From an uncultured archaeon (GTDB lineage Archaea; Asgardarchaeota; Thorarchaeia; Thorarchaeales; Thorarchaeaceae): DNA of 64,000 nucleotides. Positions 1 to 64,000 of this stretch are shown one piece after another. How positions within the stretch are numbered: position 1 is the first letter of the stretch; each line of letters starts with the position of its first letter. The notes beneath the pieces were generated by a model. The model was not told the origin of the DNA, searched no databases, and saw only the letters and a list, made by a program, of their open reading frames with translations. Both the position numbers and the translations under genes were made by a program. The stretch is taken from positions 46,470 to 110,469 of the forward strand of contig CAYWJO010000007.1 in the NCBI GenBank assembly GCA_964458565.1, read 5' to 3'.

Positions 1-882
1 GACGAATTGACCAATCTAAATGAATACCTTCTCTCCACAAACCCTATTGACTGTGACAGTGATTCAGACCAAATGCCTGATGGCTGGGAGGTGCAATATG
101 GTCTGAATCCACTCGTTGATGACTCTCAATCCGACCTAGACTCAGATGATCTAACAAATGTTCAAGAATATATCTGTGAAACATTTCCAGACGATTCTGA
201 CAGTGACAATGATGCCATACCAGATGAATGGGAGGTACAAAACGGTCTGAATCCGCTGTTTAGTGATGCACAACAGGACACAGATGCAGATGGACTGAGT
301 AATCTGGAGGAATATCAGTATTCCACCAATCCGCAGGACTCTGACAGTGACAATGATGCCCTATCCGACTGGGTAGAGATCTATACCTATTCAACGGATC
401 CGCTTGACAATGATTCTGACAATGATGCTCTGACCGATGGTTCTGAGATCAACAGTCATGGAACCAATCCACTGGCATGGAGCACCGATGCAGATTTTTT
501 GAGCGATGGTCAGGAGATTGCCTGGGGGTATGATCCCAATGACTCGGACGACCCAATAACAGCTACAGAACTCATCGCCTCAGCATGGAGCAAGTCCATC
601 CTTGGGTATGTCCGAGTGAATGACCCTCTTGCTGTGGACTATGTAAAGGTGTACGTGAAATACAAGGACAGTTCTGGTTGGTGGACGAACTATTATTACC
701 TGGGTCGGGTCGATGATGTACATCCGGTCTATCAGGATTACTATATGTGTTGGACCCTTCAATATGGCTATGTCCAGATGAAGGTGTATGTCAAAGCCTA
801 TGACTCTGGTGCTCACTTCATAGGGAGTGATGTCTACTATGCGAACATAAAGACTGATGGAGGTGACCCTCCGCCTCTGTAA
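1..882 (+). CDS. Ca-binding thrombospondin type-3-like (DxDxDG) repeat surface protein, 5'-partial
   Basis: Frame is open from base 1. Repeated D(S/T)DxDxLxDxxE...TNP units are followed by a beta-rich C-terminal domain. Confidence 0.75.
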   Translation, partial: DELTNLNEYLLSTNPIDCDSDSDQMPDGWEVQYGLNPLVDDSQSDLDSDDLTNVQEYICETFPDDSDSDNDAIPDEWEVQNGLNPLFSDAQQDTDADGLSNLEEYQYSTNPQDSDSDNDALSDWVEIYTYSTDPLDNDSDNDALTDGSEINSHGTNPLAWSTDADFLSDGQEIAWGYDPNDSDDPITATELIASAWSKSILGYVRVNDPLAVDYVKVYVKYKDSSGWWTNYYYLGRVDDVHPVYQDYYMCWTLQYGYVQMKVYVKAYDSGAHFIGSDVYYANIKTDGGDPPPL

Positions 883-945
883 TAGAGTCTAATTTGCATC
901 TAGAAGATGGAAATCATCATATACACGAAGTCAGTATGGGAGAAG

Positions 946-2118
946 ATGGCTAACATGAGTAATAGTCGGGTATCAATACTGAGAGCCAATATCATAGTTG
1001 CAAGTATTTTATTCATTATAACAATCAGTCCCTCAGTTAATGCAATCTCTTGTTGCAGAGAATCAACTACTGAGCATTCTATGGACACGATTTGGACAGA
1101 AATAACTCATGGCTATATTCGTGAGGATGTCATGCCTTGGGATATAAAATTCAAGAATATAACACATGGCTGGGTTCTCAGTCAGAATGAGAGTAGTTTT
1201 GGTGATGGAATCATCCTATTCACAAATGATAGTGGATACTCATGGAATCTCCAAGTATACAGGGAACTGATGTGGTTCTCACGAATCACATTTGTTGAAA
1301 CAACTGTCTGGATAACTGCACAGGGTGGGCTGTTTCGCTCTGACACTGATGGAAAGACCTGGGAATACCTTGCACTTGGTGAGGATACTGATGGATTCAG
1401 AGGAATATGCTTCATCAACGATACTGTTGGGTGGACAGGTTCAAATCGGGGGATATACAAGACAGAAGACGGAGGTTCATCATGGGACGAGATTACAACA
1501 TGGCCCTTTGGTGATATTCCGCTTGATATCCATTTCACAACCGAACAAAATGGATGGATCACAGGGGGCTATGGTATCTATCATAGTGTTGATGGAGGTA
1601 TCACATGGGTGCGAGAACACAGCAAGGGTGGATGGCGGTTCTCTTTCATCAGTGCAACTGATGCTTGGGTGGTGGGAGACAACATGCTCGCTCACATGGT
1701 TGATGGAGAAAACTGGATTGAACAATCGCGCCCTACAAATGAGTATAGTAGACCTCCGTATTTTACAGATATTCTATTTCTAAATAAGACTCATGGCTGG
1801 ATTGGTGGTTCCACTCCTCAGATAGCTCACACTCAGAATGGGGGAGTTGACTGGTATAAACAGTCTGTTGCTGAAGATGGGAGAATCTATGCAATATGGT
1901 TCTATAACGAATCTCTTGGCTGGGCGACAGGTAGAGATGGCCGCATTTTTAGAACGACCATAGGAAGCGAGCTGGGAGAATTCTCATGGAGCACATCGAC
2001 TCCTACTCTTGTATACGGTGTTGGCTTTGCGATTATTGCTGTCATCAGCATCTCACTCGTTTTTGTAAGATATAGGAGAAAACACTCGGTTAGATTTCAA
2101 GCTCCAGTTATCGAATGA
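946..2118 (+). CDS. YCF48/BNR (Asp-box) beta-propeller surface protein with C-terminal membrane anchor
   Basis: Signal-like N-terminus, repeated SxDGGxTW Asp-box motifs, C-terminal TM helix followed by RYRRK. Start codon uncertain (907-955). Confidence 0.75.
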   Translation: MANMSNSRVSILRANIIVASILFIITISPSVNAISCCRESTTEHSMDTIWTEITHGYIREDVMPWDIKFKNITHGWVLSQNESSFGDGIILFTNDSGYSWNLQVYRELMWFSRITFVETTVWITAQGGLFRSDTDGKTWEYLALGEDTDGFRGICFINDTVGWTGSNRGIYKTEDGGSSWDEITTWPFGDIPLDIHFTTEQNGWITGGYGIYHSVDGGITWVREHSKGGWRFSFISATDAWVVGDNMLAHMVDGENWIEQSRPTNEYSRPPYFTDILFLNKTHGWIGGSTPQIAHTQNGGVDWYKQSVAEDGRIYAIWFYNESLGWATGRDGRIFRTTIGSELGEFSWSTSTPTLVYGVGFAIIAVISISLVFVRYRRKHSVRFQAPVIE

Positions 2119-2410
2119 GTATGTATATGACACGATCTCATTGATGCGTAGCGTTATTCTTATAACACTCTATGATTGTGCCTGTCAAAGCATGGGGATC
2201 GTACTAGAGGTTAAGATTAAATTTATCCAGTTCACCCTCGCTCTGATGAAATACGAAACAGATAGGACACTCAACATAATGAATACGGATGAATAGTTGT
2301 CCAATGCTACATCAACATTAGAAAAATAAATGAGAATATTCAATTCTTTAACAATGAAAAAGACTATAGGCAGTTATACTATTTAAATCTGAGAAAAGGG
2401 AGTGAGATTG

Positions 2411-2794
2411 ATGTCTTCGAAGAAATCATCCAAGGATAAAGAATTAGTAGTATTTGAATACCAATATGCCCCTGATTTCAAAGAATATTATGTTACAGGA
2501 GCAAGAGGTGGGATTCAGAATATCTACCATCTAAGACTCGATTTCTATTCAGAGAGAATAAGACTGCGATCTATGGAGGATGTCTTGGTTGAAGACGAAA
2601 AAGGCAAAAGAGTCATTATACCTAGAAAAGCTAAAAAGGGACCAGAAGTTGTTGAACGTAATTTCAAAATAGGTCTTAATTTATCGTTTAATGCTGTGAA
2701 AGAATTAGCAAATTTCCTTAATGTAAAAGTCAAAGAAATTGAAGAACTTGAAGAAAGAATGAACAAAGAAGGAATCATAGAAGAGGAGGGTTAG
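2411..2794 (+). CDS. Hypothetical protein, DUF3467-like
   Basis: YVTGARGG...LRLDFYSER pattern; first gene of a tightly coupled three-gene AT-rich cassette. Confidence 0.5.
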   Translation: MSSKKSSKDKELVVFEYQYAPDFKEYYVTGARGGIQNIYHLRLDFYSERIRLRSMEDVLVEDEKGKRVIIPRKAKKGPEVVERNFKIGLNLSFNAVKELANFLNVKVKEIEELEERMNKEGIIEEEG

Positions 2795-2796
2795 TC

Positions 2797-3132
2797 ATGT
2801 CAGAGGAGAATTGGATTTCAAGCATTCGTAAAGAAACCGGTTCAACCTATGCTGGATGGTATAGGCCAAATGGAATTGAAGGCACAGCAGCTATCTCGCG
2901 ACCAATTTCGTTTGATATAATAGTATCTCCCAAAGGCATCGAAAGGAAATCGGATACAGGAAGAACGTGGATCACATTGATGAGAGAAAGTGATAATGTT
3001 TTTGACAAACTTTTCGGATTGCTAGATGAAGATTCAGCAAAGAAGCTTGAGCTATTAATTTCTGAAATCAGAAAGGAAATGGATGACGATTTTAGAGAGA
3101 GAACAAGAGAGATGTTTGATGATTCTAGCTGA
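2797..3132 (+). CDS. Putative VapB-type antitoxin with N-terminal extension
   Basis: C-terminal LFGLLDEDSAKKLELLISEIRKE resembles archaeal VapB tails; overlaps the PIN gene start; GGAGG RBS. Confidence 0.55.
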   Translation: MSEENWISSIRKETGSTYAGWYRPNGIEGTAAISRPISFDIIVSPKGIERKSDTGRTWITLMRESDNVFDKLFGLLDEDSAKKLELLISEIRKEMDDDFRERTREMFDDSS

Positions 3133-3514
3133 TACTTCTTTTATCATTGATATATTGAGAGGAAATAAAGAAGCGAAAAAGCTGCAAGAAAGATATACTG
3201 CTACTAATCAGAGTACCGTTATTTCTACGATTTCATTATATGAGCTCTTTATAGGAGTATCAAAAGCTGAATTTCCTAATGAAGAAGAAGAAAAAATTAA
3301 CAAATTACTTAATCGACTCTTAACAACTGAATTTGATGAGATGAGTGCGAAAGAAGCAGGAAGCATATATGTTAATTTGAAGCATCGTGGAGAACTGATA
3401 GGTTCTATTGATATTCTTCTTGCGGGTATAGCAAAATCAAGTGGAATTCCAATAATAACCCGTAATGATGACCATTTCAAGAGGATTCAAGGGCTTGATG
3501 TAATTACGTATTAA
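3119..3514 (+). CDS. vapC: PIN-domain (VapC) ribonuclease toxin
   Basis: MILADTSFIID...ISLYEL...IDILLAGIA...ITRNDDHF; acidic PIN active-site residues present. Confidence 0.9.
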   Translation: MILADTSFIIDILRGNKEAKKLQERYTATNQSTVISTISLYELFIGVSKAEFPNEEEEKINKLLNRLLTTEFDEMSAKEAGSIYVNLKHRGELIGSIDILLAGIAKSSGIPIITRNDDHFKRIQGLDVITY

Positions 3515-3633
3515 CCAATCACTTGACTAATGAATCTAGAGATACCAATATCTCAACTCTCTGGGTTTTCTTAGAGAATTTCGATTTTTCCAAATAAACC
3601 TATTATTCAATCATCTTGTTTTGGTTAGCTTGG

Positions 3634-4836
3634 CTATGAGGACCTATCTCTTACATGTGTTGAGTGAACTGTAAGAAATTTCTGTGTTTCACCTTTCTTA
3701 CGACTACTGTCACCAGCCTTCTTCTGTTTTGACTCATTAGAAGCGACGTAATCTTTCTCCAACTTCATTTGGACATGGTCCATCTGTTGACACCAGGTTT
3801 CTGTCCTCTGCATTTTGTTTTCATTAGCGTCAGATACATTTTTTGTTCTAATGATAGCAGAAGGGTTTTCCACAGTCTTTTCCATGGCAGGGTCTTTAGT
3901 GTTATCAAACATAGCTAATGATGTCTGACTCTCACACTCAGCCACGGATCGTCTCCTTGAATCTGACGACTTCGAAGACGATATGGACTCCCTTTTAGAG
4001 CATTTACTCCTTGAGGTATTTGGGATGGCTTTTGACTTGCAAAGCCAAACTCCTAGTCCATTCTTCTCATCTCTTAGTGAATTGATGAGCTTGATGACAC
4101 GCATTCCAATATTGATTGCTCCATTAAGGTCTGCGTTTGCTCTGAAACCACAAGTGTGACAAATGAAAAGACTTTGTTTTGGTCGTACTCCCTTGTTCCC
4201 ACATCTATGACATATAATCGAGGTCCAAGCTTCATTGACTGCCAAGAATCTTTTTTTGTCAAATCCTTTAGTTACCAAGGAATGTTCAAGATAGACTCTT
4301 ATACGAGCAAAAGACCATCGATGTATCATTCTTCGATATTTCTTACCTCTCAGATTACCTCTCCTCGCTGATTCACGAATTCCACGAAGTTTTCCTATGG
4401 CAATCCATATGTCATAGTCTTTTGTTAACTCAATGATTCTGGAAACAATATCACTCACAAGTTTCTTATCGAATTCTTTACTAACTCTATCTCGTTTCCC
4501 ACTCAAGATTCTTAATCGTTTAGCGACTTGGCTTGAATCCTTTCTTTGTGATATCAGGCGTTCCTTCATTTTCTGTAGACTAGCAATATTCTCGTCATAT
4601 TTTGATATGACTTGCAGCTTGTCATCTTGATACCAATACTGAACATGTTTGAATCCAGATTTTGTCAATAAGACAGTGCATGCTGCTTTATCAATACCCA
4701 AATCGATTCCAAAAACAGCAGAGGGTTTTCCAACCGACTCGATTTTTTGAACATCTATTGTGACTGTAAAAATCGCCCACCATTTCTTATGGGTGTCCTT
4801 GAAGAGTCTTACAGTCTTTACATTCCCACGTTTCAT
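3634..4836 (-). mobile_element. tnpB: IS200/IS605/IS607-type TnpB, 5'-truncated (RuvC plus Zn ribbon plus long C-terminal tail)
   Basis: GIDLG (RuvC-I), VNEAWTS-CHRCG...CHTCG Zn finger, NADLNGAINI (RuvC-III). In-frame stop about 15 codons upstream, so the N-terminal REC/WED region is missing. Confidence 0.8.
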
Positions 4837-4962
4837 TTGTCTGAGATGAAATGTAATGAATCTAAGACCAGTTAATTTGCATCACATCTTCATTGCCTAT
4901 CTATTTTCATCGATATTTATGAATAAGTTTATCAATCAAATAAAAAGGGCATGTATAGTCAT

Positions 4963-5101
4963 GGGTCGGTGGTCTAGCTACCAGGTCAGGTTTTCTGTCT
5001 TGGCTAGAATGGCTATGATTCTTGGTTTGGGTCCGAGAGTCAATCTGACTCTCTAGCAAGGATCCAAGGGATCGGGCGTTCGAATCGCCCCCGGCCCACC
5101 A
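4963..5101 (+). tRNA. tRNA-Pro(TGG) with two introns (D-loop 17/17a, 4980-5009; canonical 37/38, 5032-5062), CCA encoded
   Basis: GGGTCGG/CCGGCCC acceptor stem, CTTGG-TT-TGG-GT-CCAAG anticodon arm, GGGCG-TTCGAAT-CGCCC T arm; bulge-helix-bulge (BHB)-like junctions. Confidence 0.9.
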
Positions 5102-5147
5102 TTTCTTCTTGATTCTCTGTGGTGCTTTTTAGGTATCATACAAGTAA

Positions 5148-5852
5148 ATGTCCGAGAGAAACGTTATGCAGACTGGACAAGAACTTGCCATCACTGCTAA
5201 TATTGCGGCTTTCATTGTATCCGCAGCAGTTGCAGCATTTTTACTTCGCCTATGGTATCGACAGGAGAACAAAATCTACACTGACCTACCGTTGATGTTT
5301 GGAATTACTTTCGCATCGATGGCTTTGAATGCCTTAATTCAAGCTATCACAATATCTGAAATTATTGGTGCCACGATGGATATTTTTCGTATTCGGGCTC
5401 TAGTAATCAGTGGGTCTGCATTCCCTCTACTTGGTGCATTACTCAATATCTGGCTTCCAAAATATCAGAAACATCATGTACAAATCATGTTGTCACTCAT
5501 TGGATATTGGATCCTTGTATCTGTTCTGGGTCCAACAGAAGCATTAGTAATGTCACTTTTGATTCCCCTGCTTCTTGTATTCACCATTGGCATGATGGTT
5601 ACCTTCTCTATTACTTGGAAGACGGGTCGATTAGAAGAAGTCCGGAGCGACCTCATGGTCCTGACGCTACTCATTGGTTTTGTAAGCCAAGTAATCCGTG
5701 TCCCAATGACATCGATGGGTCTAGATTTCATTCCGATTAGTATTGCTGCATTATCTGCCGTAATTGGTGGGTTCGCATTGGCAAATCCATGGTACCATCA
5801 GAAACAGGCACGAGCCAAGATAGAATCACATTCAGTTGTAGTTGGTGTATAG
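5148..5852 (+). CDS. Hypothetical ~7-TM membrane protein
   Basis: Seven hydrophobic segments in 234 aa. Confidence 0.7.
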   Translation: MSERNVMQTGQELAITANIAAFIVSAAVAAFLLRLWYRQENKIYTDLPLMFGITFASMALNALIQAITISEIIGATMDIFRIRALVISGSAFPLLGALLNIWLPKYQKHHVQIMLSLIGYWILVSVLGPTEALVMSLLIPLLLVFTIGMMVTFSITWKTGRLEEVRSDLMVLTLLIGFVSQVIRVPMTSMGLDFIPISIAALSAVIGGFALANPWYHQKQARAKIESHSVVVGV

Positions 5853-5854
5853 TC

Positions 5855-6757
5855 TTGAATGCAAGATTAGTAGTTTTATATAACAACAAAGCCCCAGCTA
5901 ACAGTCCTTTCAAGAGTTCAAACGGGCTCAGTTGGTATTTAGAGTTTGAAGACCAGCATATTCTATTTGATTTGGGATTGAAGGGATCGACACTTTTACA
6001 CAATATGGAACAAATAGGAATTAGTCCTGACGATATCGATATACTTGTCCTATCACACGCTCATATTGACCACACAGGTGCCTTACCTGATTTCCTTAAA
6101 GCTCGAACTACTGCAAAAAAACTCCTAGTTATTGCCCATCCAAGTGTACTGGAACCAAAACGTGCTGCTCGTTTGTTGAATATTGGATTACCTGACCTAG
6201 ATTTAGAACTTAAGCAACGGGTTCGGTTACAGATGACTGATGCCCCATACGCCATCAATCCATTTGTGTTCACAACAGGGGAAATCTCTGACCGTAGCGA
6301 AAAGGATGGCACAGGATGGGTGATGCAACATCTGTTTGATGGACATTGGTCCACAGATCCCATATTGGATGACCAATCAATCGTCCTGAGTACCAAAAAG
6401 GGGCTAATTGTAATTTGTGGGTGTTGCCATGCTGGTTTGATTAACACATGCAACCATGTCAAGAATATGGTTCATTCAAGAATCATCCATGTGTTAGGCG
6501 GGACTCACACCAGATCCTTCTCTCGTGATCAAATGGAATATATTGGGGACAAACTCGAATTGGAACTTGAGCTTCCAAATCTCTCTCTTGGTCATTGCGT
6601 GGGTCGTAAACAGTTACAGTATCTGAAAGACCGGTTTGGAACAAAACTAGTGGGAGAATTAGAGGTCGGAGATGAGTTCACTTTCGAACTATCCGTACCT
6701 GATCCAATGGTGATGCAGGAAATCTGGCGAATACAGAATCATCCGGCATCCGACTAA
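5855..6757 (+). CDS. MBL-fold metallo-hydrolase
   Basis: LSHAHIDHTG, GCCHAG, GGTH, GHC motifs; probable TTG start at 5855. Confidence 0.85.
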   Translation: MNARLVVLYNNKAPANSPFKSSNGLSWYLEFEDQHILFDLGLKGSTLLHNMEQIGISPDDIDILVLSHAHIDHTGALPDFLKARTTAKKLLVIAHPSVLEPKRAARLLNIGLPDLDLELKQRVRLQMTDAPYAINPFVFTTGEISDRSEKDGTGWVMQHLFDGHWSTDPILDDQSIVLSTKKGLIVICGCCHAGLINTCNHVKNMVHSRIIHVLGGTHTRSFSRDQMEYIGDKLELELELPNLSLGHCVGRKQLQYLKDRFGTKLVGELEVGDEFTFELSVPDPMVMQEIWRIQNHPASD

Positions 6758-6814
6758 TACGAGTTCGTCAATAGTCGAAATCCTTATCTTCTAGCTCTGA
6801 GGAAATAATTCCAC

Positions 6815-7540
6815 ATGTCAACTCAGACATCAGCTAGGGAAAGGCTTGCCAAAAGGATTGCTGGCGAGATTGCATTGTCTGATATGCCCGGACAAACTAT
6901 GCGTATTTGGAGAGAGCGATTCAGGCTCCCCCAGATTGTACTAGCTGACTATCTGAATATCAGCCCCAGTGTGATAAGTGACTATGAGTCAGGGCGAAGA
7001 AAATCCCCTGGGACTGCAACAATACGTCGTTTTGTCATGGCACTTCTTGCATTGGATGAGCGAAATGGGGGTCAAGTCATTTCGGCTTTCCTTCGTCTGA
7101 TGGATGTTTCCTTAGTCGACATGAACATAGTATTAGCCATGAGTGATTTTCGATCCCCCATCACGATTCGTGAATTCTGTAAGCAACTGAAATGTGATAT
7201 TCTTACGGGAGAATCCATGTTAGATAAGGAACTCTATGGCTACACATTGGTTGATGTTGAACGTGCAGTAAAGGAACTTGATAATGAGGCTTTTCTCAAG
7301 TTATTTGGGGCGACAACTGAACGTTGTTTGCTATTTACTAAAGTGAGTACTGGCCGGGCGCCTCTGATTGCAATCAAGTCTCAAGAATTCAAGCCCACAC
7401 TCGTTATATTACATGGTGCGAGTGAGGTTGACAGATTAGCTTTGGACCTCTCAGAACAGATGAGAATCCCCCTTGCAGTCAGCAGAATCGGACCGATTGA
7501 GTCTCTTGTTAAAGAACTCAGAGGTGTAGACCCTAATTAA
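6815..7540 (+). CDS. Archaeal XRE-type HTH transcriptional regulator (COG1709-like)
   Basis: RIAGEIALS...WRERF...SPSVISDYESGRRKSPG; C-terminal TTERCLLFTKVSTGRAP. Confidence 0.85.
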   Translation: MSTQTSARERLAKRIAGEIALSDMPGQTMRIWRERFRLPQIVLADYLNISPSVISDYESGRRKSPGTATIRRFVMALLALDERNGGQVISAFLRLMDVSLVDMNIVLAMSDFRSPITIREFCKQLKCDILTGESMLDKELYGYTLVDVERAVKELDNEAFLKLFGATTERCLLFTKVSTGRAPLIAIKSQEFKPTLVILHGASEVDRLALDLSEQMRIPLAVSRIGPIESLVKELRGVDPN

Positions 7541-8451
7541 CCGAGAATCATCTTAAGAATCGCCATTCTAGTAACTACACCACTGTAGACTTGATCAAAG
7601 TACTTTGCATGGGGCGTAGCATCAACATCAGGATCAATTTCATCTACTCGTGGGAGTGGATGCAAGATTATTGCTTCAGGTTTCATCTGTTCTACTTCAT
7701 TCATCGTAATGCGGAATTTACCCTTTACAGAATCATATTCACGAATATCAGGGAATCGTTCTTTCTGTATTCGTGTCATGTAAACTACATCAACATCTTT
7801 CACCGCATCTTCCAGATTCTCCACTTCTTCCACTTCGATTCCAGCTTCTTTCATCTCATTAATGATTGTGGGTTTCATTCTGAGAGCTTGAGGTGCTGCC
7901 AGTTTGACCTTGACATTATAATATCTAAGCGCAAGACCGAGGGAATGTACTGTTCGTCCGTACTTCAAATCTCCACAGAGGGATATCGTAATTCCGTCAA
8001 TCGAGTTTTTCATTTTCTTTATCGAGTATAAGTCTAAGAGTGCCTGTGTTGGATGTTCTTCAGATCCGCTTCCTGCATTGATAACGGGAATTTTAGAGAA
8101 CTCAGATGCCACTCGTGCTGAACCATCTAGTGGATGACGAATGACAATAATATCTGCATAACGCTCTACAGTTCTTATTGTATCTGCAAGTGTTTCCCCT
8201 TTCCCCCCGGCACTAGTTGCTATCACATCAGCAAACCCGAGCACCTTACCACCAAGCCGGAGCATCGCACTCTCAAATGAAAGTCTGGTTCTTGTAGATG
8301 CTTCAAAGAAGAGAGTTGCCATTATCTTGTTGCTTAGCTCATTAGATCTATCGATTGCAATTTTCTCCATACTTGCTGCATTGTCCAAAATGAGATCGAT
8401 ATCTTCCCTTTTCAGGTCGTGAATACTAATTAGATTATGAAGCTTACCCAT
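7537..8451 (-). CDS. pyrB: Aspartate carbamoyltransferase catalytic subunit
   Basis: FFEASTRTRLSFE, HPTQ, GDLKYGRTVHS, HPLPR. Confidence 0.97.
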   Translation of the reverse strand: MGKLHNLISIHDLKREDIDLILDNAASMEKIAIDRSNELSNKIMATLFFEASTRTRLSFESAMLRLGGKVLGFADVIATSAGGKGETLADTIRTVERYADIIVIRHPLDGSARVASEFSKIPVINAGSGSEEHPTQALLDLYSIKKMKNSIDGITISLCGDLKYGRTVHSLGLALRYYNVKVKLAAPQALRMKPTIINEMKEAGIEVEEVENLEDAVKDVDVVYMTRIQKERFPDIREYDSVKGKFRITMNEVEQMKPEAIILHPLPRVDEIDPDVDATPHAKYFDQVYSGVVTRMAILKMILG

Positions 8452-8502
8452 ATAGCCACAATCCTAGACTATCTGGGATTTTTCAACTAAGATATACCTT
8501 CT

Positions 8503-8991
8503 TTAACCTTCCTGATTGTTAGATGCATTTCTCCCATATTTTCTCACTATGTCTATTTTTCTAACAGTGAGATCTGCCTCTCTGACAAGTTGGGCTGCAA
8601 GTTCATCATCGTATTCTTCGATATAGATTATCTCATTGATACCTGCATTGATTATCATCTTTGTACAGATACTGCAAGGTTTGGTTGTACCGTAAATCTT
8701 TGCACCACGAACACTCACACCATGATAAGCAGCTTGAATAATCGCATTTTGCTCTGCATGAAGTCCTCGACAGAGTTCGTGGCGTTCACCGGGTTTTACT
8801 CCCAACTGCTCTCTGATACATCCAACCTCATCACAGTGCGGTAATCCCTTTGGAGCTCCATTATAACCAGTGGATAGAATTTGGCCGTCTTTAACTATGA
8901 CGGCTCCTACTTGATTTCTTAGGCAGGTACTCCTAGATGAAACCAGATCTGAAATCTCACCAAAGTATACATCCTTGCTCTTTCGTTTCAA
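8503..8991 (-). CDS. dCMP deaminase (cytidine/deoxycytidylate deaminase family)
   Basis: RSTC..QVGAVIV, GYNG, HAEQNA, PCSIC. Confidence 0.92.
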
Positions 8992-9132
8992 TGGTCATTC
9001 ATTCCTTGATTATTCCACTCGTGTGTGATTGAATTCCTCTTAAGAAGTTCACCTTAGTCATAGATGGGAAAGATAAAAAGAACACACCTTTTGAGAATAG
9101 ATATCTCCTCAATTAGATGGATGATTTCAAAG

Positions 9133-9477
9133 ATGCGTAAGAAAGACGGTATTGTGATTTGGCCTGCATATATAGACTCAACATTGTCTCGTTCAGAGGG
9201 ACGAAGGATTCCTAAAAATCTGGCTGCACCTACTGTCACGGTCTCTATATTGGCAAAGGCAGCAGAGGCTTCCGCAATGGAATATAAAATCGAGCAGTCA
9301 AAACTCTATCCACGTACATGGATAAGCGGTAATAGTGGTTACATAGTCGTGAAGGGAACAAGTCATCCCAAGAAAAGATTACTCTTGATGCTGGCTAAGA
9401 GTGTAAGAAAGATTGTTGCACAACGCGAATCTGCTACTAAGGAATCTAAGAAGAAGAGTAAAAAACGACGAAAGTAG
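9133..9477 (+). CDS. srp19: Signal recognition particle 19 kDa protein
   Basis: VIWPAYIDS..SRSEGRRIPK...YPR. Confidence 0.92.
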   Translation: MRKKDGIVIWPAYIDSTLSRSEGRRIPKNLAAPTVTVSILAKAAEASAMEYKIEQSKLYPRTWISGNSGYIVVKGTSHPKKRLLLMLAKSVRKIVAQRESATKESKKKSKKRRK

Positions 9478-9491
9478 GAGATTTATGTATA

Positions 9492-9734
9492 ATGCGGCGT
9501 CTTGGTGAAGTCTTACATCTTTCAAAACGTGGCTCTTTGATCCTTAGAACTGAGAAGACTCCTCCCATTGGACACCATGCTCTTGTTCTAGATAAGAAGG
9601 CAAACAGAATTGGTACCATAATCGATGTATTTGGTCCAGTTGGAAATCCCTACGTGGCAATTCGACCGTTCAATAACACAAATTCCGAATCTCTGATAGG
9701 GCAAGTATTATACCTTCAGAAGAAAGAAAAATGA
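9492..9734 (+). CDS. gar1: H/ACA RNP component Gar1
   Basis: MRRLGEVLH...IGTIIDVFGPVGNPYVAI. Confidence 0.9.
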   Translation: MRRLGEVLHLSKRGSLILRTEKTPPIGHHALVLDKKANRIGTIIDVFGPVGNPYVAIRPFNNTNSESLIGQVLYLQKKEK

Positions 9735-9868
9735 CGTACACAAATGTACATTAGGGAACATTCTATATCATAAAGGATGCGATTATGTTTGGCACCTTCC
9801 GAAATCTAAATAATCCTCCATATACTATGGCTAGTATTGCCATGTGTCTAATATCAAGGGTCATACCA

Positions 9869-10210
9869 ATGAACGAGATAGCAACCCAAATCCTAAGCGT
9901 ACTTCGCGCTGCAGGTAGTAGTGGCTTGCTAATTGATGAACTTATAGACAAGATTGGCGTCGACGCAGATACAATTACAGAAACCTTAGACAAGTTATCA
10001 ACAGAGGGACTAATAATGCAGAAACAAGAACTAAAAAATGAACAACCCACGATTAGAGCACATATTGGCAATGAACCTGATGGAAGCAGCATGACAGATT
10101 TGAATGGCTGTCCGTGTTTCCATTGTCTCAGAATAGGCCGATGCGGTCTCAGGCAACCTGATTCTCCAGCTGACTGTAGAGAACTAGAGTCTTGGATGGG
10201 TTCCAGCTAG
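9869..10210 (+). CDS. TFE-beta / RPC34-like winged-helix plus Fe-S cluster protein
   Basis: N-terminal wHTH, C-terminal CPCFHC-x4-C...SPADCxxLxxW; located between gar1 and trm1. Confidence 0.75.
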   Translation: MNEIATQILSVLRAAGSSGLLIDELIDKIGVDADTITETLDKLSTEGLIMQKQELKNEQPTIRAHIGNEPDGSSMTDLNGCPCFHCLRIGRCGLRQPDSPADCRELESWMGSS

Positions 10211-10214
10211 GAAC

Positions 10215-10826
10215 CTATTCATTCTCCACACGCTTCTTTGGATTTGCTGCGAGGAGATATATTTCCGCGCTAGTTTGTCTTGAGGCATGAGGTTTTACTA
10301 ATCTTACAGATCCGAATTTATTACGAGTTTCCTGCAGGAATTGTTGAAATCCTGCACCCTGAAAGACTTTTGTCACAACTTTTCCTTTTGCTCCTAATAA
10401 TGTGATTCCAATTTCCAGAGTTATCTCTGCCAATTCTAATTGTCGTGCAACATCTAACTCCCAATGACCACTTACCTTCGGTGAACAATCTGATATAATA
10501 AGGTCTGCCTTTCCTCCTATCAGTTCCTCAACCTGGCTAATGACTTTTGGATCTGTTATATCTCCCTGAACAAATTTGACGCTCTCAATAGGCTGCATTT
10601 GGTCCAAATCAACCGCCACAATCTCGAGGCCTTTATCAAACTCGAGAAGTACCTGCGTCCAACTTCCAGGACTGGAACAGAGTTCAACTACTTTATCAAC
10701 ACCCTTGAGCAGATTATATTTTTCAATCAACTGTCTTAGTTTGTAGGCTGAACGAGCTCTATAACCATGTTTCTTAGCAGCCTGGTAGTAATGCTCTTTT
10801 GTTCTTGGTCGCCTTGGTCTTCCCAT
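10215..10826 (-). CDS. rlmE: 23S rRNA Um2552 methyltransferase RlmE/FtsJ
   Basis: YRARSAYKL, SPGSW, GDIT, KVFQG, ASRQTSAEIY. Confidence 0.93.
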   Translation of the reverse strand: MGRPRRPRTKEHYYQAAKKHGYRARSAYKLRQLIEKYNLLKGVDKVVELCSSPGSWTQVLLEFDKGLEIVAVDLDQMQPIESVKFVQGDITDPKVISQVEELIGGKADLIISDCSPKVSGHWELDVARQLELAEITLEIGITLLGAKGKVVTKVFQGAGFQQFLQETRNKFGSVRLVKPHASRQTSAEIYLLAANPKKRVENE

Positions 10827-12026
10827 TTATTCACTCGCCCTGTTTATGTGTTCGATAGTTTTTGCAATATATTCGATATCTGCATTGGTTCTAATTGCTG
10901 TTGGTCTGAAGTGGGTCCTACTCACATCATATCCATTGTTCCTTAATGCTTCTATGATATCACCTGTTTTTGGTGGTCTATTATCATGAAGATCACAGAG
11001 TTCATGAATATCAACATAGAGGTTATCTGTTAGATTATGCTCCTCAATCATCAGCTCCAATATGCGTATTGCTCTTTTTTCAAAAACGAAATCGTTTTCC
11101 CTGTATAGCTCACACGCGTTGCTCAATATCCTTTTGTCATACAAATTTCCAATCCAAAGTGGACCTGCTACTCTACCCTTACCTTCACATCTATCGCATC
11201 TGCTATGCAAACTTTTCGAATTTAACAATGATACTTTCCATCCACTCATACATTTTGGGCAGTAGTAGATGAACCCAATCTGATTCGCCTGTTTGTTGGT
11301 AGTTTTCCTTTCTGCATCTACTTTGAGCCATAATCGCACATAATGGTCTGTACTGAGAGAAATTAATGGGTTGATTGCTCGGTCATTCATTCCTGCAACA
11401 TGGTATATCAGACCAATGAGCAGACGTATTGCAATCTCATGCAGAAATGGTGCCTTTATGGAAATACCCCCATACTTTCTGAGTGCAACTCTTGGAAACA
11501 CTCCACATAGCACCGGCATATCTGTTGCTGTGACAGCCAATAGTCCGTTTTTTGGAACCAGTGATTGGATTGCTGCATTGATGAACACAGCAGGTGAACC
11601 AAACGGGTCGACGTCAACATAGTCAAATCGCTTCCCCCTTGATTCCGATAAAAGGAGCAATTTAGCATCCCCCGTCAGTACTTTTGCACGATGTTGGAGA
11701 TTATTATGTTCTATATTTTGTTTGGCAATTTTGGATGCTTCGGGATTGATGTCAAACATCAGGCCTTCATAATCACCTATTCCTTCGTTTAGGTATCTTA
11801 GAGTTCTCACTCCTGAGCTCGCAAGAGGTTCACAAAAGTTCTTGATGGGATACATTTGATTATAGGTTGAGAGAAACAGTACTGAGAGGTCTCGATTTAC
11901 TACCATTCGAGGGTTATAGAAGATGGGAAGCGAGGCTTTTGGCTGTGTCTTATTCTCACTATAATGATCAAGATCTGCACTGAAGAAGGGTGTTCTTCCT
12001 TCATAATACTCCTTGAGCTTCACCAT
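10827..12026 (-). CDS. trm1: tRNA (guanine26-N2)-dimethyltransferase Trm1
   Basis: IFYNPRMVVNRDLSV, SGVRTLRY, DVDPFGSP, TATD, GPLWIG, SRTHF. Confidence 0.95.
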   Translation of the reverse strand: MVKLKEYYEGRTPFFSADLDHYSENKTQPKASLPIFYNPRMVVNRDLSVLFLSTYNQMYPIKNFCEPLASSGVRTLRYLNEGIGDYEGLMFDINPEASKIAKQNIEHNNLQHRAKVLTGDAKLLLLSESRGKRFDYVDVDPFGSPAVFINAAIQSLVPKNGLLAVTATDMPVLCGVFPRVALRKYGGISIKAPFLHEIAIRLLIGLIYHVAGMNDRAINPLISLSTDHYVRLWLKVDAERKTTNKQANQIGFIYYCPKCMSGWKVSLLNSKSLHSRCDRCEGKGRVAGPLWIGNLYDKRILSNACELYRENDFVFEKRAIRILELMIEEHNLTDNLYVDIHELCDLHDNRPPKTGDIIEALRNNGYDVSRTHFRPTAIRTNADIEYIAKTIEHINRASE

Positions 12027-12078
12027 AGGTCTTCTTTCTGATAGAACCCTGTTGCATTAATAAACGAGTGGGAGTAAG

Positions 12079-12175
12079 TGTCATGGCCCGAAACCGCACC
12101 TGTCATAGAAAAGAAGCCGCTACTCAGCAAGTGGGGGAAAATGAGTATATTGGAGGCTCTTAGAGGACCATGACA
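12079..12175. ncRNA. Candidate structured RNA (three nested stems), unclassified
   Basis: TGTCATGGCCC/GGACCATGACA, AAGAAGCC/GGCTCTT and TACTCA/TGAGTA nested inverted repeats in an intergenic region. Confidence 0.4.
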
Positions 12176-12288
12176 TATCTCTGTTATCATAGCCCCTTTT
12201 GAAGTCCTAGTTATTTGTTCACAATCCACAACCTCTAAGTGGGATTAGATACCCATGCAAATTGAATACCATTTAGTGGTGGTAGATT

Positions 12289-12777
12289 ATGGCTACAAAA
12301 GTTAGAATAGACACACAATATGGTCCGATTCATGCAGAATTCTGGAATGATGATGCTATAAACACGGTCAAGAATTTCATCGTGCTTGCCCAGAGTGGTT
12401 ATTACGATGGACTGACATTCCATCGAGTGGTTGACGATTTCGTTATACAGGGCGGAGACCCAACCGGTTCTGGTAGTGGAGGTCCTGGCTACGCAATACC
12501 CTGTGAAACCCGAGGTCATAGACAGAAGCACGAAGATGGGTCCTTCTCAATGGCTCATGCAGGCCGCGACACTGGTGGTAGTCAATTCTTCATTGTTTTA
12601 AACAAGAACAGCACTAAGCACCTTGATGGTCGACACACAGTCTTTGGTAAGGTCACAGAAGGTTTTGACATTGTCCAGAAGATCAAACAGGGTGATAAGA
12701 TGCTAAAAGTAGAAGTACTTGAAGTAGACCCTGAGATTGAAAGTCACGAACTTCAGAAACTCAAATCTTGGAGATAG
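12289..12777 (+). CDS. Cyclophilin-type peptidyl-prolyl isomerase
   Basis: YDGLTFHRVVDDFVIQGGDP, SMAHAG..TGGSQFFI, HTVFG. Confidence 0.95.
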   Translation: MATKVRIDTQYGPIHAEFWNDDAINTVKNFIVLAQSGYYDGLTFHRVVDDFVIQGGDPTGSGSGGPGYAIPCETRGHRQKHEDGSFSMAHAGRDTGGSQFFIVLNKNSTKHLDGRHTVFGKVTEGFDIVQKIKQGDKMLKVEVLEVDPEIESHELQKLKSWR

Positions 12778-12797
12778 TTACATAGTCCACTTGAGGG

Positions 12798-13688
12798 ATG
12801 AGCTTGAGATACGGATTAGTCCCCCTTGAATTCAAACCCACTGTTGACCGAATAATCACTGACGGTAAACCTGATTTCTCTCGGTTCAACATTGTTGATA
12901 TGGTTAGAGATGCTGTACAGATTGAACACATTAGTGTCATAGAGGTCACGATGGACGTTTGGTATGTGATTCCTGGAGCTCTTACTCCTGATACAATAAA
13001 TCAGCTAGCAGAGCTCAAGGACGACTATGGACACTCCTATACTGCTCATCTTCCTCTCTGGTCTATTGAACTTGCAACGTTTAATGACCCGGTTAGAACA
13101 GGTGGTGTAAGGAGTATTGTTGATTCCATCAAACTGGTTGAGCCTCTTGAACCCGAATTCTACGTGTTACATTCTACAGGCTCACTAGCCGCAGAGTTTG
13201 CAAGGTTGGATTTTGCTAAAGAGATGGTGAACGTGATATGCACAGCAATGGCAGGATTTTCAGCTACAAGTGTTGAAGAAATTCTGGCCCAGAGTGAGAT
13301 AGACCCTCGACGAATTGCTGTGGAAAATGTTGAATTCCCCTTTGAGACAACTCGTGCAATAATTGATGAGTATGACCTGAGCATCTGTTTTGATACGGGA
13401 CACCTCTTGACCAAGTATTCTGGTAACGAGTCTGTACTTGAGTTCTATCAAGAGCACAAAGACCGTATTACTGAACTCCACCTGAATGATGGTACATATA
13501 GAGAGGTAGACGGGGTCCCTATTCATGCCGATCATCTTGCCCTTGGAACTGGAGAGCTCCCTGTAAGGGAATTTCTTCTTGAATTACTCAAGGATGACTT
13601 TGACGGACCTATGATCTTTGAGCTTACCGCTGAAGAGGCTCGTCAATCCTTACAGAAAATTCATGAAGTTATACCCGAGGCAATTTAA
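12798..13688 (+). CDS. TIM-barrel xylose-isomerase-like protein (possibly CbiR cobamide-remodelling phosphodiesterase-like)
   Basis: YTAHLP, VLH, AVEN, CFDTGH, LHLND, DHLALG, IFE metal-ligand pattern. Confidence 0.7.
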   Translation: MSLRYGLVPLEFKPTVDRIITDGKPDFSRFNIVDMVRDAVQIEHISVIEVTMDVWYVIPGALTPDTINQLAELKDDYGHSYTAHLPLWSIELATFNDPVRTGGVRSIVDSIKLVEPLEPEFYVLHSTGSLAAEFARLDFAKEMVNVICTAMAGFSATSVEEILAQSEIDPRRIAVENVEFPFETTRAIIDEYDLSICFDTGHLLTKYSGNESVLEFYQEHKDRITELHLNDGTYREVDGVPIHADHLALGTGELPVREFLLELLKDDFDGPMIFELTAEEARQSLQKIHEVIPEAI

Positions 13689-13761
13689 GATACTGTTCTA
13701 CGAGCGTGATTGCTAAGGCACATACTGACATAGCCCGAAACTCTGAGGACTGTGAACTATA

Positions 13762-14682
13762 ATGACTACCAAGATGCGCTCGTTTCATTGGAAGGATGAC
13801 TTTGAATTAGTAAAGTCCTTTCTAATTGAGACATTTGAGTTGACTCCGTACCACAACTGGATTCCTTCAAGACTCGAAAATGTAAGATTTGGTCCTTGTG
13901 GGCCCGAATACCAAGATGAAGAGGACGAATATATCAAAATTTGGGAGGAAATTACAGATTTAGGTACAAAGATAATAGCTGTATCCTATATGAAACCATC
14001 ACTGGAATGTTGGATTCATACACATCCTGATTACAAGCACGTTGAGAGAGAGATCATTCTCTGGACTGAGAATCATGCAAAAGAGATGAAACCCGATGCA
14101 GGTGAACGAAAAATCAGCTTCATCACGCGTGACATAGATGAGAAGCGCGTTTCACTATTGAACGAAATGGGTTATCAAGAGATTGAGCTATATGGAGACT
14201 TACAAGTACGCCCTACTGATTTACCTGCTCCTGATTATACAGTGCCTGATGGATTCTCGATCACACACGCTCTCATGGAGCAAGATTTTGAGAAATACAC
14301 AGAAGTACAAGGATCTGTCTTTCCACACTGCAAAAATATGACTAAGAAGTTGCTGATGCATTATGCTTCAGCTTCGTTCTACAACGCAGAACTTGATATT
14401 GTAGCTGTAGCTCCAGATGGCAGGTTTGCTGCATTCTGTACAGTGCGAATAGATCCCGTAAGCAAAATCGCTGAACTAGAACCCGTTGGTACAAATCCTG
14501 AGTTCAGGAAATTGGGCCTTGCGAGAGCTGTGGTACTAGAGGGACTACATCGTGTTAAGAAATACAATCCTTCCGCGATATGCATACCTGGTGCTGCAGC
14601 GACTGAGGGGGCGCGGAATCTCTACAAATCAGTTGGTTTCCAAATAATCGGTGGCGAATACCTCTGGAATAAGACGATTTAG
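13762..14682 (+). CDS. GNAT acetyltransferase (tandem GNAT)
   Basis: EPVGTNPEFRKLGLARA...LYKSVGF. Confidence 0.85.
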   Translation: MTTKMRSFHWKDDFELVKSFLIETFELTPYHNWIPSRLENVRFGPCGPEYQDEEDEYIKIWEEITDLGTKIIAVSYMKPSLECWIHTHPDYKHVEREIILWTENHAKEMKPDAGERKISFITRDIDEKRVSLLNEMGYQEIELYGDLQVRPTDLPAPDYTVPDGFSITHALMEQDFEKYTEVQGSVFPHCKNMTKKLLMHYASASFYNAELDIVAVAPDGRFAAFCTVRIDPVSKIAELEPVGTNPEFRKLGLARAVVLEGLHRVKKYNPSAICIPGAAATEGARNLYKSVGFQIIGGEYLWNKTI

Positions 14683-14844
14683 GACAGATTCTCTATCAGG
14701 AATACCACGATACCTATCTGTCTCTTCATGACATCATGAAAATCAAATTTGCCTAAAGTTATTGGGTTTTGACTGGCTTGTGAATGGTCAACGAATATTG
14801 CAGTAACGTTTTTATCGGAACGCTCTCCCCCAACTATCACCCAT

Positions 14845-14950
14845 GGGCCCGTGGCATAGCCTGGTGAAATCGACCACGGTCATTTCGGGTTTTTATTGCG
14901 CCGCTCTGATAAGGCGGATGTCGGGTGTTCAAATCACCCCGGGCCCACCA
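14845..14950 (+). tRNA. tRNA-Ile(GAT) with a D-loop intron (19/20, 14865-14892), CCA encoded
   Basis: GGGCCCG/CGGGCCC acceptor stem, CCGCT-CT-GAT-AA-GGCGG anticodon arm, clean BHB motif. Confidence 0.92.
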
Positions 14951-15017
14951 CTTTCTATTGAATTGAACCCAATCCTTTTTCACAAAGTACAACTCATGTT
15001 ATTTGCTGTTGTTTGCT

Positions 15018-15863
15018 ATGACAAAGTCTAACAATTTACCAGTAGTCATTGATATTAGCACACGTCTAACAATGGTTGGTTTTGCAGGAGAAGTAGCTCC
15101 ACGTTTCGTTTGGCCCACTGTTGTTGGATATTCAATAGATCATAGTATGATAGATAGTGATTCCTCAGTTCCTTACAAGATCGGCAAGTATGCATTAGAC
15201 TCGTTATCCCCTATGCTAGTCTATCCGTTAAAGGCTGGAATCATCGAAGATTGGGATGCAATTGAGGCTATCTTGGCATTTACTTTCAAATCACTTGAAA
15301 TCAAATCTTCTGAGAGTAAAGTTTTGATAACAGAATCAATATCTTCTCCCCCTGAAACTCACCAACATCTGATGCAATTGATGTTTCATAAATTCGGTGT
15401 GAGTCATCTCTACGTGACACTTCGACAGGTACTCGCTCTATATGCTGTCCGGAAAGGATCAGGTGTTGTCATCGATTTCGAGCCAGACTATGCATTAATC
15501 GTACCAATATTCGAAGGTCTTGCCATTCCACATGTAAAAGAAATCCTGAATCTGCCGGTCATAACGGGATTTGAGCTTTCGTTTCTTGCAGAACGATTAA
15601 TAGCTGCAGTTGAGAATACAAATCCAGACATCTACGATGATTTATACAGCAACATTGTACTTACGGGTAGTTCTACAACAACACCTCAATTCAGAGAGAG
15701 CCTTGAGAAAGAGATTGCTGAACGGATAGCCTCGGATAGAAACTTCTCAATAATTGATATTCCAGAAAAGCTCTACATGGCTTGGATTGGAGGGAGCAGG
15801 TTAGCAAATGTATCATCATTCAATGAGGTATGGATGAGTCGTACTGAATTCACACAGAAATGA
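15018..15863 (+). CDS. Divergent short actin-family protein
   Basis: VGFAGEVAPRFVWPTVVG, YPLKAGIIEDWDAIEAI, VLITE, VPIFEGLAIPH, LYSNIVLTG, AWIGGS. Confidence 0.85.
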   Translation: MTKSNNLPVVIDISTRLTMVGFAGEVAPRFVWPTVVGYSIDHSMIDSDSSVPYKIGKYALDSLSPMLVYPLKAGIIEDWDAIEAILAFTFKSLEIKSSESKVLITESISSPPETHQHLMQLMFHKFGVSHLYVTLRQVLALYAVRKGSGVVIDFEPDYALIVPIFEGLAIPHVKEILNLPVITGFELSFLAERLIAAVENTNPDIYDDLYSNIVLTGSSTTTPQFRESLEKEIAERIASDRNFSIIDIPEKLYMAWIGGSRLANVSSFNEVWMSRTEFTQK

Positions 15864-15917
15864 CCTGATCGACCGCAGTAGCAACAACTTGCATTGAATT
15901 CCATCTCCTATGGGATT

Positions 15918-18044
15918 CTAGAACATACCACTCAACCACTGGTGAATATGCGCAATAACAGGAAGGAAGAGTGTAGCAGTCAGGGAAATCACGACAAGCA
16001 AAGTATTGATTGATGGGCCTGCAGTGTCTTTGAATGGGTCGCCCACCATATCTCCACGTACTGAGTTCCGGTGTATTTGATCATATCGTGGGTGGTCATG
16101 GTCATACTCAGGAGACTCAATCATCTTCTTTGTATTATCCCAAGCCCCTCCAGCATTACTCATCAATAGGGCCATGATAAAGCCGACCAAGACTGCACCA
16201 CCAAGATATCCACCAAGCGCTTCAAGCCCCAAGATTGAACCAGTTAAAATTGTAACACCTATTACGATGATAGTAGATGGCATGAGTTCTCTTATAGCGC
16301 CAGATGTTGCTATTTCAATACATTTGTCATAATCTGGTTTTGAGGTTCCTTCAAGAATACCAGGATCTACGCGGAACTGTCTACGAATCTCTTCAATCAT
16401 TCGTCCTGCATTACGATCAACACCAAGAATGAGCATCGCAGTAAATGTAATTGGCACTAACGCTCCGATGAATGCACCCGCCAAGATGAATGGATCTGCT
16501 ATATTGACAATAATCTCTTCTCCAATGAGCATCTCCGCTGCTTCAACAAATGCTGCAAATAAGGCAAGAACGGATATAGCTGCAGACCCAATAGCAAATC
16601 CCTTTGTGATTGCCTTAGCCGTATTACCTGCTGCATCTAATTTATCACAAGCTATAATGGCTTCTTCTGAAGCATTCGATTGTTCAATAATACCTCTCGC
16701 GTTATCAACAATAGGTCCATAGCTATCAGAGCTCATGGTAAGTCCATTTGTTGCCAGGAGTCCAACTGCAGCAATTGCTACCGCATAAATTCCCCCCATC
16801 CAACCTCCAAGTCCCAGAGATGTTGTTGTCGAACCGAGGATGAATGATGCCACAAGTGCTACAATAACTCCAATTACTGAAGGTACGGCACTGAGAAGAC
16901 CGTATGAATATCCTGACAGTATGAGGTTCGCTGTGCTCTTCTCAGCATTTTCTACCATATTCCTTACTGGTTGAAATCCGAAGAGACCTTTATCATTTGT
17001 AAAGACATCAGAGGTGAATCCTATAAACACACCAGCAAGTAGTCCAAAGATTGCAGAGGCTGCAATTACAATATCAATTCCAAGAATGAGAATTACAGCT
17101 ACAACCAATACACCAAAGAGAATAGTTGTTATGTAAGTGCCTCTGTTAAGGGCTGGACCAGGATCATCCTGTTCATTAGGTCTTACCAAATAAACTCCAA
17201 TCACTGATGCGATGGTACCTAATGCTGCTATTACTAGAGGCAGGAGTCCAAAGGCGTATGGTAATGCAAATGTTGCATCAAGTCCTGCTCCTAGAAGGGC
17301 AGCAGCCAGAATTGCGGCGACATTGCTATCGAAGATGTCTGCACCTGTTCCAGCAACATCTCCCACGTTGTCGCCAACAGCGTCTGCAATTGCCGCAGGA
17401 TTTCTCGGGTCATCCTCTGGAATGTGCTGCTCGATTTTACCAACAATGTCTGCTGACATATCCGCAGTTTTGGTAAAGATTCCTCCACCTGCTTTTGCAA
17501 ACAGCGCCACAGTACTCGCGCCAAATGAAAAGCCTGTAATCATCTCCCATAGGAATGGGGCCGCAATTCCTGGAAATATCACGAACCACATCAAGTAAAG
17601 AGCTGATAATCCAACAAGAGCAATGCCTGCTATCATCAGCCCCATTACCGAACCCGATCTAAACGCTATCTTGAATGCAGGACCAAGCCCTCCTTCTGCG
17701 GCTGCAGCTGCTGTTCGTCGATTCGCTTGTGTTGCCACTGCCAGACCTATATATCCCGCTCCCATACTAGCAAAGGATCCTATGATGTATGAGATTGCAA
17801 TGGGTATTCCATAGTCAACAAAGACAATTGCAATGACAACTGCTAGGAACAGAGTAAAGAATGTAAGTATACGATATTGTATCTTAATGAAAGAGTCAGC
17901 TCCATCTTGTATCAACCGACTGACTTCATGCATTCTCTTGTCACCTTCATCCGCTCTCATAACTACGCGATATGTGTATAGAGCTACAAGGATGGCAAGT
18001 AGACCTGATAAAAGCGAAATGGATAGAAATAGAAGATCTGACAT
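15918..18044 (-). CDS. hppA: Membrane-bound H+-translocating pyrophosphatase, K+-independent type
   Basis: GGGIFTKTAD, EDDPRNPA, DNVGD, GNTAKA (Lys indicates K+-independent), GDPFKDTAGPS. Confidence 0.93.
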   Translation of the reverse strand: MSDLLFLSISLLSGLLAILVALYTYRVVMRADEGDKRMHEVSRLIQDGADSFIKIQYRILTFFTLFLAVVIAIVFVDYGIPIAISYIIGSFASMGAGYIGLAVATQANRRTAAAAAEGGLGPAFKIAFRSGSVMGLMIAGIALVGLSALYLMWFVIFPGIAAPFLWEMITGFSFGASTVALFAKAGGGIFTKTADMSADIVGKIEQHIPEDDPRNPAAIADAVGDNVGDVAGTGADIFDSNVAAILAAALLGAGLDATFALPYAFGLLPLVIAALGTIASVIGVYLVRPNEQDDPGPALNRGTYITTILFGVLVVAVILILGIDIVIAASAIFGLLAGVFIGFTSDVFTNDKGLFGFQPVRNMVENAEKSTANLILSGYSYGLLSAVPSVIGVIVALVASFILGSTTTSLGLGGWMGGIYAVAIAAVGLLATNGLTMSSDSYGPIVDNARGIIEQSNASEEAIIACDKLDAAGNTAKAITKGFAIGSAAISVLALFAAFVEAAEMLIGEEIIVNIADPFILAGAFIGALVPITFTAMLILGVDRNAGRMIEEIRRQFRVDPGILEGTSKPDYDKCIEIATSGAIRELMPSTIIVIGVTILTGSILGLEALGGYLGGAVLVGFIMALLMSNAGGAWDNTKKMIESPEYDHDHPRYDQIHRNSVRGDMVGDPFKDTAGPSINTLLVVISLTATLFLPVIAHIHQWLSGMF

Positions 18045-18157
18045 TGCGGGCTCCTGTTGAGGATTTTCAAACCATATTATAGACATTGCTATGCATCGGC
18101 TAATTACAAGCCGGACCATTTGGTATGCCCAACTTCAATGAATTGTAGTACGGATAT

Positions 18158-18177
18158 ATTGGAACACGTGTTCCAAT
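18158..18177. promoter_or_regulatory. Perfect 20-bp palindrome, candidate operator
   Basis: ATTGGAACACGTGTTCCAAT between divergent hppA and thioredoxin genes. Confidence 0.5.
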
Positions 18178-18235
18178 CCTAATTTTGGTATCTATAGTAA
18201 AACCAATCAATTTGTTTTCTGTCTATCATCTCGCA

Positions 18236-18691
18236 ATGAAAGACGAAGACGAGAATAAATTTGATTCAATCGCAAAAAAACTCGAAGCTGCACTTGAAGA
18301 CAAGAAAGAGGAGCTCGCTAATGGTGAATTAAATGAGATTGAAGATACAACAGGGCTTGAGAATATTAAGCGTCTAAATACTGCAATTATTGAATTTTAT
18401 ACCACAAATTGTCCCTATTGTAAACAAATGACACCTATTCTTGAGGAGCTCGCAGAGAGCTTCAAGTCAAAGGTCTATTTTGCCAAGGTTAACATTGAGA
18501 ACATACCCACCGTTATAGAAAAATTCTCCATTTTAGGAGTGCCAGAGCTCATTGTTTTCAAAAAAGGACAAGAAGTGGGGAGAGCTGAGGGTCTCCAAAT
18601 CTATGAAACACTGGATGAGTGGATTGATAGCATTCATAGAGGACTCAGACCAATGGGGATGATTCTAGGGCTTTCAACTAAAACGCGTTAG
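18236..18691 (+). CDS. Thioredoxin family protein
   Basis: FYTTNCPYCK, AKVN, GVP, FKKGQEV. Confidence 0.88.
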   Translation: MKDEDENKFDSIAKKLEAALEDKKEELANGELNEIEDTTGLENIKRLNTAIIEFYTTNCPYCKQMTPILEELAESFKSKVYFAKVNIENIPTVIEKFSILGVPELIVFKKGQEVGRAEGLQIYETLDEWIDSIHRGLRPMGMILGLSTKTR

Positions 18692-18706
18692 ACCCGACTA
18701 CTTTTC

Positions 18707-19129
18707 TTAATCATCAGCGGAGCTGCCTTCTATGGCAATATCTGATGAATCTGGCTTAGGATATCTTCCGCTTCGAACACGCCATCCATCATAGCAGATA
18801 TACAAGAATATCCCATAGAATATGATCATTGCAAGGTATAGTCCTACAACAATGATGAGCGACTCTGCTAATGGACCAAGAATTGCCTCAAGAATAATCT
18901 GAGGGAATAGCATGGTGACTAAAATGAGTGCGGTCATGGTTAGAGTTACAACAAACATCACAGGGAATATTCCAGCAGAGTGATGTGATGAAGAACAATA
19001 GACTTTTTTTCCGTCTTTCCAAGTTCTCTCTTCAACAGGAGCTCCACACCAAGCACATGTCATTTTTCCTTCATCTACTGAATCTGACTTATCTGTCAAT
19101 ACAATCTCCCTTACAATCTCTATGGCCAA
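18707..19129 (-). CDS. Zn-ribbon plus 2-TM membrane protein
   Basis: CAWCG...YCSSSH followed by two hydrophobic helices. Confidence 0.65.
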   Translation of the reverse strand: MAIEIVREIVLTDKSDSVDEGKMTCAWCGAPVEERTWKDGKKVYCSSSHHSAGIFPVMFVVTLTMTALILVTMLFPQIILEAILGPLAESLIIVVGLYLAMIIFYGIFLYICYDGWRVRSGRYPKPDSSDIAIEGSSADD

Positions 19130-19186
19130 TCAAATCCACATATCTCTTATGCTTCTAATCCGTGATTCAGGTACGTTTCGGTACTC

Positions 19187-21073
19187 TCAGAGTTTCAATT
19201 TGAAGATGTACTCATCATCAGCCCTTGAGAGATGACTCTCCACTACACGATCGGTTCGATGAAGGAATCTAATCATTGGTAGATTTCTTGGATGCACATA
19301 TGCTATAAATGCGTCAATCCCCTTGCTCTTTGCAATTCTCATGAGGTGATTGAGAAGGAACGTTCCAACACCTTTTCCTTGATATTCGTCCTGGATCAAT
19401 AGTGCAAACTCAGCCTCATTCGTACTTCTGTCTAGGAGATATCTCCCTGCACCGATTATTCTCTCAGTTTCGTGTTCTTTGTCTGGATATATTACAGCGA
19501 TAATGGACACATCTCTGTCTGCATCAACATCATAGAAGTCTTGCAACGTCTTTCTTGGTAGACTTCTTAATGGTGTGAGGAATCTGAAATAGATGCTTTC
19601 TTCAGAGAGATCATAGAACAGATCTTTAATCCTATCAGTGTCATCGGGCCTAACAAGACGGAAATAAACAGTCACCGGACCATCGGGACCTTTGAATTCT
19701 TCTTGTGTTTCGTATTCACTAGCGAAATACGTACCTGTGACCTGAAATGGTACTTGGTCTTCGTGGACGTATTGCATTTTCTTTGCAGCGTCTAATAATT
19801 CGTTTCTAAAGTCGGGGTGTGCAATTGCAATCAATGAAAGTACACGTTCACGTATAGTCTTTCCATGTAGTGTCGCGAGACCATATTCTGTGATTATAAC
19901 ATCGACGTCGCCTCTAGTTGTAACGACACCCGCACCTTCACTGAGTTGGGGCACAATGCGTGAAACAGTACCCTCCATTGCTGTACTCTGCATTGTGATG
20001 ATTGCCTTCCCACCAATTGATCTATTAGCACCACGAATGAAGTCTACTGCGCCGCCTATCCCCGAAAAGAAGCGATGTCCAATTGAGTCTGCGCACACTT
20101 GTCCTGTGAGGTCAATCTCAAGCGCAGAGTTGATGGCTATCATTTTCGTGTTCTGTCCAATCACATACGGATCGTTCACATACTCCGTGGGATAAAAATG
20201 AAACATTGGATTATCATTGATATATTCATAGAGCTTCTCTGAACCCATAGCGAATGATGCGATTACCTTATCCTTGTTTATGCTCTTTTTCCTATTTGTT
20301 ACAATTTCCTGTTGGATCAGTGGAATGAGACTATCACTGAACATTTCGGTGTGAATTCCTAAGTCCTGTACACCAATTTCAAGGAGACTATTACATACCG
20401 CCTGAGGCAACGCACCAATTCCTAATTCTATGGTTGACTCATTTTCAATTAACCTGGCTACAAAACTTCCTATCTTGTTTATAGTATCTGATCCTTCTGC
20501 AGGCTCAAATTCACGAAGTGGTTCATTATACGATACTAACCAATCAATGTCCCTCACATTCATGAACGAATCGCCATGTGTGATTGGCATTCTCTCGTTG
20601 ACCTGTGCTATTACTAAATCTGCGCTTTCAGCTGCGGACTTGGTGATATCTACTGCTATTCCTAGTGAAACATAACCATGTTGATCAGGAGGGCTCACTT
20701 GAATCATGGCTACATCAAGTGGCATTCTCTTTTGTCTGAACAGACGTGGGATGTCTGAGAGCATGATGGGTGTGTAATCCGCACGTCCATCAGTGACTGC
20801 CTCTCGGATATTCTCAGAGACAAAGAACGTGTTATGCCTGAATGCATTTTGAAATTGAGGGTCTGCTGATGGTGTATCTCCCAGAGTAAGCAAATGCACA
20901 ATTTCATTATCTGCCATCTTTACTGCATTCTTTGCGAGTTCCTGAACTAGATGATATGGTACTCCACATCCTGTACCTAGGAATATTCTAGTCCCTCGCT
21001 TGATTTTTCTAATGGCTGTACTAGAGTCAACAGTCTTCTTTTTGTATTTCTCAATCCAGTTTTCAGCAGTCAT
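19187..21073 (-). CDS. Acetyl-CoA hydrolase/CoA-transferase fused to C-terminal GNAT acetyltransferase
   Basis: QVSPPD, LGIG, GIHTEM, SGIGGAVDF, ITEYG; GNAT region AEFALLIQDEYQGKGVGT. Confidence 0.9.
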   Translation of the reverse strand: MTAENWIEKYKKKTVDSSTAIRKIKRGTRIFLGTGCGVPYHLVQELAKNAVKMADNEIVHLLTLGDTPSADPQFQNAFRHNTFFVSENIREAVTDGRADYTPIMLSDIPRLFRQKRMPLDVAMIQVSPPDQHGYVSLGIAVDITKSAAESADLVIAQVNERMPITHGDSFMNVRDIDWLVSYNEPLREFEPAEGSDTINKIGSFVARLIENESTIELGIGALPQAVCNSLLEIGVQDLGIHTEMFSDSLIPLIQQEIVTNRKKSINKDKVIASFAMGSEKLYEYINDNPMFHFYPTEYVNDPYVIGQNTKMIAINSALEIDLTGQVCADSIGHRFFSGIGGAVDFIRGANRSIGGKAIITMQSTAMEGTVSRIVPQLSEGAGVVTTRGDVDVIITEYGLATLHGKTIRERVLSLIAIAHPDFRNELLDAAKKMQYVHEDQVPFQVTGTYFASEYETQEEFKGPDGPVTVYFRLVRPDDTDRIKDLFYDLSEESIYFRFLTPLRSLPRKTLQDFYDVDADRDVSIIAVIYPDKEHETERIIGAGRYLLDRSTNEAEFALLIQDEYQGKGVGTFLLNHLMRIAKSKGIDAFIAYVHPRNLPMIRFLHRTDRVVESHLSRADDEYIFKLKL

Positions 21074-21222
21074 AATCCCAACATCCTGATGCGTCTATTC
21101 CGCTAGAGGTTGCATATAGGACTTTCCAAGTGGTACAAGATATTATGACACGACAGAAACCTTTTTGCTCACCATGTTCGGGCTCAGTCTTGTTTGACAA
21201 CATATTATGGGAGAACACTCTC

Positions 21223-22497
21223 ATGTCTGAAGAAAAAATTGGTAATCGATATTTGGTGATACTTGGTGCAATTATCGTGCAACTATGTTTGGGTACAATC
21301 TACGCATGGTCCGAGTTTCAGAATGCATTGAAACTTGAAGGCGGTCTGTATCAGTGGACCCCTCTAAGCACTCAATTGCCGTTCGCCGCAGGTCTTGCTT
21401 CTTTTGCCCTTTTCATGGTCTTTGCAGGACGATGGCAGGATAAGGCTGGGCCTCGAAAGGTAGCCACAGTGGGCGGTGTTCTGCTTGGTGTTGGTTATCT
21501 CCTTGCATCTTTGGTGGATACACTAGCATTAGATGAACTCACCGGAACCATTTACCTCATCATCACCTATGGTATAATTGGTGGTGCTGGTATTGGATTC
21601 GCATACGTATGTCCCATTGCAGCATTAGTCAAATGGTTCCCTGATAAGAAAGGAAGCGTTTCTGGAATTGCTGTTGCAGGGTTTGGTGGTGGTGCACTTA
21701 TCTTTCTATTTGTGGAAGATTTCCTGATCAATACAGTATTTGGTGGTTATATTGGCTTTGCATTTCTGGTTCTTGGTGTCGTATATCTCATTGGCGTAGT
21801 ACTGGGCTCACAGATACTTGTCAATCCACCAGTAGGATGGGCTCCTGAAGGATGGACACCTCCCATCACAATCGCTGATGGTTCTGGTGGTGGAATGATG
21901 CCTGGTGAAATGATTAGGAAGGCAACATTCTGGCTTCTCTGGCTCTCGTTTATATTTGCAGCAACCGCTGGTCTAATGACCCTTGGCAATGTGAAAAGTG
22001 CCGCTGCTGAAGTAGACCCCACAGTGATTCCACTCGGTCTGGGTGCATTGATAGGTGGAATAATGTCCATCTTTAACGCAATAGGACGAATTGTATGGGG
22101 TATTACATCAGATAAGCTTGGTCGAGCTAGGACTATGGTTTTAATGTTCTTGTTCCTCATGATTGCAATGTACAGTTTTGCATTCGTGGCATTATTACCT
22201 GATACAGAGGGACTTTGGATTACCGTCACTCTGATTGCTTCAGTGATAGGATTCTGTTTTGGTGGGAATTTTGCCCTCTTCCCCTCAGCAACAGCTGACT
22301 ATTTCGGTTCAGAGAACGTAGGTAAGAACTATGGTGTAGTCTTTACAGCATATGGTATTGCAGGTATTGTTGGTGGTCTTGTTGCAGGATCATTTGTAGG
22401 TCTAACTGGCTCCTACTTCCTTGCATTCATAACAACAGAATTTCTTGCTATGTTCGCTATCTTGCTAACACTCTACCTATACTGGAAATACGAGTAG
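21223..22497 (+). CDS. OFA-family (oxalate/formate/monocarboxylate) MFS transporter
   Basis: GRWQDKAGPR, KWFPDKKG..SG.AVAGFGGG, ADYFG..NVG.NYG. Confidence 0.9.
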   Translation: MSEEKIGNRYLVILGAIIVQLCLGTIYAWSEFQNALKLEGGLYQWTPLSTQLPFAAGLASFALFMVFAGRWQDKAGPRKVATVGGVLLGVGYLLASLVDTLALDELTGTIYLIITYGIIGGAGIGFAYVCPIAALVKWFPDKKGSVSGIAVAGFGGGALIFLFVEDFLINTVFGGYIGFAFLVLGVVYLIGVVLGSQILVNPPVGWAPEGWTPPITIADGSGGGMMPGEMIRKATFWLLWLSFIFAATAGLMTLGNVKSAAAEVDPTVIPLGLGALIGGIMSIFNAIGRIVWGITSDKLGRARTMVLMFLFLMIAMYSFAFVALLPDTEGLWITVTLIASVIGFCFGGNFALFPSATADYFGSENVGKNYGVVFTAYGIAGIVGGLVAGSFVGLTGSYFLAFITTEFLAMFAILLTLYLYWKYE

Positions 22498-22688
22498 TAT
22501 ACTAAAACGAGGTTATGGGGATATTTTCCCATACCTCTCTCAATTCTTTTTAGCACTCCCTGATTTGACAAGTTGAACGATACTTTGATGAAAATCCGTT
22601 TTTCAATTAAATATCGTGCCCTTGGATAAGCGTTATATAGATAAACCTGCGGACGGCGCTCAAAGCATCGATGCTTAAGGTGACTAAT

Positions 22689-24689
22689 TTGTCTGAAGAA
22701 AAAAAGATCACTGTTTTAGAAGCGGAAGCAAGAAGATTCGCGCCTCCCAAGAGCTTTGTCGATAAAGCATATATCAAGTCTCACGAGGAACGAATGGAGA
22801 TGTGGAAGAAGTCCATCTCGGATCCAGATGGCTTCTGGCTAGATATAGCAACATCGGATTTGTTCTACTGGAAGACTAAACCGACAAAGGGTTTCGAATG
22901 GCAAGATACACAGAATGTTAAATTCACATGGTTCGCCGATGGCGTGACCAATATGGCCTACAATTGCATGGATAAGTGGGTCGAGCAGGGTCGTGGTGAC
23001 CAGGTCGCAATTATTTGGCAGGGTGACCCCGTTGATGAGTCGCGTACCTACACCTACAAGCAGCTTCAAATCGAGGTAAGCAAAGCTGCCAATGTTCTAA
23101 AAAATCTCGGTCTGAAGAAAGGTGATACCGTCACAATCTACCTACCTATGATTCCTGAACTAGCTATTCTCATGCTTGCCTGTGCTCGAATTGGTGCTGT
23201 CCACAGTATCGTCTTCGGTGGCTTCACTGCAGACTCACTGAAAGACAGGATTGAGGACTGTCAGAGCAAAGTTCTCATCACTGCTGATGGTTACTATCGC
23301 GCATCTAAGGTCATTCCACAGAAGAAAAACGCTGACGCCGCGCTTGAGAATATCTCAGTGGTTGAGAAAATCCTCGTTGTCAAACGTGGTATTGATGGCC
23401 TTGACGTACCAATGAAATCCGGTCGCGATTTCTGGTTCCATGAAGAACTTGAGAAGGTTGAGGAAACGTGCGAGCCCGAATGGTTAGGTGCTGAAGACCC
23501 ACTATTCATCCTTTACACATCTGGTTCAACCGGAAAACCAAAGGGTGTGCTTCACACACTCGGTGGTTACATGGTCTATACCGCTCACACATTCCTGAAT
23601 ATCTTCGATTGGCATCCTGGTGATGTCTATTGGTGTACGGCGGACATAGGTTGGATAACTGGACATTCCTACCAAGTATATGGCCCACTCGGTGCAGGTG
23701 CAACCTCAATGATGTTTGAGGGCGTGCCAACATACCCTGATGCAAGCCGATTCTGGATGGAGGTAGAGCGCTGGAAAGTAAACCAATTCTATACAGCCCC
23801 GACAGCCATACGTGCCCTGATGAAATTCGGCGAAGAACCCGTTAAGAAACACGATCTCTCCTCACTGAATCTTTTGGGCACAGTAGGAGAACCCATCAAT
23901 CCAGCCGCTTGGATGTGGTATCACGAGGTAGTAGGCAAAGAGAGATGTCCAATTGTGGACACCTACTGGCAAACAGAAACAGGCGGAGTAATTTTTACAC
24001 CCCTTCCCGGAGCAACTGAGACAATACCCGGAAGTTGCACCTTTCCATACTTTGGAGTTGACCCTGTCATCGTAGATGAAGGCGGCTCTGCAACAGGCCC
24101 TAATGAGGGCGGATACCTCTGTATCAAATCACCATGGCCAGGTCTCATGCGTACTGTCTTCGGAGACCACCAGAGGTTTGTGAATACCTATTGGACTCAA
24201 TACAAAGATCCCGAAACAGGCAATCCAATGTATATGACCGGAGATGGTTCACGCTTCAACGATGATGGCTACTTCTTCGTGATGGGTCGAATCGACGACG
24301 TACTGAAAGTATCTGGTCACAGACTTGGAACTGCTGAGATTGAGTCAGCTCTCGTCAAGCACCCCGCAGTTTCAGAGTGTGCAGTTGTAGGTTTCCCACA
24401 TGAGATAAAGGGAGAAGATATCTATGTCTTTTGTACACTCAGAAAAGGTGTCGAAGGAACCGAGGAACTTCGCCAAGAGCTGCGGAAACACGTCAGGACT
24501 GAAATTGGACCAATCGCTACACCAGCTAAAGTACAGTTTGCTGACGCGCTACCGAAGACCAGAAGCGGAAAGATAATGCGCCGAATATTGAAACGCATCG
24601 CTGCTGGAAAGATTGAGGACATCGGAGATACCTCCACACTCGCAGATCCAACAGTTGTCGAAACCCTCGTTCGTGAGAGAATCGAGTAA
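22689..24689 (+). CDS. acs: AMP-forming acetyl-CoA synthetase
   Basis: [46 protein letters not shown]; TTG start after AGGTGA. Confidence 0.96.
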
Positions 24690-24701
24690 ATGGCACAATT
24701 A

Positions 24702-24742
24702 AAGTGTAGAGAGGTTTTATCCTCTCTCCACACTTCTGTTTT
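24702..24742 (+). terminator. Hairpin plus T-tract after acs
   Basis: AGTGTAGAGAGG-loop-CCTCTCTCCACACT followed by a T run. Confidence 0.5.
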
Positions 24743-24806
24743 TAATGAATATTTTTCAAAAGGTTTATCGGTTTTAAAGACTAATTGATAATGGGTATGT
24801 CACATT

Positions 24807-25052
24807 TTGAATTGGCCAATTTATAATAAATGTGACTCTCAATCAGGAACTTGTTATCGACGTTTCTTTATACTCTATATCATACTGCTCATCATATCGA
24901 CTATTGAATTTCTTGGTAATACCTCATTCTTTTACGATTTTCAACTTGTGCTTTACATTCTACTTGGTGTTGGAATCATGAGCACCATGATTGCAATCTA
25001 TCTCATCGTGAAGAACCCTCCAAATTCATCATCTTTTGATTCTCACATCTAG
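24807..25052 (+). CDS. Small 2-TM hypothetical protein
   Basis: Two hydrophobic helices; weak start. Confidence 0.4.
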   Translation: MNWPIYNKCDSQSGTCYRRFFILYIILLIISTIEFLGNTSFFYDFQLVLYILLGVGIMSTMIAIYLIVKNPPNSSSFDSHI

Positions 25053-25055
25053 AAA

Positions 25056-25658
25056 TTAGACTGGAAAGAACCGTCGTGTTCGCTTCATATATTCCAGATA
25101 CTTCTCTCCAAATGCGTCAGTAAGCATCTGTTCTTCCTGTTTTGCTACGAATGGAAACGCAACAAGTATGATGAATGCGAATATAATAATCAGAGTGTTT
25201 GCAGTGACCAGAGCCATCCCTAGAGAGAACAAACCAAGCACTGTGTACATTGGATGCCTTACTCTTGTATAGGGTCCTTCAGTGATTAACCTATGTTTGG
25301 ATTTTATCTCTAGCTGAGCTGAGTATTGACGGTCGAGCGTTCTATGTATCCATGCGAGCAGTGGAATCACAATAAGTACGAGAACAACTCCACTCCATCT
25401 CAGAACGACCGGATACAGATCATACTGAAATAGGTCCATCAGAGGAAAGCCAATGAGATAAGGAATGTAAGATCCAAAAGAGCCCAATATTCCAATGATG
25501 ATTAATGCTCCACCAAGTCCTAGGTTTCTTCTTACTTCACTCTCTTCCGTATCGGGTTCTTCTCGTCTTGGTTTCACGAATCGATAATATCCACGAACAG
25601 TGAAGAACAACGCATAGAGACCTATGAAGAGTGCTCTGTAGAATATATCATCTGCCAT
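25056..25658 (-). CDS. Isoprenylcysteine carboxyl methyltransferase (ICMT/PEMT) family membrane protein
   Basis: HRLITEGPYTRVRHPMY, EEQML..FGEKY.EY..RT.RF. Confidence 0.9.
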   Translation of the reverse strand: MADDIFYRALFIGLYALFFTVRGYYRFVKPRREEPDTEESEVRRNLGLGGALIIIGILGSFGSYIPYLIGFPLMDLFQYDLYPVVLRWSGVVLVLIVIPLLAWIHRTLDRQYSAQLEIKSKHRLITEGPYTRVRHPMYTVLGLFSLGMALVTANTLIIIFAFIILVAFPFVAKQEEQMLTDAFGEKYLEYMKRTRRFFPV

Positions 25659-25684
25659 CTTGTCACATCCATGCGGAGTATCTA

Positions 25685-25722
25685 ATACATACTCAATAGT
25701 CAGTATACATACTTAACAGTCA
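25685..25722. promoter_or_regulatory. Tandem candidate TetR operators
   Basis: ATACATACTCAATAGTCA and ATACATACTTAACAGTCA, 20 bp apart, between divergent ICMT and TetR genes. Confidence 0.55.
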
Positions 25723-25787
25723 TTTTTATAAGCCTTTCCAGCTAAGCAGATATGTCAAATGAACCAGAATTGGATGTCTAAACATCA

Positions 25788-26396
25788 ATGCCAAGAGTAG
25801 TACCTGAATACAAAGAACAAGCAAGAAGAAGAATTATCGAAGCCGCTGGAGCAGTCTTCATAGAGCGAGGGTATTATCAATCTACAATGGATGACATTGC
25901 ATCAGCGATGGAGGTGAGTAAAGGGGCAATATATCAGTACTTTAGGAGCAAAGAACAGCTCTTCTACTCAGTGATAGACCTCATGATCACATCCAAAAAA
26001 GATGAGGTGATGACGATACTCACATCTGAAAATCCAATGTTCATTTCAACAAGTGATTTCTTTGATATGAAAATACGAAGAGCCATTGAAACACGAGCTT
26101 TCGGACTTGATTTACTTCTTGAAGCGACTAAGGATGAACATCTTCAGACTCGAATCAAGGAGTTGTATGATGCAGCCTATCGCGATCTCATTGAACAAGT
26201 TGAGAAGCTCAAAGAGCGCGGTGTTGTGAGAGAGGATGCAGACATAGCTCTAATTTGGAGGGGATTAGTTGCTCTACGTGATGGATTGATAATGTCATCT
26301 CTGCTTGGAGCTGAAATAGATGAAGCAAAGAGAACCTGGGAGCATTTATCGAAGATAATACTCAATCAAGTCATATCTGAACAGTCAGCTAAATAG
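25788..26396 (+). CDS. TetR/AcrR family regulator
   Basis: RRIIEAA..VF.ERGY..STMDDIA...VSKGAIYQYFRSKEQL. Confidence 0.93.
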   Translation: MPRVVPEYKEQARRRIIEAAGAVFIERGYYQSTMDDIASAMEVSKGAIYQYFRSKEQLFYSVIDLMITSKKDEVMTILTSENPMFISTSDFFDMKIRRAIETRAFGLDLLLEATKDEHLQTRIKELYDAAYRDLIEQVEKLKERGVVREDADIALIWRGLVALRDGLIMSSLLGAEIDEAKRTWEHLSKIILNQVISEQSAK

Positions 26397-26445
26397 CCAT
26401 TCCACTATAGTTAAGATAATTCGCATCTCATTCTATCTGATTAAA

Positions 26446-26907
26446 ATGACTTCGATAATTGATGCTGAGATAAGACATTCCACGTTTGTTAGACAGTCCC
26501 CTGAAGTGGTCTATGATGCTATTTCTACCACAGTCGGTCTCAACGGGTGGTTTTGCACAGGTGGAGAGGTAGATGCCCGTCCCGGTGGACATATCAAGTT
26601 CCGATGGGAAGACTGGCGACCTGACATGGGCATAATAGAGGATGGAGGTCCAGTTATTGAGGCAGATCGTGGGAAACGGTTCGTCTTCCAATGGCATCCT
26701 GATGATGAATCATATGCAACGCTCGTAAAGCTGACATTTGAGCCACATGAAGATGGGACTATCATGAGGGTGGTAGAATCTGGTTTCCAAGACACACCTC
26801 AGGGTCTAAGAGCAATGATTGGGTGTGCTACGGGATGGGGTGAAGCACTCACTCTTCTCAAGTTCTATGTAGAACACAACATCGTATATTGGCCTGATAA
26901 GAAATAA
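26446..26907 (+). CDS. SRPBCC/AHSA1 domain protein
   Basis: SPEVVYDA...GW...RPGG...GWGEALTLLK. Confidence 0.85.
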   Translation: MTSIIDAEIRHSTFVRQSPEVVYDAISTTVGLNGWFCTGGEVDARPGGHIKFRWEDWRPDMGIIEDGGPVIEADRGKRFVFQWHPDDESYATLVKLTFEPHEDGTIMRVVESGFQDTPQGLRAMIGCATGWGEALTLLKFYVEHNIVYWPDKK

Positions 26908-27351
26908 CTAGGGTTCCTCTTTAAGGGTGAAAAAACATCCACATGTCACAGTCTGTCCCACTCCTGGTATCTGACGCAGTTTGTCAACTACTAACTCTCC
27001 GATTTCCTTGAGCGACTCACCTCTTGCTTTGACAATGATGTCCCAGCTACCTGCCACTACATGGACCTCTACTATCTTTTCAATGTCAGCAATCGTCTTT
27101 GCCACATCATGTTGAGATGTTTTGTGAGTTGGAAGAAAGGTGACCAAGATAATCGCGGTCACCGGCAGGCCAATCTTCTCATAGTCCGGCACTACTACGG
27201 TTTTCCTAATCACACCTGTTTCTCTCAACTTTTCTATTCGATGCTGTACAGTAGATCTTGGCAAGTCTAATTCTCGTGCAATCTTGGTCACAGGCTTAGA
27301 TGCATCCCTTCTAAGCACAGTGAGGATTTTTCTATCATTGGAATCCAACAT
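26908..27351 (-). CDS. Lrp/AsnC family regulator
   Basis: LDSNDRKIL..L..D...IARELDL..STV..RI..L...G; C-terminal RAM domain. Confidence 0.93.
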   Translation of the reverse strand: MLDSNDRKILTVLRRDASKPVTKIARELDLPRSTVQHRIEKLRETGVIRKTVVVPDYEKIGLPVTAIILVTFLPTHKTSQHDVAKTIADIEKIVEVHVVAGSWDIIVKARGESLKEIGELVVDKLRQIPGVGQTVTCGCFFTLKEEP

Positions 27352-27450
27352 ATTGGCAAGTTGATAATAATAGCAATATAATATTGTCTATTTACGTCAT
27401 TATGCCAATAATATTGACAAAATGCTTATACCCACTTTACATATTGGCAA
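27350..27450. promoter_or_regulatory. Four phased candidate Lrp/AsnC binding sites
   Basis: ATATTGnCwA at 27350, 27381, 27411 and 27441. Confidence 0.6.
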
Positions 27451-27461
27451 TATGATGAGAA

Positions 27462-28463
27462 ATGACCTTAATATCCACACAGATGCCAGACGAAACATCC
27501 ATTGAAGATGGGGTGCGTTACAGATATCGCTCCATTCGAACAGAACGAGCAAGAAGAATACTTGAAGTTCAACACAACTTATCACGAGCAATTCGAGCGT
27601 GTCTTGACTCGGAAGGATTTGTTGAATTACTCCCTCCTGTGATTGGTCCGGTGACGGATCCGGGAGTCAGAGGAGCAGGTACTGCAAGAATGGACTACTA
27701 TGGCGAACCATACGTAGTCATGACAAGTATGATTCTGTACAAACAAATGGCAGTGGCAACATTTCCGAAAATCTATTCGTTCTCTCCAAATGTTCGACTT
27801 GAAATTCCTGAAGGTCTCACAACCAGTAGGCATTTAGCAGAATTCTATCAGGTTGATCTTGAGGTCGCCTATGGCACATGTGACTCCTTGATGGCTCTGG
27901 GTGATAAGCTGATATACGAGGTCATTGATTCTATTCATCAACATTGCAGCGAACACTTAGAGTTTCTTGGACGTGATTTATCAAAACCACCCAAGCATCT
28001 TCCTAGGGTGACTCATCACGAAGCTATTGAGATGCTTCGTGCTGAAGGGTACGATATTCCACATGATGAAGAACTTTCATGGACTGCAGAGAAAAAACTC
28101 TCCGAACTGTTTGAAACACCCTTCTGGATAACCCACTATCCCCGTGGGTCTCGAGGTTTCTATTATGCTGAAGACCCTGAAGATCCTTCTGTTCTACGCT
28201 CGATGGACCTTATTCTACCAGAAGGATTTGGAGAAGCGTCAAGTGGTGGCGAGCGTGAATACACAAAAGAAGGAGTCGTTCGATCCATGATTGCATCCGG
28301 TGAGGATCCATCACGATATGGATGGTATATGAAAATGATAGAAGAAGGTATCTCTCCCTCTGCGGGATTTGGTGTCGGAGTTGAAAGGTTAACTCGATAT
28401 GTATGTGGAATTGACCATATTTGGGAATGCTCAGCATTTCCAAAGGTTCCAGGTGTAGTATAA
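27462..28463 (+). CDS. Archaeal asparagine synthetase (AsnRS2/AS-AR; AsnRS catalytic domain without anticodon domain)
   Basis: TDPG, SMILYKQ, SPNVRLE, RHLAEFYQVD, GEASSGGERE, GFGVGVERL; no N-terminal OB domain. Confidence 0.88.
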   Translation: MTLISTQMPDETSIEDGVRYRYRSIRTERARRILEVQHNLSRAIRACLDSEGFVELLPPVIGPVTDPGVRGAGTARMDYYGEPYVVMTSMILYKQMAVATFPKIYSFSPNVRLEIPEGLTTSRHLAEFYQVDLEVAYGTCDSLMALGDKLIYEVIDSIHQHCSEHLEFLGRDLSKPPKHLPRVTHHEAIEMLRAEGYDIPHDEELSWTAEKKLSELFETPFWITHYPRGSRGFYYAEDPEDPSVLRSMDLILPEGFGEASSGGEREYTKEGVVRSMIASGEDPSRYGWYMKMIEEGISPSAGFGVGVERLTRYVCGIDHIWECSAFPKVPGVV

Positions 28464-28577
28464 TTCACTATTCCTTTCTTCGAAGGTATTATCAACCATA
28501 CTTTCTACGGCTCTAACACAATATACAATAATGCATCAAATTTTGTTTCCACAATCAGATAATAGGTCAGTGTCAAT

Positions 28578-28811
28578 GTGAATACACGAAATGTTACAGG
28601 TGTGTTAGGTGCAATTCTACTATTCATTTTCTGGGTGATAGTAGATATGATAATCTTTCCAACTCTTTTGACAACAATAACCTATCCTGTATATGAACTG
28701 ATAGTCTATGGATCATGGTTTGTCATCATTCTCATTATTGTTGGCATTCTTTCTTGGTCTGAAGCTATTCCAAATCCCTATAAGAAATCAGAAGATGTGG
28801 TGGGCGTCTAG
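28578..28811 (+). CDS. Small 2-TM hypothetical protein
   Basis: Two TM helices, 77 aa. Confidence 0.55.
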   Translation: MNTRNVTGVLGAILLFIFWVIVDMIIFPTLLTTITYPVYELIVYGSWFVIILIIVGILSWSEAIPNPYKKSEDVVGV

Positions 28812-28927
28812 ATTTGAAATACATGAGAAGTCTTCATTAGGATCACATCATTTTACAATAATTACTGAAACATGATTCAGATTATGTATTAGGTAGTACA
28901 TTAATAGAAAAAAAGGATTGGAGCATA

Positions 28928-29794
28928 TTGCAAGGAAAAATCTGTATTGTCACTGGGAGTAATTCCGGGATTGGTAAGGAAACAGCTATTGCATTGGCTG
29001 AAAAAGGTGCAACAGTGATAATGCTTGTGAGAAATAAAGAGAAAGGGGAAGCTGCAAGAAACGAAATCGTGGAGAATACCGGCAATGATTCAATCGAGCT
29101 AATGCTCTGTGATCTTGCACTTACAAGTGAGATAAAGCGATTTGCTCAAGAATTCGGGAATAAATATAGTCGATTGGACGTTCTTGTCAATAATGCCGGG
29201 GCTGTATTTTCAAAACGCGAAGTAACTGAGGAGGGACTCGAAAGAACACTCGCTGTGAATTATATCGCACCTTTCATTCTAACACATGAACTCCTTCCAA
29301 TTCTTAAAACAAGTTCACCCTCACGAATAATTAACATCAGCTCTGGACTTCATAAATCCGCAAAGATAAATTTAGACGATATTCAAAATGAGCATGGATA
29401 CAAATCAAGAAAGGTATACGGCCAGGCTAAACTCTATGTTATTATGTACACATATGAACTAGCACGACGATTGGAAGGAACCGGAGTAACTGCTAATGTT
29501 CTCCATCCTGGATTTGTGGCTACTAACCTTGGTCAGAATTCAGGAAGCACATCATCTAAAATAATGTTCAAAATGATGAAACCATTTCAGATAAGACCCG
29601 AAGAAGGTGCAGAAACTTCCATCTATTTGGCGACATCAGAGGATCTAATTGGTGTCAATGGTGCTTATTTTCATAAAAAAGAGCAGATCACCTCGTCTGA
29701 GATATCGTACAATCAAACACTGCAACATACCCTCTGGGACAAAACACTGGAATTACTGAAATCTTCCGGAATCCAATTATCGGATAATGCCTAA
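28928..29794 (+). CDS. SDR oxidoreductase (retinol dehydrogenase-like)
   Basis: TGSNSGIG, NNAG, YGQAK, HPGFVAT. Confidence 0.92.
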   Translation: MQGKICIVTGSNSGIGKETAIALAEKGATVIMLVRNKEKGEAARNEIVENTGNDSIELMLCDLALTSEIKRFAQEFGNKYSRLDVLVNNAGAVFSKREVTEEGLERTLAVNYIAPFILTHELLPILKTSSPSRIINISSGLHKSAKINLDDIQNEHGYKSRKVYGQAKLYVIMYTYELARRLEGTGVTANVLHPGFVATNLGQNSGSTSSKIMFKMMKPFQIRPEEGAETSIYLATSEDLIGVNGAYFHKKEQITSSEISYNQTLQHTLWDKTLELLKSSGIQLSDNA

Positions 29795-30532
29795 ATCAGA
29801 TTCAGGTTGTATCTGTCCACCATTGGGTTCCACTATTTGTTTCAGAACTGCTTTTGTTATCATGAGCGTCGCTATTGCTGAAAGGATTACCTTGACTGGA
29901 GTTATGATACTCGCACCTACCCATATGTATTGTAACTGTTCTACTGTCAATCCATAGAATAACCAATATGCCTGACCTGGTACGAGAACAAATATCCGAA
30001 AGAGAATGTCCGCTTCTAATCCAATGACTGCCGCAAATACAATCGTCAGTGAATCAAGTCTTGGTGCTAGCAAATCCCTTTTGTTCATCTCTACCAATAG
30101 CGAAAATATAATGACGAGTCCAAATCCAACTAATGTGTCCCAAATTCCCCAAATTGGCAGCATCCAAGATATTGGAAATAGGAAATATGCTGCAAGCAAT
30201 ACCATATATATTCCACAAACAGGTTGCCATTTTCTTTGAGAAACGAAACCCGCGACTGCAGCTCCGAGGGGTGCTCCCCACATGAAGACTAACTCAAATG
30301 GGTCTCTGAAATATATCAAATGTCCGAGTACACTTCCCATACCCACTGATACCGCACCATAAAAGGGTCCGAGCAATATCCCAATAAGTGGACTTAGAAG
30401 AAAGAGCCACGAGTCCCAAATTCCACTATAGAAGCCTGGGATTATCGGAATCACATCGAGAACTGCTCCTAGTGCAGTAAACATGGCTAGATATGCAATA
30501 TTCTGGCTGATGTTATTCCCTTGTAACACCAT
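29777..30532 (-). CDS. ECF transporter S-component-like membrane protein
   Basis: AYLAMFTALG, GILLGPFYG; about 7 TM helices. Confidence 0.65.
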   Translation of the reverse strand: MVLQGNNISQNIAYLAMFTALGAVLDVIPIIPGFYSGIWDSWLFLLSPLIGILLGPFYGAVSVGMGSVLGHLIYFRDPFELVFMWGAPLGAAVAGFVSQRKWQPVCGIYMVLLAAYFLFPISWMLPIWGIWDTLVGFGLVIIFSLLVEMNKRDLLAPRLDSLTIVFAAVIGLEADILFRIFVLVPGQAYWLFYGLTVEQLQYIWVGASIITPVKVILSAIATLMITKAVLKQIVEPNGGQIQPESDLGIIR

Positions 30533-30645
30533 CTAGTAGACACCGCGTTCTGGTTCTACTTTAGTCTGTTTACAAATCCTCGTTATAACCTCAGCTGATG
30601 AATACTAGGGGATCAACTGAAGAACCAATTATTCCACGATTCTAC

Positions 30646-31806
30646 CTAACTTCTCTTTTTAATCGCAATTACTGTGATCACTAAAAGGCCCGTAACACCA
30701 GCAATGGTCACAATGACAATGATAGTTGGAAACTCACTTGAAGGGATGGTATTACTTGTGCTTGATCCAGTTGATGAAACCATAGTGGAAGAACCACTTG
30801 TGTTAGTGGATTCAGTCTTTGTAGTAGTTGTAGGTATATTAGTGACCTCGATAATGGCCATATCATAATATGTAATCTCATTGCCAAATATATCTACTAA
30901 CCAGAAATCTACTGTGTAGTTGTTCTTTGTACTGATATCTATTTCAGCAGAATAGGTTCCATTTTCATACTCATCATACATCGGTTCTGCATCGATTGAA
31001 GAATTCGATGTACGTGCTCCAATTTCATATGAATAGGGATAAAATCTCACATAGACGTATTCTATCCCGGTCTCATCATATACGTCTGCTTGTACTTCTA
31101 TTGTGCCATATGGTTCAACCACAATGGGACTAATAGTGATATTTGAGATTGTAGGTGGATTTTCTTCATAGACACCAAGCGCAGTTGCTATCGCGATACA
31201 CATCTCTTCTCTATAATATCTACTTCTTACACCTGTAACTATATTGCCATCGATAACAGGTGGTACAACTCCCATATATGTGGCACCTGCTGCTTCATAT
31301 TCATCGATAAATCCTCCATCACCTGTGACATTCTTTCCATCTATCACATCCGCTGCGGCTAAGACACGAACCGCTTTACACCATGCACTTACAACCAATT
31401 CAGCTGATACCGCATCCGCAATTAAATCCAGAACATCCTGATCTGTACGTAGTATCTCATGTGATTCCCCTGGCATAATGGAAATGGCATCATATTCAGT
31501 AATGTTTTGAATATCCCACACCAGAACATCTGGAATCACTATTTCCTCATCATTTTGATAATCACATGGTGTTAATTCTTCAGCTGTTCCTGCTATTGTA
31601 ACATTCCAACCGTAACTCTCTAAGATCGGTCGAATGTAATGATAATTAGCACCATAATCATGGTCCATCAAGAAAAGAATCTCGATTTGCTCTTCAACAG
31701 TTTCTGGCAATAATGTCCCATTAGCATGGGTGTATATAGAAAATGATGAAACAGTCATTATACAGAGAACCACCAATGTGAGCGCTCTACCATTATTATA
31801 TCGCAC
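30646..31806 (-). CDS. Membrane-anchored DJ-1/PfpI family protein with Ig-like domain and S/T linker
   Basis: Signal peptide, YDAISIMPG, SAWCKA, VIDGNIVTG; Thr/Ser-rich linker; C-terminal TM followed by KKR. Confidence 0.75.
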   Translation of the reverse strand: MRYNNGRALTLVVLCIMTVSSFSIYTHANGTLLPETVEEQIEILFLMDHDYGANYHYIRPILESYGWNVTIAGTAEELTPCDYQNDEEIVIPDVLVWDIQNITEYDAISIMPGESHEILRTDQDVLDLIADAVSAELVVSAWCKAVRVLAAADVIDGKNVTGDGGFIDEYEAAGATYMGVVPPVIDGNIVTGVRSRYYREEMCIAIATALGVYEENPPTISNITISPIVVEPYGTIEVQADVYDETGIEYVYVRFYPYSYEIGARTSNSSIDAEPMYDEYENGTYSAEIDISTKNNYTVDFWLVDIFGNEITYYDMAIIEVTNIPTTTTKTESTNTSGSSTMVSSTGSSTSNTIPSSEFPTIIVIVTIAGVTGLLVITVIAIKKRS

Positions 31807-31973
31807 AGTAAATGCACCTGTGCAATCTACAATTCTCCTTAACAAAAGGTTCTGAGATTTAAGCAATTGTTTGCGCTGAACCTTCAGTGTGAATCTTTTC
31901 AGCGTGTTTTATTTCATCATCATCCAAACCGAAACGTAAAACTATCTTTCGTGTTAACATCGATTGTTGATTA

Positions 31974-32519
31974 GTGATGTCATTGTCTCTCAAAGATGAA
32001 GCGCATCAAGTTGTAGAGGATCTAGATGTAATGGCTTTACTCCGTGCTTACGGTCATGCTGAGATTGTTGGAAGTGTTGCCCTAGATCTGATTGTAAAGA
32101 GAGATATTGATATCCATGTACATCTTCTACTACAGGACCCTTACGCCATGGCTGGTGAAGTCCTTCCTGTCTTGCTTGACAAAAAATGGGTCCGGAACAT
32201 TCGCGTTGATAAATATTCAAGCAAGAGTGCGGTAAAATTAGCCATTGATGCATATCCCGGTCCTACAGGTCCTTGGAATATAGACATCTGGATTACTTCC
32301 GATGTTTCTACTACAGGATTCGAAGTCACCAATATTTTACTCGAAAGTTTAACGGCTGAACAAAGAAGTGCGATTCTGGAAATCAAAGAATATTATCACA
32401 ATCTGGGTGTTCTTAGAAACGGACTGAGTCTAAGAATATATGATGCTGTATACAAGAATGGTGTACGGTCTATTGAAGAATTCAAAGCCTATTTGCCTAC
32501 TCTTAGCCGAGCAACATGA
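31974..32519 (+). CDS. Nucleotidyltransferase-fold hypothetical protein
   Basis: IVGSVALDL...DIDI and WNIDIW (GS...DxD...D). Confidence 0.65.
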   Translation: MMSLSLKDEAHQVVEDLDVMALLRAYGHAEIVGSVALDLIVKRDIDIHVHLLLQDPYAMAGEVLPVLLDKKWVRNIRVDKYSSKSAVKLAIDAYPGPTGPWNIDIWITSDVSTTGFEVTNILLESLTAEQRSAILEIKEYYHNLGVLRNGLSLRIYDAVYKNGVRSIEEFKAYLPTLSRAT

Positions 32520-32525
32520 ATTATG

Positions 32526-33236
32526 TTAATACTTGTCCGGAATAAATAGGATGAAACATGTCATCGGTTCAGATTTGACTCGAATCTTCCATCCATGAGC
32601 ACTCACTATTCCTTGAATAATCGCTAGTCCATAACCCTTTCCAAATCTCCTTTTAGTAAGTTCCTGTCCAAAAGTTTCTAAATGGAACTCTCTTGATAAT
32701 GGTTCACCATCATTACAGACATGTATCTCTCTTCCATTCTCTACGATCTCAGCTTTTATTTCAATTCGAGTTGGAGCTCCATGTTTAATGGCATTATCTA
32801 GGAGTAGAGTAAATATCTGTTGAATTCTTTGTCCATCACCTATGACTTCAGGTAGAACATCTTGTTCATAGTCAATATTGACTGGAATGATTAATTTTGC
32901 CAGTGTTGTTAACATATGATTTAGATCTATCTTACTAGGGTTCTCAATAACCAAACCCGCATCTATAAGCGCAACTGATTTATCAAGAATGTCCGATTGA
33001 CCTTCTGAAAGTTGAATTATTTTATCTATATATGCGGGATTCAATTCATCTCTAAGCAGTTCTGCATATCCCATGATATTATGTAGGAACCCCTTCAAAT
33101 CATGCGCCAGACCATGAACAAACTCACTCAGCAACTTATTCTGTTCTACAAGAACATGACTTTTCTTCTTACCATCTGTCATGTTATCAGATTGCTCATG
33201 CATGTGCATTTTCTCCTTTGACATACAAGAGTACAA
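32526..33236 (-). CDS. Minimal orphan histidine kinase (HisKA plus HATPase_c)
   Basis: AHDLK, LLDNAIKH, NDG, GYGL; no sensor domain; start uncertain. Confidence 0.8.
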   Translation of the reverse strand: MYSCMSKEKMHMHEQSDNMTDGKKKSHVLVEQNKLLSEFVHGLAHDLKGFLHNIMGYAELLRDELNPAYIDKIIQLSEGQSDILDKSVALIDAGLVIENPSKIDLNHMLTTLAKLIIPVNIDYEQDVLPEVIGDGQRIQQIFTLLLDNAIKHGAPTRIEIKAEIVENGREIHVCNDGEPLSREFHLETFGQELTKRRFGKGYGLAIIQGIVSAHGWKIRVKSEPMTCFILFIPDKY

Positions 33237-33328
33237 GCAATATAGCTCCTATAACTACTTGCTTCATATACTCTCTATTTGGAACTCATTCTCTATGAGC
33301 ATATTAGCACCGATTCAAACACACCATC

Positions 33329-33538
33329 ATGACCGACGAGATTGACAAGTACACACTAGTAGGTGGACAGGTTTACAAGCTTGCTGAATCATTTGTCGAT
33401 CCAAGAGATGCAGTTGCATTGGCGAAAGAGCTATCTAATGAACATCATGTATACATCACTAAAGCTCAACAAAACCTATGGGCAATCTATTGGCGACCAC
33501 GTGATGTCGAAATCCAATGCTCTCTCAAGATCACTTGA
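33329..33538 (+). CDS. Small hypothetical protein
   Basis: 69-aa ORF with ATG in an otherwise empty gap. Confidence 0.55.
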   Translation: MTDEIDKYTLVGGQVYKLAESFVDPRDAVALAKELSNEHHVYITKAQQNLWAIYWRPRDVEIQCSLKIT

Positions 33539-33572
33539 GTGAATCCAATATTGCCTATCACATTTGTTTCTA

Positions 33573-35663
33573 CTATCTCTTGACCTCACCAAAAAGAGAT
33601 TCAAATTCCTTGGCTTTTTCATGGAATCCATACTTCTTCCAAGCCCCTATCGCAATCTCAAGAATCTCCTGTGCGTTACTTCTTAACTTATCGTCACCCA
33701 GTATTTTCCAAGCTTTCATTAACAGGCTTAGAAGCGAATACCCCATCATTGCGACTTCATAATCGTGTTTGCTCATATCTTGTAGGGAAACACGATTCAA
33801 TACCTCAATAATGCTAACAAATTGTCTGAGTTCTTTCATTTCGATGAAGTCTGTTGCCTCTGATAAGAGGTATGTTAAGGCAATTATGTCATCTCTGCAG
33901 ACAAGACCCTGAGTCATGAAAAATTGGTGAACTGACAATACCGTTTTCAATGCATTATATTGCACTTCTGACTGACAACTCTTGTCCAAAACCTTAGATC
34001 CAAGAGATGCCAATGCCATCATGATATTTCCCACATTCGTAGCGAATGTCATTGGGTCTAGAATTCTTAGTGCATCAACATCTCCCACGTCAAGAGTCTT
34101 AATGGTCGCTAGTATCAGCTTGATTTCGTCATGATGTAATTCACCGGCAATTGTAAGTACAGGTGATATTGCATTCATAAATACATCAAGAGAAAGACGG
34201 CCTCTGAGTTTTGGCCACTCCTCTTCCAGAACCAACACAATATCATGCAGGAAATCGGCAATATCAGCAAGATTACTGTCTCTCTCACCTCCTGTAGTTA
34301 GATGGAAGTATTCTGCGTAAGCAACACTCAAACTTTGAAAGACACTATCCACTGTGTAAGAGAAGAGAGGTATGTTGAATCTGAGAAGTTTTCTGAAATA
34401 CATGGAGTATAGTGATATGACCTCTTTCAGAAACCCTCTCTTTTCTCCAATTGAAAGAACCGGGGACTCAGCTATAGCTGTCAATAGCGTGATATAATTC
34501 TGAAGCTGTAAGGATCCTGTCTGGCCTGCACGGATAATTTCACTCTCAATAGATTCTTTGTTATTCTGACTGATTACGCTATCAAGTAGTTTCACCGTAG
34601 TACCTATTCTAACCTTCCACAAACCAAGTTCATCTTTGAAGTCATCCATACTAGTCATACTGTATAATTTTTGAAACAAAGCACTTCTCTCGATGACCGC
34701 ATCTAAATAGCTGCAAATGACATCGAATCCATGTTTTTCAAATAGCATCGAGAGCTGTTTAGCAAAATCAGGATGGTCTCCTATTCTCGAATCAAGAAAA
34801 ACAAAGGATTTGAGTAGACAGTCTTCATTATCTTCAATTTGGAAGGTTTTGATTGCGTGTTCAAATGAATGTTCATAATCAATTGGTGCAATCTCACCAA
34901 AAATCCTACCTATCATACTCCTTCCAAGCTGGTATAACGTTCCAGATGGAAGTGAATTCGCAATACCACGGAATATCTCTCGTGGGGGTGCTCGTGTTTT
35001 AGTCATAGTGGATGCAAGGGCTCCCATTTTCAGTGCAAATAACTTGACAGCTGGATTGTCATGTTTCAAACTAGCTATACACGCTTTGTCAAACGCTCCA
35101 TTTTTTGCATATCGCATTGCACTGTCAACATCAGTTTCAATGCTCTCTGTTAGATTTTTCCACTCTTCTTCAAGCTCGACTGTTTCAACAGTGTTCTCTA
35201 AATCATCAAGTATCTGTTTGTATGTGGGATTTTTCTTCAAAGTTTCTAAAATCGGAATCCATGTTGTTTCTAATATATCACTCAAACTGAATTCTAGACT
35301 ATGCTTCACATATGAATCAAGAATTGCGCATACTAGATCTTTGTGCAAGTCCGTAACGCTCCCATCAGCAGGAGGCACGCGGGACTCATCAATCTCTTCA
35401 GCAATAATACGAATTAGTATATCCATGTAATCTTCTGCTCTGTCAACAAGGGCTACAATAGTATACCCCTTCTTACTCTCTGTCATAAGCAGTTTCTGTT
35501 CTCTGAAATCGAGCTTCAATACATTACCTGAAGATATCGTTGAACTCAATGTCTTAGTGGCTTCAATTAGAGCTCCAACTAGCATATCGCTTCTTGTTGC
35601 AAAATTGCTTTTGACCTGGACTGAAATGCCGCCTTCTGAAAGAACACCAATCAGACGTATCAT
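33573..35663 (-). CDS. Protein with N-terminal longin/roadblock-like domain and helical solenoid
   Basis: MIRLIGVLSEGG...MLVGALIEA...beta-strands...helix pattern, then about 580 aa of helical sequence. Confidence 0.55.
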   Translation of the reverse strand: MIRLIGVLSEGGISVQVKSNFATRSDMLVGALIEATKTLSSTISSGNVLKLDFREQKLLMTESKKGYTIVALVDRAEDYMDILIRIIAEEIDESRVPPADGSVTDLHKDLVCAILDSYVKHSLEFSLSDILETTWIPILETLKKNPTYKQILDDLENTVETVELEEEWKNLTESIETDVDSAMRYAKNGAFDKACIASLKHDNPAVKLFALKMGALASTMTKTRAPPREIFRGIANSLPSGTLYQLGRSMIGRIFGEIAPIDYEHSFEHAIKTFQIEDNEDCLLKSFVFLDSRIGDHPDFAKQLSMLFEKHGFDVICSYLDAVIERSALFQKLYSMTSMDDFKDELGLWKVRIGTTVKLLDSVISQNNKESIESEIIRAGQTGSLQLQNYITLLTAIAESPVLSIGEKRGFLKEVISLYSMYFRKLLRFNIPLFSYTVDSVFQSLSVAYAEYFHLTTGGERDSNLADIADFLHDIVLVLEEEWPKLRGRLSLDVFMNAISPVLTIAGELHHDEIKLILATIKTLDVGDVDALRILDPMTFATNVGNIMMALASLGSKVLDKSCQSEVQYNALKTVLSVHQFFMTQGLVCRDDIIALTYLLSEATDFIEMKELRQFVSIIEVLNRVSLQDMSKHDYEVAMMGYSLLSLLMKAWKILGDDKLRSNAQEILEIAIGAWKKYGFHEKAKEFESLFGEVKR

Positions 35664-35982
35664 TAGGAGCACCAATTATTTTCTAGCTCGACAATACTTT
35701 GGTAAACCCCCCGAAAAAGATTCTCCATAGGTACTCTCATATGTTACACCCATTTAAAGCTCGCCGAACCATTATATTCAGGTTATTTCTGTCAATTGGT
35801 AATATTGGAAACCATGAGGGAATTTGTTGCAATTAATGATCCACGCATTGGAAGAAAAATCAAGAATGGTCGATATAATAAATTCCAAGGTAATAGATGC
35901 ATGGCTGGACCCTGAAACTCTCCATGAAATTATCGCCTTCAAACCAATTCGATGAAGATTACTATCTCGATGTTGTCCGTTC

Positions 35983-37539
35983 TCATGTAGAATCCCATAT
36001 TTCATCTTGTACATAGTTACGTCCTGATTTCATGCAAATCTCCGCCTTGGTTAATTCACACCCTAGATACGAAGCATGACTAAGATGACTGATTATTCCT
36101 CTGGTCAATATGGCCTGTAACAGAGCATTAGCTGTCTCGGACTTCAAGTTAATTGTTGAGTTGTCTGACTTTTTATGCTGGCAGAGTATTCTTCTTCTAC
36201 GCCGATCCACTGCAATCCTAAAACAACCTTTAGGATCAGTTTGATGCTTAGAAGTTTCCTTCATGACAACTTCAAAGCTATCATTGTCGCTTAATGTCTG
36301 TGGATCAAATTGCGGAGATTTGATATAAAATGCTGAGAATCCTATATCTCTAGGTGGAGCATTCAAAATCTTAGCCGCAAAGGACATCTGACTGGCAAGA
36401 TGGAGTTCTTTTGTACTATACACGGTAGAAGCTCTCTCCTCAGTTGTGAGAAACACTGAGATTCCTAATTCAATGCCCAAACAAGCAAGTAATGCGTTAA
36501 CTCCTGTTGTATCCGAGTCTATGAACTCTGTAACATTCCCAAAACCTGCCAAAAATGGTCTATCGGAATCTAATTGACGACACATGTAATAAGCAGTCAA
36601 TGATTTCATTAGTCCCGGATGAATCGCAGCTTCCATCAGTGGATCGGCAAATAGCTTAGTATAGCCTTTCTTTTCTAACTTTTCACAAATCTCTTTACAC
36701 AATCTAGCTCGTTCTGACGGCTCATTTGGAAAAACACCCTCTGACACATTCGTTGGAAGGCAGACAATCGCTACATCTTCTGGAAGTCGTTGTACTACAC
36801 CTATGTTTCCATGGTCAACTGAGAGAACGATTTCAGCACCCGCATCAACTCCTGCTAGAATTTCTGAAGGATTCAGTGTGTCAATACTGACAGGCAGTCC
36901 TAGTTTTTTAACTTCAGTAACTAGTTCTGCTATCTTTTCAGGGTCTGTTTTCTCTATGTTCGTACCAAGGTCTATGATATCTGCCCATTCAACAAATTTC
37001 TTTGCTTTCTCCAGTGACTCATCAATCGAACGAGTGGTGACATCTACAACCTCCGCCATGACTTTTGGAGGGAAATCCAATCCTATTGGAATGCCTGATA
37101 TTAGCTTAAAGTTACGGGTTTTGAAACTAACTTTGTCTTCTAATTCTTGGATATATTGGTGAAGATTCTCCTTTTGTTTCTCCTTGATTATAATATCAGC
37201 AGATTCAATTGGTGATAGCAGGTGTGCAAAATCTTCGAACCCTCTTAGGAGTAAAGGCAAGCCCGAAACATTTCTAGTACCTTTTAGTACACGTGTTCTA
37301 AGTTCTCTTCCGACCTGGGTGAAATCTCCTTGGGCCATTCCAGAGATAATAATCACATCCGGATCATGTTTGGATATGAACTCCAATCCATGTCTTAGCA
37401 CCAATCTGGTCGTTGTGAAAGCAGCTACTGAAATTGGAAGGACATCAACATACACATTGTCAAACGCTTCTACACTTCTTCTAACATCATCTTGAGCCAT
37501 TCTTCCTGTCAAAAGCAGTATCCTGCTCTTCTTCGACAT
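35983..37539 (-). CDS. Archaeal dihydropteroate synthase-like protein (C-terminal DUF4346-like)
   Basis: LLTGRMA, LPISVAAF, DIIDLG, VSIDT, GNVTEFIDSD, DPKGCFRI, HASYLGCEL.KAE. Confidence 0.85.
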   Translation of the reverse strand: MSKKSRILLLTGRMAQDDVRRSVEAFDNVYVDVLPISVAAFTTTRLVLRHGLEFISKHDPDVIIISGMAQGDFTQVGRELRTRVLKGTRNVSGLPLLLRGFEDFAHLLSPIESADIIIKEKQKENLHQYIQELEDKVSFKTRNFKLISGIPIGLDFPPKVMAEVVDVTTRSIDESLEKAKKFVEWADIIDLGTNIEKTDPEKIAELVTEVKKLGLPVSIDTLNPSEILAGVDAGAEIVLSVDHGNIGVVQRLPEDVAIVCLPTNVSEGVFPNEPSERARLCKEICEKLEKKGYTKLFADPLMEAAIHPGLMKSLTAYYMCRQLDSDRPFLAGFGNVTEFIDSDTTGVNALLACLGIELGISVFLTTEERASTVYSTKELHLASQMSFAAKILNAPPRDIGFSAFYIKSPQFDPQTLSDNDSFEVVMKETSKHQTDPKGCFRIAVDRRRRRILCQHKKSDNSTINLKSETANALLQAILTRGIISHLSHASYLGCELTKAEICMKSGRNYVQDEIWDST

Positions 37540-37653
37540 ATATCACCACTCCCAAATCATAAAGACTGAACCCTTTGAAGAATTCTCTGGTTCCCCTGGT
37601 ATGTTCGTTTAATTTATGTAGACTGCTTTACTGTAAATCGGATGGTGTGATTA

Positions 37654-38241
37654 TTGACTGAAGATGATAAGCACAAGGATGTTCATTTTGCAACCACTCT
37701 TGAACTAAATGTTGAGAGAATCAAAGGTGATGGCTACATTCTTGATATTGGTGGAGGCGGTGAGGGTGTTATTGGTCAACTTGAGGGACGAAGAGTTGTT
37801 GCAATTGATATTCGCAAAGATGAACTTGAGGAAGCTAATGTTGGCGATTATCTCCGGGTTGTAATGGATGCTACAGACCTTAAATTCTTGGAAGGGAGTT
37901 TTCCCACTGTTACGGCATTCTTCTCGATGATGTATATGGATAATGAAATGAAGGAGAAAGTCTTCAGAGAGATATATCGAGTTCTTGCTCCAAAGGGAGA
38001 ATTCCTCATCTGGGATTTAGTTGTTCCCAAACAATTCGATGAAACTAAACGTGTGTACGCTATATTGTTGAAAATTCATCTGCCTGATAGGACTATTGAA
38101 ACGGGGTATGGCTGTCCTTGGGCCAAACGTGTACAAAACTTCTCTGATTTCAAGGATTTTGCAATGAACGTTGGATTTGATCTTCTTGAGGAGGACATTG
38201 GAGAACATTCTTTCTTCCTCCGATGGACAAAACCAGAATAA
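37654..38241 (+). CDS. Class I SAM-dependent methyltransferase
   Basis: ILDIGGGGEG, MDATDL.F, YRVLAPKG. Confidence 0.88.
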   Translation: MTEDDKHKDVHFATTLELNVERIKGDGYILDIGGGGEGVIGQLEGRRVVAIDIRKDELEEANVGDYLRVVMDATDLKFLEGSFPTVTAFFSMMYMDNEMKEKVFREIYRVLAPKGEFLIWDLVVPKQFDETKRVYAILLKIHLPDRTIETGYGCPWAKRVQNFSDFKDFAMNVGFDLLEEDIGEHSFFLRWTKPE

Positions 38242-38317
38242 CCTGTTCCTAGGAGTCCGTTTGCTATTGTATTTGATATGTTTCAGCGTACTCAGTAACA
38301 TTTATAACTAAATTATG

Positions 38318-38329
38318 TATAGTACTATA
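38318..38329. promoter_or_regulatory. Palindrome upstream of padR (candidate operator)
   Basis: TATAGTACTATA, flanked by ATGT...ACAT. Confidence 0.4.
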
Positions 38330-38396
38330 TAACATAGAGTATATGGTGTTACACAATGGTAAACAACATAAATCGTTTCAATGGCGGTAACAACGA

Positions 38397-38768
38397 ATGA
38401 GTAAATTGCATCGAAAAGCCCTTGATGAGTTTGACCGCTGGTCGAAAGAAGTCAAGAGAGGTGCTGCATCATTGGCGATACTATCAGTCTTGGAAGGCGA
38501 AAGCAACTATGGTTATGAGATAGTAAATGCTCTGAAACGGAAAGGTGCTGATTTTCTCGCTTTTGAAGAAGGTACAGTGTATCCTCTTCTTAAGAGGCTC
38601 GAACAACGAGATCTTTTGAAGGCTGAATGGAATTACGATGATCCTGCAAAGCCGAGGAAGTACTATACCACAACCGCGGAGGGTAAGGAAGCACTTCGAC
38701 TGATGAAGGAAAAGTGGAATGAACTTGGGAGAGAAATGGAACGCATTTTAGAAGGTGACGCACTATGA
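38397..38768 (+). CDS. PadR family regulator
   Basis: YGYEI...EGTVYPLLKRLE...PRKYY..T.EG. Confidence 0.93.
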   Translation: MSKLHRKALDEFDRWSKEVKRGAASLAILSVLEGESNYGYEIVNALKRKGADFLAFEEGTVYPLLKRLEQRDLLKAEWNYDDPAKPRKYYTTTAEGKEALRLMKEKWNELGREMERILEGDAL

Positions 38769-39883
38769 CAAGAGATCCAGATAGAGTAATTGAAGAATAT
38801 TTAGAACGTGTGAAAGTATATCTGCCACTAGGCAGCGAAGATACATTGACAGAGATTCGGACCCACATCTTAGATTCAGCCGAACGAATAGGCGAAGGCA
38901 AGGTGACTGAGGGGTCTGTTATAATGGCGATTGAACGAATTGGTGAACCCCAAAGAGTTGCTAATGAATACGCAGGCACAGGCGAGAAAGTAGGTCCGGT
39001 TCCTGCTGAATATGTACAACCATTATTTAGAATTCTGTTGACTCTTCTTGCAATCAGTATTGCATTAATTATTGGACTAAATGTAGTCGGGATAGCATTT
39101 GATGCATTTATCGATCTTAGCGTTCTCCCGTATTACTTCCCAATAGTAGTCGTTCTGAATGTCTTTATCGTTGTATCCATAATTGCCCTGATTTCATTGA
39201 TCGTGGACCGCGACAAGCGGATTACAGAGAGAACTACACTTGAGGCTATCTTTGGTGCTGGAAGTGAAGGTTTCAAACCTAAAGGTCGTCTGGATGCAGC
39301 TGGTGAAGTATTCTTTGGTTTCCTTTGGGCATTAGTGATCATTCTTCCTCCGGTATTAGCTGCTCTAAATCCAGCTATCCTCCTCCCAATGGTCATAGCA
39401 GCATTTCTGTTGCTCATCGGTTCCGTAAAGGGGTCTCTCTTCTACACTGCCGGCGAGAACAATCTCAACTTATTGTTTGAAGCCCTATTGAGTATTGCAT
39501 GGATTATCCTTGCATTGTTTCTAGCTGGAGTTCCATATCCTATGGACAAAATCTACTACAATACTAATGGCGTCTGGATGACTATGACTGTGGAGGAACT
39601 TACTACTCTTGTACCAATTGATGTATTTGACCTCACAATTGTTTTCGCAATTGGTTGGAGCATCTTCATCTTCATTCTTGTAGTGACCAATGTCTGGAGA
39701 GTATTGGTATCAGTATCTAAGATATCCCTATACCTGCGAGATGGAAAAGGTTGGTGGTGGCAAGGTGGCTGGGGTAAGCCACAATACAGGCGTAGTCGCT
39801 GGTATAAGAGATTCTTTGCCAAAGATGACAATGAGTCAGAAGAATACACAACTTACACTGACGGTTATACGGGAAACGAATAA
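38765..39883 (+). CDS. PadR-associated membrane protein (HAAS-like N-terminus)
   Basis: IEEYL..V...L...EI..HI...GEP..VA; multiple TM helices; ATGA overlap with padR. Confidence 0.75.
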   Translation: MTRDPDRVIEEYLERVKVYLPLGSEDTLTEIRTHILDSAERIGEGKVTEGSVIMAIERIGEPQRVANEYAGTGEKVGPVPAEYVQPLFRILLTLLAISIALIIGLNVVGIAFDAFIDLSVLPYYFPIVVVLNVFIVVSIIALISLIVDRDKRITERTTLEAIFGAGSEGFKPKGRLDAAGEVFFGFLWALVIILPPVLAALNPAILLPMVIAAFLLLIGSVKGSLFYTAGENNLNLLFEALLSIAWIILALFLAGVPYPMDKIYYNTNGVWMTMTVEELTTLVPIDVFDLTIVFAIGWSIFIFILVVTNVWRVLVSVSKISLYLRDGKGWWWQGGWGKPQYRRSRWYKRFFAKDDNESEEYTTYTDGYTGNE

Positions 39884-39897
39884 CTAATCATTGATTC

Positions 39898-39925
39898 GAG
39901 AGCCCCTTCAAGGGGTTCTCTTTTT
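39898..39925 (+). terminator. Hairpin plus T-tract
   Basis: GAGAGCCCCT-TCA-AGGGGTTCTC-TTTTT. Confidence 0.6.
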
Positions 39926-40014
39926 CTTATTCTATTGATTTTGAAGCTATCTATCAACACATACGCGATTCTTATATATCCCTAATCTTTTTTCAAGCCT
40001 TCAGAACAAACGCG

Positions 40015-40893
40015 GTGACTTGTATGTGTAAATGGTGCTTCAAACACGGTGATGGCGGCAAGTGGTATGAGAACGCCCGTCTCTATTCCAACGAATTAGC
40101 CGATGAGTACAACGCTCAAGAATACCTTGAAGAACAATGGAAGAATATGGAAACTTTGTTCATCAGAAAAATCATGGGATTCAATTCCATTGGTCTCGGG
40201 TATAAGATGCAGATGCCAATCATTGGCAGAGTAATACGGAAAGTCGTTGAGGGGCAAATCCATAGTGAAAAGAAGAACAGGAATCCTGTACGTGCGGATG
40301 GTCACTTTGGTCAGGTGTTACCAATGGAGGATGCAGTTCATATCCTTGGTAATTTGGCAGCCGAACCTATAATCAAAAACTACTGCATATGCAGATACAT
40401 GCAGCGAGGAGTAAAAGATGCTGTGTGCATTAATTTTGGGCAGCTTTCCGAAGTTATCGAGAAACACACCCGCTACATCCCAGAGGGTGTGAAATACCGA
40501 CTAGATAGAGAGGAAGCTATTGAAGCACTGATGGAACAGAACAAGAAAGGTTACGTTGCATCGGTATGGTTTCAACCAGTTCCCTACATCAATGCGATTT
40601 GCTCATGCGAAACTCCTGAGTGTGGTGGTCTCCGTCTGAGAAACGACTTTGGATTGGAAACAGTATACAAGGGTGAATATATCATTGAAATTAACATTGA
40701 TAACTGTCAAGGTTGTAAGAGCTGTGTAAGTATGTGTCAATTCAATGCTCTCAGATATCTCCCCTCAGTTGACCGAGTGATAGTTGACCTTGACAAGTGC
40801 TTTGGCTGTGGAGTCTGTAGACATGCATGTAAGCATGATGCACTCAATCTCGTCCCCCGTGAGTCTGTTCCAGGACAGGCTGGTAAGTACTGA
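40015..40893 (+). CDS. 4Fe-4S dicluster protein with Cys-rich N-terminal domain
   Basis: CICR, ICSC..C, CQGCKSCVSMC, CFGCGVCRHAC. Confidence 0.85.
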   Translation: MTCMCKWCFKHGDGGKWYENARLYSNELADEYNAQEYLEEQWKNMETLFIRKIMGFNSIGLGYKMQMPIIGRVIRKVVEGQIHSEKKNRNPVRADGHFGQVLPMEDAVHILGNLAAEPIIKNYCICRYMQRGVKDAVCINFGQLSEVIEKHTRYIPEGVKYRLDREEAIEALMEQNKKGYVASVWFQPVPYINAICSCETPECGGLRLRNDFGLETVYKGEYIIEINIDNCQGCKSCVSMCQFNALRYLPSVDRVIVDLDKCFGCGVCRHACKHDALNLVPRESVPGQAGKY

Positions 40894-40908
40894 TGATGGG
40901 TGGTAGAT

Positions 40909-41193
40909 ATGGTAAAGAAGACAAAAATCAAGATAGACCATTCGAAATGTGGATTTGCTGGCAATATCGACCCGAGAAGCTGCAGAAAATGCCTGTATGT
41001 CTGCGACCCCGCGGTTCTACTCCTTCATCCTACACTCGAGCAACACCCCGATCCTCATAATCCAGAAAAATGGGTAATTGATGCCATATGGCTATCAAAA
41101 TGTACAGGTTGTATGAAATGTTCTGAAATATGTCCAGAGTCTGCAATTGAAGTCTTTCCGGGTGACTCATTGGCATATATCAGAGCTACATAG
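40909..41193 (+). CDS. Small ferredoxin (4Fe-4S)
   Basis: C...CRKCLYVCDP and CTGCMKCSEICP. Confidence 0.8.
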   Translation: MVKKTKIKIDHSKCGFAGNIDPRSCRKCLYVCDPAVLLLHPTLEQHPDPHNPEKWVIDAIWLSKCTGCMKCSEICPESAIEVFPGDSLAYIRAT

Positions 41194-41213
41194 GTAGGTA
41201 CATGACATATCTC

Positions 41214-42257
41214 CTATCGTAAGGTAGTGATGGGTCGTGATTGTAATATGATAATCTCGTTTCCTGTCATGCACCACTCAATATCCTGAGGCCCACCCAT
41301 TTTCCTCTCGATTTCAAGACCAATCTCCGCAACTTGCATCAAGGCATTATTGGTCAACGTGAACTCGGAACGTTTCTCTATGGGCGTATCCTTCATTACC
41401 GACTGAACATAACCATCCACAACTTCGGGTCGAGAAAATCTCTCCTTTGTTCCTATGCTCTTTGCAGTTACCTTGAGGGGATTCTTTGAGAGAATGAATG
41501 TATCTGGGATTACTTTTCCTGAAACCAAAGTGTTTCCAAGTCCCCACGTTGAGTTGATTAACATCTCATCTATATCATTATTGACCACATTTGCAGTGAA
41601 CGTGACTCCAGACACATCTGCAGAAATCATCTCTTGTACAAAGACACTCATCATCATCTGGCTTAGGGGGATGTCTTTTGTATTCAGATAGATGACTGCA
41701 CTTGGAGAAAACCCTGATATCCAGACATCTTTGATTGCTTTGATAACATCACTAGGCTCTACAATACACAGAAAACTCTCCGCCTGACCCGCAAATGAAA
41801 TATCAGTACGATCTTCTATTGTTGCTGAAGATCGGACCGCACATCCGTGTTCTAACTTTCTTGTTCTTGTTTGAAGATTGTGAAACTCTTCTATTATCTG
41901 TGTTTCAATATCCCGTGGTATGCTGTATCGATTCACTAGTACTTGAAGACCTACTGCAAGCTCTAGCATCTCTTCATAATCATCACATCTCTCAATATTC
42001 ATAACCAACTCTGACAGCTGAGGTATATCTGTTAACATCCTCTGAAAACATGAAGTAGTTACTGAGAAACCCAATGGAACTGGAAAACCCATTTCATGCA
42101 AACGTGCAAGATTGACCCCTTTTCCTCCATATTTCACTACGTCCTTCGAATCAATCTCAGCTAAGGGAACTACCCATCGTATTGAGTCATCTCCTTCGTT
42201 CAAGACCAACTCACCACATTCATTCAGTAAGGAATAATGATCCGGAGAGGCCATCAT
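41214..42257 (-). CDS. Stand-alone PEP/pyruvate-binding (ATP-grasp) domain of the PEP-synthetase family
   Basis: GGKG.NL, PVP.GF, AVRSSA..ED...SFAGQ, VQEM, WGLG..LVSG, PQDIEW, LQSRPIT; probable start near 42203. Confidence 0.9.
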   Translation of the reverse strand: MMASPDHYSLLNECGELVLNEGDDSIRWVVPLAEIDSKDVVKYGGKGVNLARLHEMGFPVPLGFSVTTSCFQRMLTDIPQLSELVMNIERCDDYEEMLELAVGLQVLVNRYSIPRDIETQIIEEFHNLQTRTRKLEHGCAVRSSATIEDRTDISFAGQAESFLCIVEPSDVIKAIKDVWISGFSPSAVIYLNTKDIPLSQMMMSVFVQEMISADVSGVTFTANVVNNDIDEMLINSTWGLGNTLVSGKVIPDTFILSKNPLKVTAKSIGTKERFSRPEVVDGYVQSVMKDTPIEKRSEFTLTNNALMQVAEIGLEIERKMGGPQDIEWCMTGNEIIILQSRPITTLR

Positions 42258-42570
42258 CTGGCTTTATGATAACTTGCTTTCTGTTCAGTTCATGAGGATT
42301 ATCAATTTTCACACCCATTAATGCAGGGATTTCAAACTCACGTGTTACTATAGCAAGATGTGACCCAAGAGCTCCAGACATGCAAACTACACCTGCTAAC
42401 TTTGAAAGTACAGGTGCGAGAAAAGTTGTACCTGCATCATCGACGAGAACGATCTTTCCTTCTGCACCCTCCTTCAATAATTGAATAACTTCTGGTACGG
42501 ATGTAATATATCGTAGCTCTCCATCAGCCTCTAATTTTAGGGATATTAATCCCTGTCCAACCTTTTGCAT
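42220..42570 (-). CDS. Stand-alone PEP-utilising phospho-His swivel domain
   Basis: GVVCMSGALGSHLAIVTREFEIPALMG; ATG after GGTGA. Confidence 0.85.
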   Translation of the reverse strand: MQKVGQGLISLKLEADGELRYITSVPEVIQLLKEGAEGKIVLVDDAGTTFLAPVLSKLAGVVCMSGALGSHLAIVTREFEIPALMGVKIDNPHELNRKQVIIKPDDGLSGSLFLTE

Positions 42571-42742
42571 CTCATTAGTCACCTTGCAAGCTTCAGCAAT
42601 TGAATCCACTGGGAGATATAAGATTTGATACTCTGTTTTACAATTAATCATATTGCGCATTTGATTGTGAAACCACCATACTTACATAATGGGCTGTCTA
42701 GTCTGAGAATAATCAGGCTGCAAGAGTGCCAGGTGAGATGCA

Positions 42743-43897
42743 GTGAAGGTGAATGAAGTCAATCCTCTATTACGTCATGTTTCCAATGTATTTAGTGATA
42801 TCCTTGCTGAGCGTGGCCTTTTGGAATCTAAACTCTTTCCGGTAAATGAGTACATCTCAGTAGCCTGTTATCACACATATGACCATCTATACAACTTAAT
42901 GAAACTAGTCTGGGATAGGATTACTCCTGAGGATTTAGCCAAGCAGAGCAAGGTGCTACTTTCAGAGGTACATGCACTCTCTATCACTTACCAATGGCTC
43001 TATTATGGTCTGGGACGGATGGGTATTATAAATAACAAGTTAGAGAGTGATGCCTCAAAAGAGCCTGAGGAGAAACGCAATCAGTGGAAATGGATTCTTG
43101 AGAACTGGTACAGACTAGCGAAGTCCTATTTCAATACTAATGAACCCACTGTAGCTGCTTCAGGAGGTACGAATCTAGCTTTTGAGGAAAAGACTATCGA
43201 ATGGTTGAAGGATAATCTTGAACCTGTAGATACAGAACAGGTAAAGAAAATCCGAAGGTCTCTTGGTTCGGTGGAACTCTATGCTTTCTTGGATGAATGT
43301 GAAGCACGTGCCAAGCTCATAGATCACGGTCCATATCCAATTGATGACGAAATCCTTGTCATCTCAGAATTTACTCGCCTCAATGATGGTAAGGGAGAGC
43401 CTTGGATGCCATGGTCTGACACAGAGTCAAAACTGCCGTCTTCTGCAATGGGAATAGCTATGACTATCAAAAATGTGACAGCCTTCTTCAATGATATCGG
43501 AACTATGATGATAGAACCCGGTGATTATTCTGGTCTTGTAACAAGCGTATGTGCATATACTAATCGAGGTCAAAAAATTGTTCCTATTGGTCTGGATGAG
43601 TTGCCTGCTTATGCTGAGGCTGCAGATGCAGCTCAAACAGAGCTTTACATGAAGTTTGCAGAGTGGGACAAGTCTAAGCTTATGCTTGCAGGAGCTGCTG
43701 CATACTGGCGAGGATTTATGAGATTTACAGACCGAGTTGGTGTGAGCGATAAGATTGACTGGATGCTATCGAAGGACATTGAAGAGGAATACGTACCCTT
43801 CTTTATGGATAATGATGCAGATCCAGCTTTTATTCGATTTGGACGTTTTGACGAGGATATGGAGGAGGACCCCACACTCTACTTATTGCCTGAATAA
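42743..43897 (+). CDS. Hypothetical protein associated with PEP-utilising domains
   Basis: 384-aa ORF with AGGTGA RBS, divergent from the swivel-domain gene. Confidence 0.7.
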   Translation: MKVNEVNPLLRHVSNVFSDILAERGLLESKLFPVNEYISVACYHTYDHLYNLMKLVWDRITPEDLAKQSKVLLSEVHALSITYQWLYYGLGRMGIINNKLESDASKEPEEKRNQWKWILENWYRLAKSYFNTNEPTVAASGGTNLAFEEKTIEWLKDNLEPVDTEQVKKIRRSLGSVELYAFLDECEARAKLIDHGPYPIDDEILVISEFTRLNDGKGEPWMPWSDTESKLPSSAMGIAMTIKNVTAFFNDIGTMMIEPGDYSGLVTSVCAYTNRGQKIVPIGLDELPAYAEAADAAQTELYMKFAEWDKSKLMLAGAAAYWRGFMRFTDRVGVSDKIDWMLSKDIEEEYVPFFMDNDADPAFIRFGRFDEDMEEDPTLYLLPE

Positions 43898-43900
43898 GAT

Positions 43901-44806
43901 ATGGTGAATCGGATGGCATCTCTATCAGAAAAGGACGACCACGCACATGAGCCAGATGCAAAACTTGCTTGGCGTGAGAGCTATTACTTCAACTGGGTTG
44001 ACCTTAAGCGGGGTATATCCGGATTTTCTACAGTCGGGCTTCTCCCCAATGCGAACAAAAGGGAATTTGTCTTTGCACTCTTCTATGATAATGAGCGTGA
44101 AACCTATTGGGAAGAACCAGATGGTGCAATACCTACTGATTTTCGTAACTCGTTATCATTTGATAGACTATCCTTTGAGATGATAGAACCCTTGAAGGAA
44201 TGGCGAATAAAATACATTCTTGATCATCTAGAGGTGGATATCAAATGGAAAGCACGTTTTCCAGCATACGACTTTGGCGGTGGTTCCGGTACATCATGGA
44301 ATGGACATTTTGAGCAATCTGGATTTGTTGAAGGCTCGATAAAACTACCTACCGGTCCCATACTTGCCTTCAAAGGTTATGGTGAGCGTGATAAGTCATG
44401 GGGATCAAGAGATTGGCACATCGAAGCATGGTATGCATTTCACGCTCAGTTCAAAGACATATCATTCGGCCTTCGACGTGATCAAGTGAAGGGAGAATTT
44501 GTTGTATCTGGTGGAATCTCGACCGTAGATGGACATGTACCAATTGAAAAAGTGGATGTGGATACTGAATACGTAGGCTCTCCGCAAAAGATACCCTATG
44601 CCGCGACTACAACTATACATGGTGCAGATGAGAGTCAATACACCATCAAATCAAAGACGCTTTCACCTAAGAGCTTCGTTCGATTTGAACGTGCATTTCA
44701 GGGTGGAAGTACTGAGCTATTCGAGAATATGGCACATCATTACTGTGAAGAACTTGATGAGGATGGGACCGGACTTTTAGAATGGTTATTCACCTATACA
44801 GAGTGA
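43901..44806 (+). CDS. Lipocalin/tocopherol-cyclase/CrtC-like double beta-barrel protein
   Basis: WRESYYFN, EPLKEWRI, HFEQSG.V.G.I, GERDKSWG.RDW. Confidence 0.65.
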   Translation: MVNRMASLSEKDDHAHEPDAKLAWRESYYFNWVDLKRGISGFSTVGLLPNANKREFVFALFYDNERETYWEEPDGAIPTDFRNSLSFDRLSFEMIEPLKEWRIKYILDHLEVDIKWKARFPAYDFGGGSGTSWNGHFEQSGFVEGSIKLPTGPILAFKGYGERDKSWGSRDWHIEAWYAFHAQFKDISFGLRRDQVKGEFVVSGGISTVDGHVPIEKVDVDTEYVGSPQKIPYAATTTIHGADESQYTIKSKTLSPKSFVRFERAFQGGSTELFENMAHHYCEELDEDGTGLLEWLFTYTE

Positions 44807-45038
44807 ATGAAATAACAGTTATGCAAATTATCCAAAAATCGTACAATTTTATTGGTAATAAACTCACCAAAAAATCTCATATGGTTTTACATGTTAAATA
44901 GAGTGGAATTCTATTTGACATGCTATGAATGCCGCTCACTCTTTGTATAATCCAATACAGTCACACATCTATAGATAGATGTTAAAAACCCCCTTCAAAA
45001 ATAACTACTCCCTCCCTTATTCCACAATCACTGCAAAA

Positions 45039-45071
45039 ACCGGACGGGGGCTGATATTTCCTCCGTCCGGT
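45039..45071. terminator. GC-rich hairpin between convergent genes
   Basis: ACCGGACGGGGG-loop-CCTCCGTCCGGT. Confidence 0.55.
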
Positions 45072-45089
45072 AGTATTAGATTTCTTCTA

Positions 45090-46802
45090 TCATGTAAATG
45101 GTAATATTGTAGCTAACATCCATCCAAAAATCAGTCCATTCAGGATGGCGGCGAGATAGTAGTTACCTGTCATTTTGTAGCAAAATACTATGATTACTGC
45201 ACCTACAGCAAACCAGGGTGTGAATGCGAAGAAGAAGAGGAAGGAAAATCCAATCAGTCCTTGTGCCACTGGAAATCCTGTGAGGAGTCCCACTCCCATC
45301 TGCATAGCGATGAGTAAGAGATACGGGATGCATTTGATAAATCCTGCTAGAATGGATGATTTTGTTATCGATCTGACAGGGCTTCCTGGAGCATCTGTTT
45401 TCATGATGCCCATCAACCACATTCCTTCAACTAGACTATATATCATAAAGACAACAAAGTATAACGGAACATAGATTGCTCTAAGCGCAGTTAGGTCATT
45501 TAACCCTGGTAAGAAAGCTCGAAACTCTAAGACGAATCCAATATCTACAACAAGTGTCCATGCATATAACCATACAAACACAACCAATGCAAGCACAAGT
45601 GTCTTCACAAACTTTGGAACAAATTTCACCCCTTCTCCCATTGTCCAGAGTCGTTTCCACTCGAGCCCCGACGGTTTCCTCGTTCTAAGAATGATATATA
45701 GGACCAGAGCAGCAATCAGTGCACTTCCCAATATCCATGAGATAATTGAAGTTGCACGATACTGTGGTGATGGAAGGAACATACCAACTGCAAGCAGCGG
45801 AAGGAAACAACCCGCTCCAATTATTGCATATACTGAACCATAACCTAAGTATAGCTTTGTTGTTGCGGTATACTCCATTTCACGCTCATTCTTGAGACCA
45901 CTGAAAGGTTTCAAATCAATTAGAATGGCTATGAGAGGAAAGATCGTCAAGACAATACCAAGTACGCTCAGAAAACCCCCAACCAACCATAGTTGGTATA
46001 TTTGGCTCTCGGAAGGGATCCAGTAGGAATCCTCTGTACCTTTCAGACTGTCCTTCACCCATTCAACAGTTTCACTCACAAAGAGTGGATCAACTGTGGA
46101 GAACAGGTGATTTGTCCGTGATACTATTAGTCTTCGCGCTGTTCCACTTGAAAAGTCACCATAGGTCACTCCAACCTCTATATCAGTTACTCCAAACGAT
46201 GGTTCCAAGGCGGTGATATTCAGGGGATAGATTAACTCATCAAACTCTCCCACTGCGACCAACATGTTGTTCGGGTAAGTCGAATTGGCTATAGCTCGCA
46301 CCCGACTTCCAACAAGAACTATTGCATTAATTGTTTGTTCCGAATCATCTAATGCACTCCATGAAATGTCTCCTCCCATGCTATGACCTATTAATGCCAA
46401 TTGACTTTCATCGACAAAGTCACGATTTGCCAGATAGTCAATTGCCGCAGCTCCGCTCCCTGAACCCGGATCTGAATTTCCATGACCATTAGCATCTATT
46501 GTAAGCACGACAAACCCCCTTCGAGCAATCTCGATTCCAAATGCCATGAGCCACTCCTTGCTCTGAAGTATCCCGTGGATTACAACCACTCCAGGCATTG
46601 GATTTGACGAAGTTGCCTCAACAGGTTTTTGCAAAGTGCTATGGATCATGGATCCATCAGAGGATTGAAAATCAGCCTCCGTAACAATGACGGAACCAAA
46701 TCCACTTTGAATTGTACCTGCTAGTCCAACGCCAGATAGCATAATCACCATACTGACAACTAGAACAACATACCTTAGTTTCATCTTGTGCGACTCCTGC
46801 AA
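45090..46802 (-). CDS. Membrane-bound alpha/beta hydrolase
   Basis: HG, GHG.S, GHSMGG nucleophile elbow, DE, NH; C-terminal multi-TM domain. Confidence 0.85.
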   Translation of the reverse strand: MQESHKMKLRYVVLVVSMVIMLSGVGLAGTIQSGFGSVIVTEADFQSSDGSMIHSTLQKPVEATSSNPMPGVVVIHGILQSKEWLMAFGIEIARRGFVVLTIDANGHGNSDPGSGSGAAAIDYLANRDFVDESQLALIGHSMGGDISWSALDDSEQTINAIVLVGSRVRAIANSTYPNNMLVAVGEFDELIYPLNITALEPSFGVTDIEVGVTYGDFSSGTARRLIVSRTNHLFSTVDPLFVSETVEWVKDSLKGTEDSYWIPSESQIYQLWLVGGFLSVLGIVLTIFPLIAILIDLKPFSGLKNEREMEYTATTKLYLGYGSVYAIIGAGCFLPLLAVGMFLPSPQYRATSIISWILGSALIAALVLYIILRTRKPSGLEWKRLWTMGEGVKFVPKFVKTLVLALVVFVWLYAWTLVVDIGFVLEFRAFLPGLNDLTALRAIYVPLYFVVFMIYSLVEGMWLMGIMKTDAPGSPVRSITKSSILAGFIKCIPYLLLIAMQMGVGLLTGFPVAQGLIGFSFLFFFAFTPWFAVGAVIIVFCYKMTGNYYLAAILNGLIFGWMLATILPFT

Positions 46803-46878
46803 TCGTGCCCCCTTTCTATGCTTGCCAAGATATATCTCATTGGGTTAACTTGAATGTATAATGCGATGGTGATTTTGA

Positions 46879-47508
46879 GTGCCTGAATGGGATGCTATCT
46901 TCAAGGAACAAGGGCGGGTTTTCACAGACCCCCATCCGGATATGAAGCGCATTACTGAGATGTTTCAGGAACGAGATATTAGACGAATACTCGATCTGGG
47001 GTGCGGTACTGGACGTCATCTAATCTATCTCTCAAAATGTGGTTTTGATATGTATGGATTTGATTCATCTCCCACAGCAATAGAGATTGCATCTCAGTGG
47101 GTAAAAACTGAGAGATTTGATGTACCAATTATACTGCATAGAATGGAAGAGCCATTTCCATACGATGACAACTTCTTTGATGCTGTGATTTCTATTCAGG
47201 TCATTCATCATAACCTCACAAGAGATATCTTGATTACTGTGGAAGAAACAGAGCGTGTTCTTAGGAGTGGTGGTTTCTTTTTTGTTACATTACCCATTCT
47301 CACGACCGGACCTATGAATGATGATGATGATTGGGCACTTGAGAAAATCGAAGAAGGTACTTATTTGCCAATGAAAGGACCCGAAAGTGGTATTCCACAT
47401 CATTACTTCACAATAGATGAAATTAATGATGTTTTCAGAAATTTCAATATAATTGAATTATTCACTGACTCCAATAATCATCGTTGTATTCTTGGAATTA
47501 AGAGATGA
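46879..47508 (+). CDS. Class I SAM-dependent methyltransferase
   Basis: ILDLGCGTGRH, FDAVISIQVIHH, RVLRSGG. Confidence 0.9.
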   Translation: MPEWDAIFKEQGRVFTDPHPDMKRITEMFQERDIRRILDLGCGTGRHLIYLSKCGFDMYGFDSSPTAIEIASQWVKTERFDVPIILHRMEEPFPYDDNFFDAVISIQVIHHNLTRDILITVEETERVLRSGGFFFVTLPILTTGPMNDDDDWALEKIEEGTYLPMKGPESGIPHHYFTIDEINDVFRNFNIIELFTDSNNHRCILGIKR

Positions 47509-47510
47509 AC

Positions 47511-48695
47511 CTACTCAAGTCCGAAATATGGAAAAATAAGATTCTTTACTTTAGCAATCGATTCATCTACTGCTCTCTGCACCTTGGTATGCTGAGTTTC
47601 AGGTAGTCGCTGTGGTCGATCTGTCCATCCACCACGTTGCACATCAAATCCATAACTATGGCAGAGTTTTATCCATTCAGCAGGTAAAACCGGCGGAAGT
47701 GCAATATCTGCTAGATCTGCAAGTAAAATTGTCCATATCTTAGCAGTTGGCACTGGATTATAACCGCCCCCGCCAAGAATGACCAATTGTCTATTTCCAA
47801 GATGTACAAGTTGTCTCACTGTCATCGAAAGTCGACGATATGTTTCGTAAGTCAGCATGAGGTCTGCAAGTGGGTCCTGCATATGTGCATCAGCACCGGC
47901 ATTCCACATTACAAAATCAGGCTTGTACGCCAACCAGATGGGAATCACAGCATCTTCAAATGCATTTGCGAACTCAACATCATCTGTCAGGGGTGGTAGC
48001 GGTATATTTACGGAGTACCCCTTGCCTTCTCCAATCCCCATATCTTCCGGTCTACCTGTTCCTGGAAAGAATCCCAAGCTCAGCTCATGCATTGAGATAG
48101 TTAGTACATTTGGATCATCATAGAATGCCTCTTGTACTCCATTACCATGATGCACGTCAGTATCTAAATACAGAACCTTCTTGTTTGGGAACTTCTCTTT
48201 GTATGCTTTGAGAGCACACGCGCAGTCATTATAGTAACAGAATCCAGCCGCATTATCTCGAGAAGCATGATGAAATCCTCCAAAGAAGGACATAGCATCC
48301 TCAAATCTTCCCTCTGCTACTCCCATTACTGCATCTATTGTAGCACCAACAGGATAGCTTGCATATTTGTGCATGTCAGTAAAGACTGGATTTTCATCAG
48401 TATCCAACCCGAGACGTGAGGAAAATGCATAACCCGTGTTACCAAAAAGCTCCACTGTTTCAATGTATGATTGGTCATGGTATAATCCTAATTCGTCCCT
48501 TGTCGCCAATCGCATCAGTTGTAGGGATATACTTTCACTTTCAGTCATCCCTGCCATGACTGGAAGCTTCCACGTGATTTCAAAGCGTGCACGGTTCCAA
48601 AATGGGTTTGGTTCAGGTCTAGTTCTCTCTAGGTCATCTATCCCCTCCATAAGTAAAAACTCAAGAGGGTCGTACAATGCAGTCAACCTAGACAA
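47511..48695 (-). CDS. Zn-dependent lysine deacetylase (HDAC/AcuC family)
   Basis: GGFHHA, GFCYYND, DTDVHHGNG, FFPGTG, GADAH..DPL, GGGGY. Confidence 0.93.
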   Translation of the reverse strand: MSRLTALYDPLEFLLMEGIDDLERTRPEPNPFWNRARFEITWKLPVMAGMTESESISLQLMRLATRDELGLYHDQSYIETVELFGNTGYAFSSRLGLDTDENPVFTDMHKYASYPVGATIDAVMGVAEGRFEDAMSFFGGFHHASRDNAAGFCYYNDCACALKAYKEKFPNKKVLYLDTDVHHGNGVQEAFYDDPNVLTISMHELSLGFFPGTGRPEDMGIGEGKGYSVNIPLPPLTDDVEFANAFEDAVIPIWLAYKPDFVMWNAGADAHMQDPLADLMLTYETYRRLSMTVRQLVHLGNRQLVILGGGGYNPVPTAKIWTILLADLADIALPPVLPAEWIKLCHSYGFDVQRGGWTDRPQRLPETQHTKVQRAVDESIAKVKNLIFPYFGLE

Positions 48696-48813
48696 CTAAA
48701 TACCTCCAATTCGAACATATGATGTATTGCTTAACTATTTTAGACTACTGCATTCATCCCGTGAAAATTAACATAAAACGATTATCCTGTCGCCGATTTA
48801 TTGTGTTTCTTTT

Positions 48814-50988
48814 TTACAGGCTGATACTTTTGAGAAATTGTTTTGTTTCATTTTTCCCAATTATGATTGATAGCCCTTTGCCGGTATCTTCTCTTACCTT
48901 GGTAAACATCATTGGGTCAGACCTAGACAAAATCTCCAAACCACTTTTCATTACTTCAGCATACCTTTCTTTTCCTTCCAGATTTCCTTTCTTATCGAGA
49001 ATTGTAACCGTTCTTGCCACCTTTCGAAGAACTCTTGCTAGTGACTTAGTATCAACATCCTCTTGAGCTATCATCTCTTCTAGTTTATCGATATTGCTTA
49101 CTTTATCGTTCTCTCCACCAATACGACCCTCAATGAACTTTGATATCATTGGTCTTATTGAATCAGTAGTCATTTTCGAAAAATCCTGTGGAATATTTCC
49201 AAGAGTAGCTTCTAGATCTTTGATGACATCTTCGCCAACAGCTTCTTTTACCTTATCTCTGATTAGCTGTCCTATCGCGCCAGGAATCGATTTTTCCTCT
49301 TTTAACTCGTGTTTTGGCTCAGAAACACTAATCTCTGGTTTCACATCTTGTTTGGGTACTTCAGTAATAGGGCCTGTAATGGCGAACAATCCTTGACTTA
49401 ATGGACTTTCAATATGTTCACTAGCCAATTGCAGTACCATTTCATCAATCTCTCCAACTCCGAAATTCTTGGCAGCAAAATACGAATACGCAAGAAGTGG
49501 TTCAAGCCCTCCCGAATTATCTACTTGATACTCTTCCTTGACATGGTCCCATCCCTCTTTCAATGCTTGTTTCTCTAATTTTTTCCTTCCTGCTACTCCC
49601 ATTTCCTGCGCAATCATTCTAATATCTCCCACAATAGGATGACTGACTCCACCTCTCAAGACATCTGCAAGAGTATCATGCATAAACTTCAGTGAAAAGA
49701 ATCTTGGGTCTCTGGAGAGATATTGCTTAATTGCATTGAATGGTCCTGGACCATCTGATTGGTGCTTACTAATGAAAAACATTTGATTGAGATGTACTTC
49801 ATGTGTTTCATAATTTGGCATATCCGCGAGACAGAGTAAAGCTTTGATTACAGGAAGTGCCCCGTCTCTTGGTGTATATATTGTCCCTCTTAAATCAAAT
49901 AACACACGTGCAAGGATGTCTGCAACATAATTGGTCATTCCCTTGGGTGCTCGTGATGCTCTATCTGCAATGAGCTTTGTAAGCTTTCCAGTTCTGTAGT
50001 CTACTCCAATTTCCTCAGTAATATACCTGACATAAATCGGACTTCCTTGTGCGTTGCTCACAATGACATCAATTGCATCATTGTCAAATTCCACATTCTG
50101 ACTTGAAAGATGATTAATCGTAATCTCTTTCATAATCTTGTCAGCAAGGTTTGGTAAAGAAATGGTCTTGAATTTCTCGCGTATTTCAAGAGGTAGTCTT
50201 GACCAATCTTGTTCACGTGCTGTAGTTACAACTCCCTTGACATCTCTCTGTGCGATTGTTTTTGCAAGTTTTCTTGTTTCGGGTAAATCGTCCGTGAATA
50301 GAATTATTCCATTCTTCTCATGTTCTCTTGAGATATCAGCAGTATCCCATACCAATGCAGTATCCGTATCTTTATTGAGCTGGTTCCAAATTGCATACAT
50401 AATAGTTGTCTTACCTGAACCTGGTGCACCCAAAATCACTACATTCTCTTCATTTCTGATGTTCTTTATTGCCAAATCAATTACAGATTTTCTACCCGTA
50501 TCAAGTACAATCACATCATCAAGGTAGGCTGGCAAACGCCATACATTCATGACACGTTCACGAGAGTCAGGAATCTCATAATACGAAATCATATCTCTAA
50601 TGATGCCAAGTTCTCTTGCAATAATCGAGAGGTCCGATTTCATAACGCTGACGAATTGACCTGTATCTGGACTATACACTCCCAACTGGTTCATTGCTGT
50701 TGAAACATGAGATGCAACATCCGCACCTCCCTCTCTTACAGCTTGTTTTATCGAGTCTTGAACTTCAGGCTCTTGGATTGCTTGTTTGAAGAAATCCATC
50801 AATTGATCTGGGTCTAGTTTCTCTTGGTTCTGTCTATGATCTACAATTGTGCCTGCAGCAGCAGCAAGAAGTGAACTACCGGTGACAATCAAAGTAAAGT
50901 TAGAAGCAATGGCGGTTGCTACTCCTAATGCCTTTTTAGCACGCGGATGATGGTTGAAGTAATCCCGAATAGAATCCTTTAGACCCAA
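48814..50988 (-). CDS. P-loop NTPase (AAA+/STAND-like), large
   Basis: GAPGSGKT, ILFTDD, TTAR, GSPIY; helical N- and C-terminal regions. Confidence 0.75.
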   Translation of the reverse strand: MGLKDSIRDYFNHHPRAKKALGVATAIASNFTLIVTGSSLLAAAAGTIVDHRQNQEKLDPDQLMDFFKQAIQEPEVQDSIKQAVREGGADVASHVSTAMNQLGVYSPDTGQFVSVMKSDLSIIARELGIIRDMISYYEIPDSRERVMNVWRLPAYLDDVIVLDTGRKSVIDLAIKNIRNEENVVILGAPGSGKTTIMYAIWNQLNKDTDTALVWDTADISREHEKNGIILFTDDLPETRKLAKTIAQRDVKGVVTTAREQDWSRLPLEIREKFKTISLPNLADKIMKEITINHLSSQNVEFDNDAIDVIVSNAQGSPIYVRYITEEIGVDYRTGKLTKLIADRASRAPKGMTNYVADILARVLFDLRGTIYTPRDGALPVIKALLCLADMPNYETHEVHLNQMFFISKHQSDGPGPFNAIKQYLSRDPRFFSLKFMHDTLADVLRGGVSHPIVGDIRMIAQEMGVAGRKKLEKQALKEGWDHVKEEYQVDNSGGLEPLLAYSYFAAKNFGVGEIDEMVLQLASEHIESPLSQGLFAITGPITEVPKQDVKPEISVSEPKHELKEEKSIPGAIGQLIRDKVKEAVGEDVIKDLEATLGNIPQDFSKMTTDSIRPMISKFIEGRIGGENDKVSNIDKLEEMIAQEDVDTKSLARVLRKVARTVTILDKKGNLEGKERYAEVMKSGLEILSRSDPMMFTKVREDTGKGLSIIIGKNETKQFLKSISL

Positions 50989-51096
50989 GATAATCAGCTC
51001 TTAGATATTATTGTGGTTAAATAGTGTTAATGAGCTTGTTGGAGTATCTGGTCACTTCGAAAGCCTCTTGTATTAGCACGTGCTGTCAAGACTACC

Positions 51097-52125
51097 ATGT
51101 CAAAGTTTGATTTGATTAGAGAAACGTTCATCGGAAATCTAGATGAACGATTACCAATTTCTGTATGGATGCATCATCCTGAAAAAGACCGCACAGCAGA
51201 AGGACTTGCTAAGGCTGAGATTGATTTTCACAAGAAATTCGATCACGATTTGCTGAAGATATCATTTCATGGACGGTACCCCGTTGTGGATTGGGGTTGT
51301 GTTGCCATATATGATGGCGCAAATTCGGGCTCCTCGACTTGTGAACAATGTGCAATTACATCTGCAAGTGACTGGGAAACCCTTGAACCATTAGATGTCA
51401 ATGCAGGTGAATTTGGGGAACAATTACGTGCTGTCAATTTAATTAAGAATTATTCTCAGGACAAAGCTCCCATTATGGCTACAATTTTTGATGCTCCCAT
51501 GATTGCAGACAAGCTTTGTGAACGAGATTTCATTGAATATATAGAATCTGAACCACAGATCATGAAGAGCGTTCTAGAAATGATTACCAATGTCATGATA
51601 GATTTTGGAAGAGCGGCAATTGAAGCTGGCTCAGATGGTCTATTCATTGCTTCACAACATTCCACATTCTCATCAGTGACTGATAATCAGTACAAGGAAT
51701 TCGTTTTACCATACGACCTAAAGCTGTTATCTAGACTTCGGGGAAAGGCCAAGTTCATTGTAATGCACCTACACGCAAAAGACGACAATGAAGAAATTCG
51801 CTTCGATAAGATTGCATCCACTTCTGGACTTGATGCAATTAATTGGGAAGATCAGAGTTCCTCGTTATCCCTCAAAGATGGCAAGAAACGATCCAAAAAG
51901 ACTGTTTTAGGTGGCATCGACCATAATGATATTTTCAGAACCGGTTCTCCTGATGAAGCAAGAGACCAGGTCTTTGATGCAGTTAAAGCAGCTGGATTGA
52001 AGAAACTCATTGTGGCACCGGGCTGTGTAGTTACTCAAGACACTCCTATAGAGAACATTGAAAAAGTAGTCGAATCTGTAAAAGCTATTCGACCTTGGCA
52101 GAAGGAGTGGGAGGAATACACTTGA
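51097..52125 (+). CDS. Uroporphyrinogen decarboxylase (UroD/MtaA-CmuA) family protein
   Basis: VWMH, MHLH, INW, GGID, IVAPGC. Confidence 0.85.
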   Translation: MSKFDLIRETFIGNLDERLPISVWMHHPEKDRTAEGLAKAEIDFHKKFDHDLLKISFHGRYPVVDWGCVAIYDGANSGSSTCEQCAITSASDWETLEPLDVNAGEFGEQLRAVNLIKNYSQDKAPIMATIFDAPMIADKLCERDFIEYIESEPQIMKSVLEMITNVMIDFGRAAIEAGSDGLFIASQHSTFSSVTDNQYKEFVLPYDLKLLSRLRGKAKFIVMHLHAKDDNEEIRFDKIASTSGLDAINWEDQSSSLSLKDGKKRSKKTVLGGIDHNDIFRTGSPDEARDQVFDAVKAAGLKKLIVAPGCVVTQDTPIENIEKVVESVKAIRPWQKEWEEYT

Positions 52126-53834
52126 AAAACAGACAGGTCTCACAAGCACTGAAAGAACTCGCTCTATTAATTCAAATTGAAGGTACAGAAGAATACAAAG
52201 CTAGAGCGTATTTTAGAGCTGTGCGATCTGTCGGTTCTTACGGTGAAGATATCGAGGCTGTTGCAAGACATGGTGAACTAACGAATATCCCTGGAGTAGG
52301 TAAAGCAATCGCGGAAAAAATCGAAGCCTTCTTGGCTTCTGGATCAATTCCGCTTCTTGATGAACTCCGGAAAAAAGTACCTGTAAAAGTAATGGAGCTT
52401 GAAGCGATTCCAGGAGTAGGTCCCAAGACTATCAAATTGATTTATGAAAAATTGGGCGTGACAGACCTTGTATCATTAGAAAAGGCTGCTCAAGATGGAC
52501 TATTGGAAGATTTACCCGGAATGGGGACAAAGACACAGCTTCAGATCATTGAAGGTATCGAACTTCTCAAAGCAGGACTTGGTCGTACCCTTCTCGCTGA
52601 TGCTATGGAAATAGCTGAAAGTCTGAGAAAAAGAATTGAAGCGCATCCAACTGTAAATCAAATAGTAATTACTGGTTCATTTCGCAGAAGACGTGAAACA
52701 GTTAGAGACATAGACATTCTTGTTGATGCACCAGATGCTGTATCCGTAATGGAGGCTTTTACTAATTTTGAGGGTGTTATTGAAATCATTGGCAAGGGTG
52801 ATACTAAATCGTCAATACGTCTTGAGAATCTCATGCAGGTTGACCTTCGGATAATTCCAACCGAGAGTTTTGGGGCGGGAATGCAATACTTCACCGGTAG
52901 TGTTGATCATAATGTTCATCTTCGGGGTATTGCTCGCCAAAAAGGATTGAAGCTGAATGAGTATGGTCTCTATAAAGATGAAACGAAAATTGCAGGTGAA
53001 AACGAAGAACAAATTTACGAAAAACTCGGTCTAAAGTGGATTTTCCCTGAATTGCGAGAGGATCGTGGAGAGATAGAGGCTGCACAAAATGGTACGTTAC
53101 CTAACCTGATTTCACTTGATGATATCAAGGGCGATTTACATAGCCACACTGACCAATCAGATGGCACCAATACCATCGAAGAGATGCTTGGTGCGGCTGC
53201 TGAAAAGGGGTATGAGTATTTTTGCGTGTCAGACCATACACAGAGCCTCACAATTGCAAACGGAATGGATGAAACACGACTTCTGAGAAGAATTGATGAG
53301 ATTGATGACCTGAATGCTGCAGGTCGCTGGAAAATGAAAATACTCAAGGGGGCTGAAGTTGACATTCTTGCTGATGGAGATCTTGATATCAGAGATGATG
53401 TACTCAGTCAGCTTGATTTTGTTACAGTTTCTATCCACAGTCGAATGAAGGACGATAAGAAAAAGATGACAGGGCGTGTCTGTCATGCTTTAGAGAACAA
53501 GTATGTCCACCTACTAGGTCATCCCACTGGGAGACTTCTCCTCAAGAGACCGGAATTCGAGATTGACTTAGAAGCGGTTTTTGAAACAGCTAAGAAAAAC
53601 AATGTGGCCATGGAGTTGAATGCACATCCCAAGCGCCTTGATCTAAATTCAGGTAATCTGCGTGCAGCAACAAGGCTTGGCATCAAGATATCAATCAACA
53701 CAGATGCACACCGAATAGCTGAGTTAGACAATATGCAATTCGGAATCTATGAAGCGCGTCGTGGATGGTTAGAGAAGTTTCATGTGTTGAATACTTATTC
53801 ATTGAAAGATCTTCAACGCCTTCTCAAGAAGTAG
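52122..53834 (+). CDS. polX: DNA polymerase X with PHP domain
   Basis: HhH IPGVG, GSFRRRRETVRDIDIL, YFTGS, DLHSHT..SDG, HPTGR, NTDAH; TTGA overlap with the upstream gene. Confidence 0.95.
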   Translation: MKNRQVSQALKELALLIQIEGTEEYKARAYFRAVRSVGSYGEDIEAVARHGELTNIPGVGKAIAEKIEAFLASGSIPLLDELRKKVPVKVMELEAIPGVGPKTIKLIYEKLGVTDLVSLEKAAQDGLLEDLPGMGTKTQLQIIEGIELLKAGLGRTLLADAMEIAESLRKRIEAHPTVNQIVITGSFRRRRETVRDIDILVDAPDAVSVMEAFTNFEGVIEIIGKGDTKSSIRLENLMQVDLRIIPTESFGAGMQYFTGSVDHNVHLRGIARQKGLKLNEYGLYKDETKIAGENEEQIYEKLGLKWIFPELREDRGEIEAAQNGTLPNLISLDDIKGDLHSHTDQSDGTNTIEEMLGAAAEKGYEYFCVSDHTQSLTIANGMDETRLLRRIDEIDDLNAAGRWKMKILKGAEVDILADGDLDIRDDVLSQLDFVTVSIHSRMKDDKKKMTGRVCHALENKYVHLLGHPTGRLLLKRPEFEIDLEAVFETAKKNNVAMELNAHPKRLDLNSGNLRAATRLGIKISINTDAHRIAELDNMQFGIYEARRGWLEKFHVLNTYSLKDLQRLLKK

Positions 53835-53941
53835 ATTTGGCTCTTTTTTTAGGACCTTATTAGCAATCATGTAGACGATACGAGACGGAAACAGAGAGAG
53901 GTGCAATTCATGGAAAATCAGCCAAAATAGCTATGAAACTA

Positions 53942-53995
53942 GTCACAATTTGTGACCCTCAAGAGTGACCCTAAACTGTGGCTTCGCTATATATA
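53942..53995 (+). promoter_or_regulatory. Palindromic site plus TATA box upstream of the microprotein operon
   Basis: GTCACAA-T-TTGTGAC (53942-53956), GTGACCCT direct repeat, TATATATA at 53988-53995. Confidence 0.5.
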
Positions 53996-54027
53996 CTAAA
54001 TCTGAGTAGTAATTCTTGTGAAATATA

Positions 54028-54138
54028 ATGGCTCTGACGACTAATTCCCGGAACAAATCTGTGCTGAAGAACAAGAGAATCACAAGAGCTCCATCAACGG
54101 ATGCTATTGTGTTCGCCTACATGATTGCTCGGAGGTGA
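54028..54138 (+). CDS. 36-aa microprotein MALTTNSRNKSVLKNKRITRAPSTDAIVFAYMIARR
   Basis: ATG about 32 nt after the TATA box; paralogous to the next ORF. Confidence 0.65.
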   Translation: MALTTNSRNKSVLKNKRITRAPSTDAIVFAYMIARR

Positions 54139-54146
54139 TACCTACA

Positions 54147-54242
54147 ATGGCGATTGCTAAGAATGAGAAAACATCAAACACCAAGTACAAGGCTCGAATC
54201 ACAACCGAGGCTATCACACATGCCTACACTTATCGGAGGTAG
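54147..54242 (+). CDS. 31-aa microprotein MAIAKNEKTSNTKYKARITTEAITHAYTYRR
   Basis: Perfect GGAGGTGA RBS 8 nt upstream; shares T[DE]AIxxAY..RR with the preceding ORF. Confidence 0.7.
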   Translation: MAIAKNEKTSNTKYKARITTEAITHAYTYRR

Positions 54243-54248
54243 AATTCT

Positions 54249-54368
54249 GTGAATACCGACGTTCGTGACTCGTCAAGCATCCATCTCGATTCGGATGCAT
54301 CCGAAAAGAACACCAGAGAGAGTGGCGCACTAACTCTGGCTGAAGTGCTCGCGTTAGAAGCTACGTGA
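54249..54368 (+). CDS. 39-aa acidic microprotein MNTDVRDSSSIHLDSDASEKNTRESGALTLAEVLALEAT
   Basis: GTG start with GGAGGT RBS; T7 tract at 54378-54384 after the stop. Confidence 0.55.
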   Translation: MNTDVRDSSSIHLDSDASEKNTRESGALTLAEVLALEAT

Positions 54369-54702
54369 GCACATGACTTTTTTTGCACCAGCATCTTAAT
54401 TCAGTTTCATTATCAATTCGGAACCATCAAGTTCTAACCTTCACGCTTATCTTCTGCTTTTCTGAGCCTATCAATAACATCAACTATGTTCTGTGAGCCC
54501 TCTAAGAAATCCAAGAAATCGAGTACTCTTGGCATGAAATCAAGAAAGCAGCAGTCTTTTCTGAATAATCCTGAATTTTCACAAATATCTCCTATTCATT
54601 TGCACTCGTGATACCCTTTGTATCTAAGCTTGTAGGGATTATCGAAAATATATTTTGTTAAGGATAGAATCAGAAGTCATGAAAGCGTGACAACGGATCA
54701 GT

Positions 54703-54999
54703 CTAATGTTTCAATAGTTCTTTTGCGAGATTTTGCACTTGTTCTAATACTTTCATTATTCTGGGATTTTTGATACTATACATTTTCCGAGTTCCGTCTT
54801 TTCTGACATGCAATATTCCAGCTTTTACCATCTGAGTCAGATACGACGAAATTGTGGATTGTGCTAAACCAATCTTGGGAAATATTTCACATTGACATTT
54901 CTCTCCATCTAAAAGAAAATCAACAATTTCCAATCGTATCGGGTTGCCAAGTGCCTTGTGAAATTCAACCCGCCATATTATCCCATTATCATTACCCAT
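54703..54999 (-). CDS. arsR: ArsR/SmtB family regulator
   Basis: KALGNPIRLEI...EKCQCEI...QSTISSYL...G. Confidence 0.85.
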   Translation of the reverse strand: MGNDNGIIWRVEFHKALGNPIRLEIVDFLLDGEKCQCEIFPKIGLAQSTISSYLTQMVKAGILHVRKDGTRKMYSIKNPRIMKVLEQVQNLAKELLKH

Positions 55000-55011
55000 T
55001 CAACAACTCCC

Positions 55012-56115
55012 TCACATAGGTTCTCCTTTCCAGAACTTCTTTTTTCGCAGATATTTTCCGAGATAGACAATACCAAGCATCACTGGAACTTCCCAAAATA
55101 GACCCATCGTGGTGCCAAGAGCAGCAATAGACCCCACTCCATATATGGCAATTGCTGTAGCAATTGCGATTTCAAAGTGGCTTGAAGAACCGATGATTAC
55201 AGTGATGATTCCTTCTCTGTATGCGAGTTTTACTATTCTTGTTATGAATAAATTGAAACCAACGACCATTGCGAATCCGATTAGGAGAGGTACTGATACT
55301 AATACTAGAAGATCAGGGTGTTCTAGCATCTCTTTGCCATTCAGCGAGAAAAGAACTATCAATGTTGACAATAAAGCCGCTAATGCAGCCTTTCCAACTG
55401 CAGGTCGATACCTATTCTCAAACCACTCAGAACCTTTCCAGTTAACTAGCGATCTCCTACTAATCAATCCCAAAACAAGTGGCGCTCCGATAAATACCAA
55501 TACAGTTACCAACAAAATCAAACGATCGATAGGGATATTCGAGATTCCCGTGAGAAGAGCAACTATTGGTGCATAGAGTATAATTATGGTGGCAGTGTTT
55601 AGACTGGTATTAACGACATTTTGTTCTTGATTTCCATCTGCAAGGTATCCCCATACAAGGACCATTGCAGTGCATGGACTTGAAGATAAAAGGATTATAG
55701 CTACAATCAACTGCTCGTTACCAATAAGAAAGTAATTTGCTAGGCCAAAACCAACGAGTGGCGCGATAATCCAATTTGAGAATAATGTTAGGATAATCGG
55801 TTTCGGGTTTTTTCTTAATTTTTTTAATTCTGATGCTTGTATATTCAGCATTGCAGGATACATCATAAGGAACAAACAAATTCCAATAGGAACTGATATT
55901 CCTCCAACTTGCCAAGAATCAATTACTTCACCTATCCCTGGTATAGTTAGTGATAGAACTACACCGATAACCATACAGATTCCAACCCACAATGGTAGGT
56001 ATCTCTCAAAGGTACCAAGGCCTTCCCTAGATTCCGAATCTTCGTGTTTATCTACAACTTCATTCTGTTTCTGTGAGTCCGGATTGAATCCATCATTACC
56101 TGACATCAGTTCCAT
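55012..56115 (-). CDS. acr3: ACR3-family arsenite efflux transporter
   Basis: FERYL.LW, LMMYP, NW.IAP, PCTAMVLVW, SSHFEIAIA.AI, EVPVML. Confidence 0.93.
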   Translation of the reverse strand: MELMSGNDGFNPDSQKQNEVVDKHEDSESREGLGTFERYLPLWVGICMVIGVVLSLTIPGIGEVIDSWQVGGISVPIGICLFLMMYPAMLNIQASELKKLRKNPKPIILTLFSNWIIAPLVGFGLANYFLIGNEQLIVAIILLSSSPCTAMVLVWGYLADGNQEQNVVNTSLNTATIIILYAPIVALLTGISNIPIDRLILLVTVLVFIGAPLVLGLISRRSLVNWKGSEWFENRYRPAVGKAALAALLSTLIVLFSLNGKEMLEHPDLLVLVSVPLLIGFAMVVGFNLFITRIVKLAYREGIITVIIGSSSHFEIAIATAIAIYGVGSIAALGTTMGLFWEVPVMLGIVYLGKYLRKKKFWKGEPM

Positions 56116-56165
56116 CTCCTGAACAGTTCGAAATGAAATGAGGTGAGTCTGTCCTACTTAATAAA

Positions 56166-56193
56166 TCATCGATATATCTCGATAATTCGATGA
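56166..56193. promoter_or_regulatory. Inverted repeat upstream of acr3 (candidate ArsR operator)
   Basis: TCATCGA...TCGATGA with internal ATCGA/TCGAT. Confidence 0.45.
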
Positions 56194-56242
56194 ATTACAG
56201 AGAAGTATCGTTTAATAAAATCACATGAGTTTCAGAATGAAA

Positions 56243-56390
56243 TGGTGCCGAGAATGGGATTTGTACCAGCCATACGCAGGGTATGGCAGTTTGAACCCAT
56301 GAACCCCTACGAGAGTGGATATCACCTCGAGTCAAGCGATGCTTAATAGATCTTGAGTCCACCGCCTTTGACCAGCTTGGCTATCTCGGC
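56243..56390 (-). tRNA. tRNA-Leu(CAA) with two introns (anticodon loop ~56321-56351; T-loop ~58/59, 56261-56290), CCA encoded
   Basis: GCCGAGA/TCTCGGC acceptor stem, GTGGA-CT-CAA-GA-TCCAC anticodon arm, long variable arm, ATGGG-TTCAAAT-CCCAT T arm after splicing. Confidence 0.88.
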
Positions 56391-56572
56391 TTATTCTCTA
56401 AAGAAATCATATCAGTATATAGTCGTTTTGGAGTCCATCACCATGATGATGTATGATTTTTATAGTTTAATGATTGAACCTTTTATATAAATGAACTCAG
56501 TAGTTTATACAATTATGACCGAAGGGATTTAATCTGAAAATATATGCAACGAAACGATTAGTCCTTGCATCT

Positions 56573-56902
56573 GTGTTATCATTGATTATATCTCTATCAT
56601 TGTTACTCTCCGTAGTGTATTATCACGATAATCCAACAGAAATCACATCAATCAAAGACATCAACCAGAATCTGATACCCATTGGCACAAATGTGACTGT
56701 GAAGGGAAAGATAATTCAAATCATGTACTTATGGATGGGAATACAACGAGTTACTATAACGGATGGAAGTGGAAATCTCACATTTTCTTTGAGTCAACCT
56801 CACCTTGATTCTAGTTGGACTATCATTGTAGGTGGGATTGTGAATTCCAATACATCAATACATTCTGTGAGTTATGTTGAGAGAGTGCTGCTTTTCGCCT
56901 GA
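56573..56902 (+). CDS. Membrane-anchored OB-fold small protein
   Basis: TM followed by ITSIKDI...GTNVTVKG...ITDGSG; start uncertain. Confidence 0.55.
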   Translation: MLSLIISLSLLLSVVYYHDNPTEITSIKDINQNLIPIGTNVTVKGKIIQIMYLWMGIQRVTITDGSGNLTFSLSQPHLDSSWTIIVGGIVNSNTSIHSVSYVERVLLFA

Positions 56903-56992
56903 TATATGAATCTCATTTAATAACTAATAAGCAATACAAAACTGATTATTCCATTTTCCTTCTTTATCTGTTTTGGAACTCATAACATTCCT

Positions 56993-57703
56993 TTAGAGTG
57001 ATATTTTCATAACTTCAAACTGTTTTGGAATGACAACCTTTGTTTTAGGTTTCTTCTCTTCTATAAGCTTTTGAAACTCCACCATTTGTTTCTCTTTTCC
57101 CTGCATTGGGATGACAACTTTAGGGTTCAACCACTTTACCATAGCCAGAGCTACCTCAGGTGAGCAAGTTGGTGAGGGAGATTCTACAGGAAGAAATGCA
57201 ACATCGACCTTTTGACTTCCTATAGCCATATACCCTGAGTCGCCACCATGAAAAATGCTTAACTCTCTCCAATCTATTTTGAAGACTGTTATTGGCCGCG
57301 GGTGTACTCCCATTATTGCGGTTATTTCAGTGTCATCGAATTTGAACAATTTTCGTCGTGTCTTGCCTGAATCCCCAATTACCAATCGATTCTTTGATAT
57401 GGCTCTTTCAAGTTCATCAACAACTTGGGGTTCTACAATTACTAATGCATCTGTACATTCAACTATCTTCATGATATTCTTTTTACTGAAATGATCAGAA
57501 TGTGAATGTGTTATGAGTAAGAAATCCAAACTTTTAATTTCAGAAATTGCATCAGATTCAAACTCATCACCTAAATCTATAGCGAAAGAACCATATCTAC
57601 TGCGTACTATAACTGCTGAATAATCGAAGTAGACGAATGCAATTTCTCTCTCTTCTAATGATTCTGCATAGAGCTGGTTGATGGATTCTGCAAATTGGGA
57701 CAT
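56993..57703 (-). CDS. MBL-fold metallo-hydrolase
   Basis: ITHSHSDH, H, FHGGDS, VIPM. Confidence 0.82.
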   Translation of the reverse strand: MSQFAESINQLYAESLEEREIAFVYFDYSAVIVRSRYGSFAIDLGDEFESDAISEIKSLDFLLITHSHSDHFSKKNIMKIVECTDALVIVEPQVVDELERAISKNRLVIGDSGKTRRKLFKFDDTEITAIMGVHPRPITVFKIDWRELSIFHGGDSGYMAIGSQKVDVAFLPVESPSPTCSPEVALAMVKWLNPKVVIPMQGKEKQMVEFQKLIEEKKPKTKVVIPKQFEVMKISL

Positions 57704-57777
57704 ATTGACCTCTCCTAGTGGTAAAGGTTCTCTACTCAGCAGATATCTGGTTTTATGTCGTAGTAGGACTACCTAGA

Positions 57778-60700
57778 TTAGATGTCACCTTCACGTATGA
57801 GCTTCGTCTTTGCCTGAAAGATAGGACCTATGATACTCATAATGAATTTGATGAATCCTTCTTCTTCAGTTGCAACTCCTACAACGTCTGTATCACTAGG
57901 TGCCGCTGGTGCTAAGAGAACTTCCTCACTGTCTCGTACACATGCATAAACATCCCTTTCAGAGCGTGTTCGTAGCCGGATATTTCCTCTACCAACGAGG
58001 GGTTTCACCGGTCCAAGATTTCCTTCTGTGACAACTACTTCAACACCTATAGTCGTCTTGAGTTCGGTCAGAATCTGAGTGGGTACTTCTAGGGGATTTG
58101 GAACGATAAGTGTGACCTTCGATTTTGCTCTCTGAAGCATATCTTTGATATGAGCGAGAACTGCTGCTCTTGTTACAATAGTCCAAGTCTGTTTTGCACC
58201 TGGAAAGTCAGTAGCTCCCACTCTCTCCCAAACTTTTGAGAGTAATGTAGCAACTTCAGCCCCTGGTACTTCTGCACCTTTGGTACCTGCAAATGCTTTG
58301 TCCATTTGAGATTCGGATAGGCCAATCATCTCATCTTTCTCAAGATTGGTCTGCATTGAACTCAAGGCGTTCTTGAGATCAGTTCCTCTATCGTATAGTG
58401 TATCGAATCCTTTTACAGTTGCATCCTGAGCATCTCTGCCATATTCATTTAGTTTTGAAATAAGAGATTGATGAATCGAATTGACCATTGTTGCAGTACC
58501 TTTCCTTGATTCTTCTGCATTCTGAATAGTGCTCTTGACCATTGAATTTGATGCGGAACTAATCTCATTTGCCACCGCTGTAAACGCAGACTCAATCGCT
58601 ACAGCCTTTGAATCAGTTGTAGCTCTAGCTTGTATAGCGAAGTTGTCTACAGTGTCCGAAGCCTCTGTCTTCAGGCCTTCCATGTGTTCAGAGAGAGTGT
58701 TCGTTAGTTTGGAAATCGCATCATCTAATTGTTGTTCAAATTCGTTCTGACTAGATTTGGCCTCTGAAACTGCATTAATCATGTTGTTCTGAACGAGTGT
58801 CGAAATCTCACCGAGTTGTGTTTTACCCCTATCTCCAATGTTTGAAATGTCAGTTGCTGCAGTCATTGATATTTCTGATAACTCCTGATTGAGTTGACTG
58901 GCGCTACTTGTTAGAGTTGAATGAATGTGCTCTTTATTCTGAACAAGATTAGCATCAATGGCTGTTCTCACCTCTTCTTTGACTTGACTTGACTTGTTTC
59001 TCATTGATGTAGAAAGAGCTTCAGTGGCTTGAATCAGGTTGTCGATACCTGACATAATTGCATGATTCAATTCACTCTCTGTTTCATTTAGTCTATTCTT
59101 CAAAGAGCTGATTGTGGAATCAAGCTGATGAGAGAATCCCTCTATACGTTCATTCGATTCCGAGGCTATTCCATTAATTGAAATCTTACTCTCATTGTTA
59201 TGCTGGTCAAGTTTGACTCTCAGTTCATCCAAGGTTGCATGTTTTTCCGAATCCACACGTTCCATGAGAGTGTTCTGTTCAGTTTGTACTGAATCAACTA
59301 ATTGGTCAATAGTTAGGTGATGGGCTTCTCTTTGTGAGGCCATCTCACTTATTATTCGACTATCAAGATCGTTGTAGTGAATCCTGATTCGTTCCAGTTC
59401 CTCACTAATGCTAGAATCCAGATTCTGTTTAGCTGAATTGATTGTTCTTTCAATTTCATCAAAAACGGATGTCTTCACCTCAGTTAGCATCTGATCTATT
59501 CGATCTCTGGCATTAGTCGAGATCGTTTCTAACTGGCTTGTCAGAGATGATCTTGTATTTCCAAGAAGGTCTGATGATGTTGTTAGAGCCTTTCGATTGA
59601 TATTCTGCATAGTATTCTGTGTATTTTCAATACTCCCATTGAATGAGGCTTTGTTCGTTGCTAGAACCTTAGTGACCTCCTCAACCATCCCTTCAGATAA
59701 CTCTGCAACCCTATCATGTATTCGTTGAATTCCATTGTCCGATACATCTCTCACCGAATTGATTGTTGATTCAACTGTTGTTATAGCATGACTCTCGAGT
59801 GTGTCGTTCTGTTTATTGATTGAGTCGATTGCTGATGTGGCAGAATGTCCGAACGTATCAACAAGTTCCTCTGATACTGATCTATGCCTCTCAATAGCAC
59901 TAGATGTGTCAGTCTTTAGATTTGAAGAAATAGAATCCACTTCAGCCTCAAGACTAGCTAGTGTCTGTTCCTCTGATGACTCGGCTTGTGCAACTATTGA
60001 GTTGATATTGTTCCCAAAAATATCAAGACTGTTTCCAATCTCATCCGTAGCTCTTCGAATTGAATTGTCTATGTTATTACTTGTTTCCTTTGTTTTCGTT
60101 GACATAAGGTCAGCTAACGATCTCACTATCTCTTCCAATTGAGTCTTCAGATTTTCGAACTCGTTTTGTAATGAGCTCGAATTATCGCTGAAAGAAGTTG
60201 TTAGTGATTCAAACGTATTCCCTACCGCCTCTCGAAGCTCGGTGTTTTTCTGTTTAAGATCAGAATCGATTTTTTCGATGAAGATGTTGATTTGGTTTAT
60301 CATGTTTGACTTCATGGTTTCAGACGACTCACTTGCCAAAGAAACCCAGCTTCGCATTTCGGATGTAACTGCCCCACCAGTTGAAGAGAGTTGATCTTGT
60401 ATCTTCGTGATTGATGTATTTGATGATGTTTCTGTTGTTTCCTTCCACTCGGAGAATGAGCTATTCAGAGCCTCATTCATTTTTTCTATCTCTTGTTTTG
60501 ATTCCTTCTCAAAACTAGTCAGAATATCAGACAGTTTTCCACTTGTTTCTCCCTTTGATATTTTGATTTGTTCTTCAATGCGATGTACTTCCACCAAATT
60601 ATCATGAGCTATTTTCAACAAAGAATCGCGGATAGCTGTGGATGCAGATTTGAGTTCCTCTTTCATATCATTTCGAAGCTGTTCCATTCCATCAGTAATT

Positions 60701-61044
60701 GACTTCACTTCTTCCGATAATTTATCAAATGGCGGTACTGCTTGATATCGTGGTACTACTCCAGGTAGCTCTGTAACCATTTTGTTACTGATTAAATGGG
60801 TAATCGAATCATTGATTTTCTCCAAATTCATGCCGCTCATTAGCGCTAAATCGCCTTTGGTAACATTACCAAGTGTAAGGATAAGAGAGTGAACCTGTAA
60901 ATCTGATTCGCTAACTCCGATAATTTCTTCTACAGAGCTCTTACTTCTTGCTTCACTAATTTCTTGTTGAGGGGATTCCTTATCTTCCTCATCAATATCA
61001 TCTACTAATTCATCTCGTGGATCGTCTGACAACTCTTCACTCAA
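57778..61044 (-). CDS. TrmB-like protein: N-terminal wHTH, ~800-aa coiled coil, C-terminal TrmB/PLD-like domain
   Basis: GVSESDLQVH.L...PRYQAVPP (TrmB HTH); WTIVTRAAVLAHIKDMLQRAKSKV...RDSEEVLL. Confidence 0.7.
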   Translation of the reverse strand: MSEELSDDPRDELVDDIDEEDKESPQQEISEARSKSSVEEIIGVSESDLQVHSLILTLGNVTKGDLALMSGMNLEKINDSITHLISNKMVTELPGVVPRYQAVPPFDKLSEEVKSITDGMEQLRNDMKEELKSASTAIRDSLLKIAHDNLVEVHRIEEQIKISKGETSGKLSDILTSFEKESKQEIEKMNEALNSSFSEWKETTETSSNTSITKIQDQLSSTGGAVTSEMRSWVSLASESSETMKSNMINQINIFIEKIDSDLKQKNTELREAVGNTFESLTTSFSDNSSSLQNEFENLKTQLEEIVRSLADLMSTKTKETSNNIDNSIRRATDEIGNSLDIFGNNINSIVAQAESSEEQTLASLEAEVDSISSNLKTDTSSAIERHRSVSEELVDTFGHSATSAIDSINKQNDTLESHAITTVESTINSVRDVSDNGIQRIHDRVAELSEGMVEEVTKVLATNKASFNGSIENTQNTMQNINRKALTTSSDLLGNTRSSLTSQLETISTNARDRIDQMLTEVKTSVFDEIERTINSAKQNLDSSISEELERIRIHYNDLDSRIISEMASQREAHHLTIDQLVDSVQTEQNTLMERVDSEKHATLDELRVKLDQHNNESKISINGIASESNERIEGFSHQLDSTISSLKNRLNETESELNHAIMSGIDNLIQATEALSTSMRNKSSQVKEEVRTAIDANLVQNKEHIHSTLTSSASQLNQELSEISMTAATDISNIGDRGKTQLGEISTLVQNNMINAVSEAKSSQNEFEQQLDDAISKLTNTLSEHMEGLKTEASDTVDNFAIQARATTDSKAVAIESAFTAVANEISSASNSMVKSTIQNAEESRKGTATMVNSIHQSLISKLNEYGRDAQDATVKGFDTLYDRGTDLKNALSSMQTNLEKDEMIGLSESQMDKAFAGTKGAEVPGAEVATLLSKVWERVGATDFPGAKQTWTIVTRAAVLAHIKDMLQRAKSKVTLIVPNPLEVPTQILTELKTTIGVEVVVTEGNLGPVKPLVGRGNIRLRTRSERDVYACVRDSEEVLLAPAAPSDTDVVGVATEEEGFIKFIMSIIGPIFQAKTKLIREGDI

Positions 61045-61114
61045 CTCCTGAAAGACTCTATGAGTGGAGAATGAACTGCTTACTTAATATTTTGACCTTT
61101 ATCTTAATGTTTGA

Positions 61115-61444
61115 CTAGAGTTCATCAAGATATGGTTTAATCTCATCATAGAATTTAGCAAGAATTTTACTTACATCCTGTTCAGTTTCAAGGATAAAGA
61201 GTCGTATTTGTTGCCCTACTCTAATCTCTTTCACCAATCCCATGTCAACAAGTGGTTGCATTACTCTATGAATTGTAGAATGTGCTAGTTCAGTTTCCTT
61301 AGCTATGCGGCTGAGATTGAAGAATTCCTTTGGTCTATCAAGGAAATGTTGTACTACTCTCGTTTGTGCTCTAGAGGCGAAAACCTTCTCAAGTAATCGG
61401 TCTACCTTTACAGGTTTGGTGGTGGTTTCCTCATTCTTAGACAT
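61115..61444 (-). CDS. Winged-helix protein
   Basis: FNLSRIAKETELAHSTIHRVMQPLVDMGLV. Confidence 0.8.
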   Translation of the reverse strand: MSKNEETTTKPVKVDRLLEKVFASRAQTRVVQHFLDRPKEFFNLSRIAKETELAHSTIHRVMQPLVDMGLVKEIRVGQQIRLFILETEQDVSKILAKFYDEIKPYLDEL

Positions 61445-62123
61445 GCGTAATTACACTTCCTATTTTCTCTCCATTAAGGATACGATGTACATTCTCGGGT
61501 ATTGTACCATTGAAGATTATAGTCTTTATTTTCGATCTCTCAACGACTCTTAGTGCCACCGGATCAAATAATTTGTATTCCCCTGCCTTTGTTCCCCCGC
61601 CAGCCAGAATCCTCTTCAATTCGCCAATATGTAGGGAATCAATTTTCTTTGCTCCTGATTCCTTTGGGTCTTTATCATAAACCCCATCAACATTTGTCGC
61701 ATTAAGAAGTAAATCTGCTTTCAATAGCTCTGCAGCTATTGCAGCTACGGCATTGGTGGACTGACCAGGAATGAGACCCCCCATTAACACAATTTTGCCA
61801 GATATCATAGACGCTTCTAGTTCGTCTAAGGACTCGGCAATTTTAGGATATGCACTCTCCCCCAACGCTGCTGACATAAGCTCAGCATTGTTCCTAGCCA
61901 GTTTTATCCCTAACCAATCACATTGAGCTTCGCTTGCTCCTAACGCCCTTGCTGCGGCTATAAATTCTCTCGCCGGTTTTCCTCCACCCACAACAATCAT
62001 GAATTTGTGCCCAGACTCACGTAGTGCGAGTATCACCTCTGAATATTTTCGGATGATATCCAAGACGACATTCCCATTTTCATCATAGAGAAGTGAGCCG
62101 CCAATTTTTAGTACGACACGCAT
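61437..62123 (-). CDS. pyrH: UMP kinase
   Basis: VLKIGGS, VVGGGKPAR, PGQSTNAVAA, TNVDGVYDKDP. Confidence 0.95.
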   Translation of the reverse strand: MRVVLKIGGSLLYDENGNVVLDIIRKYSEVILALRESGHKFMIVVGGGKPAREFIAAARALGASEAQCDWLGIKLARNNAELMSAALGESAYPKIAESLDELEASMISGKIVLMGGLIPGQSTNAVAAIAAELLKADLLLNATNVDGVYDKDPKESGAKKIDSLHIGELKRILAGGGTKAGEYKLFDPVALRVVERSKIKTIIFNGTIPENVHRILNGEKIGSVITHV

Positions 62124-62291
62124 TACTGTTCTCCTGTGCACCTTCGGGTTTCGTGATGCGGCTCGTTGAATAAGAAGTTTTCCTGAATGAAAACACCCGT
62201 CGAAATATCGACTATGACCTTATTCTACCATTTTCAACCAAACTACACACCTTTTTTACAGGATGAGTAGAACATTTGCCTGGTGAAAACT

Positions 62292-63134
62292 TTGAGGAAG
62301 AAGATTTAGCTATTACCACTTGTTCTTGGGCTATTTCTATTGGTTTCATTTACTCAAACTACGCAAGCTGCGGTTGAAGGAAACACCTACTATTTCACAA
62401 CAAGCTCTACCAACACGTATGAAGAGAATAGCATCACAATCTATACATCAAAATTAAATGCTTGGTTCAAGGTTGATGCTTTAAATATAACCAGGGATAT
62501 TCTGTACTATGACTTCGAGGGTTATCATTGGTCTGAGGGATCTGAAATCGAATTTTCATCAGAATTTGTGTATTTCCAAGACAATATTGTAGAATTCAAT
62601 TTATTCACTTGGGATCCTGATAATGACAGTATTTCAGCTCCACCTTCTGTAACTATATATCCAACAGATGCACCTCACACTCCAGGGCGATATGTCTTTG
62701 TAAATCCTACTTGGTCAACTCATGAAACTGACTGGGAAAGTTCTGTAGATGCTGTCGAAGAAAACCCAACGGTTCAGCAAAGTGCCTTCAGTGCACCAGG
62801 TGATGGCACCTTCTATTTCTCAATCATTGTTGATGTGGAAACAATCTGGGAAATCGATGACACTCCCGAAAATGCTACAAGTACGACTCAATTTGACTTC
62901 TCTGCATCGTATGATGATGATGGAATTCTTAGTTCCTATCTATTTACCACAACACATTCTTTCTCTAACGAGAATTTCACATGCAGATTGATTAGTTCGT
63001 GGAGTGTTTCTCGTACATCCGGACCAAGCTTGGGTGGTGGTCTAGCCCTCGATGCAACTCTATTAGCTGTAGGAGTAGCTATACCAGTTTCTCTTCTGAT
63101 TGGTTTATTGATTGGCAAACGAATGTGGGGTTAA
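62292..63134 (+). pseudogene. Secreted/membrane-anchored hypothetical protein with in-frame TAG at codon 6
   Basis: GGTGA RBS plus TTG at 62292 gives MRKKI*LLPLVLGLFLLVSF (signal peptide); C-terminal TM. Confidence 0.55.
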
Positions 63135-63159
63135 ATCTCACATTTTTTGAGTCAATACT

Positions 63160-63184
63160 ACCGAGCTAGATAGTCTAGCTCGGT
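63160..63184. repeat. Perfect 11-bp inverted repeat
   Basis: ACCGAGCTAGA-TAG-TCTAGCTCGGT. Confidence 0.6.
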
Positions 63185-63395
63185 CCAATCGGGCACTTCA
63201 TTCAGGACCATCAAGTCATTTGTCTGTCATTACACAATGTCAATTCCAAATCGTTTTCGTATATAAAACGCCTTCAGATTGATAGTCTTAATTTTGGACA
63301 AACAGAATTGCCCATAACCCTTTTAGGTCAATCTCATTTTTCAAAGATTGAGCGGCTAATGCCGACCCTTGCTGACATCAAGGAGAATGATCCTT

Positions 63396-64000
63396 TTGTC
63401 GAAGTATAAACCCAGTATCGAATCCAAGAGATGGAAGCCTGCATCAGAGGCAGAGTTATTTGAGCAATGGAATAAGGAACCGACATATGAGTTTGACTTG
63501 AACTCAAAGAAGAGAATCTACACAGTTGATACTCCGCCTCCTTATCTTTCAGGTCCAATGCATGTAGGGCAAGTCGTTCACTATACTCAGATTGATACCA
63601 TCGCACGTTACAGACGAATGCAGGGATGGGAAGTAAATTTCCCACTAGGTATTGATAGAAATGGACTCCCAGTAGAAGTGAGGGTTGAGAAGGAACTTGG
63701 TATCAGTATGCATGAAACCCCCCGTGAAGAGTTTTTGAACTTGTGTAAAGCGCGTCTTGATGAGGACGAGATTATTGCCCTTGCAGCTTTCAAACGACTT
63801 GGTATTCAGTTTAACACGTATGAGGATGAAGGTAGTTATCGCACTGATAGTCCACGATACCGTGCTGTGACTCAAGCCACCTTCATAGATATTTGGAACA
63901 AAGGTCTCGTATACAATGATTTTCGTCCAAATAATTGGTGTTTTGAATGTGGGACTACAATTGCTGATGCAGAGGTAGAATACAGAGAGCGGTCTACAGT
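63396..64000 (+). CDS. valS: Valyl-tRNA synthetase, 3'-partial (not in ORF track)
   Basis: VDTPPPYLSGPMHVGQ (HIGH motif), DTIARYRRMQG, GIDRNGLPVE, YRAVTQATF, WCFECGTTIADAEVEY. Confidence 0.93.
   Translation, partial: MSKYKPSIESKRWKPASEAELFEQWNKEPTYEFDLNSKKRIYTVDTPPPYLSGPMHVGQVVHYTQIDTIARYRRMQGWEVNFPLGIDRNGLPVEVRVEKELGISMHETPREEFLNLCKARLDEDEIIALAAFKRLGIQFNTYEDEGSYRTDSPRYRAVTQATFIDIWNKGLVYNDFRPNNWCFECGTTIADAEVEYRERST

Follow-up and report, generated by a model that had tools for sequence, protein, structure and literature searches.

A three-subdomain actin with a rewritten nucleotide pocket in Thorarchaeota

The 64,000-nucleotide window analyzed for this report, from contig CAYWJO010000007.1 of an uncultured archaeon of the Thorarchaeaceae, encodes a 281-residue protein (P0001, positions 15018-15863 of the forward strand) that keeps the fold of actin subdomains 1-3, has lost the body of subdomain 4, and carries in its nucleotide pocket a set of replacements that are shared by its relatives. 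We refer to these proteins as "mini-actins". The ORF is real, and the fold, the deletion, the monophyly of the family, the purifying selection that acts on it, its pocket signature and its rarity are the established features of the mini-actin. Loss of a subdomain is already known from AlfA and dead pockets are known from Arp7 and Arp9; neither the family nor the combination of the two in an Asgard actin paralogue was found described in our literature search, from which subscription papers were mostly excluded.

As the preliminary description of this DNA had read from the letters, the ORF encodes an actin homologue of about 281 residues. It matches the Pfam Actin model PF00022 at 7e-56 (190 bits, cut-off 27) in two pieces, model positions 6-167 and 306-400, and PDB actins likewise align to it as two blocks. 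Structure prediction and superposition, proposed there as a check, return a well-formed three-subdomain actin fold. The AlphaFold2 model (pLDDT 90.8, pTM 0.88), which rests on a 143-sequence alignment that includes full-length actins, superposes on actin with a TM score of 0.9, a Z of 32.7 and an rmsd of 1.7 Å across 261 residues, and places a strand at 175-177 that leads through the plug loop into a helix at 186-199; a model made from the mini-actin sequences alone is weak (pLDDT 64). The four-subdomain layout of lokiactin and conventional actin is absent. P0001 is an actin-family protein, an actin-related protein (ARP) in the broad sense, and not a lokiactin, a member of AlfA or a syringactin.

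The gap in P0001 relative to full-length actins is always 83 residues in eukaryotic numbering, and is placed at actin 176-258 or 181-263 depending on the alignment, because the segment EILNL fits either flank; measured against the lokiactin of Thorarchaeota, the loss amounts to 82 codons. Subdomain 4 corresponds to actin 181-269, and what is lost is its body, with R210, K213 and E214 falling within the deleted stretch, and what is retained is the hydrophobic plug (about 264-272, including G268 and E270). The deletion of subdomain 4 that had been claimed at the outset therefore stands, but not its proposed extent of 87 residues (181-267). The same junction is common to at least 12 clusters with 40-67% identity to P0001. 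An assembly artefact, a concern raised in the preliminary description, is ruled out by this recurrence in independent assemblies and by contigs that span the junction in three DNA runs and in one RNA run: a single contig of run X4 covers 14894-15929 with zero differences, and contigs of X5 and X6 (DNA) and X7 (RNA) cross the junction near 15540. The X7 contig over the gene has a depth of 2, with DNA carry-over possible, and is a weak hint of mini-actin transcription.

Table 1. Coordinates of the mini-actin gene, its motifs and its upstream neighbors in the window
Feature	Positions	Strand	Description	Basis
tRNA-Ile(GAT)	14845-14950	+	anticodon 14908-14910; upstream neighbor also in L004, L042 and L043, further off in L045	Rfam 3' part, comparison
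D-arm insert	14866-14893	+	28 nt, probable tRNA intron, borders approximate; none in the L004 and L045 tRNAs	comparison
Upstream element	14971-14988	+	AA-nnn-TTTTTC-n-C-n-AAGT at a fixed distance to the ATG	conserved in six loci
Mini-actin ORF P0001	15018-15863	+	subdomains 1-3 and plug; subdomain-4 body gone	ORF call, Pfam, PDB matches, AlphaFold2
P1 loop	15051-15074	+	D12-M19 (actin D11-K18): N12I, G15R, K18M	alignment
Catalytic position	15423-15425	+	R136 at actin Q137; invariant in 12 of 12 members	alignment
P2 loop	15474-15491	+	D153-Y158 (actin D154-V159): G156E, D157P, G158D, V159Y	alignment
Deletion junction	15531-15575	+	H172 to E186: strand 175-177, then plug with G184/E186 (actin G268/E270)	alignments, AlphaFold2
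Adenosine motif	15666-15683	+	G217-T222 (actin G301-Y306): G302S, M305T, Y/F306T	alignment
Connect-2	15771-15797	+	L252-S260: K336L fixed; S338L and V339P in the family, M/A there in P0001	alignment
TGA stop	15861-15863	+	Gly codon in closest relatives; tail lost; same letters in contigs of two runs	comparison

Searches recovered eight further clusters of 264-290 residues, two more that were found among the 50% representatives, and a fragment, all with the same junction; the metagenome scans contributed one fragment. All clusters that can be attributed are from Thorarchaeota, and the family amounts to only about 10 independent sequences. The preliminary description had left it to phylogeny to decide whether the deletion defines a conserved clade, and it does, since the mini-actins form one clade in all three trees (support 100/99-100). 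In the tree without long branches this clade is sister to the Thorarchaeota actins (99/100), and Thorarchaeota lokiactins are also the proteins with the highest identity to mini-actins (40-41%); with long branches included, support for an origin from lokiactin is 47/89, or the clade joins the bacterial short actins instead, a placement that was flagged by the program. The AU test does not reject a shared ancestry with the bacterial short actins (p 0.41), which the differences in deletion borders and the identities nonetheless speak against. The favored, though not proven, origin is that a Thorarchaeota lokiactin was duplicated and that the copy then lost 82 codons in frame in a single event. 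No full-length intermediate with a mini-actin pocket was found. Two other divergent full-length paralogues of Thorarchaeota (368-373 residues; L088 at G321:C366:6840-7940 and L095 on G336:C34) differ from mini-actins in that they do not carry the signature, and the former lies in tandem to lokiactin, about 1 kb behind it.

The host genome also encodes one full-length lokiactin. Among 400 Asgard genomes, the mini-actin gene was found only in the source genome and in G326, which represent different genera, and hence in two of the 86 family genomes; most of the other 84 show lokiactin. The gene lies downstream of tRNA-Ile, in the same chromosomal region, in loci L004, L042, L043 and L045. The region is assembled through in L065, L068, L070 and L072 and contains neither gene nor remnant, so that the absence there is real. 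A second subclade of mini-actins is located elsewhere. The mini-actin would be an accessory gene, of use in some lineages and missing from most. No conserved partner gene was detected across the loci, whose neighbors vary (flavodoxin, AAT, beta-lactamase-like, GNAT, histidine kinase). In the window, the tRNA and mini-actin genes are flanked by a GNAT acetyltransferase (13762-14682) and an H+-pyrophosphatase (15918-18119), which are not dedicated partners because gene content at the site differs among genomes. No fused form was seen in the best hits from the 50% representatives. The GC and GC3 of the mini-actin gene are like those of neighboring genes; searches of IMG/VR and of phage records gave no match, and none of the genes called in the loci encodes an integrase, although pattern scans for a viral or mobile origin are insensitive and a negative outcome is not proof.

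The mini-actin family is under purifying selection. Pairwise dN/dS is 0.07-0.27 among mini-actins (0.16-0.22 for pairs that include P0001), as compared to 0.02-0.04 for lokiactin and 0.03-0.11 for neighbor genes, all of these being rough values because dS is near saturation. Full-length orthologues beside a decaying copy had been named in the preliminary description as the finding that would overturn it; the relatives instead share the deletion, at dN/dS values below 0.3.

The P1 loop had been read as DISTR, the P2 loop as DFEPD and the SGG motif as TGS, and the alignments agree in letters and in place. What distinguishes conventional actin at these sites (P1 DxGxG..K, Q137, P2 DxGDG..H and the GG of the adenosine motif) is missing from P0001. 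Within the family the changes N12I, G15R, K18M, Q137R, G156E, D157P, V159Y, G302S and M305T are fixed or nearly so, as are K at position 72, G158D/E, K/Q336L and S338L, while D11, D154 and G301 are retained and H161 is variable. Over 26 pocket positions, identity to lokiactin is 29% and within-family conservation is 0.80 versus 0.52 overall, a figure to be read with the fact that the pocket is in part buried, so that its residues are conserved in any actin (control value 0.83). None of 5000 random position sets was as conserved as the pocket, and these 26 positions hold 13 of the 25 changes that are fixed in, and specific to, the family. The word "degenerate", which had been applied to the phosphate loops, does not describe the most conserved part of the family; judged from its sequence pattern, the pocket is rewritten and not decayed.

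In actin, K18 is the phosphate anchor, and Q137 and H161 drive hydrolysis (10.1101/309534; PMC5969521). All three are replaced or variable in mini-actins, and the canonical ATPase cycle would therefore be excluded on established grounds. Canonical Mg-ATP hydrolysis and actin-type filaments are both very unlikely for these proteins, because K18, Q137, H161 and the P2 glycines have been replaced, subdomain 4 is gone and the D-loop has drifted. The binding of nucleotide is a separate matter: Arp7 binds ATP without K18, Q137 or a cation, whereas Arp9 is empty (PMC5969521), and AlfA, which has no subdomain 4, still binds ATP, held via F12 and Y255, and polymerizes (10.1101/186080). The earlier suggestion of an ATP-independent, non-polymerizing protein is thus upheld as far as hydrolysis and actin filaments are concerned, but its derivation from the loss of subdomain 4 alone fails in view of AlfA and Arp7. 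The run E-P-D in the P2 loop argues against the binding of a triphosphate.

Our preferred explanation, to which we give a little less than an even chance, is that mini-actins are lineage-specific, hydrolysis-dead pseudo-ATPases made from actin, which might act as non-cycling binding modules by way of a remodeled cleft and an uncovered face. A duplicate of lokiactin would have lost 82 codons in frame and, along with subdomain 4, half of the adenine pocket, most of the inter-strand contacts and part of the long-pitch contacts, after which the cleft between domains I and II would have been rebuilt. R136 might then occupy the position of Mg2+ and Q137, flanked by D12 and D153, both of which are retained, and R16 and K72 might pair with E155 and D157. 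Such a charge-swapped network, which we infer from the positions of the residues in the sequence, could do the work of Mg-ATP in latching the two domains to each other, or could hold an anionic ligand free of metal. There would be no hydrolysis cycle and the protein would be a stable binding module, with two working surfaces, the cleft and the face that the deletion exposes (GSSTTT, Y158, LYLPW); actin-type filaments would not form, and the barbed-end cleft would probably not be the main site of action. It would be the remodeled cleft that selection has maintained; roles as a cap or a decoy appear weaker. We consider it rather unlikely that the Thorarchaeota lokiactin duplicate became a dedicated three-subdomain regulator tied to lokiactin, either as a pointed-end cap or as a metal-free sensor of nucleotides or anions. 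If it did, mini-actins would be an archaeal parallel to the specialization of eukaryotic ARPs, reached via the deletion of a whole subdomain.

The preliminary description had envisaged a filament cap, a nucleator or a decoy for profilin or gelsolin. As argued there, these roles are not borne out by the surfaces that they need, as defined from residue sets taken from the literature and general knowledge and not computed from a structure. Conservation in mini-actins is 0.38 at the cleft that receives the D-loop and 0.43 at the gelsolin/WH2 cleft, below the family average of 0.52, whereas the same clefts are above average across ten control actins with a comparable spread (0.82 and 0.84 versus 0.63). 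G146 is replaced by R, K or Q in all members, G168 is replaced in all except P0001, R290 has become H and the D-loop has drifted (conservation 0.25); together with the relaxed clefts and the changes at the C-terminus, these differences weaken the cap, nucleator and decoy readings alike. A cap, terminator or template at the pointed end of lokiactin filaments, where the subdomain 1/3 face would dock and, for want of subdomain 4 and a normal D-loop, admit no further subunits, is unlikely but still a serious rival. Arp11 of dynactin, a pointed-end cap, is the model for it, and it would suit a protein that probably descends from the host lokiactin and in which the missing part is the accepting face, given that about 87% of inter-strand contacts run between subdomains 3 and 4. 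The filament contacts H173, G268, E270 and D286 are kept, residues 110-114 plus 173 are 62% identical to lokiactin, and one subclade keeps FNPREN at 110-115. Against this stand the relaxed D-loop pocket (Y143, T148, E167, G168, Y169), long-pitch contacts of subdomain 3 that are only 22% identical to lokiactin, the H at 290, the loss of the C-terminus in several members, and the absence of the gene from nearly all of the family genomes, most of which do have lokiactin. A role as decoy or sink for regulators (profilin, gelsolin or WH2-type) is the most improbable of the roles considered: subdomains 1 and 3 are present and the host genome has a two-domain gelsolin, but the profilin site (0.44) is below average as is the gelsolin/WH2 cleft, G146 is altered as above, and five of the 12 members, P0001 among them, have lost the C-terminal portion of the profilin site. 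On contig C1, about 17 kb separate the gelsolin gene (L078, G000:C1:91967-92482) from that of lokiactin; a profilin search of the same genome gave no match, but neither did its controls, so that it carries no information.

A nucleotide bound in a re-oriented site, as in AlfA, with a non-canonical polymer or oligomer of its own, strikes us as improbable for the mini-actins. AlfA is without the same subdomain and yet binds ATP and forms a polymer, Arp7 binds ATP without cation or K18, and F12 and Y255 of AlfA correspond by motif alignment to actin G15 and K336, which are fixed as R16 and L252 in mini-actins. However, the equivalence of Y255 and K336 comes from motif counting only, AlfA retains P1 DIGNFSTK, P2 DAGSKT and the GG adenosine motif, the E-P-D of mini-actins takes away the D157 amide and makes the P2 loop more negative, and subdomain 2, which bears much of the AlfA interfaces, is poorly conserved in mini-actins, as seen for the D-loop. 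That the family, or at least P0001, is a decaying paralogue in the course of being lost is very improbable. Its patchy distribution and an evolutionary rate about 5-10 times that of lokiactin might be taken for decay, as might two features of P0001 itself, a premature TGA that cuts off about 9 residues found at the C-terminus of its closest relatives and lone deviations at 5 near-invariant columns. Yet the frame is open in all members over dS >1, dN/dS stays below 0.3 for every pair with a finite estimate (including those of P0001), the pocket signature is fixed, the upstream element is conserved and the RNA-run contig spans the gene. The tail is shortened or lost in five of the 12 family members, P0001 included, and the P0001 copy is somewhat relaxed.

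The known systems that most resemble the mini-actins each differ from them in several ways. Lokiactin (PMC9834061), the probable parent, has about 40% identity over shared columns and the same fold in subdomains 1-3; mini-actins are 82 codons shorter, have replaced the catalytic and phosphate-binding residues, evolve with an omega 5-10 times higher, and are accessory where lokiactin is near-universal. The Asgard ARPs are likewise divergent and patchily distributed actin paralogues, among which truncated forms are not mentioned (PMC9834061). AlfA of pLS32 (10.1101/186080; PDB 6bqw, 6f95) has about 275 residues, lacks subdomain IIb (equivalent to actin subdomain 4) and shares with mini-actins the presence of non-actin residues at the positions of G15 and K336. 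It is, however, a ParM-like actin of bacteria that is only distantly related (14% identity, Z 16.4, versus a Z of 32.7 for actin), with intact phosphate motifs, an ATP-dependent polymer and a role in plasmid segregation, whereas the mini-actin gene is chromosomal and lies beside tRNA-Ile; subdomain 4 was lost independently in the two. Arp7 and Arp9 (PMC5969521) are actin paralogues with rewritten, hydrolysis-dead pockets that serve as structural modules, but these and Arp11 keep subdomain 4 and sit in defined complexes, and mini-actins have no known or syntenic partner of this kind. Syringactin (NF040575), on which no paper was found, is also short (a 286-position model) and, from the match coordinates, seems to be missing part of subdomain 4; P0001 scores 58 bits against it, far below the curated cut-off of 300.

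Short actins with dead P-loops were also seen outside Thorarchaeota. The cyanobacterium Brasilonema bromeliae encodes a 289-residue eukaryote-like actin (P0158, L081:6001-6870) from which most of subdomain 4 and the plug are missing, next to WD40, AAA_35, Uma2 and HNH genes. Those of Leptospiraceae (P0267, from a MAG, L083:6001-6969; P0325, P0337 and P0345), a small family, have 315-322 residues, no subdomain 4 and a hydrophobic, signal-peptide-like N-terminus; they are possibly exported. The bacterial short actins differ from mini-actins in deletion borders and loop sequences, and their identity to eukaryotic actin (37-44%) exceeds that to mini-actins (26-35%). A eukaryote-like ORF, P0190 (L080:921-1916), is without the D-loop region 39-67 and residues 176-258, and its junction is that of the Thorarchaeota family; it is 72% identical to conventional actin and so is probably convergent. 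The short actins of Brasilonema, Leptospiraceae and the eukaryote-like contig probably arose independently, which suggests a recurring route.

The mini-actins are a natural and selected minimal actin near the eukaryotic branch (eukaryotic actin is about 35% identical), in which the actin fold tolerates the loss of subdomain 4 plus a complete rewrite of the ATP site. They offer a small, testable case of Asgard actin duplicates becoming ARP-like specialists, and a ready test of whether side chains can substitute for Mg-ATP in stabilizing the fold; their weight is limited by their rarity.

The placement of the gene just downstream of a tRNA-Ile, also noted at the outset, is correct and is shared by three other loci (Table 1). 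The body of this tRNA-Ile(GAT) gene extends to 14947, with CCA to 14950; Rfam detects its 3' part and ARAGORN misses it. Between tRNA and ORF lies the upstream element, whose conservation at a fixed distance in six loci supports the start at 15018 and points to a probable BRE/TATA-type promoter of the mini-actin's own. In L045 the element stays with the mini-actin even though another gene separates the latter from the tRNA; a sigma-70 promoter scan, whose model does not cover archaeal promoters, was at chance level. The inserts of the orthologous tRNA-Ile genes differ in place, being in the D arm in the window, in the T loop in L043 (1-108), and after the anticodon as well as in the T arm in L042 (about 3323-3465), with none in L004 and L045. 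The lokiactin gene L001 (G000:C1:109551-110684, minus strand) has near its 3' end a 30-nt insert that contains a TAA stop and has canonical bulge-helix-bulge flanks, the removal of which restores the F-Q-K-M-W of other Thorarchaeota actins.

Follow-up and report, generated by a model that had tools for sequence, protein, structure and literature searches.

A repeated cassette of three micro-genes with its own promoter and operator in one family of Asgard archaea

Results

Organization of the cassette

Positions 53942-54384 of the window, by which we mean the whole 64,000-nucleotide stretch of DNA that was analysed, contain one copy of a ~440-bp cassette that is specific to a single Asgard family (Thorarchaeota). 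It lies in the seemingly empty gap after polX. From left to right, the cassette consists of an operator and two half-site boxes, a TATA box, a leader, three micro-genes, and a hairpin followed by a T-run:

53942..53956, no strand: operator palindrome GTCACA-ATT-TGTGAC (GTCACAATTTGTGAC), left edge of the repeated cassette
53965..53983, + strand: half-site-like boxes GTGACCC (53965-53971) and GTGGCT (53978-53983), between operator and TATA box
53988..53996, + strand: TATA box TATATATAC; WWTATATAC is invariant in the promoter pattern
54002..54027, + strand: short 5' leader CTGAG.AGTA…CTTGTGAAA.AT ahead of ORF1, which aligns across genera
54028..54138, + strand: ORF1, B1-type basic micro-protein, 36 aa, ATG start, net charge +7
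54147..54242, + strand: ORF2, B2-type basic micro-protein, 31 aa, ATG start, net charge +5
54249..54368, + strand: ORF3, acidic micro-protein, 39 aa, GTG start, net charge -5, tail EVLALEAT
54345..54372, + strand: 10-bp RNA hairpin that covers the final codons of ORF3 and its stop
54378..54384, + strand: T7 tract, likely transcription end, right edge of the repeated cassette

The palindrome, the TATA box, the three ORFs with their lengths and the T7 tract were described in the original prediction, and all are present at the positions given there. The 10-bp hairpin at 54345-54372 and the boxes GTGACCC and GTGGCT had been missed.

Transcription would start ~25 nt 3' of the TATA box. The 5' leader contains no GGAGG and has only a GTGA located 8 nt before the ORF1 ATG. 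ORF1 ends in CGG AGG TGA and ORF2 in CGG AGG TAG, which places GGAGGT 8-9 nt before the next start; the sequence thus confirms the proposal that the last codons plus the stop of each gene form the Shine-Dalgarno element (SD) of the following one. ORF2 could also start from a GTG at 54135, which would give a peptide of 35 aa, and relatives begin at the ATG. Downstream of the cassette, the window continues with a convergent ArsR regulator and an ACR3/SBF-family transporter.

Two families of micro-proteins

ORF1 and ORF2 belong to a family of basic micro-proteins, B, which we defined by alignments A3 (B1-type) and A4 (B2-type). Members are 26-38 aa long, start with an N-terminus of the MA[LI]A[KT] type and carry, a few residues from the stop, the motif [ST]-T-x-A-[ILV]-x-x-A-[YF], with the consensus MALAK…STxA[IL]xxAYx[YF]RR. 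Both ORFs have this length, N-terminus and C-terminal motif, and both match the family HMM (E = 3e-18 for ORF1 and E = 2e-13 for ORF2), which bears out their predicted paralogy. The B1 alignment contains 30 sequences, and a set of 1.8 billion proteins includes 49 B1 representatives, of which almost all measure 29-38 aa. B1 and B2 form separate subfamilies in a fixed order, with B2 always second in the cassette. The B peptides contain no Cys, no transmembrane segment and no signal, and they are hydrophilic (GRAVY -0.31 for ORF1 and -0.99 for ORF2; family median -0.66, range -1.57 to +0.20).

Conservation in B is strongest directly before the stop codon. The original prediction extended the shared C-terminal motif to a final RR; the T-x-A-[IL]-x-x-A-Y part of that motif holds across the family. 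B copies whose SD is placed further downstream, or which are not followed by another gene, terminate in KQM or QR, which indicates that the RR terminus is largely the SD of the next gene. As a separate observation, a conservation peak before the stop and three peptides short enough for the exit tunnel make a pattern that would suit arrest peptides too.

ORF3 represents a second family, A, whose members occupy the third cassette position, are 33-41 aa long and have a variable polar/acidic N-terminal part and a tail [ED]-V-L-A-L-E-A-T that is followed by the stop. ORF3 shows each of these features and matches the family profile (alignment A5) with E = 1e-22; its charge agrees with its earlier description as acidic. 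Other loci contribute 51 distinct A tails, and in the six-frame translation of the source genome the A motif occurs nowhere outside the family.

As the original prediction had it, neither family is a recognizable one. Searches of Pfam (E up to 1) and of NCBIfam, PHROGs and PADLOC (E up to 10) gave 0 matches, and the best match among PDB sequences had E = 0.86. Rfam returned only a chance miRNA match (E = 7.7), a tRNA search returned nothing, and an ESM Atlas feature search returned only 0.88 matches to unnamed bacterial clusters. Only one long protein matched, P0049; it is a repeat protein from bacteria, and the match is due to chance. Our literature search found no paper on the B/A micro-protein family.

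Two other origins for the peptides were considered and rejected. A is not a truncated MFS N-terminus, as EVLALEAT is missing from MFS_3 N-termini, and microProtein mimicry was set aside because neither motif is found in any longer frame of the source genome.

Coding evidence

The alignments show codon-level variation under conserved residues. The invariant Ala is encoded by GCT 29 times, GCA 18 times, GCC 7 times and GCG 5 times; the conserved Ser alternates between TCN and AGC, and the Thr and Tyr codons vary as well. The N-terminal MALAK is kept at the amino-acid level with synonymous variation, and the L-E-A-T codons in the loop of A vary synonymously too. Median dN/dS is 0.43 for B1, 0.34 for B2 and 0.52 for A, and falls to 0.07-0.26 in close pairs (0.07-0.22 for B2). 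These substitution patterns indicate purifying selection on the C-terminal motifs of B1, B2 and A. Relatives have open frames of 34-38 aa without internal stops, and by this evidence the three ORFs are real genes.

A comparison with relatives had been proposed as a check on the original prediction. It finds frames and motif conserved across genera, substitution biased toward synonymous changes, and a copy number of 1-12 B genes per genome.

Promoter and operator

Taken by itself, the palindrome does not reach significance in a single window (0.21 expected; 21 of 100 shuffles); it is the arrangement as a whole that recurs. Across genera, ~100 nt of promoter that include GTCACA-N3-TGTGAC are conserved, and the operator is kept upstream of ~25 of 33 family loci in other genera. 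We described the promoter by the pattern GTGAC-N8-GTGACC-N7-GTGGCT-N4-WWTATATAC, which matches the window copy's own locus at 53952-53996 and has more than 116 matches in public Thorarchaeota records. Of 80 matches elsewhere, 70 could be scored, and every one of these is followed by family micro-genes, nearly always with B1 first.

Within the source genome, exact copies of the operator are found only on C7, C45, C10 and C21, and exact GTGACCC-N5-8-GTGGCT only at the family loci C7, C45 and C57. An exact operator also precedes a PF04519 bactofilin-like gene, both in the source genome and in 8 other genomes. A conserved wHTH gene beside this bactofilin operator was considered as the family-specific regulator and rejected, because genomes and families without the peptides have it as well; it is a positional candidate only.

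Hairpin and transcript end

The hairpin stem comprises 10 bp, 6 of them G-C pairs, and the T7 tract begins 6 nt after the stem. In an alignment of 51 sequences, 93.5% of the cells are paired and 22 cells have changed on both sides, a level that was reached in 0 of 500 shuffles. The compensatory changes include a Leu codon, CTC/CTT, that changes together with the stop codon, TGA/TAA. The G+C-rich stem, the T-run and the compensatory changes in the stem are the features of an intrinsic terminator, and the hairpin plus T-run is a putative terminator or 3'-end stabiliser.

The transcript as a whole has a folding z-score of -1.66, and the 3' hairpin is its only robust, conserved helix. No attenuator fold was found in the transcript; the junctions are plain Shine-Dalgarno/stop overlaps. 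A metagenome scan with the hairpin sequence gave one contig and no transcript-like records. Taken together, the conserved frames, motifs, promoter and terminator in relatives support, at the level of sequence, the earlier view of a complete, regulated, translationally coupled unit.

Distribution and types of unit

The B family is present in 77 of 85 genomes of one Asgard family, whose public records bear the title Candidatus Thorarchaeota; it was found in 0 of the 315 Asgard genomes outside that family. The source genome has 11 family members, and the order B1-B2-A is found in at least 10 genera. In other genomes, duplicated units start exactly at the palindrome and stop just after the T-run. 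Neighbouring genes vary from locus to locus. A MITE- or IS200-like mobile element was considered for the repeat and rejected, as terminal inverted repeats, a target duplication and a constant target sequence are all lacking.

At other loci, the third position is taken by an MFS_3 efflux pump instead of A, and the two are mutually exclusive. MFS_3 orthologues of at least 58% identity, from 6 genera, are all immediately preceded by B genes (stop/start gap -54 to +19 nt), and in these pump operons the MFS_3 start overlaps the B2 stop. More generally, where A is missing, the next long co-oriented gene almost always encodes an MFS pump; no co-oriented transporter is present at A-type loci. By its sequence pattern, one promoter serves three kinds of unit: B1-B2-A, B1-(B2)-MFS_3 pump, and B genes followed by a second type of MFS pump.

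Some copies carry neither cargo. The polX-locus copy of genus g7 consists of B1-B2 only, followed by convergent genes, and has dN/dS values of 0.14 and 0.21. One B gene of the source genome, at C26, stands alone and is intact.

Discussion

Action in trans as a small-protein set

We tentatively favor a plausible model in which the three micro-proteins work in trans and form a basic/acidic set that belongs to an envelope/efflux regulon. Three observations point this way: the B1-B2-only copy of genus g7 is kept under low dN/dS, the solo B gene at C26 is intact, and B1 and B2 have remained separate subfamilies whose order does not change. In this model, a dimeric regulator would bind the operator and switch all units together, setting off an envelope/efflux programme. 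Coupled translation of one mRNA of ~380 nt would fix the ratio of B1 to B2 to A, and the hairpin plus T-run would end the transcript and stabilise it. The conserved helix of B1 and B2, S-T-x-A-[IL]-x-x-A-Y with its AxxxA face, may pair B1 with B2 or with a target, and their Lys/Arg/Asn-rich halves may touch something polyanionic. A, with an acidic disordered half and a hydrophobic EVLALEAT helix, would be the stoichiometric partner or antagonist of B1/B2; at the pump loci, the transporter would replace it. The roles listed in the original prediction, namely peptide precursors or signals, ribosome- or nucleic-acid-binding peptides with an acidic partner, and a micro toxin/antidote set, are candidates only.

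Leader and arrest peptides

Bacterial leader peptides ahead of mef(E)/mel, erm, cmlA and speF act as sensors that gate the next gene. A cis role is possible in the pump operons, because the B genes are placed there as bacterial leader peptides are and the MFS_3 start overlaps the B2 stop. We nevertheless consider it unlikely that B1 and B2 are cis-acting leader or arrest peptides that sense a drug or metabolite in the exit tunnel, or charged tRNA, and gate either translation or transcription of the following cistron, whether A or the MFS pump. The B genes are always first after the promoter with variable cargo, B genes directly precede all of the MFS_3 orthologues above, and lengths of 26-38 aa with a conservation peak just before the stop are consistent with such a role. 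On the other hand, cargo-less copies (g7 B1-B2 and the solo B at C26) are under purifying selection, and the 'cargo' in the window is itself a 39-aa peptide. The transcript offers no alternative RNA structure that would hide the downstream ribosome-binding site (z-score -1.66), and conservation of MALAK at the amino-acid level would be needless for a tunnel sensor. We know of no archaeal precedent for leader or arrest peptides of this kind.

A close parallel is the leader-peptide (uORF) control of mef(E)/mel and msrD (PMC4335068, PMC10314930): in the sister loci, too, a DHA3/MFS_3-type pump is immediately preceded by short ORFs and translationally chained to them, and DHA3-type pumps like Mef are leader-controlled in bacteria. 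In contrast to these leaders, the window copy has no pump, no attenuator structure was found, cargo-less copies are selected, and there are two distinct peptides in fixed order, which are moreover 3-4 times longer than Erm or Mef leaders. The leader-like position upstream of a longer gene is present in the MFS_3 loci but absent in the window and the cargo-less loci. A bolder form of the idea, to which we assign quite a low probability, would make the B peptides nascent-chain sensors, the first in Archaea: each peptide, which roughly matches the ribosomal exit tunnel in length, would respond to a small molecule by stalling its own ribosome over the next SD/start region and so tune the pumps and A within a lineage-specific regulon that would also remodel a bactofilin-type cytoskeleton.

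Exported peptides

It is also doubtful that B1 and B2 are exported leaderless cationic peptides, akin to bacteriocins, phenol-soluble modulins (PSMs) or signals, with a third gene that protects (A neutralising them) or exports (the MFS pump). The mutual exclusion of A and MFS in the third position would fit such a division. So would the layout, since the leaderless bacteriocin operons of aureocin A70, garvicin KS and the cereucins encode 3-4 tandem related cationic peptides of 30-34 aa with their own ribosome-binding sites and an HTH-controlled promoter, similar to the cassette (PMC6131525). Like these, ORF1 and ORF2 are tandem, related, cationic and leaderless peptides of ~30-35 aa, and several diverging copies occur per genome. 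The hydrophobicity of bacteriocins is missing, however: the B peptides have a median GRAVY of -0.66 versus +0.40 to +0.71 for aureocin A70/garvicin KS (PMC6131525 table), and there is no long amphipathic helix, Trp-rich core or signal. Nor is there an adjacent ABC exporter or a membrane immunity gene in the window or at A-type loci, and the predicted co-regulation with a bactofilin-like gene does not fit. The Thorarchaeota peptides further differ from leaderless bacteriocins in having no sequence similarity to them, one acidic member, an archaeal host and up to 12 copies per genome. As for the pump, 30-mers are not among the known cargo of MFS transporters.

Two further groups of bacterial peptides share the link to a transporter. 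The psm-alpha operon of Staphylococcus aureus, with its Pmt exporter, has tandem leaderless micro-peptide genes behind a directly regulated promoter. PSMs are amphipathic, surfactant-like helices, whereas the Thorarchaeota peptides are largely polar and basic, contain a single short helix and are accompanied by an acidic peptide. AcrZ (with AcrB), SgrT and MntS are proteins of <50 aa that are encoded or co-regulated with a transporter; they are mostly single, often membrane-embedded and not multi-copy. The Thorarchaeota peptides have the transporter link in common with them, but are multi-copy and lack a transmembrane segment.

Precursors and non-coding repeats

We regard it as very unlikely that the peptides are precursors of a modified peptide or of a peptide-derived cofactor (RiPP-, PqqA- or MftA-like), with the Tyr-containing C-terminus as recognition site or core and the enzyme encoded elsewhere. 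Their small size, the invariant A-Y near the C-terminus, the scattered multi-copy genes and a UbiE-like SAM methyltransferase convergent to one conserved locus type could be read in this way. Against it, no co-oriented radical-SAM enzyme, cyclodehydratase, lanthionine synthetase, protease or ABC exporter occurs at any locus type, the peptides lack Cys, neighbours differ between loci, and the methyltransferase is convergent and present at one locus type only.

The idea that these are not genes, merely chance ORFs in a conserved non-coding RNA or mobile repeat, has next to no chance of being right: the cassette is a discrete ~410 bp repeat, 97.5% identical within some genomes and with hairpin-capable ends, and ORFs this short are frequently passed over by gene callers, but the codon evidence already contradicts it, with synonymous-codon spread at invariant residues (including Ser TCN/AGC), dN/dS < 1 and hundreds of copies with frames still open, and there is neither an Rfam family match nor a trace of terminal inverted repeats or target duplications. 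The polX-adjacent copy lies at the same locus in several genera, so the within-genome identity fits gene conversion better than transposition.

Implications for Thorarchaeota

Among known prokaryotes, Asgard archaea are the nearest relatives of eukaryotes, and hardly any of their small proteins have been annotated. The cassette adds a strictly lineage-specific, multi-copy and strongly conserved micro-protein system with its own operator, which probably shares its regulation with two efflux pumps and with a cytoskeletal gene of bactofilin-like type. It also appears to be an instance of dual coding, in which an SD is written into Arg codons and a terminator hairpin into Val-Leu-Ala codons, with a stem that co-varies with the choice of stop codon. 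For organisms in which experimental genetics hardly exists, the system provides a concrete regulon that can be put to the test. Should the peptides turn out to be ribosome-borne sensors, or to regulate the cytoskeleton or efflux, the mechanism would be new for Archaea.

Layout of the cassette

The original prediction placed a palindrome, a TATA box, three short ORFs and a T7 tract in the gap after polX, and all are present where they were claimed. It also proposed that the last codons of ORF1 and ORF2 supply the ribosome-binding site of the next ORF; in both, CGG AGG plus the stop codon forms GGAGGT, 8-9 nt before the next start. Absent from that account were two boxes and a hairpin, which are included here.

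Features of the cassette and its flank (window coordinates)
53942-53956, operator palindrome GTCACAATTTGTGAC (sequence inspection)
Between palindrome and TATA box, GTGACCC and GTGGCT boxes
53988-53996, TATA box (sequence inspection)
54028-54138, ORF1, 36 aa
54147-54242, ORF2, 31 aa counted from its ATG
54249-54368, ORF3, 39 aa, GTG start
54345-54372, 10-bp hairpin with the ORF3 stop codon inside
54378-54384, T7 tract
54703-54999 (-), ArsR-family regulator, convergent to the cassette
55012-56115 (-), ACR3/SBF-family (arsenite-type) transporter, convergent to the cassette

Net charges are +7 for ORF1, +5 for ORF2 and -5 for ORF3. Scanning the gap after polX for Rfam families and tRNAs gave no match. 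The ArsR regulator and the ACR3/SBF transporter appear unrelated to the cassette; other genera have different genes there.

A gene family within one taxonomic family

The ORFs are a gene family, not chance ORFs. In a DNA search, the promoter and leader (53940-54035) recur on two other contigs of the same genome (85% and 76% identity). Each time, ORFs that share the peptide motif come next, and MFS transporters after them. A whole-genome motif scan located the basic family B (B1, ORF1 type; B2, ORF2 type) 11 times, at six loci, and the acidic family A, to which ORF3 belongs, three times. An HMM search of relatives detected B in 20 of the 24 genomes belonging to the same taxonomic family as this one, versus 0 of 16 outside it; when the search was widened, the counts became 77 of 85 within the family and 0 of 315 across the phylum's other families, of which more than 30 were covered. 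Public records bearing the promoter carry the title Candidatus Thorarchaeota; a few have the label Promethearchaeota or Hermodarchaeota. A profile search returned only 49 matches for B among 1.8 billion representative proteins, nearly all of 29-38 aa and, where named, called just 'hypothetical protein'. No family had been recognized at the outset, and database and literature searches found no curated family, solved structure or paper covering the B or A peptides.

The order B1 (~34-38 aa), B2 (~26-31 aa), A (33-41 aa) is held in at least 10 genera, with 1-12 B copies per genome. About 100 nt upstream are conserved across genera and between paralogous loci, in the order palindrome, 8 bases, GTGACCC, 6 bases, GTGGCT, 4 bases, TATA box, leader, the leader ending in CTTGTGAAA.AT immediately before ATGGCTCTA. 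Same-genome copies at different loci share 97.5% identity over a stretch of exactly ~410 bp that begins with the palindrome and ends with the T-run. Transposition was considered as the cause and rejected: these copies show no inverted terminal repeats or target duplications, and the polX-adjacent copy occupies the same locus in several genera. On these grounds we read the identity as probable gene conversion (concerted evolution).

Selection on the peptides and on a 3' hairpin

Among 59 distinct B genes, all four GCN codons encode the invariant Ala (29, 18, 7 and 5 times), the Thr before it is written ACC, ACT or ACA, Ser switches between TCN and AGC, and Tyr uses both TAC and TAT; the N-terminal Ala-Leu-Ala-Lys varies synonymously too. 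Median dN/dS (Nei-Gojobori, whole peptides) is 0.43 for B1, 0.34 for B2 and 0.52 for A, falling to 0.07-0.26 in close pairs; the whole-peptide averages are higher because of the variable, low-complexity N-terminal halves. Thus the synonymous-biased substitution proposed as a check on the prediction is found, as are its motif conservation and copy-number variation. The core of the proposed C-terminal motif is conserved, whereas its terminal Arg-Arg is largely the next cistron's Shine-Dalgarno sequence: B peptides end in KQM or QR instead where the Shine-Dalgarno lies further downstream or no gene follows.

In 51 distinct A-gene ends, 93.5% of cells in the 10-bp helix are paired, compared with just 22-54% in slid controls. 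Cells changed on both sides number 22, against 5.5 in shuffles (0 of 500 as high). Covarying pairs join Val GTG/GTA to a non-coding C/T after the stop codon, Leu CTC/CTT to the stop codon itself (TGA/TAA), and Ala GCG/Met ATG to Thr ACG/ACA. Since the loop codons (Leu-Glu-Ala) vary synonymously, the A peptide tail and the RNA helix are both under selection.

What the promoter and operator drive

We examined 80 promoter matches in public Thorarchaeota records, 10 of which were unscorable (contig ends, a few divergent copies). Family micro-genes come after every scorable match, and B1 almost always leads. The third position holds A, with nothing related after it; an MFS_3-type pump, whose start lies -54 to +19 nt from the preceding stop; or a second type of MFS pump, 200-435 nt on. 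All MFS_3 orthologues with at least 58% identity, which come from six genera, have B genes upstream. Ahead of a 42%-identical MFS_3 paralogue, a B gene has decayed and contains an internal stop codon (L051:1299-1415), suggesting that the link between peptides and pumps is an old one, sometimes lost.

The exact operator and a TATA box also precede the genome's only PF04519 (bactofilin) gene, an arrangement found in eight other genomes. A wHTH gene always lies just upstream of this operator, and the order wHTH, operator, bactofilin is kept in all nine; the wHTH gene also occurs in genomes lacking the peptides, so it is only a positional candidate for the regulator. Two paralogous wHTH genes (110 and 117 aa) flank the bactofilin-like gene. 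The operator's fourth exact copy in the genome (L171:1734-1748; contig C21, ~39233) precedes a membrane-protein gene; the gap that contains it is divergent, with a 162-aa gene on one side and a 297-aa multi-pass membrane protein on the other, neither assigned to a family. A common operator is shown to define a small predicted regulon.

Features at other loci
L172 (C10:3500-6500), 557-889, wHTH gene upstream of the bactofilin operator
L172, ~1164-1178, operator GTCACAATTTGTGAC, which with a TATA box precedes the bactofilin-like gene
L172, ~1261-2551, bactofilin-like gene, 429 aa of beta-helix repeats, PF04519
L172, 2616-2969, second wHTH gene
L006, 3845-4651 (+), 1633-2442 (+) and 4971-5342 (-), features listed at the C35 B…A operons
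L010 (reverse complement), ~2010-2130, conserved features downstream of the B genes, before the pump; likewise in L059, L073, L098, L110 and L114

Several loci differ in arrangement. At those six loci, the interval before the second-type pump holds a second conserved promoter-like stretch and a conserved small ORF of ~40 aa with Cys (MMTMT…C-L-T-x-x-D-K-T-I-C-V-Q-S-F-G-A-L-C), with no relation to either B or A. B genes also have a second promoter type (L007:3150-3243 on contig C26; L010, reverse complement, 1640-1745), which carries several GTGACC/GGTCAC boxes in other arrangements, such as TGACCAGAGTTCTGGTCA, and suggests that one half-site is used in different architectures. On contig C35 (L006), two tandem B…A operons under a different promoter have as flanking genes a divergent one for a 269-aa protein, whose matches to HTH_20/ArsR-type domains are weak and below cutoff, and a convergent Zn-ribbon and UbiE-like SAM methyltransferase; this synteny is repeated in L011, L025, L026, L036 and L037, and is adjoined by a 124-aa ORF with no Pfam match, profilin-like by eye. 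In three relatives (L018, L022, L024), B1-B2-A comes immediately after a co-oriented EamA/DMT transporter gene, a recurrent locus type and a third kind of transporter neighbour.

Possible function

If the B genes encoded leader or arrest peptides, their position ahead of pumps, their length and their C-terminal conservation would fit, but no attenuator fold was found in the transcript, and neither the cargo-less copies nor a 39-aa 'cargo' sits well with this reading. Exported leaderless peptides such as aureocin A70 and garvicin KS have a similar operon layout; however, the Thorarchaeota peptides are hydrophilic (B median GRAVY -0.66 versus +0.4 to +0.7; PMC6131525), so that bacteriocin membership failed the hydropathy test, and A-type loci carry no exporter or immunity gene. 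For RiPP or cofactor precursors, no linked modifying enzyme was found. A non-coding repeat is contradicted by the codon evidence.

New here are the definition of the EVLALEAT family (A, named for its tail), the hairpin/stop-codon covariation, the exact cassette boundaries with their likely concerted evolution, the failed hydropathy test and an argument for action in trans. The original prediction of a regulated, translationally chained small-peptide unit is borne out in its architecture: the comparisons show a discrete, conserved putative transcription unit with three selected coding frames, Shine-Dalgarno/stop overlaps, a shared operator and a conserved predicted 3' helix. The best argument that the B1, B2 and A peptides would act in trans is that cargo-less copies are still kept by selection. 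In one genus of relatives (g7), the copy at the polX locus consists of B1-B2 with nothing but convergent genes after it, and its dN/dS values are 0.14 and 0.21; the window's own genome has an intact solo B gene. The conserved B helix presents an A-x-x-x-A face with Leu/Ile and Tyr, and the A tail forms a short hydrophobic helix behind an acidic disordered part. Together with the complementary charges, these helices point to our leading reading, a stoichiometric set of basic and acidic small proteins that may bind one another.
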